DNA of 64,000 bases from Geosiphon pyriformis uo1 (lineage: Eukaryota; Fungi; Glomeromycota), in the NCBI GenBank assembly GCA_016748015.1, contig JAAOMT010000561.1:256026-320025 (forward strand). Direction: 5' to 3'. Position numbers and translations under genes: made by a program. Below are positions 1 through 64,000 of this stretch, in pieces (the stretch's first letter is position 1; every line of letters starts with the position of its first letter). The notes under the pieces are model-generated. The model was given only the letters and a program-made list of their open reading frames with translations, ran no database searches and was not told where the DNA came from.

Positions 1-1706
1 GGGCAATATTTAAAAAAAAGATATTTTAATTATATCAATTTTTTAAACTTCATTCTAACTTATAACTTATCTTTTATTACTATAAAAATACAACTGCATA
101 ATCGCGATATGAATTTTTAGAATCAATATTAATTATATTATAGGCAAGTTATTTTATATAAATACTCACTTGATCCGATGTTCTGGATGACTTGATGTTT
201 TATTCCTAATTTTTTGGGAAAGAAAATCAAACTCTATCACTTGATTTAGTCAAACTTTTGAATAGCATGCTTAACCCGTAATTTTTTTGAATTTCCTTTA
301 ATATTAAGGAATATTAGCAAAGTATTTTTTTAGACATATTTTTAATAATTAAAAGTTATCTAATTTCTAATGTACAGTAGATAAGAAAAATTTCCAGTTT
401 ATGAATTGAATTTAATTGACGAGACTTTATAATCTTAGCGATTCAAATTTTTTCAACTTTTAACCAAGAATTTATTAATTTCAATATATATCAATACCTC
501 CATAAGTACACCCTCTATAAGTGGACTCTCTCTCTCCATACGCACACTATTGCCTAGTCTATAAATGCATGCATATGACAATTGTATAATAATGACTAAT
601 CAGAAGTTTCTAAAAGTTTTTTAGGTAATGATAACATAATGTTAGATTTAGTTTTGATAGTTTTGATTGTATTTGGCATTGAAAAAAAGGTTATTTATGA
701 AAAAATTTCTATTTTATTATTGGCTATTCTTTAAATGTATGCTCTCTCTAAGTATATTATTGCAGTGATTACCAAATTTATAATAATTTACACATATTGC
801 AAAATTTGCAGTTTTAATTAAAAGTAAAAGATAAAAGAATGGCTAAAAATAATATTTAACAATATATTCACTTCATTTAATATCATGCAAAGTATAAAAA
901 ATATACATATATCTTATAATTTAAATATATAAAAAATTAATTGTTAAAAATATTTGTATTATAAAAAGATTAATTAATTACACACAAAAAAAAATTTTAA
1001 TTATGCCTAAATATCAAAATTAACAAAGTCGACAGTAGAATATAATAATTTAATAACTCAAAATTTTTAAAAACTTTTATAATCATATTCTATTATAAAT
1101 ATCTGTAATAAAAATTTTATATATAACAAGAAATACAGTAGCGAATTTACTTTACTATTTATAAGTTAATATATTATTTTTATAATTCAGGTAATTTAAA
1201 AACTTCTAATATTAAAAAATAAAATGCTAAAAATATTTCCGCTTTATTTTATATAATTTGAATTGATATATCTTGTCAAAAAATTACATATATCAAAAAA
1301 GTAACTTTAATTATGTTATAAACACGAAATACTATAAGAATATTAATAGGGTTAAAAATCGCATGTTATAAAATAATTTTTTTCACAAATTAAGCAGTTG
1401 TATCTGAGATTCACAAAATTTTTTGAAGCTTTATTAACTACTGGATGGAGTAAAGGAATGCCTAGTTACTTTTTGCGGGTTCTTTATTTAATCCATAATG
1501 AGAATTTCTTAAAATAGGACTCATGACATATTGTATAAAAGTTTTCTGTTACATAAATAAATAATAAATGATAAAGGCAATTATTAGATTTTTGAAAATT
1601 TTCCTGCAGGGGGTTTATCATTTTGTGCATTTTTTTTGACTAAATGAATACAAATATTAATAATAAAATTCATTATTTTTAAGATATCTTATTTTAAACT
1701 TCTCAT

Positions 1707-3209
1707 ATGTTATCAATGGCACCTCAACAACTCTTTCGCGCTTTATCTCACGATTTCGGGAAATTATTGAATAGTCAGAATTTTTCTGATGTTAGGATTA
1801 TTGCTGGCGAAACGCCTAATATTAGAACTTTCCATGTCCATTCCCAAATTTTAGCAGCAAGATCCTCGTATTTTGCTATAGCGCTCTCTAATGATTGGGT
1901 TAAAAGAGAAAATAACACCATCGTCTTTTCTAAGCCTAATATATCACCCCACATTTTTGAGGTGATTCTTCGGTGAGTATTTTTTGCTTGATTGATATTT
2001 CTATTTCTAATTATTGAATTTTTTATTTTATTTAGATACATTTATAGTGGTGAAATATCTCTTAATGAACACGGAGTACTTACAATCTTAGAATTGCTTA
2101 TTGCTGCTGATGAACTTATTCTAGAAAACCTTATTAATCACCTTGAAGATTATCTAATTGGACAACAGGCAAAAGAGTTGAAAGAAAATTTCGCCACTTT
2201 TTATGAAACATCCTTTATGCATCATTCGTTCAAAAAGCTACAAAAGTTTTGCACCGAAATATCTATCAAAAATCCATCTGCATTTTTTTACTCTCAAGAT
2301 TTTACCTCCCTCAATAAAAATGCTCTTTGCTCAATTTTATCCCGGGATGACCTAAATATGGAAGAAAGTGAAATATGGGATAAGATTTTAGAATGGGGAA
2401 TCGCTAAATTAAGCAATGAAATTCAATTAGAAAAAGTTCTTAATTGGACAGATGAAAACTTTGAAGCTTTTAAGGAATCTATCGAAGAACTTCTACCTTT
2501 AATCCGGTTCTTTAACATCTCTTCAGTTGACTTTTATCATAAAGTAAAGCCATTTGCGAGAATTTTACCTGGAACCTTATATGAAGATCTTTTACATCAT
2601 TATCTACCAGGGAGTCGTCAAATATCTATTGACGCTAAGCCATTACGTTTTTCACAATTAAAAATTGAATCAGTGCTTCTTCAACCACACAATATAAAGC
2701 AGCTTGATCACTGGATTCAAGGCAGAGACGAAAACACTCCTTTTCAAAACCGACTTGGAAATGATTTTAAATTACTACTTCGAGGCAGTCGAGACGGATT
2801 CTCACCAAATGATTTTCATCGGTTATGTGATAAAAAAGGAGCAACAGTTACTTTAATCAAAGTTAAAGGGACTGGTCAATTGATTGGTGGCTATAGCCCA
2901 GAATCTTGGGACTCTTTAGGTTCATATTTAAATGGAGAGGGAAGTTTTATTTTTTCCCTTGGAGATGGCAAAGCTCAAAATGCTAAACTTAGCAAATCTG
3001 TTGGCAGATTTGGATCTTTTAGTCATAAAAAATTTGGACCCCAATTTGGCCCTAATAGTATTCAAACCAATAGTAATAATTTTCAATTTATTCCATGCAG
3101 TTGTCGAAAGGAAACATATTATGAGCACGTTATAATGCCTGGGTCAGATAATAAAAAAGTAGATTTTTTTTTTGATGAGTATGAAGTTTTTCAAATCATT
3201 AAATTTTAA
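1707..3209 (+). CDS. BTB/POZ-BACK-TLDc domain protein, copy 1 (intact, ~479 aa; exons 1707-1972, 2036-3209)
   Basis: BTB motifs (FSDVRII, FHVHSQILAARSSYF, IL-R|YIYSG), BACK-like region (ILSRDDLNMEESEIW, LIRFF) and TLDc motifs (LLRGSRDGF, LIGGY, SFIFSL, GPQFG, EYEVFQ). Intron 1973-2035 (GTGAGT..TTTAG) joins the two ORFs in frame. The start could also be the ATG at 1716. Confidence 0.92.
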
Positions 3210-3572
3210 TTCACTGAATTAGATTCCCAATTTTGAAATTTGTAACTCCAGAATTTATTAGTCTATCGTACTCAACTTTGTCCAAGAAATTTAAAATCGC
3301 ATATTTTAAACGCAGTACATTCTGTATAGGTTTACCCTATGAACCTTTTTTTAGAGAACATTTTCTTAAATTTTCAAAATGAAAAAATAAGAATTTTTAT
3401 ATTAAATTTTAATAGAAAGTGATCTTTCGAAGTTTATATTTTATATATAGGAGCCGAAATATAAATTAGAGAATCTTATTTATTAACAAACTCAAAAAAG
3501 TCTAAAAATAATTATTAAATTACTCTATATATATATCTTCAAGCTAATTAGGTCTTGATATTTATTATCACT

Positions 3573-3756
3573 AAGTTCTGCAACGAAATAGCTTTTAACA
3601 ATGCAACTATAGTCTTTAACTCTTACGATTTAATAAAATGCCCTTTTCTCACTTTTATCTAGGAATGAATTGAATATATAGACGTAAGTGAAAATACGGG
3701 GGAAAGACTGTAGAATGGGAAGTCACTAAATTAAGTAATGGTATTCTATTAGAGAA
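3573..3756 (+). pseudogene. isolated BACK-region fragment of the BTB-BACK-TLDc family
   Basis: Aligns by eye to ~2245-2435 (AAGTTCTGCAACGAAATAGCT ... TAGAATGGGAAGTCACTAAATTAAGTAATG), with indels. Confidence 0.75.
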
Positions 3757-4079
3757 TATTGCCATGGAGTTCAAAAATAATAATTAAAACTACCAGAAAC
3801 GTAATCATTATTACTCGCAGGTGAATAATAGATTGGATTCTTAATTATTTCGTCAACTACTTTATTGCTGCTTAAAAATTTTTCAAAAAAGTTCTTAAAA
3901 AAATATGAACCAGCATGCTGCACGCCAATTCTTTTTATTATTTTGGAATGCTCTTTTAATACCGTTTATATTCGTCGTAATAATGAGCTCCCGGACGAGT
4001 TCTTTGCCTTTCGTAATGTGGATAAAGGACAAAAGATAAAATATGAATAAGTTATTATTCGAAAAACTTTTTTTAATAA

Positions 4080-6230
4080 CTTTGTATAATAGTAAGTTTA
4101 GAAAGTAACTTTTAAAGGTAGCTTATATTTATATTAATCAATTATTGTTTTTTTAAAGGAAAAATTTTAAATACTTTTTTTAAATGATCTAATTAAAAGA
4201 AACAATTTTTAGCTACATCAAAAACTCATAAAAGATGTTAACTTTTTTAAATATTCAAAACTTTATATTATTTTTAACAATTTTAAGTTTTTTAAATATT
4301 CTCATTTTGAATAATTTTATTATTAATGTTCTTCAAATTTAATTAGTAATTTTTTCTTTTAAAATATTAATAAAATATTTATATGATATCATTAATATGA
4401 GAGTATATTGCTGTTTTAAATATTTCTTTTAAATTTTACTCTGCTTTTATATCATATACTAAATATCATAGATATATTTAACCAGCAACGGCTTTAAAAT
4501 TCTAGTTTTAATAGCTCAATTCTTTATGAAATTTGTGTAAGAAGTTTTTTAATGATGTTAAAAAAATTGAATAAAACCTATATTATATTTCTTACAAAAA
4601 AAATAGGCTTTAAAATAAAAATAATGTTTTAAAAAACACCAAAAAATAACTTTTCTTAATATTAAAAAGAAATTAGTTGTTTTGAATAAAAAAAAAGCTG
4701 TTTCTTTATTTTTTGGTTTTCTTGATTTTTAAACAGATATAAAAGAAATAATAAAGAAAAAATTAGTCTTGCTACCAGTTTATTGTTAAAAACTCTTGAA
4801 TTGTTTATAATAATAGCGATCATACTAAAACTGGTTTTAATTAGTTATTTTAAAGAATACAGTCTAGCTATTTTTACTTTAAAAAGTTTTTGATTATTTA
4901 AACTAGTAAAAACAATATTAAAAATAGAAGTTATAACTATTTTATTTTTTGTTTTAATTGTAAATTAATAAAAAACTATTATTATTAATTTTAAAATATT
5001 AATAAAAAATATATTTATATTAATTGTGTTATTTTTTATTTTTTTATTAACTATGCTAATTATATTAAAATCTTTATAAACATAAATTATGTGTAATCAA
5101 CTGCATAAATCTATGTTAATAAATATTCATCTATTTTTTAAATCAAAAGTACTTAATATTTTTATTTTAACAAAAATATTTAACAAATATTTGCTCATTT
5201 TTAACACATTTTTACATTTATTTTTTAGTAGTATTTTTATAAAATTCAAATACATTATTTTATATGTTATATATATTATATAATTTTTTTTAATTAATAA
5301 TATTTACCCAATATTACAAAACTGTAAATATTTACAAAGTAAGTTTTGTATCTGTTTTGAATTGGTTAAAATTTTTAAGAATACTAGTAATTAAGTTAAC
5401 TATATATTTAATTAAAACTTTTAAAAAATAAAATAATTTTTTATGTTTATAAAAATATTTGCTTTGGAAGTTACAAAAAAGTAATTGAATTACTAAAGAA
5501 CTCATTTTTACCACCATTAACTTGCTTAAATTACAAATCACGCAATTTAAATTACAAAAAATTCAATTTAAATTCATATATTTTATTAATAAGACTATTG
5601 AAAAAACAGCAGCTTTGACATAAAGCTGGTAAACCAAATAATATAAAACGTGAATACAACAAAAGACTTAAAAAATTGCTTTATAAAACCAGGAAAAACA
5701 GCTTTATAATTAAAAACTAGATAATTTAAACTTTTAATACTTATAATAAGACTAACATCCAGAAATTTCTTGTTGCATACAATGTGTACATAAAGTATAG
5801 GTTTTAATAATTGCTTTATTAAATGTTTTTTTGGATTTAAAAGTATTAAAAACAATAATTAATATTAAAAAACCAGAAAATAAAACAAATTACTGATTTC
5901 AAAGACTGTATAACTAAAAAAAAGATTAATCAACGTGGTCTTAAATATTTTAAAAACAATAATTCTTTTTTTAATTAACCAAAAAAATTTTAATATAATT
6001 TTTTATTATTAAAATTGATCAGTATTACCAGTAAAAAAAATATGAGTTCAAAAATAGCCAATAATAAAAAAAATATTGTTTTACAAATAACATTTTTTTT
6101 CTGATGCCAAATACACAATCAATGCAGACCATGGAGTTTTACATATGACTAGCCATAAAGCTACTTAAAACTATCTTATTATTAATAATTAAACAATTAG
6201 AAACTTTTAATTGATAACTACTCTAAGAAT
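4080..6230. other. extremely AT-rich block, probably a decayed transposable element
   Basis: Very low GC and no credible ORFs. I could not assign a family with confidence. Confidence 0.45.
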
Positions 6231-6412
6231 AAAAAATTGCAGTTTAAAGTAAACCATTTTCTTTAAGTATAATAAATATAAACGAGTTTTGGCTATCATA
6301 TCTCAAAAAATTAAGCAGTTGCCTCTGATATTTTGAAGCCTTATTAAATAGTGGATGGAGTAAGAGAATTCCATTTTAAGATATCTTATTTTAAACTTTT
6401 CATATCTTATCA

Positions 6413-7832
6413 ATGGCACCCCGACAGCTCTTTCACGCTTTATCTCACGATTTCGAGAGCTTATTGAATAGTCTGAATTTTTCTGATATTAGGATTATTT
6501 TTGGCGAAGCGTCTAATACTAGAACTGTTTATGTTCATTCGCAAATTTTAGCGGCAAGATCCTCGTATTTTGCTATAGCACTCTCTGGTGATTGGGTTAA
6601 AAGAGAAAATAACACTATCGTCTTTTCTAAACCTAATATATCGCCAGATATTTTTGAGCTGATTCTTCGGTGAGTAATTTTGTTTGCTTAATAATTCTAT
6701 TCATGACTATTTAATTTATTTTATTTTATCTAGATACATTTATAGTGGTGAAATATCTCTTAATGAACACGGACCACTTACAATCTTAGAATTGTTTATT
6801 GCCGCTGACGAGCTTATTCTAGAAAAACTTATTGATCACCTTGAAGATTATTTAATTGAACACCATGTAAAAGAGTTGGAAGAAAATTTTGCCACCTTTC
6901 ATGAGACATCCTTCATCCATCATTCGTTCAAAAAGCTACAAAAGGTCTGCATCGAAATAGCTGTCAACAATTCATCCGCAGTCTTTAACTCTCAAAATTT
7001 TACTTCCCTTAATAGAAATGTCCTTTGCTCAATTTTATCCTGGGATGACCGAAACATGGAAGAAAGTGAAATATGGGAAAAGATTATAGAATGGGGAGTC
7101 GCAAAATTAAGCAATGACATTCATTGGAAAAAGTTCTTAATTGGACAGATGAAAACTTTGAAGCTTTTAAGGAATCTATTGAAGAACTTCTACCTTTAAT
7201 CCGATACTTTAACATCTCTTCAGTTGACTTTTATCATAAAGTAAAGCCATTTGCGAGAATTTTACCTGGAATCTTATATGAAGATCTTTTACAGCATTAT
7301 CTAGTACCGGGTAGTCATCAAGAGTCTATGGATGCTCAGCCATTACGTGTTTCCTTGCTTAAATATTGATTCAAAGCTTTTCCAATCGCATAATAAAAAA
7401 CAGCTTGATCATTGGATTCGAAAATACTCCTTTTAAAGATCAACTTGGAAATGATAACAAAGGATCAAAAATTACTGTAATCAAAGTTAAATGGACTGGT
7501 CAATTGATTGGCGGCTATAACCCAGAATCTTGGCATTCTCGTTGGGATTGGATAGATGGAAAAGAAAGTTTTATTTTTTCCCTTGGAGATGGCAAAGCTC
7601 AAAATGCCAAACTTAGCAATTTAGTTAGCAAAAATGGACCTTTTTGTCATAAAGAGCTCGGACCCCAATTTGGCTATGATAGTATTCGAACCTATAGTCA
7701 TAATTTTCAATCTATTCCATGCAGTTGTATAAAGGAAACAAATTATGAGCACGTTATAATGCCTGGGTCAGAAAATACAGCGGTAGAATTTTTTTTGATG
7801 AGTATGAAGTTTTTCAAATCATCAAAAATTAA
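6413..7832 (+). pseudogene. BTB-BACK-TLDc paralogue, copy 2 (frameshifted)
   Basis: Same intron position (6670-6733). Frameshifts near 7120, 7365 and in the poly-T at ~7790. Relative to copy 1 it has an 11-nt deletion near 7419 and a 66-nt deletion near 7455 that removes LLRGSRDGF. Confidence 0.88.
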
Positions 7833-9618
7833 ATCACTGCATAAGATATTTTCTAAAGGTTAGGCTAAATAGGACTCACAATTTTGAAATTTATACTTAT
7901 AAAATCTTTTATAATCTATCCCTCTTGTCCCCCATCCAAGAAAGCCAAATTCACAAATAAAATCTTATTTTAAACGTGGTACATTCTGAATAGGATTACT
8001 AATGAATCTTTTTTTAGAGAACGCTTTATTACTTTTTGAATAAAAACATAAGAATTACCCACATTAAATTTTTAATATAGAGCAATCTTTTGAAGTTTAG
8101 GCATAAGTCAAACTCAATAAACAATACGTTATCAAAATAAAAAGTCGAGAATAAATAGTAATAGAAATTGATAAATTTGGATAAAAATTTAAATATACGC
8201 AACCAGTATAAGTTTTTCCTAGAAAAAGTAAACTATTTATAAAGTATAAGCTATGATGGAACTTGTAAGATATGTTATATTCATAAAAATCAGTGATCCA
8301 TTTCATATATTTTATAAATATCAAATAGTTATTAATTTTTATTTCAATCTATTTTTCAATTTTTGATAAAAAGACCTTAATTTTAATAAACCCAAACCAT
8401 CAATCTTTTCAAAAGCCAGATATTTATAATTTTTATTATTACTGTGTTTGCATAAAATTCAGGTAATCTAATTTCCAATTATATCCAAAGAAAAACAAAT
8501 GTTTGTAATGAATGGCGATTCCAATAGTATAACAATCCGAAGCATAGCTTAAAAATCATTTTAAATTTTTTTCAGAAATGATCAATAATATGTGGAGTAT
8601 AGTTGTGGAAATGTAAAAAAACGGATGCTAAGATATCTATTAGAATTTGAGCATTTTGTAATGAACGAGAGAGAAGATATTTTGCATGATATTTTAAATA
8701 AGTTAAATAACTACTAATAAAACTTTGGATTGTACATATGATAAGTACAACCGTTTTCAATTACCGAACGAGCCATTTAGTGTAAAACCGTCATTACCCA
8801 ATGTAATTATCATTATTATTTTTATTATTATTATTATACACTTAATATCTAATTTTAATTTACTCTATATATTCTAATTTATAGATTTCAAAGAACTTGT
8901 GTATCTCCTTGACAGCAAGAATTTAATAAAATTGAGAATATAATTAAATATAATTATTTATTGGTTATTATTTAAATGACTCTTAATAAATTTAATAGCA
9001 ATCTTTTCAAAAGATATATATATATTTTAAATTATATTGACTATTCCATATTTATATTCGTTTCTATATATTTTGAAATAAATTATATATATACTTAAAA
9101 GTGATTTTTACATTTTAATTTTAAAATTTAATAATAATTTTCATATTACATTAAAGTAAAGATATTCTCAAGAAAGTTTAATAAATACAAAAAACTAAAT
9201 TATGTTTCAAAAAAAATTATGTTTTTAAAATTGACTTTTATTGTGGTTTAAGAATTACGAAATTTGTTAATTTTGATTTTTGATAAATTGAATTAATTTT
9301 CATTTAAATTTGGTCTATAAATTGATGATTATTAATATACCACATCAATTTGAAATATACTGTAGCAGATTTAATATAAATTTAAGCTTTAAATTTGTGC
9401 GTAAAATTATATTCTGACTTTATTAACTTTATTAATTTTTTCTTTAAGAAAATATAAATTACAAATACATTTTGAAGCGTTTATTTTATTAATGGATCGA
9501 ATAATTCAATTACAAATTCTAATATATATAAATTACAAAAATAACTAGTTGAAAAATAAATGATTTAAGCAGTTAAAAGACAACTTATATAAACTAGGCC
9601 TTGATGATGTATTGCCAT

Positions 9619-9809
9619 AAAATTTCTGCAATGAAATAGCTTTTAACAATGCAGCTATAGTCTTTAACTCTCGAGATTTTACCTCCTTTAATAAAATGCT
9701 TTTTCCTTGCTTTTATCCCGGGATGACTTAAATGTGAACGGAAGTAAAATATGGAGAAAATTGTAGAATGGGGAGTCGCTAAATCAAGCAATGGCATTCA
9801 ATTGGAAAG
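9619..9809 (+). pseudogene. second isolated BACK-region fragment
   Basis: Same segment and same end points as 3573-3756; contains TTTATCCCGGGATGAC and GAATGGGGAGTCGCTAAA, shared with the full genes. Confidence 0.78.
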
Positions 9810-9994
9810 AGAGAGCTTTAAGGCTTTATTGAAGTATCTGAAACTAATATTTTTATTTTCTAGCTTAATAAATTACTTTTGTAAAATTTAAAGTTTAGTA
9901 TTGAATTACTTATGATTTAATAATGATAGTTTGATAGAAATACGAACTTCGAGTGTTAATGGAAACAAATCCCATTTTAAGTTTAAAAATGCCA

Positions 9995-10330
9995 TGGTAG
10001 ATCCCCCACTGCGGCTGCCTTCTGATACCAATAGAATGCCTTAAGACTATTTGCATTAATTCCTCGTCACTGTTTATAGCAACTGACAAGATTAATATGG
10101 ACTACACTATTACAAGTCTTGGCTGCTTTATTGAACCAGACAAAAGCTTGGTGCTTATCTTGACTGGTTCCAACCAAGGCAATATAACAATACCTATATC
10201 GAGCTTGACCTAATGAATAACCAGTTTCAGTGCTTTTTTGTTAGAAATTAAAGGATTGCTATTATCACATATTGTGCCCAATCCGTAGTTATAAAGATAC
10301 CTAAGCAGACGAGCGAATTTTGGCTGATAA
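9995..10330 (-). pseudogene. Sel1-like repeat (SLR) protein remnant
   Basis: Minus-strand translation gives YLYNYGLGT (10300-10273), VGTSQDKHQAFVWFNKAA (~10175-10121) and SCYKQ*RGINANSLKAFYWYQKAAAVGD (~10085-10000). These are Sel1 repeat consensus elements with a stop and frameshifts. Confidence 0.8.
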
Positions 10331-10732
10331 ATTTTCTTGGAGAAGAGTTGAAAAACGCCTTTTAGAATTTGATTTTGTGAGAAAATCTACTCTTTGATAT
10401 TTCAAACTACATAAAAATCTGATTTTTCCCATTTTTCATTCTTTTTTCAAAAATTTCATCTTTTAGTAAAGATTTTAAAGTAATAGTTACAGTATTTAAT
10501 TAGTATTATAAATCCAAATTTAAACTTCTAAAAACCTTTGCTAGCCAATAAAAATTGCTAAAATTTTCAGCTTCAAAAAAAAAAGAACCATAATACCAGT
10601 CATCTTTACGAGCACTGCTTATAGTATACTCCTCCTATAGTACCCTCCATATTCACAAATATTGACACATGAGTTCTGTAATTAAGATTCTAAACAATAA
10701 TGATGAGAACACGGATATGGCAGGGAGATGAC

Positions 10733-11163
10733 AAAAAAAAATTTCTCGTTTAGGAAAATTTTAAAGGTTCGGAGTTTGTGCTTTACGCCCATGTAGTTTT
10801 GTGTGAACCTAACACAGCTAACATGAGATAGATATTGATAGACATTTTCTATCTTCCACTTTATCTTCGCTCATAAAAAAAATTCCTCGCTTAGAAAAAT
10901 TTTAAGAGTTCGGAGTTTGTGCTTTACGCCCATGTAGTTTTGTGTGAACCTGGCACAGCTGACATGAGATATATATTGATAGACATTTTCTATCTTCCAC
11001 TTTATCTTCGCTCATAAAAAAAATTAGTGCTTAGAAAAGTTTTAAGGGTTCGGAGTTTGTGCTTTACGCCCATGTAGTTTTGTGTGAACCTGACACAGCT
11101 AACATGAGATAAATATTGATAGACATTTTCTATCTTCCACTTTATCTTCACTCATAAAAAAAA
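10733..11163. repeat. 3 tandem copies of a ~140-bp unit
   Basis: GGAGTTTGTGCTTTACGCCCATGTAGTTTTGTGTGAACC recurs at 10771, 10912 and 11052 (periods 141 and 140). Confidence 0.95.
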
Positions 11164-11309
11164 TAGGGATTAAAAATATTTTTGATCAAAACAACAAATC
11201 CTTTTTTGGTTAAGATTAGCTGCTGTTCTAAAATCACATTATTTCAAAGGCAGGGCTATGTTTATAACGAATGACCTAATAATTCGAAAAATTTTTTATA
11301 TAAAAACAG

Positions 11310-11700
11310 CCCTTGCTTCCTTTATCGTTCCATTCCTTCCCCTTATTGCCTCTCTTCATTTCTTTATCACTTCGCTTCCCTTCTTTCTTTTCCTTCCTTT
11401 ATCACCTCCCTTTCTTCTCTTCCTTTCTTTATCGCTTCCCTTCTTCTCTTCTTTATCACCTCCCTTTCTTCTCTTCCTTTCTTTATCGCTTCACTTCTTC
11501 TCTTCTTTATCGCTTCCCTTCTTCTCTTCTTTATCGCTTCACTTCTTCTCTTCTTCATCGCTTCCCTTTCTTCTTTTCCTTTCTTTATCGCTTCCCTTCC
11601 TTCATTCTTTCCCTTCCTTTTTTTCGTCCCCCGTTTCTTCCATTCTCTCATTTTTTCTTTTTTTTTGTTCTCCCTTCCTGTCCTTTTCTCCATCTTCGTT
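11310..11700. repeat. polypyrimidine minisatellite (CTTTATCGCTTCCCTTCTTCTCTT-like units)
   Basis: Repeated ~24/33-nt CT-rich units. The three overlapping ORFs here are low-complexity artefacts. Confidence 0.9.
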
Positions 11701-11852
11701 CCTATATAAGGTGAGTTTCGCTGGGTATTGTACTTGTTAAAAAGTTTAAGCGTTAAAAAATAAAAAGATGAAAAAATGAAAAAAAATAAAAAAAAAGATT
11801 TTTTCGGGCGATTTTTTAAGATAATTGTCCTCTATAATTATCTTGGACTTGT

Positions 11853-12025
11853 CGCGTGCACATTTCTTTTTGATTAATCACAAATACAAACTTGATCATG
11901 TGACAATACTCATATGCATCTTTTTTATAGATGACTTATTTACAACAAAAGCCATTCGTCCTCCCTTCCTGTCCTTCCTCTCTCTCTTTGTTATGTAACT
12001 TTTTCAAGGTGAGTTTCGCTGGAAG
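11853..12025 (+). repeat. ~175-bp 'leader' direct repeat, copy 1
   Basis: CGTGCACATTT..GATTAATC(A/G)CAAATACAAACTTGATCATGTGACAATACTCAT..CTCCCTTCCTG..CAAGGTGAGTTTCGCTGGAA; recurs at 13786-13967 and partially at 14146-14231. Confidence 0.92.
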
Positions 12026-13785
12026 GTCTATCAGGTGTTCAACGAAAGTTTCTTCTTAACAATAGAAAAGGAATGTTTCTAACAAACCCCTTGCGGCACA
12101 CCAGATAATTGAAGGTCTATCAGGTGTTCAACAAAGTTGGCCGTGTTCTTAACGATAGAAGAGGAATGTTTTTAACAAACCCCTTGCGGCACGCCAGATG
12201 ATTGAAATCTATCGGGTGATCAGCGAAAGTTGGCCGTGGTCTTCTTATCGATTGAAGAGGAATGTTTACAACAAACCCCTTGCGGCACACCAGAAGATCG
12301 AAGATCTATCGGGTGATCAGCGAAAGTTGGCCGTGGTCTTCTTAACGATAGAAGAGGAATGTTTCTAACAAACCCCTTGCGGCACGCCAGATGATTGAAA
12401 TCTATCGGGTGATCAGCGAAAGTTGGCCGTGGTCTTCTTATCGATTGAAGAGGAATGTTTCTAACAAACCCCTTGCGGCACACCAGAAGATCGAAGATCT
12501 ATCGGGTGATCAGCGAAAGTTGGCCGCGGTCTTCTTAACGATAGAAGAGGAATGTTTTTAACAAACCCCTTGCGGCACGCCAGATGATTGAAATCTATCG
12601 GGTGATCAGCGAAAGTTGACCGTAGTCTTCTTATCGATTGAAGAGGAATGTTTCTAACAAACCCCTTGCGGCACACCAGAAGATCGAAGATCTATCGGGT
12701 GATCAGCGAAAGTTGGCCGTGGTCTTCTTAGCGATAGAAGAGGAATGTTTCTAACAAACCCCTTGCGGCACGCCAGATGATTGAAATCTATCGGGTGATC
12801 AGCGAAAGTTGACCGTAGTCTTCTTATCGATTGAAGAGGAATGTTTCTAACAAACCCCTTGCGGCACACCAGAAGATCGAAGATCTATCGGGTGATCAGC
12901 GAAAGTTGGCCGTGGTCTTCTTAGCGATAGAAGAGGAATGTTTCTAACAAACCCCTTGCGGCACGCCAGATGATTGAAATCTATCGGGTGATCAGCGAAA
13001 GTTGGCCGTGGTCTTCTTATCGATTGAAGAGGAATGTTTACAACAAACCCCTTGCGGCACACCAGAAGNNNNNNNNNNNNNNNNNNNNNNNNNNNNNNNN
13101 NNNNNNNNNNNNNNNNNNNNNNNNNNNNNNNNNNNNNNNNNNNNNNNNNNNNNNNNNNNNNNNNNNNNNNNNNNNNNNNNNNNNNNNNNNNNNNNNNNNN
13201 NNNNNNNNNNNNNNNNNNNNNNNNNNNNNNNNNNNNNNNNNNNNNNNNNNNNNNNNNNNNNNAACAAACCCCTTGCGGCACACCAGAAGATCGAAGATCT
13301 ATCGGGTGATCAGCGAAAGTTGGCCGTGGTCTTCTTAACGATAGAAGAGGAATGTTTCTAACAAACCCCTTGCGGCACGCCAGATGATTGAAATCTATCG
13401 GGTGATCAGCGAAAGTTGGCCGTGGTCTTCTTATCGATTGAAGAGGAATGTTTACAACAAACCCCTTGCGGCACACCAGAAGATCGAAGATCTATCGGGT
13501 GATCAGCGAAAGTTGGCCGTGGTCTTCTTAACGATAGAAGAGGAATGTTTCTAACAAACCCCTTGCGGCACACCAGATAATTGAAGGTCTATCAGGTGAT
13601 CAACGAAGTTGGCCGTGGTCTTCTTATCGATTGAAGAGGAATGTTTACAACAAACCCCTTGCGGCACACAGAAGATCGAAGATCTATCGGGTGTTCAACG
13701 AAGTTGGCCGTGGTCTTCTTAACGATAGAAGAGGAATGTTTCCAACAAATCTCTTACGGCACACCAGATGATTGAAGGACTATCC
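12024..13785. repeat. GC-rich satellite array, 96/97-bp monomers arranged as 193-bp A/B dimers (~18 units including the gap)
   Basis: Unit TCTATCGGGTGATCAGCGAAAGTTGGCCGTGGTCTTCTTA(ACGATA/TCGATT)GAAGAGGAATGTTT..ACAAACCCCTTGCGGCAC(GCCAGATGATTGAAA/ACCAGAAGATCGAAGA). Repeated ORF starts at 12483, 12676 and 12869 confirm the 193-bp period. Confidence 0.97.
13069..13262. other. assembly gap (194 N) inside the satellite
   Basis: N run; the true array length is unknown. Confidence 0.99.
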
Positions 13786-14231
13786 CGTGCACATTTTTCT
13801 TCTTGATTAATCGCAAATACAAACTTGATCATGTGACAATACTCATATATACATGCTTTTTATAGACAACTTATTTACAGCAAAAGGCCTTTGTCCTCCC
13901 TTCCTGCCCTTACTCTCTCTCTCTCTTTGTTCTTATGTATCTTTTTCAAGGTGAGTTTCGCTGGAAAGTCGGCCGTGGTCTTTTTAACGATGGAAGAGGA
14001 ATGTTTCTAACAAACCTCTTGCGGCACACCAGATGATTGAAGGTCTATCAGGTGTTCAACGAAGTTGGCCGTGGTCTTCTTAACGATAGAAGAGGAATGT
14101 TTCCAACAAACCCCTTACGGCACACCAGATTATTAAATGTCTATCGCGTGCACATTTTTCTTCTTGATTAATCGCAAATACAAACTTGATCATGTGACAA
14201 TACTCATATATTCATGTTTTTTATAGATGAC
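13786..14231 (+). repeat. leader copy 2 + ~2 satellite monomers + partial leader copy 3
   Basis: Leader 13786-13967, monomers 13968-14145, truncated leader 14146-14231. Confidence 0.92.
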
Positions 14232-14474
14232 AAAATTCGTTGAAACCTTGAAAGCATTTAAAGTAATTTTGAAAAGTTTTTAGCCCTTCTTTATTTCTGT
14301 AATGTTTTATTATGTACAATATTTAAAGAATTATATAATAAAACTTGTAATTAGATAATAACTAATAATAAAGCTCTAAATAAAATTTTAATTTAACTAA
14401 TAAATAAATTTTTGTAAATTTAAATTCGTTTTATAAGAGACATATGTCGTTTGTATATTGTAATGATAAAATTA

Positions 14475-15077
14475 GCTTGAGATTGTGTTAAAAGCTAGCC
14501 ACCTTACAAACCCAAAGCTGTAAAATAGTTTCATACGTTGATCTTTAATGGTATTTCATAGGCCGGAATAATTTTTTTCGTCCAGAAAACTGTCAAACTT
14601 TTAATGTTGGGTGGTTTAGATGAAATGTTCTGTTGTCTGAAAATACAACTCAATTCCAGTCAAAACCTTTATGATTTTTAGCCCACCGCAAGCAATTTTT
14701 TTATGTTTGTCAGTGAGTAAAGGTTTGGAAAGCTTAGCTATATTTAGCTTTACCTTCACATTAACGTTGTTGAATAGGGTCTATACTAATGTTAAACTTT
14801 CGTTTTTCATTTCCCGTTGTATATCAGTGGTGGTTAGATGAATTTTTTTTTACAAGTTATACAATGTTTAAGGGCCATGATTCGATTTCGACCAGCTTTT
14901 GGTTGATCACTTAGGTCTTTTGTTTCCCCCACCTTTTTACCCAATGAAGTGCTGTAGACTTACAGCAATGGATATACTTTGCTGCGGCTATTAATCCAAA
15001 TTTCGGGGCCTTTGGGATGTTTATTTGAAAAAACGATTTTCTATCCCTTGTGTATTGGAAGAGAAATTTTGCGTCAT
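14475..15077 (-). mobile_element. Tc1/mariner transposase pseudogene (HTH region to first catalytic motif)
   Basis: Frameshifted minus-strand translation: IVFSNKHPKGP..AAKYIHCCKSTALHWVKR..ETKDLSDQPKAGRNR, SKPLLTDKH (14729-14704), LRWAKNHKGFDWN*VVFSD, then LKINV*NYF..LG, equivalent to the Tc1 'K.NVWGCF..GFG' motif. Confidence 0.82.
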
Positions 15078-16499
15078 AGAACTTGATGATTATAAAATAC
15101 CTGATATTAATCTATAAAAGGTATGAATGATCAGCAAAGATGTCATTTTTCATCTTGGAAAATCTTAGCTCCAAATTTGTTCTACAAAGAATCGGATACT
15201 TTTGGTTACCTGACATCAATATTATAATCCGGTTATCCTGAAGCAATAAAAAGGTCAATTGTTCTTTAAACAAATTTCATATATTGGTGTCAAAGTAAAA
15301 CATGTTGCATGACAATATATCTTTTTGTTTTGAAAATTTTGGATCCATTTGTCAGCTAGAAATATGTAAATTTGAGAATTTTATCTTTGAGATGTGATAT
15401 AAAAATAAGGTAAAAAGCTATCCAGGAATTCAACCATATATAAAAAAGGGAAGGAAATTTTATCATGATAAAATTTTCAACGCCCACTTTAGAGGTTGTA
15501 AAAAAAAGCAGCATTAAATCGATTTCCGAACAATAAAAAATTATTAGATAATAAATTTAACATATTGTAATTAATAAGATTAATATTCTATTTCAAAATT
15601 TTGGTGGTAAATTCTAAATAAGTTCATGAGAAAAAACAAGGATAATAGACAAATACTGAGATTATTAACCTTAAATAATAAAAGATACTTTCCAATTCAT
15701 TCCACAAAATTCTACTTAATCAAGTCGGATTTAAAAATAAAATTTATAACTTTGGGATCTTGGCTGAGATTGCATATCTTGGCTACAATCTGGATTTAAA
15801 TAATATGAACTATTTAAAAAAGTTTGACAATAAAATTAATGCAAAAAATATTTTATTAACTTGAGAGGGCTCTTGGATAAAGCATAATTAAGCCAAAGAC
15901 AGACAATTTTTGTTTTATTTTCTTTTCAAGAAATTAAAAAGATCTCTTCATTACTTGTTGATCAAGAATGGTTTGAAGATATTAAGCAAATAATAAATTT
16001 TATTCTGGAAATAATTTTTCACTATATTAAAGACCACCACCAAAATTCGAATTGAATGGATTTATATTTGTTGTTAGCTATTGTAGAAAGTACACTTAAT
16101 TTTCCAAATTTAAATTGATAATCTATTTTTTATCAAACTCTTTAGCTTTTAAAATTATTCATTTCTCTTTTATTCTATACAGTATATGATACTGTAAGAA
16201 ACCAACAGTAAATTATCATTGGTGCAATATATAACATGGCTAATAATCTTTAGAGCACCAAAAGTTAGAAATTCAGTATTCACCCAATTACTTAAATAAA
16301 ATTAAAATTACCAACTACTATTTTATACCATATATCTAATTTTTCTCTTAAAATTACAGAAGAGCATTTAATAGAATAGAAATTTAAATAAAGTCTGAAA
16401 CTAATTGTGAATATAAATAAGAAAAATTTAATATTTATAAATGTAAAAAAGACAAATTTAACGTTTATAGATGTCAAGATTATTGTGTTTTGCCAAGAG

Positions 16500-19400
16500 T
16501 TTTATAAATTCAAAAAACCTTTTAAGATATTTTAATTCATAAATTTTTTTATTTTTTATGGTTTAGATCTAAAATTTTAATTTAATAGTGAACCGCTTTT
16601 TGTATTAAAATACAAAATTACGAAAAATTTCATCTTTTATATTCAAAAATCATTTCTTGTTGATTAAATCAAAATTTTTAGTTTAAAAAAAGAATACCAA
16701 AAGCTATATTAACACACATATTCCTGTTAAAATAATTTTTAATTTTTTATTATTATCTCTTTTATTAACTAGATTTTCTATTTATAAATTGAGCTGGTTA
16801 TAATAACTAAAAACAAAGATAAATAAAAGTTTGAAATATTTTTAATTGTTATTCAAAAATATTATTTTAATATGAATAAAAATAACAGTTTGAGATGTCA
16901 ATATAACCAGTTAATCAATATTTGAAAAAAAATAGTATAATTAAAAGGTTTTTTTATAGAAATCTTTATATATACTATTTTAATTATTGGCTTAATTGTA
17001 GAAATATATGTTAACTAATTGTGAAATTTCATATTAAACTTTTTTTTATTGACATTTGTAATCTATTTTTTATATTTTAGTAAAATAATTATTCAAGTTT
17101 TACTAAAAATAAAAAACTGTATTTAAATATTATATATTAGTTTTTTATAATAATATATATATATTTGCTTTTTAATTCTATTCATTACAATAATATATTC
17201 AATAAGTTTATTTAAAAATAATGTTTTGAAGTTTTTTTTAAGTTCTTTTTGTTAATAAAAAAAACTAGAAAATAAAAACTAGTTTTATTAAAATTTATTT
17301 TGTTATTTTTTGAGAAAAAAATAGTTTTATTGTATAAAAAATTTCAAAAAAAATATCTTATTAATTTTTTATTATTGTTTAATATTAAAAATTTTTAAAA
17401 TTATTAATAAACTATTATTATTTAAAAATACTTGAATTAATTATAATATTTTATATTGATCATCTAAAAATTTTCAGTTAAAATGACCTTAATAATAAAT
17501 AGTAAATAACAAAAATTTATTAAAATTGATAATAAATAAACTGTTTGAAATTAAATTAATTTTTTTTAATAATTTTATTATATATTAATAAAATTTTATT
17601 TCTATATAAATTAAGTAAATATAAAAAAATTATTAATAAATATGATAAGCTTTCATATACAAAAATATTGAGAATCTTAAAAAAAAAATTCTAATAACTT
17701 TTTTAGTATTACAAAAATAATATCTGTTACTTAATAGTCAATTATTATAAATATCTTTATTAATTATGCTAAATTATATCTTTTTATCTCTTTTTTTATT
17801 AAACTACTTTTTTTTTACTGTTCTTTATTTTTATAAAACATAAATAAAAAACTATCAATTATTAATTTTTTATTATCTAATTTTAAAATTTAATTTTAGT
17901 TATTTGGCAATTAATTTTTTATTCTGTATTTATTATTTATTTGTTTATTATTATTAAGTTGTTAATAATATTGGTAATTTGAATTTGGTGCTTTTTAAAT
18001 TTGTAAATTATTATTTGTATTGATTATAAATATTTATATTAATAAGTTAATAGATTTAAGTAATTTTGTTTTGATTATAAATGTTTATGTTTATTAATTA
18101 ATAAATATTGGTAATTTTATACTAATTATAAATATTTATATTCGTGAATTAATATTTTGTTATTAAATAAACAAAAAACAAGAATAAATTATATTAGACA
18201 TAGCAATATTATTATTTTTTTGATATAATTATCTATATATAAAATAAAATTTGCTTAAAAAACTTATTAATAATTACATATTTGTAATTTATATAAATAC
18301 AAAAATATAAAAATAAATTAATTAAACTTTTTTAGTATAATTAATTTAAAAATAATCTTTCAAGTTTTTAATATATAGTCTTTAAATATGTTTTTAATAT
18401 AAATTGTAAACAAAATATTATTTTTATTATTATGTGTTAGGTGGCGTTTGGGCCTCATTCGTAAATAATAATAAAAATTATTAATTAAGAAATCTTTTTG
18501 ATAATTAAAATACTTATGTAGATTTTTATAACTCATTTATCCTAAAATAGCTAAATATATTTAATATAAGAAATAAAATTCATATTTTTTAAATCATAAA
18601 ACAAATAAAAAAGCAAAATAAATACTTATAATAAAATTAGTTATTAAAAACATAGATATTTATATCTTATAACAGAAAAAACCAATACATTAAACAAAAT
18701 AATTTAGATAATTACAGCATAAAAGAAAATAATATTCATATTTTATAGCTAAAAAAAATTAAAAAATACAATAAAAAACTTTTTTAAATATTAAAAAGTT
18801 TTATATTAAATATAATAATAATAAACAATATTACTTTAGTATAATAAATGTTTTCTTTTTACTTTTTTTAATTATAAAGTTTAATTTAATATTTGAAACT
18901 ATTAATTTTTTGGCATTATATTGATATTTTTTTTTGTAGTTTTAATATTAATAAAAACAACTTTTTATTGTATTATAAAAATATCAGTTTTTTAAAAAAT
19001 TTTTTATTAATATAAAAATAATTCTTATAGTTTTTAGGTTTATTATGCTGATATGTATAATTAAATTATAATAAATTGTATAAAAAATTAAAATTTTTTC
19101 TAATTAAGTTATTTTTTTTTTGAATTAATGTATTAAAATAAATGGTTAAAGAGTATATCATTTTTCTATAATCAGTTTTTGATCTTTAACAAATTTAGAG
19201 TTACAGAAACAGAAAATTATTTTTTTAAAAAAATTTAATAATAATAACAAATTATAAAAGGGAAACATCTTAAAAAAAATTAAATAAATCTGTTAAATAA
19301 TATGTATTGCTAAAATTTATATTTTATATGTATATTATTTAAAATTTAAATTTATATTATTAAACATTAACAATTTTTTTAATGAAAAATTTTATATTTT

Positions 19401-21050
19401 AATTTCAGTATAAAACTTTTCTATTTATGATGCAAAGAATAGGTTGATTAAATATTCAAAATTCTTATTAGTAAATTTTTATAACTAGTATTTTTAATAT
19501 CAATTCAATTTAAAACAAATAATTATTAAAAATTTTATTTGCAGATTTTACTATACATTGAAATTTTTTTTTAAAGTATAATTTTAGTTTTAAAATTACT
19601 TTGGCATTGATGTTATATAATTTTGACTGATAAAATATTTATTTTTATTAAAAAAATAATTTTTGAATTATAAAAAAATACTTAGCAAGTTTTCTTGTTT
19701 CTAGTTTTGGTGTTATTATCACATGCTTTTAATTCATATATTATAGTTATAAAATAAAAAATTAATATATAATATAAATTAAATTATATCATAAATAATC
19801 TCTATACCATGTAAAGCTTATTAATTTTATATTTGAAGATTTTAAAAATTTTTTTAATGAATTTGACCTTATTTTTTTGAAATTTTAATTTTTGAAAAAA
19901 CTTTTAAATTTTAAATTTTATCTGAAAAATTTATTAATTATAAGCTTAATAATTGTATTTTAATCCATAAATATTAATTTATAAAAATATGTATCAGATT
20001 ATTTTTTTATAATTTGATTTTATAAATATGTCCATAATACAAAATAGTAAATATAAAAGAATAGCAAATATAAAGTTATTTAATTTAAAATTAATTAATA
20101 TGATTATTCACAATAAAAAATAAAATATAAAGCTGAGTTTCATTGCTATTGTTACTTAATTTATGACACTTATTAATTTTTAATCTAGCAACAACAAAAA
20201 ATAATATTTTTGTTATAAGTTGAAAACAAGTTAAAAAAATAAATAAAATAAGGAACTTAAAAACTTAAAAAAAAAGCAAACTAAATATATAAGTAATTCA
20301 ATTAAAAAAGCAATTGTTATATATTAATTTATCAAAAAAAAATTGAATTAATTATTAATTTGTTAACTAATTGTTAATATATATATGAATATTACTTTTT
20401 TTCACTTTCCAATTAACTCACAAGTCTTTCTTTGAATAATTTGTTTTTTATTTTTATTTGTTAGAATTAGTTTAAAAAGAAAAAAACTTGTTGCATTGAA
20501 TTTTAAAATTGTTTATTGAGATATAAAGTTATTATTTTATTGATAATTACAAACTATTTTTATTTTTTTTATTTTTTTGAAATTAATATTTCAAAATTGT
20601 TTTTTTAATTAAATTACCTACAAATTCAATTTGCTTTTTATTTTAAGCGAATTCCAAATTAATTTTATTAATTTTTATTAATTTGTTACATTAACTCATA
20701 AAATTATAATTTATAAAAGCAAAACCTTTATTTTTTAAGCTAAATTTAATAATAATATTAAAATTTATGATAATTAATTTTACACAAAGATTTTATAAAT
20801 TTAATTTGAATATTATAAAATAGTATTAGGGTTTATAAAGTCTTATTTATATATTTAATAAAAAGAACTAAGGACCAATTAAGTGACAGAGTCAATATTT
20901 TATTCAACAAAAAATTCATTGATTAAATCAAAAATTTGGTTAAAAATATATAAAATATAAATGGCTAATACATAATTAAATATAATTAAGATAATTAAGT
21001 ATGGATGTCAACTAACAACATATTGAAAACAAAATCATCAAATTGGCTTT
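16500..21050. other. extremely AT-rich block (decayed repeat/TE), includes a ~51-bp x3 degenerate tandem at ~18015-18145
   Basis: Near absence of G/C. TGATTATAAATATTTATATT-like motif at 18021, 18072 and 18123. Confidence 0.5.
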
Positions 21051-21194
21051 AAAAAGTTAAAAAATATGACGAATGAATATATAGTGTGACAAAAAAAATC
21101 AACTTTGCAAATAGATCACAGTTTCACACGGAATCTTATAATTAATATATTGTTAGGAAGGCTAAAAGCCACTGATTTTATTACTATAAAATTT

Positions 21195-22020
21195 AACGTG
21201 CATTTCGTTCGCCTTTACTCTTGATAATCAATTCATAACGCCGCAACATTGAATTTACTAAACTGTATAGCATGGTTTTCGCATCCATATTTTGTGGCAT
21301 TCACGTTTAGCGATTGCCCACAGATTTTCAATAAAATTTAGATCCAAACTACTGGACAGCCAGTCAATAACTTGAAGTATATTTTCTGCAAGAAACACCT
21401 TAGCTACTCGACCTGTATGCTTAGAATCATTATCTTATTGAATGCACCCCTTCTTCCCAAGTATTCTATTAACTTTTCTGATATTTTGTTGCAAAATTGC
21501 AATATAAAACTTAGCACGCATAATATGCCAAACAAGTAAACTGCTGTTTTTCTTCATACTATACAAATATTTTGTAGGATCTTTTCATCTTGGCCAAATT
21601 GGCTGTTTTCCCTTGTACCAATGTTGATTTCTGTTTGGGAACAGTTGAAATGCTGCTTTATCAGAAACTAAGGGTTTTCCAGTTACCATTAAGATAAAAT
21701 TTTCCCCATTCAACACATTCTTGCCTTTGAATTTGCCCGAGCATTTGCGTAGTGATTCGTAAGTTTTTCATATATCCAACTAATTTTTAAATGTCTCTCA
21801 ATTGTGTGATTGGAAAGATAAGAATTTTATCAACATGTTGACCCTACTTTTCTCAATATATGTTCATAATTTCTCTACGATGACTATAACCGCCTTTGTG
21901 CTCAATCCTTTTTATTTTCTCCAACCTTTTGACATTCTATAGTAAGTAGTTTAGTGATTTTAGTTTGGAGATCAGCTTTTGCTTGCTACATTCTTTGACT
22001 GACAGATTCATTTCTAATGG
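21195..22020 (-). mobile_element. Tc1-family DD34E transposase pseudogene
   Basis: Minus strand: SDKAAFQLFPNRNQHWYKGKQP; Q*DNDSKHTGRVAKVFLAENILQVIDWLSSSLDLNFIENLWAIAKRE (21440-21300; 34 residues between D and E); MLRRYELIIKSKGER. Confidence 0.9.
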
Positions 22021-23274
22021 CAATCTTATTGAATAAAAAAAAAAAAAGTTATATATGTAGTAACTTTAAGTTTTTTTCTCACAGATTATATAACTTAGAA
22101 GAGCTATTAAACAGATTTTTAATTGGTTCTTGATCAAATATATATTTTTAAAACTTCATTTTATTTAAACATTCGAAATAAAAAGAAGCAGTTTAAAAAT
22201 ATCATTGCAAAAACATACAAAAAAACAAGAAATGAAATAATGAAAAAAATGGATTCAAAAAAATCCTAATGAATAATAGACATGAATATTGAAACTGAAA
22301 ACATAAAGAATAACATCTAATATTGAATTTTAATAATGCCAATTCAGGCATAATGCTATATCAGCTGTACTTCAGCTTATTATTTTACATAAATTCTTAT
22401 TCAATATTTGATTTGAAAATTAATAGGCAATATAAATTAGAATTTTAAAATAAATATTTATATATTATTTCACATTGTTTTTTTACATTAGAAATTTTAA
22501 TTTTAATATTATAAAAATTTAAAGTAGTCATCACGAATATTTAAATTCACAATTTTTAATTACATATAAAAAAAATTTATTAATTCACAATTTAATAATT
22601 ATTGTATGAAATTTAAAAAAATATTTTTTATTTATAGTAATTAAAAATATTATACAAATCATGAATAATAAATTATTAAGCATGATATATTTACATCAAA
22701 ATCTATATAATGTGTAAGTTATAAGAAGACATATAAAGCTGTAAGTTATTAAATGAACCATAAATACGAACATTCTTTTTGCGCCTATACAAAAGCTTTT
22801 TTAACATTTTACGTTATGCTAAATTTAATGAATTTAATGAATTTATTTTGTTTATTCACATCGAAATTTCTTTAGTTAAATTTTATTTGTGCATAGTATT
22901 TAGCACAGCTTTTATAATCTTATTTTCAAAGAAATGTAGGTGATTTCTGGTGGATTTTGATTTGAATAAAGAAAACTTCTAAAAAATACTAATATGTTGT
23001 TGTATGATAAGTGTTTTTGGAATATTATCCTTGTTCCTCAAAAATGCAATTTAGCTTACAGTGGGAATCTCTTGAAACTTCGAAATAAAATTAGTTTTAA
23101 TGGACTTATGGTTTATAAATGTTTTTTGTTAAAGAACTTTAAACGATATTAAATGATAAGGGAATTATTACCTTTTTAAAAAATTTCCTGCAGCAGGTTG
23201 TAACCAATGCATATTAATATTAATATAAAATTAAAATACCATTCTTTTTAAAATCAACTTTTAATATCTTATCA

Positions 23275-24773
23275 ATGGCACCCCAACAACTATTTCACCC
23301 TTTATCTCACGATTTCGAGAGCTTATTGAATAGTCAGAATTTTTCTGATGTTAGAATTATTGTTGGCGAAGCGTCTAATACTAGAACTTTTCATGTTCAT
23401 TCTCAAATTTTAGCGGCAAGATCCTCGTATTTTGCTATAGCACTCTCTGGTGATTGGGTTAAAGAGAAAATAACACTATCGTCTTTTCTAAACCTAATAT
23501 ATCGCCAGATATTTTTGAGCTGATTCTTCGGTGAGTAATTTTGTTTGCTTAATAATTCTATTCATGACTATTTAATTTATTTTATTTTATCTAGATACAT
23601 TTATAGTGGTGAAATATCTCTTAATGAACACGGACCACTTACAATCTTAGAATTGTTTATTGCCGCTGACGAGCTTATTCTAGAAAAACTTATTGATCAC
23701 CTTGAAGATTATTTAATTGAACACCATGTAAAAGAGTTGGAAGAAAATTTTGCCACCTTTCATGAAACATCCTTCATCCATCATTCGTTCAAAAAGCTAC
23801 AAAAGTTCTGCATCGAAATAGCTGTCAACAATTCATCCGCAGTCTTTAACTCTCAAAATTTTACTTCCCTTAATAGAAATGTCCTTTGCTCAATTTTATC
23901 CTGGGATGACCGAAACATGGAAGAAAGTGAAATATGGGAAAAGATTATAGAATGGGGAGTCGCTAAATTAAGCAATGGGATTCAATTGAAAAAATTTCTT
24001 AATTGGACAGATGAAAACTTTGAAGCTTTTAAGGAATCTATTGAAGAACTTCTACCTTTAATCCGGTTCTTTAACATCTCTTCAGTTGACTTTTATTATA
24101 AAGTAAAGCTATTTGCGAGAATTTTACCTGGAACCTTATATGAAGATCTTTTACACCATTATCTAGTAACAGGGAGTCATCAAAAATCTGTTGACGCTCA
24201 TCCATTACGGTTTTCATGATCAAATTTTGATTCAAAGCTTCTCCAATCGCATAATATAAAGCAGCTTGATCATTGGATTCAAGGCAAAGACGAAAATACT
24301 CCTTTGGAAGATCAACTTGAAAATGAATTTAAATTACTACTTCGAGGCAGTCGAGACGGATTCTCACCAAATGATTTTCATCGGTTATGTGATAACAACG
24401 GAGCAAAAATTACTGTAATCAAAGTCAAAGGAACTGGTCAATTGATTGGCGGCTATGCCCCAAAATCTTGGCATTCTCGTGGCAATTGGATAGGTGGAGA
24501 GGAAAGTTTTATTTTTTCCTTTTGAGATGGCAAAGCTCAAAATGCTAAACTTAGCAAGCTTATTAGTGGACTTGGACTTTTTGGTTATAAAGAGTTCGGA
24601 CTCCAATTTGGCAGTTATAGTATTCGAACCTATAGTAATAATTTTCAATCTATTCCATGCAGTTGTATAAAGGAAACAAATTATGAGCACGTTATAATGC
24701 CAGGGTCAGAAAATACAGCGGTAGAATATTTTTTTTGATGAGTATGAAAGTTTTTCAAATTATCAAAAATTAA
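23275..24773 (+). pseudogene. BTB-BACK-TLDc paralogue, copy 3 (frameshifts and premature stop)
   Basis: 1-nt deletion at ~23461, intron 23531-23594, TGA at 24217-24219, and further frameshifts at ~24520 and ~24730-24750. Confidence 0.88.
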
Positions 24774-27199
24774 ATCACTGCATAAGATATTTTTTAAAGG
24801 TATGCTAAATAGGACTCCCAACTTTGGAATTTGTACCTACAGCATCTTTTATAGCCTATCGCTCTAAGGCCCCGGCCCAAGAAATTCGAAATTGCAAATG
24901 AAATATTTTTTAAACCCAGTAAATTCTGAATAGGTTTACCCTATGAATTTTTTTTTAGAGATACAATATATTTTGATAGAGAGCAATCTAAGTTTAGATT
25001 TTATTTATGAGATTCAGGAGCAGCCGAAGTATAGATAAAATAAGCTAATTTATTACCAAGCTCAAGAAAGTCTATGGGACAATTATATGAGGTTAGGGTA
25101 AACGAAAGCCATATTGGGTTTAGGCTAAAATATAAAACACTGAATACTCAGGACGTATTATATACTTAAATTTCAGCCATTCAATGTTTTTGTTAAAATA
25201 CAAGAATCTCAAAGTAAAGGCTGTTAGTACTCAGTAAATAAACATCAAATAATTGGTAATAATTGTTTGAATTTCAATTTATAAGTTACTAAGCAATTTA
25301 AAAAGTACAATATGTAGAAATTACTTAAAGATTTAATACTTAATCTAAACAACAAAAGATTTAGTTAAAACCAAATAGACTCTTAATCGAATAACTTTGT
25401 TAGATTTAAAATAAAATAAATAAATAATTGTTTGTAAAGCTTTTTAAGATTTTTTATCCTATTGCAGTTTGTAAGATCGTTTTCCTAAAACTTTATACAA
25501 TTAATTATTCTATTAAATTATGGGTATAAGAATAATAAGATAATAATGAGAAACATGTTATTCCAAAATTTTAACTAAATTTTGAAACCTCTTACTAATG
25601 AAAATTTGACCAAAAATTAAAAAAATTTTATAACTTATAATTATTTAACATTAATTATACAATATTTTGAATTATGCAATATTGAAAAGTTTATAAAATA
25701 TAAATAGTTTGCCAAAATTTTCATAAAAATAATACTATTTAAAATAAATTAAAAAAAGCTTTTTTATTCAAAGAATATATTCTTAAGCCAAAAAGAAAAT
25801 ATTTTATTAAAATTATTAATTAAGTAAATAATGTGAATTTTACTTTAAAAAACTAGCAATATTGCTAAATTAAAAGAATTCAAAGTGATTAAATTGTTTT
25901 CAAAAGTGTTATAATATTCAAAAATAAAAACAATGTATCTTTAAATAATTTATTACAATTTTTAAAACATTTTATTAAAATAGAATTTAATAATGCTTAT
26001 GATTGTAATAAAACAGCTTGTTATTAAAAATTAGAACTCTTTAAAATTTTTCAATATTTTATTGTTAATACAAAAAAGTTAATAAAAATATTTTTATTTG
26101 TATAATATATAAATAATAACACGTAAATACAATTACACTTTTTTAAAATTGATTGAAAAATATAAAATTTCAACCAAAATATTTTATTATTTTTTAATAA
26201 TATTAGATTTTATATATTTGCAAAAATATTTTTTATTAATATATGATGTTGGAATTATTTATCTAAAATAAGTTTTTTAATTTAAAAATATATAAATCGA
26301 TTAATTAAAATGTTAATAAAAAAATTGTTTGTCATAAACAAAGTTAATATTTATATTAACATTATTGATGTAATTAGTTTTTTTTGTATAAACTTAAATC
26401 TAATTCAATTAGTACAGTTTAAAATAAAACAAATTTTTTTTACATTGGTAAATATTTTTTTATTCGATAATAATAATATAAGAATTTAATAAAGAAAATA
26501 CAAATAGTATTAAAAGCTATTTCGAAATTAATTTCATTTTAATAAAAAGATTATTAAAGTTGTTATTACTACAAAAAAACTTTAAAAGTTGAAAAGTTAA
26601 AAATATTGTAAATACAGCAAAAAGTAATTCAAATAATAATTTTAATATTGTAATTACATATATAAAATAAATTTCCAAATTTTGAAAATAAATTACATAC
26701 ACAATTATTTTTTTATTTTAATAATATCTATATTTTATATTTGTTGATTTAATTATATTTATTAATTTTTTTAATTATTGTTTTTTTTATAAATTTTTTA
26801 TTTAATTTATATAATAATAATAATAATAATAATAATTAGTAATAATAACAACATTTTATTAATTTAAAATTACTAATTTTAATTATTGCCCGAATTATTA
26901 TATATATTAAAAAGCTATAAACTAAAAATGTATTTAATTAAAAGTATTGTTAACTTTAGATTAATATAAGAAATTATAAATATATACATATTTAAATTAA
27001 ATTAAATTATATACTTTTACATATAAATAGCTATTTAATAATATAGTTATAGATTATTAACTAAAAAAATTAAATTAATAATATTAAAAATTAATAGTTT
27101 TCAATTTAAAAAATATATTTATAATAAATAAATTTTATTTTAATTATTTTTAATTTTATTATTATTAATTACTAAATACAATTTAATTATTACTTATTA

Positions 27200-30100
27200 T
27201 AATATAATTATAAAAAACATTAAAATAAATATAACTTATGTTTTTTTTTATACAATTAGCTACTTAACTAATCAAAACAATACTATATAGCTATAGTATT
27301 AAAAATACCAAAAAATTCTTAAAAAATAGATATAAATTAAACCAAAATTTACATAATATTTTTTAATAAAATAATTAACATAATCTAAATAATTAAAGCC
27401 AAATACAACAGAGCAACTAATATTAAATTATAACTGATTTATTATTAATTAACAAATTTTTTTATAAAAAGCTTTAAACTTAAAATTTAATAACTCTATT
27501 ATCAATTTATAATAAAGCCCTAAACCAAATTTATTATTTATAAGTTAATTATAGTAGCATTTTTAAAACTCAAAAAACCAATTTTTAAAAACCAATTCTT
27601 AATTATAGTTAAATAAATACAATTAACAAAAATAATATTATACAATAATCGCAAAATTAAGAAAAATACAAACTATAAATCAAAAATAATAATATATTTA
27701 TTAACAAAAATGGCTTTTATAATAATATTAAAAACACACAAAAAAATATAATTAAAATTTTTATACGATTTATAACAAATACAAATTATACTTAGATATT
27801 TAGAATTAAAAAGTTTTTTGTTTATAATAATATATAATAAGTTTTTATAATATATATAGAAAGACTAATAATAATATAACTTGAAAAATCTATATATATG
27901 TATTTATTAAAATATTATATTAAGCTGGTTTTTAAAGTATTTAAATTTTTTATTAATAATATATTAATAAATTTTATTACATAATTAAATTTTTAAACTA
28001 CAAAACTAATTGAATTAAACAAATTTTTAATAAAATAATATGTATTTTAAAAACTATTTTGTTATTTGTTAAATAATTTTTTTTTAATATTAGTAAACAG
28101 CATAAAATCTAAATTTAAAGTATTAATTACAAATATATTAGCATAATTATTATTTATATTGTCTGAATAATTTTTTATAAATGTATTATTATTTTACTTA
28201 ACAACAATTATAAAAATCAAAACTTAACAAATATTGTTTTAATTTATATATATTAAAAAATACCTAATTATTTAAATTAAAAACCATTAAGTTTTAAACA
28301 AAAATATTATTCAGAACCAAAACAATAATTTATAACTTAGCCAAAATTAATAACATTAATTTATAAATACTTATTCTAATATTTAAATTTAAATCTGAAA
28401 AATATGTAAATGTTTTATTAATAATATTAAAAAATTTTAATTTTTTAACAAAGTCATCTGTAAAAATTAAAATCAGATTTAAACAAATATTATAAAAATT
28501 TGTTTTAACTATTCTAAAGTTGTTAAAATTAGACAAATACTAATAATATAAAAAATGATACAAGTAAATTATTGTTAATAAAACTATTTTTTTAATAAAA
28601 TTTACAATAATATTAAGTTATAACATAATTAAACTTTTAAAATTAAGTTTTTTTAATAATAATAAAATTTTAAATTGAAACAAAAATCATAAAAATTTAA
28701 TAAATAGTTACAAAAACAATAACTAATTACTTAAAAAACTAGATTATATTATTAAAAATTGAACTTTTATTTTTAAAATAAAAAAAATTTAAAAAATTAT
28801 TAATAAAAATATACTATATTTAAAAAAAATATAAATTATATTAACCAAAAATTTGTTTAACAAATTTACAGATAACATAATCAAAAATATTATGCTTATT
28901 ATTATGTTTTTAACTTAAATTTGGTTAAAAGTTTTTAGATTATTTAATAAAAAATAATATACAATTTTATTTAAAAAATTTTTAAATAGATTAATTTTAA
29001 TTTTTAGTTTTTTTTTAATAATATATTTTATTTTTTACACATATTTTTTGACATAAAACTAAATTAAGTCTTATAGCTACAGAACTACCAAAACTAAATA
29101 CAAAAATTGTTTATTAAAAACAGTTTTTTTTAAAACTAAATTAGTAAAGAATTTTATATTTAAGTATACTTTTTTCAAATTAGACTTAAATAAATTATAA
29201 GTTAACAAAAAAATTTTAAAATATTTATGTATTTTACTTTTTTTAACAAAAAAATAAATAAGTCACTAATCTTTAAAAAAACTTTTTTAATTTATTAATT
29301 AATAAAAATAGCTATAATTTTCTTATTGTTAATTAAAATATTGTTAATCTAAAAAATTTATTTGTAATATTCAAAATATACTAAATAGTAATCTAATTAT
29401 TTTTAATTCAAATAATATTGTTAATAAATATATTAATTGCTAAATAAGATATTAATATTAATTTTGTAGTTACATAAACTTTTATGTCTTTAATTTTATA
29501 CAAAAAAAAATTATTGAAAATTTTTTAAAGTAATAATAAAAAAATCTTATTTAATTTAAATTATTATGTATTTTATAATTATTTATTAATCCAAAATTTG
29601 TAATTATCTAATTAATTTTATTACAATAAATACTTTTAAAAAAATTTAAAAAAACTTTTTATACATTTAACTTAAGTAAACTATTTTTTATATAAGATTA
29701 ATTTATTAAGTTATAAGTTTTATATATATTTTGCAGAATTAATTATAGCTTTCAATTTTTTTTAAAATATTTTTTATAATAGAACTTACAATAAAAACAA
29801 AAAACTAAGCTAAAATGTTTTTTAATACAAAAAAATTAGTTTTGTAAAAAATTTTTTATTTATAAAACTTAAAATTATAAATATTCAACCTTTTTTTACA
29901 ACTTTAAAACTGTTTTATATAATACACCAAATATAAAAAATTCAAAAGTAATTTTAAAACAAACTTATTACAATGTTTTTATAATTTATTAATAATATTA
30001 AATTAATAACTTTTTTATTTAACAAATTAACAATTATTTTAAACAATTTTTTATATTTAATTACATTTATTATTTCAAAAAAAATTTATTATCAACATAA

Positions 30101-31720
30101 TTTAAAAGCAAATACTAATAATATTAAAGATTAAAAATTATGTTTAATAATATAACTTTTATTATAAATAAAGCTTTTTATATACTTAATATAACAGATT
30201 TAATTCTAGATTTTTTAGTTTTTAAAAATTTATAAAGCTTAAATATATAATAAAACTTCTTTATTTTAAATATAACAAGCTTAATATTATTAAAATTGAA
30301 TTTGTATAAATTAAATTTTGAATATTTATAGTCTTAATATTATTAAAAAACAAATATTAACTTAACAACTTTATAAATTCATTGAAAATTCTAATTTTAA
30401 TGTATTAATAATCTTTAAAATCAAACATTCTAATTTAAAGACCTAAATAATATCTTAATCATATTATTATTAAAATTATTAAACCATAATTTAATAAATA
30501 TCTTATTAATTAAAAAATACATAACTTTTTAAATCTCTATTTTTTCTAAAATTATTAAACTTTTTAAAAAAATTAATTATTATTAATAAAAAAAATCTAT
30601 AAAATTAATTTATTTAATATTATTTGCATATTTAAAATTGTATTTTTATTGGTTTTTGTTTATATATTTTATAAAAAAATTAATTATATATTTAATAGAC
30701 TATTTAAACTTGTTAAAACAAAAATAGTTTAATAATTAATATTAAAAAATCCATTTATATTTAACATATAACAACTAATTATAACATTAAAAATATTTAT
30801 TAGAATTATTTTTATTAAAATTACTATTTAAAATCATAAAATATTCTTTAATTATTAAAAGTTAATTATATTAATTTAAATCAATTGTTTTTTTATAAAA
30901 ATATTAGCATCAAGTCTTAAAATTAAAATAAAAAACTTATTTTTAAACAACAATTTAATTAATAAAAGCCAATTAACTATTTTAAAAAATTTTATACATA
31001 CACTTAACCAAATTATTACTTATAATAATTGGAATTTAAATAACTAAAAGTTAGATTAAAAGTGAAAATTTTTATACTATTAAAATTGTTTTTAATTTAA
31101 AACTTAATACAATCTTTTAATTTAGTTTTAATAATAATAAATATCAAGTTATTTATATTTTTATGCTATTTTATAAGGTTATTTTGTTTTACAACATTGT
31201 ATATTTTTTTAATATTATATGTAATAATTTTTTAGATTAAATTAATTATTAAAAAAATTATTACTATTATACAATATATTTAACTTAAAAAATATTATTT
31301 TAACAAAATTTATAAGCTTAATTATTTTGGTTTTTAAGCTATTTAGCTTAAAAATGAAAACATTAAAAGTATTAATACTTTAAAATAACAAATTATCAGA
31401 TTTACCAAAAAAATTAACAAGAGAAAAAAATAAAAATTATCTATTATTATATTCAAGCCAAAATCGAAGCAAAAAAAAACAGCAGCAAAAATTAAAAAAA
31501 ATTAACAAAAATCTGGTTTACTTATTAATCCAAAAATTTTATTTAAAAAAAACTTTAAATTTTTTTTACAATACTTATTTTAATTTTCAAAAAAGAAATA
31601 ACTAATAATAAGAGAGATTTAATATTTATAAATAAATCAAACAAAAATTTAATAAAAATATTACTTGTAATTTGCATTAAAGTTATGTCATTAAATAAAA
31701 TAGAACAAGCAATTTTAACT
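27200..31720 (+). mobile_element. Ty3/gypsy LTR retrotransposon 'ghost' (RT, RNase H connection, integrase) eroded by transitions
   Basis: In order on the + strand: IAK*DIN (~29435), FMS-L (29480), ILFNLNYYVFYNYLLI (29544-29591; eroded YxDD), INLLSY (~29700), FKTVLYNTP (29903-29929; cf. LKTALCNAP), integrase-like text at ~30840-31130, and KNLVYLL (31507; cf. GDLVYL). LTRs not found, boundaries approximate. Confidence 0.55.
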
Positions 31721-31859
31721 TGTTTTTTAATATATATATATATTAATTATTGTTTATTTAATACAATAATATCTTTATTAATATAACTAAAAACTTTTTT
31801 ATTAATATTATATACAGATAAAATATGTTTATTATTTATATATAATATAATATAATATA

Positions 31860-33100
31860 GTTAAATTAATTTAACACAAATTCACATTTTTAAAAACTGA
31901 AATAATACAAAAAATAGCTTTTTATAAATTTTTATTTTTAAATCTAATAACTATACATTTAACATAATCATAAAATATTTAGTTTTAATTTATTATATAA
32001 ATTTTTATCATAAAATATTACAAAATTAGAAAAAATATATTTATTAATAGAATATAAAACAGTATTTTATAATTGTTTTTGAATATTTATATTTGTTTGT
32101 TAATATTAGTTTTTATTATATATATTAAATTTTTACTTATAAATACAATTATTTGAAGTTACTAACTTAATAATTTTATTATTTTTAAATTCTACTATAA
32201 TTTTTTCTTATAAACTAATAAGTTATAACTTAATTAATATTATTTTATCAAACTTAGCAAAAGTTAATTTATAATTGATTTAAAAAAATCTACTGAAATT
32301 TTCTTAACAAATACTTTTTAATTTATATGCTTGTTTACTTTTTTCAAATCAATATTTACAATAAACTTTATACTTATTACCAAATATTTAGTTTTTATCT
32401 AAGCTTAATTTAGAAGTAAAAATTAATTAAATAATCTTATAAAATTTTGAAAGAATAAAGGCTCTTTCAAAATTATTTACTTAGTGAAAAAATTTTTAAC
32501 AAATTTTAACTTATTTTTCAAATTTTTTTTAACAACTATTAAAATAATAATATCCAAAATAAAAGATTTCACAAAATTAAATACTCTTTTTTTTAGAGTA
32601 AAACCACAATAAAAAACTTCAAATTTTTGAATTTAGAAGAAAAAAACTCAAATATTTTATTATTATTTAATACACCAAAATCAGATTGTTTTTCAGATTT
32701 TTCCAACTTGTGAAACCAAGTGTAAAGTTTTTTAAAAAGTTATTTTGTTTATTAGCTTAAAAACAATCTTATACTTATTATAAAAAAAACTGGTTTCTTT
32801 CACATAAAAATTCTTTATATTATCAACTTTAGACTTATTACTAACATTACTAATTTTATTTTTTATATTACTTTTTAAGATTTTAGTTTAGAATTCTTAC
32901 CAAATTTAATAATCTTTATGACCAATGGGTTAATAAAAGAATTTACTATTAATATCTTAGCAGTAAGTTTTTAGTTTTCTTATCTGTATTTTCAAATATA
33001 TACATAGAAGTATCTCTTTTTCTGGTATTAAAACAAGTCTTCATCTTATCTTTTTTTTAATTAAACTAGCATCTATTGTATTCAATATTATAAACAAAAA
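31860..33100 (-). mobile_element. non-LTR (LINE) retroelement ORF1-like remnant, transition-eroded
   Basis: Minus strand: VKSFILDI (32572-32550), VNNFERAFILSKF (32480-32442), KKISVDF (~32305-32284), L*LISL*EKIIVEF, ILFYILL. From memory these match an abundant Glomeromycotina non-LTR ORF1 family (KSFALDI, GFGGASTPSKF, KEIPVDL, QLIGLWQKAVVEF, LLYTLP). Confidence 0.6.
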
Positions 33101-36100
33101 TGCGTCGAAAAAAAATAGCTTACGAAAAAAAAGGTAAAAAGAAAAAATAGTAAAGTATTTTTTCAATATTTTTTGCTCTCTTTATGATCAAGAAATCAAT
33201 AAGAGAAAAAGGATTTTTTTTAATTTAATTTTAAATTATAAAATTTTTATTATTAATAATTAAATTGAGTCTTTTGAATATCAACATTTATATCATAAAA
33301 AAAATTATTTTGTGTTTAATTTTGGTGAAAGTATTTTAAAACATTAAATACACTTTTTTGCGATTAATATTGACTTTTATTACTTTTTTCGAACCCGTTT
33401 TACAGAATATAAAATTTTGAGGTTTTAAATTTCCGAAGAAGTATTTCGTTGGAAATTTAAAAACTAAATATTATCTTGATATTAATGATTGTTACAATTG
33501 TATTTTTTTAGGATAAATATAATATATGAAACACTTTGTAGCAATTATTCAAAATGAAAACTTGAATAATAATTAAAATTTTCCATTTTTTATTATATTA
33601 AGCAACTAATTTTGAAACATTCAAAAAAAGCTATCTTGATGTATTTATTTTCCAGTTTAAAAATTCTAATGCTTGTGACTTGTAATGTTTTAATCAAGAA
33701 AAAACTGTTTCATTTTACGATTTCAATAATTGTATAAAGTATATTTTTACATTTAAATAATAAAATTTCAAATTCTAATAATATATATTTGGATAATATT
33801 GAAATTATTAACGCTTTGTGACTTCTCAGATGGAGTTTAGAAATATTATTACAATGTATTAGATAGATCGTTTCATAATTTTACAATTTAAACGAAATTC
33901 AAAAAATAAGTTCAAGATCCTTAATCCATATGTTTCTCATTAAGAGTTTTTATACAATTTATTGTTGTTAAAAATTTGGATTAAAAATGTTTATATTAGC
34001 CTTTTCGATTGATTTTAGGATTAATCTTTTAATATTTTTTATGGATTATTTTAATTCTGCAATTTTCAAGGAAAACGGCACTTATTTTTTTTCTTTTCAA
34101 ACCCTTGGACATATGAACTCCTCTTGTGTATAATTGATTTTCTTCTTTGGGTTGCAAAACCTTTTTTCAATCACCAAATCAATCTCGTGGTTAAACTATA
34201 TTACAAAAATCATTATTCATCACAAGGTCACAAGGTCACAAAGTCATAAGCAATTGTTAAGTATAATTAGTAGGTAATAATAAGCGTTCATCGAGTCCTA
34301 ACTTAGCTACTTGTCAAGTTCAAAATGGTACTTGGTTTTTCCCGCTCGTTCCAAAGCCTAACTATTTTAATATATTTATATACACACATTGCTCATAATA
34401 CTACATGGTCGTACATTGTACCAAAGGCAAGTTGCATGGCAAAATGACCTTGTGAAGCTGTGTCATCAAAATTTGAAAATCCCTATCGTCAAATTGGGTA
34501 AACAGCGGTTTGAAAAAGTGCTTAAAGGGGTTCTAACTTTATGCAGAGGAATCTTTATGATCGAAAGAAGTTTGTGACTAAAGATACAAGATGATAAACA
34601 TTAAAGGTGATTGAGTAAAACGATTTTTTTTGAAGCCGAATATTTAATTAACAATTTGTGAAATTTAATTATTAATATTCTATGAAATTCCCGATTTCTT
34701 TTTAAAATTCAATGGAAAAATCATTTGACGGCATAGTCTAGACAATGCATCAGGAGCTTATGCGTATTAAGAAAAATAATAAATGACCTTAGAACTAATT
34801 TGACGTACGTCTGACTCTCTTGTTTGCCAAACTTTTCCATGGGGGGTTATGAAAATAATAATGTCGTGACAAATGAATGAGCGAAGATTGGGTATACCTA
34901 CAGAAGTTCCGATGCATTGAAAAATTATCTTTCTATAAGGCCATGTCGAGGTTATTGCATTGCGTATCTTTTATTTGATATTTTTTCCAATTTTTAATTT
35001 AAATATTCCGGAATTTTTCGATTTTTAGAAACCTAGGCATAAATAGACTTTATCAACATCTTGATTATCCCATTTCCTAATTGATGAGAGAAAAGGGAAC
35101 AGGAGAAAAGAAAAAAAAAAGAAAAGAAGGAAAAATTGTTCAAACAACTGATTCAACAATTTAGATTTTGATAACGGAAATCAAGTATTATCTTTTTATT
35201 GAAAAGATTATTCGGTGAGTTTATTTAACCATTATCACCCAAATCATAAGATTTACTATTACCTTTTTGGATTTTAGAAGACTCAACACAAGACCCTCCG
35301 GAAACAAAAGCTGAACGCAACCTATTATGATTGAACACACACATATTATCATGATGATTAAAATTACATTGTTCCCGGAGTTATTGTACCTCTCTTGAAG
35401 CCAGTTTGGGGAATGATCAGTGTAACTAGAGACAAGAAATTTATGAAAAATAATCTGTACCATACCAAGTATAACGAATTTTAATTTATGAGGTAACGAA
35501 AGTTTCAGAATCTAGTAAATGTTAATCATAGATGGTTGCTGGATTTTCTCACACGACCAGGTGGTCGGAATGTAAATATAGAAACTGGATAAACATCTCT
35601 AAACATAAAAATATTTCTTCGATTTTTCATTGGATAAACAGGTTTTTAAAGTTACCCTTTTATTATTTTGAAAAAAAATTTCTCAATTAACAAACGGTTC
35701 ATCAATTCTAGACATGATTCCTAATTTTCTTTGAATCAAAAGAATTGGCATGGTATCGGTGACATTTATTATATAGCTTTATAGTTTTCCTAATGATTAA
35801 AAATTATTTACTTTTTAAAATATTTCCCTTAAAGTGAAAGTATTAAAATTCTTTTTTTATTATTGTATAGCTATCATTGAATAACCCCCCCTCAATTATG
35901 AAATTATTTATGATTGATTGATTGACATGTTGTTAGTTTCTGTAACCATCAACTCAATGTCAATGATTAAATATTTTCTGGCAAATAATGATCGATGAAT
36001 TTTCTATTGTTGTCCCGTGGCGGGGTGGCGCTTTTTTTTAAACACCCACACAACATAGACAAGTTGACAACAGAAAAAAAACAAATTCAAGCATCACATT

Positions 36101-36749
36101 TAACTTTTTCTCTCCCACCTTCTTCCTTCTTTTTTTTCCTTCAATCCCTGCCGCTATTTCTACTGTTTCTCTAGAAGTTTTCTCAACTTTCTCTTTTCTC
36201 TCCTTTTTTTTTCTTTCATCAGATTAAATAGATCATTCTAAAAATCATCACTGACAACTTTTAACCAACCAAACCCAAATATTTTTTCCAGTGCACTGCC
36301 ACTAGTAACAAGTAAAAACCAACTCTCACACAAAAACGCGATAACAACACTGCTGCCCTGCCGTCTCAACCCCCGGCCCCTCCTTTATAAACACACCTAA
36401 ACAATAGTGGATTAGGTGTTGCTCTGATTTTTATTTTTAATGTCTTACGTCATTTCACAACTTTGTATCTAAAAAAATAAAAAATATTGAAATACTAGAG
36501 TTGACAAGTCTTTTTTGACCAAAAAAAAATTAACCAAAAAATTCCAGTCTTCATAAAAAAAAAACATACACACCCACCTTTTTTTTTTGCTATATTATTA
36601 TCGTTTCCTGACGTGTTACTACTAGTTATATGAGCTTTTATCCGTTTCAAACTTAACGTGAAGAAAAAAGCAAAACAAAATAATAGGATATCACCTTTAG
36701 AAGACAACGTCACTTCAACAAATAGAATTTATCTTCATTGGACACTGTA

Positions 36750-38310
36750 ATGCCGGCAACTCGTAAGCACCTTCATGTGGCAAAGCCAAGACGTCGACAA
36801 CGCTCTGTAAGTTTAACAACAAGAGCTTCACGTTGCGGCGTCAAAAATTATGTAAACGTGTTAAAGTCACTACACCCACAAGTTGAAGAATTCTTTCCAG
36901 TTACCAAAGAATACATGCAAGAATATATTGAGGTGAAACGAAAACAAAATAGCATTAAGGCAAATTCGTTAGACCAATACTTTCAACATATCGAAAGCTA
37001 TAACATGGCTCTGGGTCATGGTTGGGACGCTGAGGTTTTCGAACCAATGATGCGTCAAGTATTGGAAAATCTTGAACAAGTCGAGGAAAAGACTCGCGTT
37101 GACCGAAAATTGGTGACTGGTGACGAAACTTCTATGGATGTGGCAATGTCGATTGGAAGTGAACACGACAGTCAATTGAATGATGTTGTAGGGGAGACTG
37201 TTGTCGATACCAACAATAATGTCAGCAGTGGTGGATATGGTAAGCAGGGCTTCTGTTCTTGTTAATTGAAATGGGTTCCTGTGTTTCATGCATGGCTTAT
37301 GCAGATCGTCCTAAATATAACGGAAGATCTCATTGTTAATCTTTTCCATTTTAATTATCTTTTGAAAAGCCCCTTCAGTTGCGCTGGTATGCTTTGATTC
37401 AACTCATGTCCCATCAACTAAACATGAGAACATATCTCAAGTATCGCTGGTAGGCATCGATCCAGATAATTTTACACTCGCGCTTCGACATATATATGAC
37501 GCCGTGAAGAATACGCGTTTTCCGAAACGTTGGGGAGATATTGACATCTCTACCATATATTATCGAAATGACGCGTGGAGTGAATCATCACCTTACCCAT
37601 TGACCGACGAAAATTCCTTTAAAATGTTTTGGACGGCATACCTGAATTCATCAACAGGTGGAGAGATTCAATTAGTTGTCTATAATAGGCGAAGTACGTG
37701 TAGGTTTTTTAGAATGGAAAATTTTTAAGTTTTAATTTTTAGTTTCCCTTACCCATTTATCATCTTTGAAATTTAATAGGCCCAAAAGCACCACTTGTAA
37801 TAGGTACCGATATTAATTCTCAATCAACATCGATACAAATCGCTCCTTTAACCCCACGAAAAAGTCCACCTCGTTTGGCGAATCCTCCTACCACAACTAT
37901 TGAAATGATCACAGGTTTGTTAACATGTATCAATGAAACCGATTTAATTAAACTAATTAAAATAATTGTAATAATTCAAAGATTTCATCAAAAACCTTCC
38001 AATTATGATCACAGAAAGTCCGGTTTTATCACCAACATTTCAACAAGTAAAAGCGGTCACGATTCGATCACCCAGTAAAGTATACAAAGCTAATATAGCT
38101 GTTACCGATAGCACTACTTTTGATTCTCTTTTAAAATTTGCAATCGGGAAACGGCCACCTGCAGGTAAACAATTTGTTCTACAAAGCGCGGACGGTGAAT
38201 TGGAGTATATGCCAGAAGATCCAGTGCGAAAAGTTATTTTTGGGACCGGTCATGCTGAGGTGATTGTTAGGATGGAGGACGTGAAAGATATCGATTTTTC
38301 TCAGTTTTAA
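36750..38310 (+). CDS. hypothetical protein (~425 aa; exons 36750-37239, 37370-37693, 37780-37914, 37982-38310); N-terminal tyrosine-recombinase core-binding (SAM-like) domain and putative beta-grasp domains
   Basis: Three introns (GTAAGC..AAG, GTACGT..TAG, GTTTGT..AAG) join four ORFs in frame, and the composition is coding-like. Domain calls are pattern-based. Confidence 0.82.
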
Positions 38311-39753
38311 ATTTAAACATATATCGCGTCAAAAAAAAGGACCATAATAGCCTGCTGATTTTCATCTGAAATTATTCTCCCCAATTTAAACTCTCAACAT
38401 ACCAAAATCCTCACCAATCAAAAGCAATGCACAATTTTGGCGAGATTCGTATTTCAATGGATATTCTTCGATTGCCTACACTTTAATCTGTGGGAATCTA
38501 GGAATAGACATCTTGAACATTGCTATGCCGTGTCTTCTAAAGGCACTCTGTCTATTTGTACAAAGTTTTTTTTACATATTATAAATATTTGAACACAGAA
38601 CAATCTATACTATATAGTACTATCTTTTCCTTTTGTGCTAAAATTGTTTCTCTGATCATCCTTCCCTTCACTTCACTACACTTCCCTTCCCTTCACTACA
38701 CTTCCCTTCCCTTCATCAAGCTTAGCCTTCTACACACTTCCTTTTGATGTCTGCATTGAGCATTATCTCAGTGTTCGGGCTTTAATTTTGATCAAATTTT
38801 ATGTTCATGCAACTCACCATACTTTTATTTTAGCATTTTTCAATGCAATCCAAAAAAAAAGTTTTCTCTCTTTATCTAGGTAAATCCTAGTTTTGTGATT
38901 CTTCAATGGGTGATATAAATTACCAATCAAAAAAACCTTTGTTTTATAAATACTATTATCAAAGTATGCACATGTTGATTTTTGTACCACAACTGAAAAA
39001 AGCGCTGATCTGGATTGCAAATTCTAGAAAAAAAAATATCATTAAACGTACCACCATCATCATTAAACTAGATCGTGATATTTTTCGGGTCAAATTTTCC
39101 AAGTGTTCGGGTATAGTCGGTTGAGATTTTGGGTGGCAAATAGTAAGATTTAATTAATAATATAGAGTTCAGGGAAACTTTAGGTCTGGTTTACAGCCCA
39201 CCAAACATTAATAAATATGTAAATATTAGAAATCTCTCAAAGAATCACAATCAAAGTTTAAAATTAAAGGACTGTGTAATACCAAATAAAAATTCTAGTA
39301 AACCTTGCACATCATTGATTTGTTTTTAATGACTTGTTTTTTTCGTTTTCAAAAATACTGTGGAGGTCCGTGATATAGTAAATGATTGGATATTATAATA
39401 TTTTAGGTTCTTTTAATTTTGTGAATCGTGATATTATGTACGGTTTTTTCCAAATGAATGTCTATTAAGGAGAAGAAGGGATTATAGGGAACCAAACTTT
39501 GTTTTTAATGTTTGTTCTTTTTGATTTGTTGAACATGGTACGAAAAAGATTTTAATTAACTCAGTTTTCTGTTATCATTTTAATAGTACTTTTTTTAGGT
39601 TTTTGCAAATATGCCACACGGGTGGTACAACTTTTTTCTGCCCTTAATATTTTTGGCGGGAAAACATCTGGTAATGGGTGAACAAATCAACAGGAGCTAT
39701 ATTTGATTAAATCTTATTGTCTAATAGTAGAGGTGATATTTATGATGTTTGTG

Positions 39754-40215
39754 TCATGTTAACGGATGGATTGCTACTATTTCCTGCAATGCCCGGAGAA
39801 AAATTCCCCGAGCGCCATTTTCATTAGTCTTACAATTTATATATTGCAGATCCTCACATGTTTTGGATGTTTCCACACCAACTTACAAGTCTTGGACGTA
39901 TAAGCTTCATTTTGGATAATAACATGAATTCCTAATTCCTCTGCTTTGGCTATTAAACGCTGTCGAAACCAATAATGTCTAGCCAAGCGTTTTTTGGACT
40001 GATTTCTATGTAATATTTCTTGTTTTTTGATTCACTATGTTATATACCTCGAACAGCAAAATGATGACAACATCGAATTCATGGGTAAAAAAAGCAATAG
40101 CTTTTCTGTGAATTTTATTTTGCAAGTGTTTAATTTTTCGTTACATATATGCTATCGCTTTATCAAGCCTTTTAGCTTTTTTCCTTTTTCCATTTAGAAG
40201 CTGATAATACCATTT
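39754..40215 (-). mobile_element. tnpB: Fanzor (eukaryotic TnpB, Fanzor2/IS607-like) pseudogene A, C-terminal RuvC/Zn-finger part
   Basis: Minus strand: KAKRLDKAIAYM*RKIKHLQNKIHRKAIAFFTHEFDVVIILLFEV; HYWFRQRLIAKAEELGIHVIIQNEAYTSKTC.WCGNIQ (RuvC-II E and CxxC); ENGARGIFLRAL (39822-39787, RuvC-III tail). Contains stops and frameshifts; the second CxxC and DRD are deleted. Confidence 0.9.
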
Positions 40216-40289
40216 TCATTTCTTCTTTTTTGCTTCATCTCACTACTGTATTAAAAACAAATCTGATCAATCCTATACATTATTTTAAG

Positions 40290-43200
40290 AGTTGTTTTTG
40301 AAAATAATTTGGATATATTTTAATTAATAAATTATAATTTAGAATATTTTCTGTTTTCTGGTATTTGTTATAAGTTGTTATTAATTTTTGGTTTTTGTGT
40401 TTTCAATTGTATTTTGTTTATTAATTTGCATTCTACTGTTGATGGCAAGAATATTTTTGGCCAATTTTATATTTACTTAAAATTAATTTGTTAATAAAAA
40501 CCATAAATTTTGCAAAATTAAAAAACAAGACATTTTAAAAAAAAATTGGAACAACAGTGTTAATTATAGTAACCATAATTTTTAAGACTATTTTGCAACT
40601 TGTTTATTTAAAATTTTTTTTATTTAGCAATAATAATAATAATAATAATAGTAATAATAATAGAATTAAAATTTTAGAAACTAGCTTAAGAAAAAAGAAA
40701 ATAAAAATTTACTTTTTTAACAAAAAAAAAGATATTTTTAAGATAATTTATTATTTAAGATTTAAATTGATGTTAAATACTATTTATAAGAGTTTATAAC
40801 AAACTTATTTGTTTGGAATTAAATACTTATACAAAAGCAAAGTTTTCAAGTTTGTATATTATAATTTATACAAATATTAGTAATCTTTTTAGATTATTAA
40901 AACAAAATTATTTTTAAATAATATTAGAATGTTTATTAAAAAAGTTTTACTTTAATAGTTAAAATACAAGGATAATAAAAAAATAAGATAGTTCAATTTT
41001 TTGCACTAAAAAAATTTATTAAAAAGAATTAAAAAATGCAAAAAGCAAAATTTTTATTGCATACTATAATTCCATTTTTTTATGTTAATTTAAAAAAGTT
41101 TTTTATAACTAGATAATAACTAATAATATTAGTTATTATAATATAAAATAAGCAAAATAAAAATTTTATAAATATTTGAAAAAATTAATTAAAAAGTGCA
41201 TTTATTGCTATATAATTTATTATTTAAAATAATTAAAAAATATTTTGAGCTAAGTAAAATATAACAAAAAAAAATTCTTTATTTTTTATATAATTATTTT
41301 GGTTTAAAAAAAATTGAAACTTCTTTAACATTAATTGTTTCATTTTTTCTAAGTAAATATAAATTTAATATATAGTATTTATGTTATTATAATCTTAAAT
41401 ATTCTGAATAAATTGTAATAAAAAGATAATTAAAATTTATATTTTAAAACTATTTTTGAATTTTTTCAAATATTTGTCTTAGTAACATAATTTGGTTTTT
41501 GTTTATCCAAATATTAATTATATAATTCTAAATTTTTATATAATATTTAAAAATTTTAAAAGTTTTTACCTAAAAAAATTCATAATTAACTTTTTTTTCT
41601 CTTTAGTAATTATTAATAAATTTAAAATTTGGTTTAAAATATAAATATTCTATATTGTAAAAAATTCGAAAATATATTATTTATATTTTTTGAAACTTTG
41701 GTATTATTTTTAAAATTAATTAAAATTTTAAGAATAAAAATATTATGTTATTATTTTTGTTAATGATAATTTTTTTTGGTTCGGTAAAATTATTATTGTT
41801 ATTGTCAATAGTTTCAATAGACTTATAATAAACATTGTATTCAAGTACTATATTATTATTGTAGTTATAAATAACATTTTAATAAAAAAAATACAATAAA
41901 TATGAATTTGCTTACTATTTTATCTAATTTTGTTGTTATTTCTATTTAATTACTGCAACAAAATTTCAAAAATTTCAGGTATCTGTTTGATAAGAATTTA
42001 TGATATAATTAATACTAGTTTTTTATTTAATTCAGCTTTCTTTGTAATCTGAACATTTTTGGTTTTTGCAAATTGTATTTTTTTATTAACAAAAAAATTA
42101 AAATGCAATTTAGAAAAAAAATTCGCTATAAAATTTCTGATTTAATATTAATAACTAATTTTTTGTAAAATTATTTGTTATTTTTTTAATAAAATAAAAT
42201 AAAAACTCTTTTTTTTATTGATTCTAAATCCTAAAAAAGCAAAAAAAAGCTTAAGCATATTTTATTACTTTCTTTCTATCTAATTTTTTACAAATTTTTT
42301 TGTTACATGTATAACCAAAAAAAAAGATTTGTTTTAATGTTAAGAAAAATATAATAGATTATAAGTTTAACAAATTTAATAAAAAAACCAAAAAATCTAT
42401 GTTAATATATCTATATTAATAATATTTGTTAGTAATTCAAATATAAAAGTAAATAAATTTGTTATAATTTCTAAAAAGTTTGTATTTTAAGATAATAAAA
42501 TAAGTAGCTTTTAGTAAGAAATTAAGTATTGAAAATATAAAAAATATTATATTAAAAAAATTAGTTTTATTATGAATAAAAATAAGAACAGTATAAATAA
42601 TTTGAATAATATAATACTTGTTTTAAGTTTTTTAAAAAAATAATGAAATTTGAATTTGTAAAATTAAGATTTGTCAAAAAAAATTTTATTAAGTGAATAA
42701 TTTAAATAAATTTTTGCTTTTTTATAATTTTAAAAAATTATTTAATTTATGTTTACATTTGAATTAAGCTTAAACAAAATTAAAAAATTTACTATAGAAC
42801 TTAATATATATATAAATATATACATAAATCAAAAAGTAATTGTAAAAAATATTTTGTTAATATTTTTAAATTGATATTAAAATTAGTCTTTACATATATT
42901 AATATTTTTTTTAATTTTGTTTTAAATATAAGCTATTGATAACTTTTTTCAAGCAAAATTGTATATAAAAAATATACCAATAAAAATAAGTTTAAAACAC
43001 TTATTAACAGCAAAACTATTGATAATTTAAAGCTAAAAAATTAAAAAAAAACATTAAAAAATTAAAAAAAATAATAATGAATTTAATAGAAAATGTAAAC
43101 AATCTTAATTTATCTTTAAAATTTTATAAATTACTGTTTTAATTAACTTAAAAGATTGTTATTTATAATATATATAATTAAAAAAATTCTTTTAAACAAG

Positions 43201-44520
43201 AAAATATTATTAGATAATATAAACAATTTATTATTTATTATTACTGAAAAATCAAATTATGTTTTAAAAAAATCAAAATATTTATTTTTAGTTTAAATTT
43301 TAGATAATATTATCATTAAATATATATACAAAGTTTTTAAAATATTAAATTTACTTTTGTTAATTTATCTGTCATTTAAAAATAAGCTTTTGGTTATGTT
43401 TCAGAATTTTTATACAAAAGTCTTTTTAAATATGAAATTAAAACAACTAATAATATATGTACTATAATTGTTAAGATAATAAACATAAATTTATTTATAG
43501 TATTAAATAATAATTTTAAAGAATTAGTTATTCTATTATAAGTTTAACAGCATACACAGTTTAAAATATAAATAAATAATTTAATAGCTTTTCGCAATAA
43601 TAAAATTAATACTAATATTAGTATTTAATAATATTTAAAAAAACAACTAAATTATTAGTAACAATATTATGCTATTGATTTTTGCAAATTATATATAACT
43701 GTATTAATATTTAAATACCTTCTAGTAACAAGCAATATTATTATTATTTAATTTATTATTATTATTTAGTTTTATATATGATTTTAGAAAAATTAATGAT
43801 AATAAATCAAATTAAATAAATGGATTAAATCAAATATATATATTATTTTTTTATCACATTTTATTTAGCATAGTTCCAATCGTTATATATGTACATAAAA
43901 CATATACATGTCTTAAAACAAATACAGTTTATTATGTTATAATATTTTATTTTTACCAGTTCAAATAGATTGGCAAATTTTAATTAATATATTTTTTTTA
44001 AATTTTAATTTTAACAATATCTCTTTTGAGAATTTTGATCTAACATTATTTACTTTAGAATTAAAAAAACAATATGTATATTGATCATAAAACTTGTAAA
44101 TTATTTTAATAATTTAAAAAAATTCACAAAGTACAAAAAATACTAAAATTTTAATACAATTAATAATTTCTAAAAATAAAGAAATTAAAAATCAAATTAT
44201 AGTTTATATAAATATTTAAAAAATTGAAAACACATTTTGAATTCATTGAACAATAATGTTTTATTAAAAAAAATTATATATAAAAAATGTTTTCTTAAGA
44301 AAAAAATTTATGCTAATTTATATTAACCCAAAAACAAGATATAAAAATAAGCCAACTCACTTTTCTACCTTTTTTTTTAACCTTTTTGTATTTTTTAAAA
44401 TGTTTTACAATATATATTTATTAATCATTGTTTTTAAATTCATTGATTTACTAACTTTATTATCTATGTGTATCAAAGTTTTAATTAAAAAGTGCTTAGT
44501 TTTTAATGTTTAAGAAATTA
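40290..44520. other. extremely AT-rich block between the two Fanzor remnants
   Basis: Very low GC and no credible ORF; family not assigned. Confidence 0.5.
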
Positions 44521-44919
44521 GGTAGATTTGTTTTGGATATAAAAATTATTATAGCAATTTTCAAGGTGGCTTGAAATGGTAAATTGAGGATTTTATGAGA
44601 GGTTTTTGGTTTTCGTGTTTTTGTGTTTATTTTAAAAGGCGGTTTGAGTGGTAAACACTAATAATTAACATTTTAAATTTTTCTGATAGGATGTCAAACA
44701 ATCTCTTTAATAGCTTCTGAACAAAAGAGAAAACAAAGGTTGAAAGAGTGGCAAGCAATATTACAATATGATTTATCTTTCTTTCCAGTTACGTATGTGA
44801 TTGTATCAAAATGTTTCATTATCATTATGGTATTGTTTTTTTTTTCGTATTTTCACACTTTTCATTACATCAACAAAAACAATTTTTAGTCCAATTTTTA
44901 ATTTTTTTTAGAAGAAAAA

Positions 44920-45516
44920 TAAATGCATGCTATGACATTTCGATTTCGAAACTAAACCCAGAAACATTAAGCGGTCCTACCTACACAAACCCAAACAAAC
45001 AGATTCGGCCATGGCTCTTATTAATCCTGTATTCTCCCTCTAAAAGGTGCGTAAATAGCCTCTGGTAACAACGGACGAATTTTTCGCCTTTCAAATATAT
45101 GAATGACCTTCTTTCGAAAAAAGCCCAACTGGCTGTTTCTCATTCAAAGCATAAGAAACGCAGGGTCCAGCAACTGGAAAAATTAGTCTCTACCACACGA
45201 CGAAAGATTCTGCATCTGCAGAATGAAATCCACAGGAAAGCGATCGTGTTTTCACTCGTTGTTTGAGGTGTCAAACATGACAAATTGTAGGTGAGAAAAG
45301 AATGTCTGGTAGGTACACTAATGTTTTCGTAAATATCTGATAGTCAAGGCCGAGGAGTTAAGAGTCGGTCTTGTCATCCAAAATGAGGTTTATGCATCTA
45401 AGGCTTGTGACTGGTTTAAATAAGATAAAAATCATTTGAAGGTCAGAAGTGTAAAACTGACAAAATTGCGGGGCTGTAATGGACAGGGATGAAATGGTCT
45501 TCTTCTTAGGTCATGG
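44920..45516 (+). mobile_element. tnpB: Fanzor (TnpB-like) pseudogene B
   Basis: Plus strand, mixed frames: ALINP (possible RuvC-I remnant, ~45014), YSPSK, GRIFRL, RRKILHLQNEIHRKAIVF, LFEVSNM, FRKYLIVKAEELRVGLVIQNEVYASKACDW, QNCGAVMDRD-NG..LLR (45462-45510). Collinear with copy A. Confidence 0.87.
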
Positions 45517-46487
45517 ACATACTCATGAAGACTTTGATCAAATTCTAAATTTTTTGATAATACATTAGAAAGTAAAGGATATCTTTTTCAAACTTCAATG
45601 TTGATATAACGGGAAAACCTGAATCTACGCAAATGCTTCGTTCATACAATTCTATTCTTCACCGATAATGCATTCCACAAAATGTTATATTGTTTAAATG
45701 TTAACATAAAAAAAAAAACTGAGTCTATTGCTTCAAATAATTATTTAATTTTAAAAATATTTACACCAATTTACAAATTTTTTGGTAGAATGAAATTTTT
45801 TGTTTTAAAGATACCTCCATTTATCAATTATTGAAGTACCGATTCAAAACACACATTTTTGGGCTTGCCAGGTCTAATAGGGGTTTAAGTTCCAGTCGTT
45901 TGAAATTGAGTGCTGAGCTGATATCATTGAGAAGTTCATAGGTTGGAAATCGAGAAAGGAGGTGTCGCTTTTGTCGCCGAAATGCTGTTTTGTTATCAGA
46001 GATATGCGTATTTTGGATGGATATATCTTTGGCGTTGATCTTTCCTTGCTTAAGTCAATGACGTTAGGTTGACGAGCATTACTAAGCAACTGGGCAGTAT
46101 TTTTTATTTATAAGCTTATTCAGCAAACATTTTCAGTGTCAAGAATCCTATCCTTTTTTTAAAAACAGCCAAAATAATAAATTAGGGCCTGAACCAAATT
46201 ACCGTCTATAACATTTTGCAAACTCCAAGTTTCTAACACAAAGAAAATTTTGCGCTTCAAAACTGTATTTTATCATTATGAGGAATGATTTAAATATTTA
46301 TCAAAAAAGGTAATAAAACTTTTCAAAGTTAAAAAGATATATTTGTGTGTGTATAATCCTTTTAAGCTACTTCTTTTTCATTACGAATGAATAGATGTAT
46401 AATAGGAAATTACATCTGGACAAATTATAAAATCATATAAAAATTAAATTAATAATTATCGGAGCAGCTCCTATTACTTAAAACCAA

Positions 46488-46669
46488 CTCGACTAGCTCA
46501 ACGGTTAGAGCACTAGGCTGGCACTTATGGCCTCAAGGTTCAATCCCAGCTTGTTATGACAAAAGTCATAATAACCTGTGAGTGTACATCAGATGACGTA
46601 CCCTCAAACCCTTGAGATACAATACCTAAGTCCACCTAGAGATGTGTGGTTCAAGTCCACACGTCGAGA
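46488..46669 (+). ncRNA. tRNA-like element with ~110-nt structured insertion in the anticodon loop (nominal anticodon GGC if the insert is a 37/38 intron)
   Basis: Acceptor CTCGAC/GTCGAG; D-arm GCTC-AACGGTTA-GAGC (A-box); anticodon stem CTAGG (46513-17)/CCTAG (46635-39); T-arm GTGTGG-TTCAAGT-CCACAC (B-box). No poly-T terminator immediately downstream. Confidence 0.65.
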
Positions 46670-48577
46670 TTAAATATTAAATTCTTGACTTCTTAAAAAC
46701 GTTTAGAAAACTCGTTACAAAAAATGATTGTCTTTGATTTCTTATCAAAGAGAAAATCTGTTATCTGAGGATCTCGATTCTTTCAGGGATCAGTTTTTTT
46801 TTTGAATTACCAGCAAGGTATTAGCTTTTGAAAGCTTTTAAAAGCTTTTAATTATTTTAACAAATTGGCATTTACTTTAAGGTATTAATCTGGTCTGGTT
46901 ACATTTGGGCACTGTAAATCTTGACTCTTGAGCCATATTATAAGACCAAATATGTATTCTGAATCTGAAACCAATCTTCCATCCATAGGTGACACTTAAG
47001 TCTAAAGCATTCTTAGATAGTAAAAAAATGAATAATAACGATATAAGTAAAAGTATAAAATATGTTTGAAGTATTTTGAACCAAATATTTTTTTTAGGGA
47101 TATATTTTATATGTCAATGTTTTTGAATGAAAATGCCCTATAAATTATTAAGGTATTTATTTCATCTCAATTAATTGTACTAATTTGAATGTTTATAATT
47201 GGTATTATCTTATTCTGTATTTGACATATTTTTTTAATTTTCCAAATGCTAGTAAGGTTATTTTGAATTATTAGTTAAACAGGTGTGTTTTAAATCAAGG
47301 TGTAATTTTCCAGTTGAGATGATTGATTCTTTGCAGAAATTCAGATCTTGAAATTTTTTAAATGATTTTAAATATTGAAAAATCAATATATATTTTTTAT
47401 ACATATTCATTAAATTGTTAGCTTTTTTTATAAATAGGTATTAAATAATTATAAAATTTTTAAAGTCACATGATAAAATTCATAAATATTTAGTTTTTAT
47501 TATTAAATAAAAGATGTTAATACGAGTAATCTTAACAAGTAAATATTTAATTATAATATATTTAAATATCAATGATAATTTTTATATTATCACTATCTAT
47601 GTAAAAACCCTAAAATTATTGAGAATTTTTTGGAAAATTAAAACAGGAGAAGCTGTAAATAAGAAGACACTTATACAATTAATTCACGGTTTTACCAAAG
47701 TAAAAAATTTCTATATATTTTCAATGGTGAGCCAAAAAAAATTAGTGTTCTCAATACCTAACTGCTGAAAGTTTATAATAACGAGTAAAATCTCACTGTT
47801 AAAATAATTCACGGTTGTAGCCAATTAGAAAAATCCCTCACCCATTTAAAAAAAAAACAATTCCTTTAAAAGCATACACCTAAATATATTATTGTTTATG
47901 CTGGTCTTCTTCAAATTCAAAAATTTAGAATATTTCGGGATCATTAAGGTCAACAATAATAAGTTATAAATTTAATTTAGCACGACAAAATTGGATTTCT
48001 AGTAAACTGATACGAGCTATTTGTTTTAACGCAATTCTGAAAGACTTGAAATTCGACCATTTCCTCACTGCATTCATAAGGTCATATTTATGCTCTAGGT
48101 TACATGAAAATCATGTTTTTTTATACGATAATGCTATATCACTCCCGGCAACAATGAGATATCTAATACTTGTCATACCATACTTATTTATTCTCCTCCA
48201 AGTAATTTTTAAAATTTCTTTTTCGTCATATGCAGACTGTTGAATCATCCGATCAAAAGCAATTCAATTTAACGTTGTGGAATCCCCTAAATCGATACCT
48301 TTTTTTTAAAGTGTCACCATCCTATTTTTAATTGGTAGCACTAAAATTACAAATAACCAATGGAGAATCATCACCCCAGTTTAATTCTGCAATGAAAAAT
48401 AATATTTAGTATTGATTTCTGCAAACATTGTTAGTGACCTTTTGAAATCTTCACCTATCACGCTTTATTCTTTCCTTTTATTTTTTCCATAGCGCTTGTT
48501 TTTTACCGAAGAGAGAATTCAAGTTAATTTAAGTTTTCACAGTCCCTTTTAACTTAATTACCCATCATTTTAATAAA

Positions 48578-50135
48578 ATGACTTCAAAATACCTATCAAT
48601 CTTATGCAATGATTTCGCACAAATGCTCGAAAATAGTGACGATTATAATGTGATCATCGAAGTTGGTGAAGCACCAGATATTAGATTCTTCAAAGCACAT
48701 AACAATATTTTGAAAGCGAGATGTCCATATTTCAGAGCGGCACTGTCCAGCAAATGGTCAAAATTTCATCCAGAAAATGGAATGTTTGTTTTCAGAAAAC
48801 CTAACGTGTCACCGGCTGTTTTTGCAATCATCCTAAAGTATTTTTTGGAAATCAATCTTATGAATATTTTTAAAAGAATTCAATCTGATTTCAAATTGAT
48901 TATTTAGATACATATATACCGGTTTACTTTCTCTTTCCGAGACTGCTAGCTACGACATAATGGATTTGCTGATAACAGCAGATGAGATGGTTTTAATGGA
49001 CCTGTTTGACCACGTCCAGGAATATTTGATTTCATTTCGATCAAACTGGATTTTAAACAATTTCACTTTGGTTTGCTCCACCGCATTTCAATACGATCGA
49101 TTCAACTTACTTCAAACTCATTGTCTCGATTTGCTATGCAAAGATGCTGCTCAATTTTTTCAGCCGGAATATATGTCCTTTGTCAATGAGACTTTTTTAA
49201 TTTCTGTGCTGCAGCGCCCGGACCTGGAAATGGACGAAATTGATTTATGGAAGTACTTGATTGATTGGGGAATTGCACAAACAAAGATACCTTACTCACG
49301 GGATGATTTATCGAAATGGTCTGATGATGAATTTTCAAAATTGAAATTAGCATTAGCAAATTGTATTCCATTAGTGAGATTTTCCAATATTTTACCCAAT
49401 CAATATCACCGACATATAAAAGCATTTCATCGTATTTTTCCTTGCTCCCTTCTCAATGAACTTCAACTCCATTTCTCACCCAATAAAAGAATCTCTTTTA
49501 TTGCTCCACCGCCACGAATGAACGGCATCAATTCTGTCCTACTAAAAACAAGACACTTGGCATTATTAGGACATTGGATTGGTAGAAAAGACTCGAACCC
49601 ATTTAAAGATGATAGCATAGTACACGATTTTCGAACCCTTCCATATCAGCTCAAACTCTTGTTACGAGGGACTCGAGACGGATTTTCTCCTTCGGCATTT
49701 CACAATAATTGTGATAATCAAGAAGCGACAGTGGTAGTGATGAAGATTCAAAATAATGGACATTTGATTGGTGGATACAATCCTTTTGGGTGGAATTCGG
49801 GAAATAAATGGGGGAGTGCACGGAATAGTTTCATATTTTCGCTTTCAGACGGAGTAAATTTACAGAATGCTATATTGTCTCGAGTTCAAGATCCAAAACG
49901 GGCGGTGTTATGCTCACAGGCTATCGGCGCATGTTTTGGAAGTGGAGATTTGGTAATGGGTGGCTACAGGGGGGATTTTGACATGGATTTGGCATGTTCC
50001 TCGAATCCTCAATCTTATGAACATCCGATCACCGATCTGGATCGGTTTTCTGTTGAGGAGTATGAAGTTTTCAAAGTGGTAAGGCGGTTGAAGACATGTC
50101 GAAAAGCAATCGATTTTGATCTAAGAGATGATTGA
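48578..50135 (+). CDS. BTB/POZ-BACK-TLDc domain protein, divergent paralogue (~495 aa; exons 48578-48837, 48908-50135)
   Basis: DYNVIIEVGE, FKAHNNILKARCPYF, ILK|YIYTG, LLRGTRDGF, LIGGYNP, SFIFSL, EEYEVFKV. The intron is at the same phase-2 position as in copies 1-3. Confidence 0.93.
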
Positions 50136-50771
50136 AAGAAATTTTTGGGCACTTAAATAACATTTATTCGGAATTTGAATATGTACAGTTTAGTTATGAA
50201 AAAGCTGATCCCACCTAAAAGAAAAAGATTGATTATCTGTATAGCAATAACACCAAAAATAACTGATTATCGCAACTCTCCAGAAAAATTTTAATAATCA
50301 ACATCACTTGTGAATCAAAAAATCTAAATAGATTACACCAATCTATACAACTCGAGCTTCTAACCACTGAGCTGAAGTAGCGGGGATTGGATTCTACATC
50401 TGTTTTCTCAAAGCTTAATCATCAAAATTGAACTGAGCAGAAAAAATCTCGTATGCACACCTACGATTTATTTATTTTTCCCATGTAATTCGGAAATCTG
50501 TAATGCAGTTCAAATTCGTTTACAAGTTCAATTCGCAATTACCTTGCATGAAATCATGCAGTTGAGTTTAAATTAGTTTCGATTACTTGAAATTCGTAAA
50601 TGACTTCTAATGATAATGGGTAATTTGTATTGTAAAACCCATGAATTATGTGATAAATGGAAAATCTTTCCATTTTGCGGAATAGGTTAATTTCTTCTGC
50701 CACTATTAATCTACATTTCTTGGGAACCTGAAAAATCCCAACTTTTAATTTACAATAAAATGAAATATTTG

Positions 50772-52605
50772 TTAATTTTGATTTAATTTATCTTGGATGC
50801 TCAATGTTTCATTCTTTCTGTCATTTATGCCTGTTCTGTAAAATATCAAGAGAGCAAAACCTGTGAGAAAATTAGTGACACCCATCCCCCCATATAGATA
50901 GGGTAACAGTGGATCTTTTGCTAATGGTACAAAAGGATAAACGAGGAGAGACCCAATTCCAGAGGAGAAAAGATAAATTGCCATGATAAAACCTTTCATT
51001 GAAGCTGGGGCTTGATTAAAACTGTACTCGAGACTCGTAATTGCCAGGAAAACTATTCAAAAATTAAAGAGTCAGAAAAAGAAATTATCCCAAAAGATTA
51101 AATATTAAAAAGAGTAATATTTACCTTCGGATGACGCGACGAGCGCGTATATAGGAAGTTGATACCAAACGCTGATTCGATTTGGTACCTGTATTCCGTT
51201 AATAGTACAAAGAGTATTCTGATAGCAAGGTGGAGTGTTATAGATAATCACTTGCAATACTGCGGCATAAGCCATTGCGGCTGTGATAAGCATAAAACCG
51301 ATAAACATTTGCATGATTGGGCTCGGTTCAATCTTGTGTTTTCGTAGAAATGGGAGAAAAATTTTATTCGCAAATGGAACCAATAAACATAAAGCAATCG
51401 GATCAAAAATATTCATCAAATCATTAGGAATAAATCCTGTTTCCATTGTAGCGGCTTGTGAAATTAGATTAGTTCCCATCTGAAAGTAAGCCATCCAATA
51501 AAATGATTGGAATAAAAGTACGCAACATGCGTGACAAGCTTGTCGCAATTCATCAATAAATTTATCGTCCCATGTGATCTTTTCGCTTGAATATTCATTT
51601 GCTGTTATATTTGATGGCTTCGTATCTTCCAATTTCCATCCATGACCGATTGCCATTCTAAAGACCAACATAATTTTCCAGAGTTCAAGTCCCTTTGTGT
51701 TAGTTTTTAATAGACATCCACGAACTCGCAAAAGTAGCACTGATCCAATCAAGAATACAACTGTAGCAACCAAAAATGCCAGCCAGAAAGAATGATATTT
51801 TTCGATGCTGGTGGTAAAAACCGGGGCTAGGTAGCCAATTGCAAGAATCATGTAAAACCAATGGTACATTGAGAGAATTGTGATTTTGGGATCTACGATT
51901 ACTTTTTCTCCGGTTGAAAGAGTTCTAAGAAAAGGTTTCTTGTGTGGATATTGTTCTCCAACGAGAGCATACAAAGTCGACTGTAGACCATCACCCAAGC
52001 CCAGAACAATCATACCGATTATCACACCGGGAAACGCAAATCCGGCCTTGATTGCTGCAGGCGTCGCAGTGACCGTTAATATGATCAGACCGAACACGAA
52101 AATAGCACTAAAGAGCATCATGGCGTTAAATTTGGTCATGTAACGGTCAGCGATCAAAGCGGCAATAATTGGGGTGGACCATGACCAGAATAGAAAGAAT
52201 GAGGTCAACGATGTAGCCATTTGTTGGCCTTTTCCTAGTGCACCGCTTTGTTGGCCAGGTTGATCAGGTACCGGAAATTGGATGTAATTTTGAAATAAAA
52301 ATGCTACACCAGAATACGCAAAAGCTTCACAGAAACAAAATGCGATATTGTACCACGCGGCTTTGGTGTAAAAAATTCAAATTATAAAATCGTGGTAGAA
52401 AAAGTTTTAAAATTTATAAAGACGAAAAAAGTATAATATATATGACAGCCCAAGTACCGGATGGTATATCATCTGACACTCTTTTCAAAGTATCTAATTC
52501 AATTTGTGTAGGATATTCCAATTTCTTTTCGTTTGTTTCAGACAGTTCAAAGGTTTCATCGTTGTACAGTTCTTTAGGCGGCGAAAGAAACTTTTCATTT
52601 TCCAT
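50772..52605 (-). CDS. PTR2: POT/PTR-family (MFS) transporter, PTR2-like (~554 aa; exons 52605-52458, 52360-51125, 51052-50772)
   Basis: Multiple hydrophobic helices; LKRVSDDIP, FQNYIQFP, ALGKGQQMATSL, IADRY, YHWFY, SQAATM, WYQLPIY, EYSFNQAPASMKG. Both introns are GT-AG and in frame. Confidence 0.88.
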
Positions 52606-53364
52606 AATGAAAGATGAAAATTAGTTTCTCTGTGACTGGTTGTGTGGTTTTATAGAATGTCTAGTTTTCGTCAGAATGTATTATCACCAAATGTAACATG
52701 CATGATACAGAAGCGATATACTATCTATCTATTATGCTATGTTAGATTAATATTTGCCGTTGGATATCAATCATTTTTCTTTTTAATTCAGTTTTAGTGG
52801 GCTTCACCATTTATCTCGATCTCAAAGCCCCTCTTCTACCAAATAAAAATACCCTACTGGTGTATTTTGATTGTAGATCGGACAATATTTTTGTCACAGA
52901 TATTTTTAGTAGATGAAGACTAAAAGCAAGTGTAACATGTGATTAGCAAAACAGTATAACAAAAGCGAGGATTTATTGCTTTAATACTTTTTACATTTAT
53001 CTTGTTATAAAATATGAAAAAGATTAGAGATAAAGAGTAAAGCTAAGCTGTATATATTTTCCTTGAAAGAAAAATATTTATCGGTGATAAGTTTCAAGTT
53101 GAGTGGAAAATATTAATTCTTGCACAATAAAACCAATCACACAAACAAAAAAGGTTACTAATTTAAGCAAGGCAAAAGCAGGCTTAATGTCCGATTACTT
53201 TTTTAAGATTATATACAAATCTAAACTTTAAATCACATTCATTATTTTCGCAAAGGAATTTGAGGATTCTCTGGTTTCCAGTTTGAAACCATCCTGATCG
53301 AAATTATTTCTTCGTTACCAAGATTGTTACCATGGTCATTATTGCTACTTGTAGTAGTTCTTTC

Positions 53365-53428
53365 AAGAGTTCCTGGTAATTTTAAATAAATTTCGTCTTC
53401 TTCCAGGTTCCCATGAAGAAAGTAAACG
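53365..53428 (-). mobile_element. tiny Ty1/copia RT fragment
   Basis: Minus strand FLHGNLEEDEIYLKLPG resembles the copia RT motif AFLHGxLEEEIYMxQP; no other motifs seen nearby. Confidence 0.4.
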
Positions 53429-55023
53429 TAATTTTTCGTTATAGAAATAGTTTGAATTGATTTTTCAGTTATGGAAGTTTAAGAAAAAAGGTTTAACTAT
53501 CGAATTGGATGAAGATTTAAACTAAAGCCTAACGTAAGTAAGAAGATTTCTATTCATAAAGTGTATTTTAATTTGTAGCAAGCATTTTAATAAACGTTTT
53601 TTATAATTATAATTATAAGTTACTTACTGGTGTAGATAAGCTGATCCAAAGTCTAAATGTTTCATAAATAGCAAAAGAATCTCGTAGAAAGTTTCTAGAA
53701 ATTAAAAATTTGGAAAATGAATAAATTTGATTAATTTTTGGCATAGATAGGGATATCAAAAAAAAAATTTATTACAAATGGATTTATATATTAAAAATCT
53801 AATAAAAGTATTAGGCGTCCGTCTAAAGCGAAGCATAATTAGTTATCGGGAAAAAATATTTTTTTAAATTATATGATAAAGGTTAATTGTAAAATTTTGA
53901 AGTGCAAACGATAACCTAATTCGTTGATAGTATGAAAAGTATAACCAACCTAACTTATAGACAAGGTTTGGATTCGAAAAAAGATGAATTTTTAAAATAC
54001 AAAAAAAAATCTCAAAATTGAAACCCAATTGCTGTTTTTTATATATTGAGAAAAATAAAAAGGAAATGAAAAGAAAATATCATGTATGTCGAAAATTAAC
54101 CCATAAAAACTCTCATTTGTATCATCATTTCTTACAAAAGGAGAATTTCATACTAGATGTCTCTTTGATTCAACATTAAAACCCAAAAGGTTTAGAGTTT
54201 AATTCTCTTAAAATAAAAATTTCCAGATGGATCCATAACTCACCACTCCATAATCCGTATCGTTAATACCTATATGAAAATATCGTCTTGATGAATTATT
54301 ATTATTATTAGTATAAGTATTAGTATTAGTATTAGTATTAGTATTAATATTATTCTTATTCTAAACCTTTACAAAAACTATCTTTCATAAAATCAATTCA
54401 TATCTCTCTCTCTCTCTCAAATAAACCCTTATTGTCACACGCCTCATTGAATTCATCTTTTTTGCTCTATTGAATCGAACTCTTAAAAAATATTTATTTC
54501 AAATGACACAACTATCACATGAAATCAAATCCCAATAGATGTCTTTTTTCGGAATTATATCCCCCTTATTTGCATATCACCATCAATCACATTTTATCTT
54601 TAAAAAACTTTTTTTAACAATCAAACCTATATCAGGTACACAGACACACACACACACTTAGTTTTTAGTTGAGTCACACAAGTGGTGGAACCATTCATAG
54701 AGGTTGGAATACGCACAAGAATAGGCCGAAATAGGAGAAAAAGTGAAAAAGAATACTTTATGTATTTTCTTGTAAGGAATCTAAAACTAAAAAGTGAATA
54801 TAATCACTTTTGTCATAGTGAACCTTGTTCGCAAAATTAGGAAATAGTCACTAACTTGAATCATTCTATTTTTATATTATTATTTTAATACCATCAATTA
54901 CATGTAAAATACATTTATAAATAGTAAAAAGGAAACAATTACAAATTCCTCAGATCAAAATAAATTCCTAAATTTGACTAACCCTCCCCCAATATTATTA
55001 TTCATTCATCAATTCATCCATCC

Positions 55024-55056
55024 ATACATACATATATACATACATACATACATACA
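55024..55056. repeat. (TACA)n microsatellite
   Basis: Directly visible. Confidence 0.85.
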
Positions 55057-56805
55057 TTCAAAAGCGTAATTACTAGTTTAAAAACTTTAATGGAGTGAGG
55101 CAAAGAAAAACAGAGTCTGGTATTGCTAAAAGAAACGAGATTCCAGAACAAATAAAGAATTATTTTTCAAATTTGTATAGGTATTTGGAAGATGATTTAT
55201 TTTTAATATTAAAGATTTTCATCACTATGAATATAAAAGATTTAATTCATTTCTTAAGTAAAATGAATCTAGTTTCAAGGCTGCAACAGAAATATCATAG
55301 CATTGCTACAAGCTTGGAATCTTCTTTTCCAAATGTAGGAAAATCAAAAAACCTCTCAGATATATTTCCCAAATTTCAATTTCAAAGATGTTGTACTTGT
55401 GTAAATGATTTTTTTTTTAGGAATACAACTATAAAATAATTCGAGTACAAAATCATCAAAATCAGAATCTCATTCAGTATTTCAATTCCTTGTAATCGAT
55501 TCATTAAGAAAGCGTTGTCATACGAAAAAGGAAATATTTTGGCTCATTGGTAAATGCTTGGTTTCCAAAATTTTCAACAAAAATATTGAATTTTAAACTG
55601 TATAAATAAATTTGACTCATTTCTAATTTTTATTCTATCATGATATTTAGTCGAGCGGGTATTTCACGAAGTGCATCAGGTATACACTAAAAAATCAGAT
55701 GTCAAATGATGAAATTCCCAACATATATTATTCTCTCTTTCATTCTCGTTCAGTAATCATCGTATGTGTAGTGAAATCAAAGGCTATGTCATACGAAAAG
55801 GCTCTGAAATTTCAATTGGAGTGAGATAAAGTTAGATTTTTTCTTTGATTAAATTCGATTATTTGGTATTCCAAACTTTTACCATCACTTCTAAAATATT
55901 CTTTGTAAATAATCTGAAAATTTATTATTTAAATAAGGACAACTCTATTAGATTCTACTTTTAAAATTTTGGTTTAACATTGACTTCTTGTGTTTATTTC
56001 TTTATGAAAGAAGGATATTACTTTTGAGGGAAAATTATTGATCTTTTTAATCCTTAAAAAAATATGTTCATTAAAGCAAAGAAAAATTTATCTCATCATA
56101 TCATCAGATGACATAACATCCAATATATGTATACATGTATATATAAACATATATATTGTTTGAATAGAATCGCCCACTGTTTTAAACCCTGCAATTTTTT
56201 GATGAGATTTAGCATGGGCCGAAAACTTACAGATTGAATGTTTTAGCATTTGGTTTTTCATACTTTATTAAATTGTGAAACTTACCCATACTAAAATCTT
56301 TACACATGTACAAAAAAGTTTTTGGATCTTTGCATTGCATTGGGAATGAGAATGAAATTGGGATTATGATCGTGATTCATCACCATTCGTAAGATCTCCA
56401 TCTTTCCTATAGACTAAAGCTAGTATTAAATATCTTTAGGATTTTTTAAAGATTTTGCTTTTGGATATGAGACAAGAAGGTAAAAACTTTATTATTTAAC
56501 CTCTATTGATTAATTTTATAAAAGGTTAGTAGGTAGCAGCTAGTATCTAATGATAGAGAAATAAAGTTTATCAATTAATCTAGGTAAAACGTACTAGATT
56601 ATAACGATCAGAATTTTTATTATATTTCTAAAAGAGATTTCAAGCAGAGTTGACTAAATAATCAAAAATTCAATAGTTTTCATTGTGAGCGTTTGAGAAA
56701 TATTTTTAAATTTGTTAAGGGATGAATCGGTGGTATCGATAAAGTAGAATATAACTAAAGTAGAATATAGCCATGGATGGATTAATTTTTATTATTTTAA
56801 AACTT

Positions 56806-56872
56806 GATAGAATATGATGGACTATGATGGAATATGATAGAATATAATGGAATATAATGGAATATGATGGAA
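56806..56872. repeat. 10-bp minisatellite (ATGGAATATG-like), ~6.5 copies
   Basis: gatag aatatgatgg actatgatgg aatatgatag aatataatgg aatataatgg aatatgatgg aa. Confidence 0.85.
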
Positions 56873-57076
56873 GGAAAAAATTTGAAATAAACTCCTTACA
56901 GAACAGCCTTCTTTCTTTGTATTATATTGAGACAACTTTCAATAATTTTTTTTGTAAATTTTTAGACCTGATTTATCATTTAACCTTATTATATTTTATA
57001 TATACATCCATAAAAAGTTAATTATTTTAAGACTGAATACAAATCTAAAAAACCTAAATTAATTAAATAATACCAA

Positions 57077-57077
<1 letters not shown>

Positions 57078-57108
<31 letters not shown>
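57078..57108. repeat. (AAT)n microsatellite
   Basis: Directly visible; similar runs at ~26812-26836 and ~60518-60551. Confidence 0.9.
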
Positions 57109-57109
<1 letters not shown>

Positions 57110-58383
57110 TTTAATGATCATATCTTGTAATACCATTCTTCTTTCAATGCTTGAAACGTTTTTACCATTATTAGATTTTTATTATGCCTAAAAATTTTTA
57201 CTTTCTAGAGATGTTATCATATCTCTATTTGAGAACTTTTATTATTAAAGTGAAAATGATAAATAAATGATTTTGGATTTTACCCCAAAAGACTCTAACC
57301 ATTTTTTAGAATTTTTTTTATTTTTGAAACATATCCAAACACTCATTCTCACCTCACTCGTTCATTTGCCCAATTCAAGTTTGTAATGAAATTAAATTCA
57401 GTATGGGGTTATCTTATTTAGAATTAAGCCTCTTGTGCATTGCCACAAGTTTTTCTTGATTGAGAAAAAAATTTTTTTTTAAATTTTCTTCTCATCTTTG
57501 ATTTGATATTATTTGGTACAGTTGACGTAAGATTAGATAATGTGTATATATTTCAAATTGAGTTTATAAAATATTTTAGATCATTATATCTATATATATA
57601 TATATAATGAAGTGATTTCTTTGAATCAGAAAAAAAAAATTAATAGCCGCCTTTTACTGCTTGAAATATTTGGCAATCTATTCAAAGACTTGAATAGTAC
57701 ATTTTTGATTATTATTATTATTGTACATGTATATAATTCACAAATATATGTAGATTCGAAAATTAGTTTCAATTTTTAAAACAACTTAGGTCAATTTCTT
57801 TAAGTTAAGGCCTCCTTGAAGTGTGGGAAGCAGACGAAAAATGGTTAGAATTATCGATTTTTTCAATTGGAAAAATTTTTTTTATTACTCATTCTTCCAA
57901 ATTTTTTTCATCAGACCAATATTTGAGCGCAAAAATGTTTCCCCCGAGTTTAACCTTTCTGAATGAGATTTCGTCATTCTATTGTTCCTAAATATTTAAT
58001 TTTATTTCATTCAGCCTCTCCTTTTTGATTAATTTTAATTAATAATCTTGCCAGACCCTATTTTTAACCAAGTCGGGAAAAGATTTTCCTCTTACCATAT
58101 CTTTTGCCATGCATTTGAGTCTTTATTTAATAAAAACTTCCCAAAAAAGTAAGGGGCGAAAACCCTTATTTATTTCTTTTGCTCATACACTTACAAAAAT
58201 AATATTCGAATGAAATGTTCCAAAAATTTAAAAGAAAAAAAGTTCCCTATTTACATATTTAACCTAAAAAATCTATGGAATACAAAGTTTAGATCTCAAA
58301 CAAAATAACTTCAAAAAATATCCTTAAAATATCCTCATCTTATAGCTGCTTCCAACTTCATTCCTAATAACCACACACCACAA

Positions 58384-58831
58384 TCAAATCATACCACGCC
58401 ACATTGCGATCTTCTTTTTCAATCTCCATACCATCATTTTAGTATTCTCCCATTCAACAACATGTTTTTTTCCGCTTGGACGAGGCTTGAAACTAGGTGG
58501 AGGGAGTTCAAATAATGTTTCTAACAAAACCTGTGCCTCATCTTGTCGCCATTCTTCACGACCAAGTGTTGCTACGCTTTCGGCGATGCTTTTTCGTGTA
58601 GGCATGTGAGAGAGTCGATAAACTTGATTTGCTTGGATGTTGACCGAAAGTTTTCGTGTCTGTTTAGGCAATGGAGTAGAATTTGGTCGTCTCAAACCAC
58701 CTCTCTTGGTAGTGTTTGAGGCTGGAATCTGAGACCAATAAAAGTATTAAAAAAACACGTGAAAAACCTTTGAAAAATATTGAAACGCATTTCAAAGAAT
58801 ATGAAATTACCAATGAGTTTGCTCTTTCCAT
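58384..58831 (-). CDS. small hypothetical protein (~121 aa; exons 58831-58811, 58728-58384)
   Basis: MERANSL, then intron GTAATT..CTCAG, then IPASNTTKRGGLRRP joins the 103-aa ORF in frame; raised GC. Confidence 0.7.
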
Positions 58832-60515
58832 ATTTTCTTAATATATTCGTTATTTGAGAGAAAAATTTATTTTTTAAAAGGATTGATTATATCTAGTACT
58901 AATAGAAACTTGGAATAAGAATGCTAGCGGTAGGTGTCGAATAATAATTTATCAACGTATGGCTTTAACACAAACAGAATACAAGAATTTCGATTGGCTC
59001 CTTTGCGTTATGATAGATATATTTAAAAGTATCAAAAAATTTTATGGTTTTCAAACTTGGAACGCCTTCCGAGAGTAATGAACAAAGAAGATATTTGATG
59101 GTGATGATGATGATGTTGTTGTTGTTGTTATAATTATTGTGATTGAGAATTTTGAACTTTTTGAAAAAAAAAAGGGAGTACTCATTTATATATAGAAAAT
59201 CTATTCGATCTTGATAAATCATAGAATCTCTCACATCAAATTAATTAAACATCCCCATTCGCTCACTGATTAAAAGGCTGCGGGCTTAATTGTTTTTAGC
59301 TGTGAAAACCTTCCAAGAGCAAAAACAAAAACGCCTTAAAAATAAGCATCAGGTTAGCAGTTTGAGGCTTCTTGATTTCGATCATTGATCTTTTACACAA
59401 TCATCTATTACAATAAAATTCTGGGGGATGGCAAAATGCGAGCACTTTGTACCATTCCCAGGTTATCTTCAGAATTTCTATATCTTTTTTTAATACCTAG
59501 TTCCAAATATTTATGTTTCCGCCCAAGATTAAGCCTCGTTTGGCACCTTTTCATAAACAAATATCCGTGTTTGGAGGGAATTAGTTTCTTAGGTATTTCT
59601 GGAAAAGGTAAGTGAACAGCCATTTTAATCGTTTTGGCTATTTAAGCCGTCTAATTTATCTGGACGACAAGTAATGTCAGGTGACATTGCCTCATTACTT
59701 GTTCTGAACGTAATAGGGTTCTGGACATTTAATTCTACTTCCAATTTGTCGATCTACCCATTTTTTTTACTCTTTTATAAAACCACAAATTTTTTAACTG
59801 TAATTATCAAATAAGGTTTAAAATAAAAGACGAAAAATACTGTATAAATAGAAATTCTGAATTAATAAAATTTTTTGAAAAATGAATTTAAAATAACACA
59901 CATATGGGATTATGAATTCTTTTTCAAATCCATAATATCTTATCTTTAGTTTCTAAGTTGTTATTATTTGTTGTTTTTTGTTGTTATTTTTTCAAAAATG
60001 TTTCTTTCAATAAATGAAATCAAAAATAATACATTTATAAAAAGATATGAAATAAAGTTTATTTATCAGTTAAATATCAAAAGTTTTTTTTTTTTTTGAA
60101 CTAATATCTTTTTTTTAAAAGAATCACTATTTTTTTCGTCTTGAATATCGGGAATTCCTAACTAATAATAGGAAAAACTTTAAAATATTAAGAATATTTG
60201 ATAAATACTTTATCAAATTTTTTGAAATCAAAAACACGTTAAAAGAACAAATAATAAAAATATTTCTTTGAATTTTTACCATACATAAAAATTGTAAATT
60301 ACAAATATTTTTAAAAGTTGAATAAAAACTTGGTTTTCAAGCAAAGATTTGAATTTTTTCTCACTTTTTTAAAAATTTTTCATATTCAGATGTAAAAAAT
60401 TAATCTTTTCTTTCACAAATACCCATTCATTTCTTTCTAATATTCGTTTAATATATAAGCTTCACATCATTATAGCTTGAAAAAAATTGATGCTCTTGGC
60501 CTTTTTCTTAGTAGT

Positions 60516-60553
<38 letters not shown>

Positions 60554-61028
60554 AAGTCATCGGAAAATTCTAAAACTGAATGGTTCAAGTTTAAAAATAT
60601 ATATTCCTAAACAATATCAAACACAAGTTTCAATTTCACTTTTTCTCATTTTAAATAGATTACATTGATAAAATATGTTTCTTAGTAACCTTAAAAAACT
60701 TTTATTTGACCAAAAGCTGACCATGATGAATTTATTAAACCAATTTTTCATCTCACGTGAATCAAACTATTTTCAATGATCTGATTGAGTGCTTCTCATC
60801 ATTCAATCATTCTCTAGGGATGATGTATCTTTTGGCTGTGTGCTTTCTAAATCCAAAATTTTCTATCATATCGTAGGGCAACAGCTCAAAGGATTTTGAA
60901 TTCGCATGATACGAATAGTTTATAAAAAGATTGGGATTTTGCTTTACAGGATGTTAAAACTCATCTATTAAGATTTTTCTTCAATAAACCAATACCTAAA
61001 AGTTTTAAAAAACCTATTTTACCCATTG

Positions 61029-61547
61029 ATGAGTGATTCAGAACATGAGGTGCAGGAATTAAATGGCAGTGATGTAAAAATAAAAAATCTTTTTATTCCT
61101 CGAAAAATTTTCAAAGCAAAGTTTGAAACGATAAAGTTTGTTTCTCTTTGTTGAAATTTTAAAAAGGACACTACAAAATCTAACAGCTCACCACCAGCAA
61201 AAAAACGCAAAAGATTATCGTCCACAACTTCGAAAAAATCCACAGTCTCGAAGCCTAAATCTAATTCTAACTCTAAATCAGCTTCATCCTCGTCTACATC
61301 TGTTTCAAAAACAGAATCTTCCTCTGGTACCGCAAAGAAAGGAACTTCTGGTAACAAATGGTCTCAGGAGGAAGATAAAATATTGTTAACCGAGATTATC
61401 GCTTTACTGCCTCCTATTCCATGGACTCAAATTGCTGAAAAACTCGAAGGAAGAGATGCGACTAGTGCTAAGAATCGATGGGCTGGGATTCGAAGGTCAA
61501 TTGCCAAAGGTGGTGGCCTTTCAATTTTTGGTGGGGATAAGGAGTGA
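61029..61547 (+). CDS. Myb/SANT-domain protein (~141 aa; exons 61029-61073, 61167-61547)
   Basis: KWSQEEDKILL..PWTQIAEKLEGRDATSAKNRW (three spaced Trp), NLS-like PPAKKRKR and a Ser-rich linker. Intron GTAAAA..AAG. This frame is absent from the ORF track. Confidence 0.85.
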
Positions 61548-62162
61548 AATATATTTGAAAAATAGTAAATTTTTGATAGTTAAAGTATTTTGAATATTTT
61601 ATAAATAATAGTTGATTTCTAATTTTCGAAAAGATGAGACATAAATCCTGCATGCAATTTCAAACCTTAGCTTCTCTCGATACGCAAGTGGTATTAATCA
61701 TTCAAATTTTTCATTGATGAATGCGTTGTTTAAGAAACGCAATTGAGATGCTGGAAACTTGAATCTATGAAAAGCCATAATGAAAGATTGCAACATAGTT
61801 AAGAATTCCCTTTTTCTCTTCTCCAACTAGAACTTTAATAATTTCAAATGGGTTAAATCACTAGAGAAAGTTTAACATATTATAAGTAAATAACCCCCCC
61901 CCCCGAATCTCATAAGTGAATAGTATTCAAAAATTAATTGCATTATAAAGAGTTTTGTTTCGTTTCGTTTCATTCAGAGATCTGAATCTTTAATATTCGA
62001 GGTTTGAAAGGTTACTATCTACCAACTGAGAAAAAGAACCAGTCGACTTTTCCAAAATATCAAGCAGAATTTTAACCTTTTTTGAAAAAGATGTAGTGGA
62101 CATCCTAAAGCGAAAATTTTCAAAAATGACAAAATTTTTGAATATTCAGCACTATCGATATC

Positions 62163-63190
62163 TTAACTTTCTTGTCCTTTAACTATAATTACGGTACACT
62201 GGCAACTGTGGCTGCACCAGTCACTCACGGAACCCAAAATTGTACTGAATTTAAATGAGATTGATTAAAAAAAATATTAAAATGAATGAATAAGAATATT
62301 AAGTATTTGGAAAACTTCAAGATACCGTTTTAAAGCACCTAGTCCACGAGAACCGATAACCAAAGTATTGGCATTAACCTCAGAAACTTTGCGAACAATC
62401 TCATCACGAGGGTCACCTCGCATGGCAATGGCTTTACATGCAAACTTTTTAGGTGATGGAAAATACAAAGTGAGTACTTTTGAGACAACTCCAAACTCCA
62501 ATCACCAATCATTCAAGGCATACATTTTGAGCCTTCAATATCGCAGCGTATTCTTGCAAAAGTTGATGGCTTTGTAACCGATACTAATTCCAAGGGCAAA
62601 AAATGATCAAACATATCCTCATTAAAATTAAATAAAATACAGAGTCAAAAACATGCCTGTTCTTCGAGATTCGTAATGATCTCGGTAAAGTCCATGTAGT
62701 GGGCACCTATGGCTGAGTATAATTTGAAGAATAAGGGCTCTAGTGTAGCACACAATTAGTTTGTTCCCGGATAAGGTATTTAGCCCTAACGCGGATAACA
62801 AAACTGTTTAGGTAGCAACGATTAGTAACTTACCGTACGGCCCCGGAATCGCCGGAATAGGCCTCACATTCACTAATACCGTCTAGAAATGATTATCGAA
62901 AAACAGGACATATAAAAAATAACTTTCAAAAGTTACAAATACAATCTGTTGACTGTTTGTAATAAACTCACCAAATCACTTTCTTTTCGTAATAAATTAG
63001 CAACAGTCCAATCAAAAGCTTCTTTGCTATGTTTCGAATGGTCAAGGCCAATGACAATGACACGATTAATTCTATGGTGCGTTTCGGGATCATGGGTGCT
63101 TGTCAGCTCTAAATCTGCTGTAGCAGTATTGATTGAATCATTTTGCGGAATTTGAGCGGAAGCAGCTTGTGTATCTGTGGTTGTTGACAT
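62163..63190 (-). CDS. universal stress protein (USP-A domain; ~192 aa; exons 63190-62972, 62882-62834, 62706-62657, 62583-62524, 62444-62326, 62244-62163)
   Basis: RVIVIGLDHSKHSKEAFDW, GDPRDEIV, LVIGSRGLGALKR|TILGSVSDWCSHSCQCTVIIVK. Six exons splice in frame (579 nt). Confidence 0.92.
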
Positions 63191-64000
63191 TGCTGGTTTG
63201 CTTAATTTATATGATTAAAATGTTATATATTTTTAGGATCAGGGAAGCAAAGTTTTTATATTCTTTCGTATAAGTCATTATGACGTATATAATTTTGATA
63301 ACTTGATCATCCCACAAATGGGTGAGGCGTGATTTGTTCAACATTGTCAGCCCACATTGACAAAAATTCATGATCAGCTGATTTTCGCAGTAGGAAACTT
63401 TCGGAAGATATTTGCAACACACTACAAATTGCAATTAGCAATTAAATATCTTAAGTATTTTCAGAATCAAAAATTAATTCACTTATTTTTTTGAACCTGT
63501 TTTCAATTGGGAGTCCCAATTATTGTAAGAAGGATGCAAAATTCAAAATTCTTTTTATTAATAGATTCAATATTATACTTGAAATTTGATGGAAGGTAAT
63601 AGTGACACCTTTAATTAAATAATTCAAAATATTGCTTTTTTAAACAAACCAAATTCCTTGCTAAATTTTCAAAATTTTGGAATCTATACCTTTTGAATGA
63701 ATTGTGGCTAATGATAACTAATGACCTCATTGATTCATTGATTCGACTAAACTAATTAGAATGAAATATAGAATATTATAAAAAATAACCCTAAAAGATT
63801 TTCAATAGGATTCAGGTTAGAATTAAGAAAATCTATAAATTTAGAAATATTATCCCAAAGATTTTTTAGGAACACGGCTAGTGTGTTTCAAAGTTTTCTT
63901 TTATTGAAACTTCCTTTTACTTTCCAGAATTATTTTTATTCCTCTTGTTATTGTAATGTAAAAATTACATCAATTATTTGCTCAAAAAAAAACAACCATT

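Follow-up and report, generated by a model that had tools for sequence, protein, structure and literature searches.

A single-copy tRNA-shaped gene of Geosiphon pyriformis with a predicted folded domain in the place of the anticodon loop

Genomic setting and tRNA body of the locus

The window analyzed here, a stretch of 64,000 nt on a contig of at least 320 kb in the genome assembly of Geosiphon pyriformis (128 Mb, 25% GC), possesses a tRNA-shaped gene on the forward strand at 46488-46669, sited in non-coding DNA. A BTB + TLDc gene lies 1.9 kb downstream of it. Further on, an ORF on the reverse strand (51105-52220) matches a GenBank protein of G. pyriformis with 100% identity. Two repeat families are found about 0.5-1.5 kb upstream, with their ends at 45494 and 45991, and the interval 46000-49000 is without any other genomic copy. 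All features are listed in Table 1. The repeat of about 120 nt at 45864-45991 has at least 20 dispersed copies with 74-82% identity and is distinct from the family at 45029-45494; it may be the end of the transposon family represented there. A near-perfect palindrome, GGAGCAGCTCC, is situated at 46461-46471, 17 nt 5' of the gene, in AT-rich surroundings. This palindrome was the source of the sole Rfam match of the region, which was at noise level. The closest PTR2 orthologue was found in Ambispora (60% identity) on a contig of 1.8 kb, and the synteny route to orthologues failed.

The candidate showed a GC content of 53%, with 50-56% in the exons and 42% in the insert, against 25-28% in the flanks. 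As the genome is AT-drifting, this roughly twofold GC content of exons and insert over the flanks argues for constraint. A 10.6-kb contig from the probable source run (depth about 87, no variants) also matched the DNA of the locus exactly, which is not independent support.

Table 1. Positions of the features of the tRNA-shaped gene and its surroundings in the window.
Feature	Position	Strand	Basis or remark
Repeat family, upstream of the gene	45029-45494
Repeat of about 120 nt, upstream of the gene	45864-45991
tRNA 5' half	46488-46523	+	ARAGORN, MFE fold, direct reading
Acceptor 5' strand	46488-93	+
U8 A9	46494-95	+
A-box-like TAGCTCAACGG	46494-504	+	direct reading
D arm (4-bp stem)	46496-511	+
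A26	46512	+
Anticodon-stem 5' strand (5 bp)	46513-17	+
C32 U33 G34 G35 C36 A37	46518-23	+	anticodon GGC = 46520-22
Anticodon-arm extension, 5' strand (U33 to insert base 7)	46519-46530	+	pairs with 46625-46634
Insert, 110 nt, canonical 37/38 intron position	46524-46633	+	ARAGORN; fold; GC 42%
P1 5' strand CTCAAGG	46532-46538	+	pairs with 46610-46616; base of predicted three-way junction
B-box / T-loop-like GGTTCAATCCC, junction strand of insert	46537-46547	+	direct reading
Hairpin 1: 3 bp, C.C mismatch, 10 bp, loop AAAA	46547-46578	+	fold
Hairpin 2: 4 bp, U.C mismatch, 4 bp, small apical stem	46579-46606	+	fold
P1 3' strand CCTTGAG	46610-46616	+	followed by 8 unpaired nt, 46617-46624
tRNA 3' half	46634-46669	+	ARAGORN, MFE fold
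A38	46634	+
Anticodon-stem 3' strand	46635-39	+
Variable loop, 4 nt	46640-43	+
T arm, 6-bp stem	46644-62	+
B box GGTTCAAGTCC, T arm	46648-58	+
Acceptor 3' strand	46663-68	+
Discriminator A	46669	+
Trailer, 124 nt, no T4 run, no significant structure (z=-0.1)	46670-46793	+
T10 run, first possible Pol III terminator	46794-46803	+	125 nt downstream of 3' end
BTB part of BTB/TLDc gene	48578-48907
TLDc part of BTB/TLDc gene	48960-50135
ORF	51105-52220	-

The preliminary description of this DNA had proposed a tRNA-shaped RNA with a folded insert, to be checked by ARAGORN and Rfam. ARAGORN was positive when introns were allowed: it called a tRNA(GGC) over the full length of the gene with a 110-nt intron at 37/38, and this was the sole call in the whole window. 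At default settings it reported no tRNA in the window. Rfam was negative, as RF00005 gave no match at the gathering score nor at E<=10, a miss which is probably explained by the 110-nt insert. As a chance control, ARAGORN -i was run on block-shuffled copies of the window amounting to 38.4 Mb in total. Three matches were obtained, corresponding to about 10 per genome at the threshold of ARAGORN, so the call by itself is not a proof. All the three shuffled-sequence calls were AT-rich and had stems with wobble pairs or mismatches.

The MFE and centroid structures predicted by RNAfold both represent a cloverleaf with an extended anticodon arm, and both agree helix for helix with the structure drawn earlier, with the features at the positions claimed for them. 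The MFE of the whole RNA was -67.3 kcal/mol, with a z of -6.0, or -7.1 in a second set of shuffles. The whole structure has 61 predicted pairs with a single G.U. The four tRNA stems together have 21 Watson-Crick pairs, zero G.U and zero mismatches. By direct reading, the conserved bases U8, A14, G18 G19, A21, U33, T54-T55-C56, A58 and C61 were found to be present, and the gene also possesses C1:G72 and A73.

The acceptor/T stack is composed of 6+6 bp. Only 6 bases precede U8, and the canonical 7-bp acceptor, 2-nt linker and 5-bp T stem are not found. The 7+5 drawing of ARAGORN requires a U.C mismatch and a 1-nt linker, while the tertiary partners A9/U12:A23, G45/G10:C25 and A15/U48 were found by direct reading to fit in the 6+6 register. 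On the basis of this fit the 6+6 arrangement is favoured over that of ARAGORN, in line with the stems as they were first described. Modelled in this way, the RNA would adopt an authentic tRNA L-shape with an unusual combination of 6-bp acceptor and 6-bp T stem.

The insert and its splicing geometry

Both ends of the insert pair with the anticodon loop. They form an extension of the anticodon arm of 10 bp with 1-nt bulges at C32, C36 and insert U5, and both nominal cut sites are located within this extension helix. According to the predicted fold, the anticodon loop would be zipped shut by the insert and the arm lengthened by about 10 bp, with a three-way junction at its end. The helix P1 and the two hairpins, which had been proposed from the sequence, were reproduced in the RNAfold prediction, and the three-way junction they form is likewise a thermodynamic prediction. 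When folded alone, the insert showed a z of -4.7. In a sliding control, 2 of 422 other 110-nt segments of the window (0.5%) reached a z of -4.5. These two segments are positioned at about 23401-23510 (z=-4.8) and about 20551-20660 (z=-4.6).

In local comparisons, the insert was most similar to tRNA-Ala(TGC) and tRNA-Ser, on the 3' side of their T arms (p about 0.025), hinting that a part of it may be derived from tRNA sequence. The families of Rfam 15, including ribozymes and snoRNAs, gave nothing relevant in 46300-46850 at E<=10. A known ribozyme in the three-way junction was rejected, as there was no Rfam match at this E value and the junction strands are unlike the hammerhead core.

The position 37/38 of the insert is the same as that of the intron in TSEN-spliced eukaryotic pre-tRNAs, where pairing between anticodon and intron is normal. 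In these substrates the proximal (A-I) pair, formed by base 32 with intron base -3, closes a 3-nt bulge at the 3' cut site and is both conserved and critical (PMC10485636; PMC6614914). Over-tight helices between anticodon and intron lower splicing in vivo (PMC6614914). Eukaryotic TSEN picks its sites largely by the distance from the tRNA body, and relaxed motifs are tolerated (PMC10485636).

In the candidate the proximal pair is absent, as C32 faces U(-3) with a pairing probability of 0. Insert bases -2 and -1 and base 38 are paired with P>0.98, and both predicted cut sites are buried (unpaired P <0.02). In the predicted fold the 3' strand is paired over 15 bases in a row, starting in the insert and passing A38 to reach the anticodon stem, and forcing the 3' bulge open costs 6.6 kcal/mol, or 8.6 kcal/mol for both sites. 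The partition-function fold of the genuine pre-tRNA-Tyr also misses the canonical geometry; since a genuine substrate is misfolded by the same calculation, the splicing argument leans on the missing pair more than on the energies. As modelled, the RNA would be without the geometry required by the eukaryotic tRNA splicing endonuclease and would be a poor splicing substrate.

RtcB (PF01139) was not found in a six-frame search of the 128-Mb assembly, although absence from an assembly is no proof, and a Trl1-type ligase (kinase) domain is present. A metazoan-style intron circle is therefore not expected. The circular intron, or tricRNA, that the preliminary description had offered is considered unlikely on account of these two results together with the non-canonical geometry of the cut sites. 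Ro60/TROVE (PF05731) was also not found in the genome, and a Y-RNA-like or YrlA-type Ro60 partner was rejected for this reason.

Gene identity, copy number and transcription signals

The third acceptor pair of the candidate is C:G, and G3:U70 is absent. This had been pointed out earlier, along with C1:G72 and A73, and direct reading agreed on all of these. To place the anticodon among the alanine genes of the genome, a covariance model was built from two Ala(UGC) genes; it recovered two Ala(AGC) genes and one Ala(CGC) gene, all starting with GGGG. The genome thus contains Ala(AGC) x2, Ala(CGC) x1 and Ala(UGC) x2, all of which carry G3:U70, and alanine decoding is fully covered without the candidate. 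Its anticodon GGC is outside the eukaryotic alanine set AGC/CGC/UGC. The early remark that GGC is rare for eukaryotic alanine is borne out by the literature, as eukaryotes generally lack alanine anticodons of the GNN type (PMC12530127). An alanine tRNA was ruled out because G3:U70 is missing and the genome has normal genes for all three eukaryotic alanine anticodons. When compared with 55 distinct sampled tRNA genes, the candidate body was close to none, and the best was a modest likeness to tRNA-Arg(UCU).

A BLAST search of 271 nt against the 128-Mb genome, a genome-wide search with each exon as a pattern allowing up to 3 mismatches, and a genome-wide search with a covariance model of the whole structure (229.6 bits) all retrieved the locus itself alone. 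The BLASTN search for homologues had been suggested at the start; in the genome of the fungus itself it matched nothing other than the locus. With a unique locus, a SINE or MITE is ruled out, and neither a recent parent gene nor a spliced retrocopy is present. No match was obtained when GTDB genomes, viral contigs and JGI metagenomes were scanned with exact 21-23-mers, and a foreign origin (bacterial, archaeal or viral) was set aside on these scans, which are weak tests.

The tRNA-Tyr genes of G. pyriformis comprise two nuclear loci and copies on the small contig C202. Three distinct genes (contigs C418, C783 and C202) all have C32/G(-3) and introns of 12-13 nt. About 110 first-look tRNA gene candidates were obtained in the genome with the tRNA-Ala model. 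With so few tRNA-Tyr loci and about 110 first-look candidates, a single copy is not odd for the candidate. For a genome of 128 Mb the number of tRNA gene copies seems low, and among the 35 anticodon classes sampled an intron was found in tRNA-Tyr only.

Some side observations were made on these genes. Contig C202 (10.5 kb; loci L010-L012, L022, L025 and L075) contains a dense tRNA cluster with Arg-TCT, Tyr (13-nt intron), Leu-TAA, Ile-TAT, Phe, Arg-TCG, Lys-CTT, Pro-AGG and more. The same four-gene block is present at both ends of the contig, and its flanks give the impression of being less AT-rich than fungal intergenic DNA. C202 may belong to another organism as an array of tRNA genes, or it may represent a circular or tandem unit. 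At L003/L004 (C418:91245-92181), a tRNA-Tyr gene is flanked by two inverted tRNA-Asn(GTT) genes. ARAGORN labels this tRNA-Tyr as 'Asn i(36,12)', and placing the intron after base 37 gives Tyr(GTA) with a 12-nt intron.

The A-box-like motif and the B box of the T arm start 154 nt apart, insert included. The second B-box-like motif that had been noticed inside the insert was confirmed as GGTTCAATCCC, and it starts 43 nt downstream of where the A-box-like motif begins. Its chance expectation is about 5e-4 per strand, an estimate of our own from a post hoc look. It had also been stated that there is no poly-T terminator, and indeed the 124 nt downstream of the gene have no T4 run, the first being the T10 run. 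Most tRNA genes of the genome have a T4 within 0-48 nt of their 3' end, and the trailer of the candidate is thus atypical. The T4-free interval around the gene extends over 415 nt (46379-46793) and is closed by the T10 run, whereas the 99th percentile of such intervals in the window is 259 nt and T4 runs are spaced about 51 nt apart per strand in the genome. Random 306-nt segments were without TTTT in 2.1% of cases, and GC-matched ones in 3.7%. Read from the sequence, the T4-free interval ending in T10 and the intronic B-box-like motif are hints of Pol III transcription.

A dicistronic tRNA-snoRNA or another downstream RNA was rejected, as the trailer is unstructured and without Rfam match, and neither a C/D box arrangement nor a terminal stem was convincing on inspection by eye. 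Some copies of tRNA-Asn(GTT) (L003, L005) have no T4 run within 60 nt and show a palindromic sequence instead. This palindrome may mark a tRNA-linked element.

Interpretation and relation to known systems

The candidate is a nuclear gene, present once in the genome and laid out like a tRNA gene transcribed by Pol III. It is not an ordinary tRNA, and on this point the preliminary description holds, because the alanine pair is missing, the anticodon belongs to a rare class, the stems are 6+6, no terminator is nearby, and there is neither a proximal pair nor a 3-nt bulge. The perfect pairing, the intact tertiary set, the GC content of twice the flanks, the missing parent gene and the T4-free interval make it somewhat more probable than not that the tRNA fold is under selection or was so until very recently.

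Our best reading, which is a tentative one, is a putative unspliced tRNA-scaffolded RNA. It is preferred over a spliced tRNA with a free intron because decoding is implausible and the splicing geometry is wrong. In the model, Pol III would transcribe the gene from the A box and the B box, where the intronic B-box-like motif may restore the normal A-B spacing, and transcription would continue as far as the T10 run, 125 nt beyond the gene. The 12-bp acceptor/T stack would guide RNase P and RNase Z in trimming the ends. An RNA of about 182 nt would result and persist mostly unspliced, and its tRNA body would act not as a decoder but as a scaffold for the folded domain, aiding processing and stability. 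Some points count against the unspliced scaffold. The trailer of 124 nt is atypical, and the burial of the cut sites is predicted by a calculation that misses the canonical geometry of the genuine pre-tRNA-Tyr. The insert at 37/38 leaves a perfect 7-nt loop with U33 and A37, which suggests an origin as a spliced tRNA, perhaps still used as such. Moreover, where a large genome contains an orphan tRNA-like sequence, it is usually a pseudogene.

In its boldest form the model would describe a new kind of eukaryotic tRNA-scaffolded RNA, a proposal that we regard as doubtful though possible. Such an RNA would have a true L-shape with a 6+6 stack, and the tRNA machinery would both produce it and trim it. 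A three-way-junction domain, with a junction strand resembling a T-loop, would permanently take the place of its anticodon loop. Selection for a non-decoding role would maintain it in Geosiphon and perhaps in further Glomeromycotina.

There is a real chance, which we place somewhat short of likely, that the locus is a non-functional relic, that is, an orphan tRNA gene which lost its role and whose parent family has since been lost or diverged. The proposed causes are a changed anticodon, the loss of 1 nt from the 5' strand of the acceptor stem, and growth of the intron by hairpin-rich DNA or by a tRNA fragment. Decay of this kind would account for the combined oddities (a 6+6 stem arrangement, a GGC anticodon lacking alanine identity, a missing proximal pair and no terminator close by), and a rearrangement would give the weak resemblance of the insert to a tRNA T arm. 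The blank exact-pattern scans, the equally strong folding of two other segments of the window and the chance calls expected at the threshold of ARAGORN are in agreement with it. Decay is harder to reconcile with 61 predicted pairs that include a single G.U, tRNA stems without mismatch and tertiary-contact bases that are all intact. The GC content of about twice the flanks also speaks against it. No parent was found within 3 mismatches, and neutral divergence to that extent would be expected to have disrupted several pairs. Finally, the long T4-free interval is unexpected in dead DNA, given the spacing of T4 runs in this genome.

A genuine intron-containing gene is a less likely explanation. 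Here the Sen endonuclease and the Trl1 ligase would produce a 72-nt tRNA(GGC) and a linear structured free intron of 110 nt. By analogy with yeast fitRNAs and Drosophila tric31905, the intron itself may be the useful product. The placement of the insert exactly at 37/38, the 7-nt loop with U33 and a purine at 37 that it leaves, the normality of anticodon-intron pairing in pre-tRNAs and the Trl1-type ligase domain of the assembly all suit such a gene. Site choice by distance with tolerance of relaxed motifs (PMC10485636) adds to this, and precedents are provided by the 113-nt intron of Drosophila tRNA-Tyr (PMC4536317) and by the free introns of yeast (bioRxiv 10.1101/2025.11.19.689297). However, C32 is opposite U(-3), the predicted fold has no 3-nt bulge at the 3' cut site, and over-stable helices lower splicing (PMC6614914). 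Without G3:U70, the spliced product would duplicate the decoding by Ala(AGC), or misread Ala codons if charged by another synthetase. RtcB was not found, so a circle like that of tricRNAs is not expected, and neither exon has a second copy that could be a spliced retrocopy.

A tRNA-derived mobile element (SINE/MITE head), or a part or guide RNA of the neighbouring Fanzor-bearing transposon, is very improbable. Fanzor/TnpB fossils and the repeat of about 120 nt do lie 0.5-1.5 kb upstream, and the ends of the insert resemble imperfect inverted repeats. Nevertheless, the tRNA-mimicking mobile element of the preliminary description is contradicted by the single copy in the 128-Mb genome, on which BLAST, the patterns with up to 3 mismatches and the covariance model agree. 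The part or guide RNA was rejected as the repeat families stop at 45494 and 45991, before the copy-free stretch in which the gene lies. A dedicated retroelement primer was also rejected, as the complement of the 3' end + CCA, resembling a primer-binding site, was found nowhere else in the genome. Chance resemblance or an assembly artefact, for which one could cite the about 3 false ARAGORN -i calls per 38 Mb of shuffled sequence and the fact that the only DNA run with the locus is the probable source run, is hardly credible beside the 21 perfect pairs, the complete set of conserved bases and the 53% GC of the candidate as against the AT-rich, wobble-paired or mismatched false calls, its fold z of -6 to -7 and the exact match in a contig of depth about 87.

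Should the RNA be produced and remain unspliced, it would represent a natural eukaryotic tRNA body that scaffolds another folded domain, as well as a natural 6+6 variant of the 12-bp acceptor/T stack. To our knowledge, designs with the tRNA body as a scaffold are known mainly from engineering and from a few bacterial and viral mimics. If it is spliced, the fungal endonuclease would accept a substrate without the conserved proximal pair, and fungi would gain a long structured free intron comparable to tric31905 of flies. If it is a relic, the case would be ordinary, and mainly a warning that intron-tolerant tRNA finders may report such loci as 'tRNA-Ala(GGC)'.

Several known systems share features with the candidate. 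YrlA has a circularly permuted tRNA fold and acts together with Ro60, and mascRNA is cut from a Pol II transcript. The candidate would be similar to both in having a tRNA-like fold outside decoding, and by analogy its ends may be defined by tRNA processing enzymes; we know of no mimic of the YrlA/mascRNA type in which a three-way-junction domain replaces the anticodon loop. Pseudogenes of tRNAs and SINEs normally have mismatched stems, and SINEs are present in many copies. The odd anticodon, the missing identity elements and the atypical terminator are shared with tRNA pseudogenes and SINE heads, but unlike these the candidate is unique and perfectly paired. With the tRNA-Tyr genes of G. pyriformis itself (C418, C783, C202) it shares the insert at 37/38, C1:G72, A73 and the A and B boxes. 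Those genes have introns of 12-13 nt, C32/G(-3), 7+5 stems and T4-T5 runs 3-13 nt downstream, and the candidate differs in each of these features.

The free tRNA introns of yeast (fitRNAs) are functional as RNAs (bioRxiv 10.1101/2025.11.19.689297). They resemble the candidate in the fungal setting of Trl1-type splicing, where excised linear introns can act as RNAs. They are short and come from ordinary decoding tRNAs, whereas splicing of the candidate is doubtful, and no complementarity to a target was found for it. The tRNA:Tyr gene CR31905 of Drosophila possesses a structured intron of 113 nt with covariation across species and forms RtcB-dependent circles, tric31905 (Lu et al. 2015, PMC4536317). 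The intron-containing tRNA genes of flies keep a C-G proximal pair with a 3-nt bulge (PMC6614914). CR31905 is a true tRNA-Tyr(GUA), while the candidate has the anticodon GGC and no proximal pair, and RtcB was not found in its genome. Like CR31905, the candidate is a nuclear tRNA-type gene with a strongly structured insert of about 110 nt at 37/38, with C1:G72 and with A73. It belongs with the long-intron or tRNA-like genes, as a variant.
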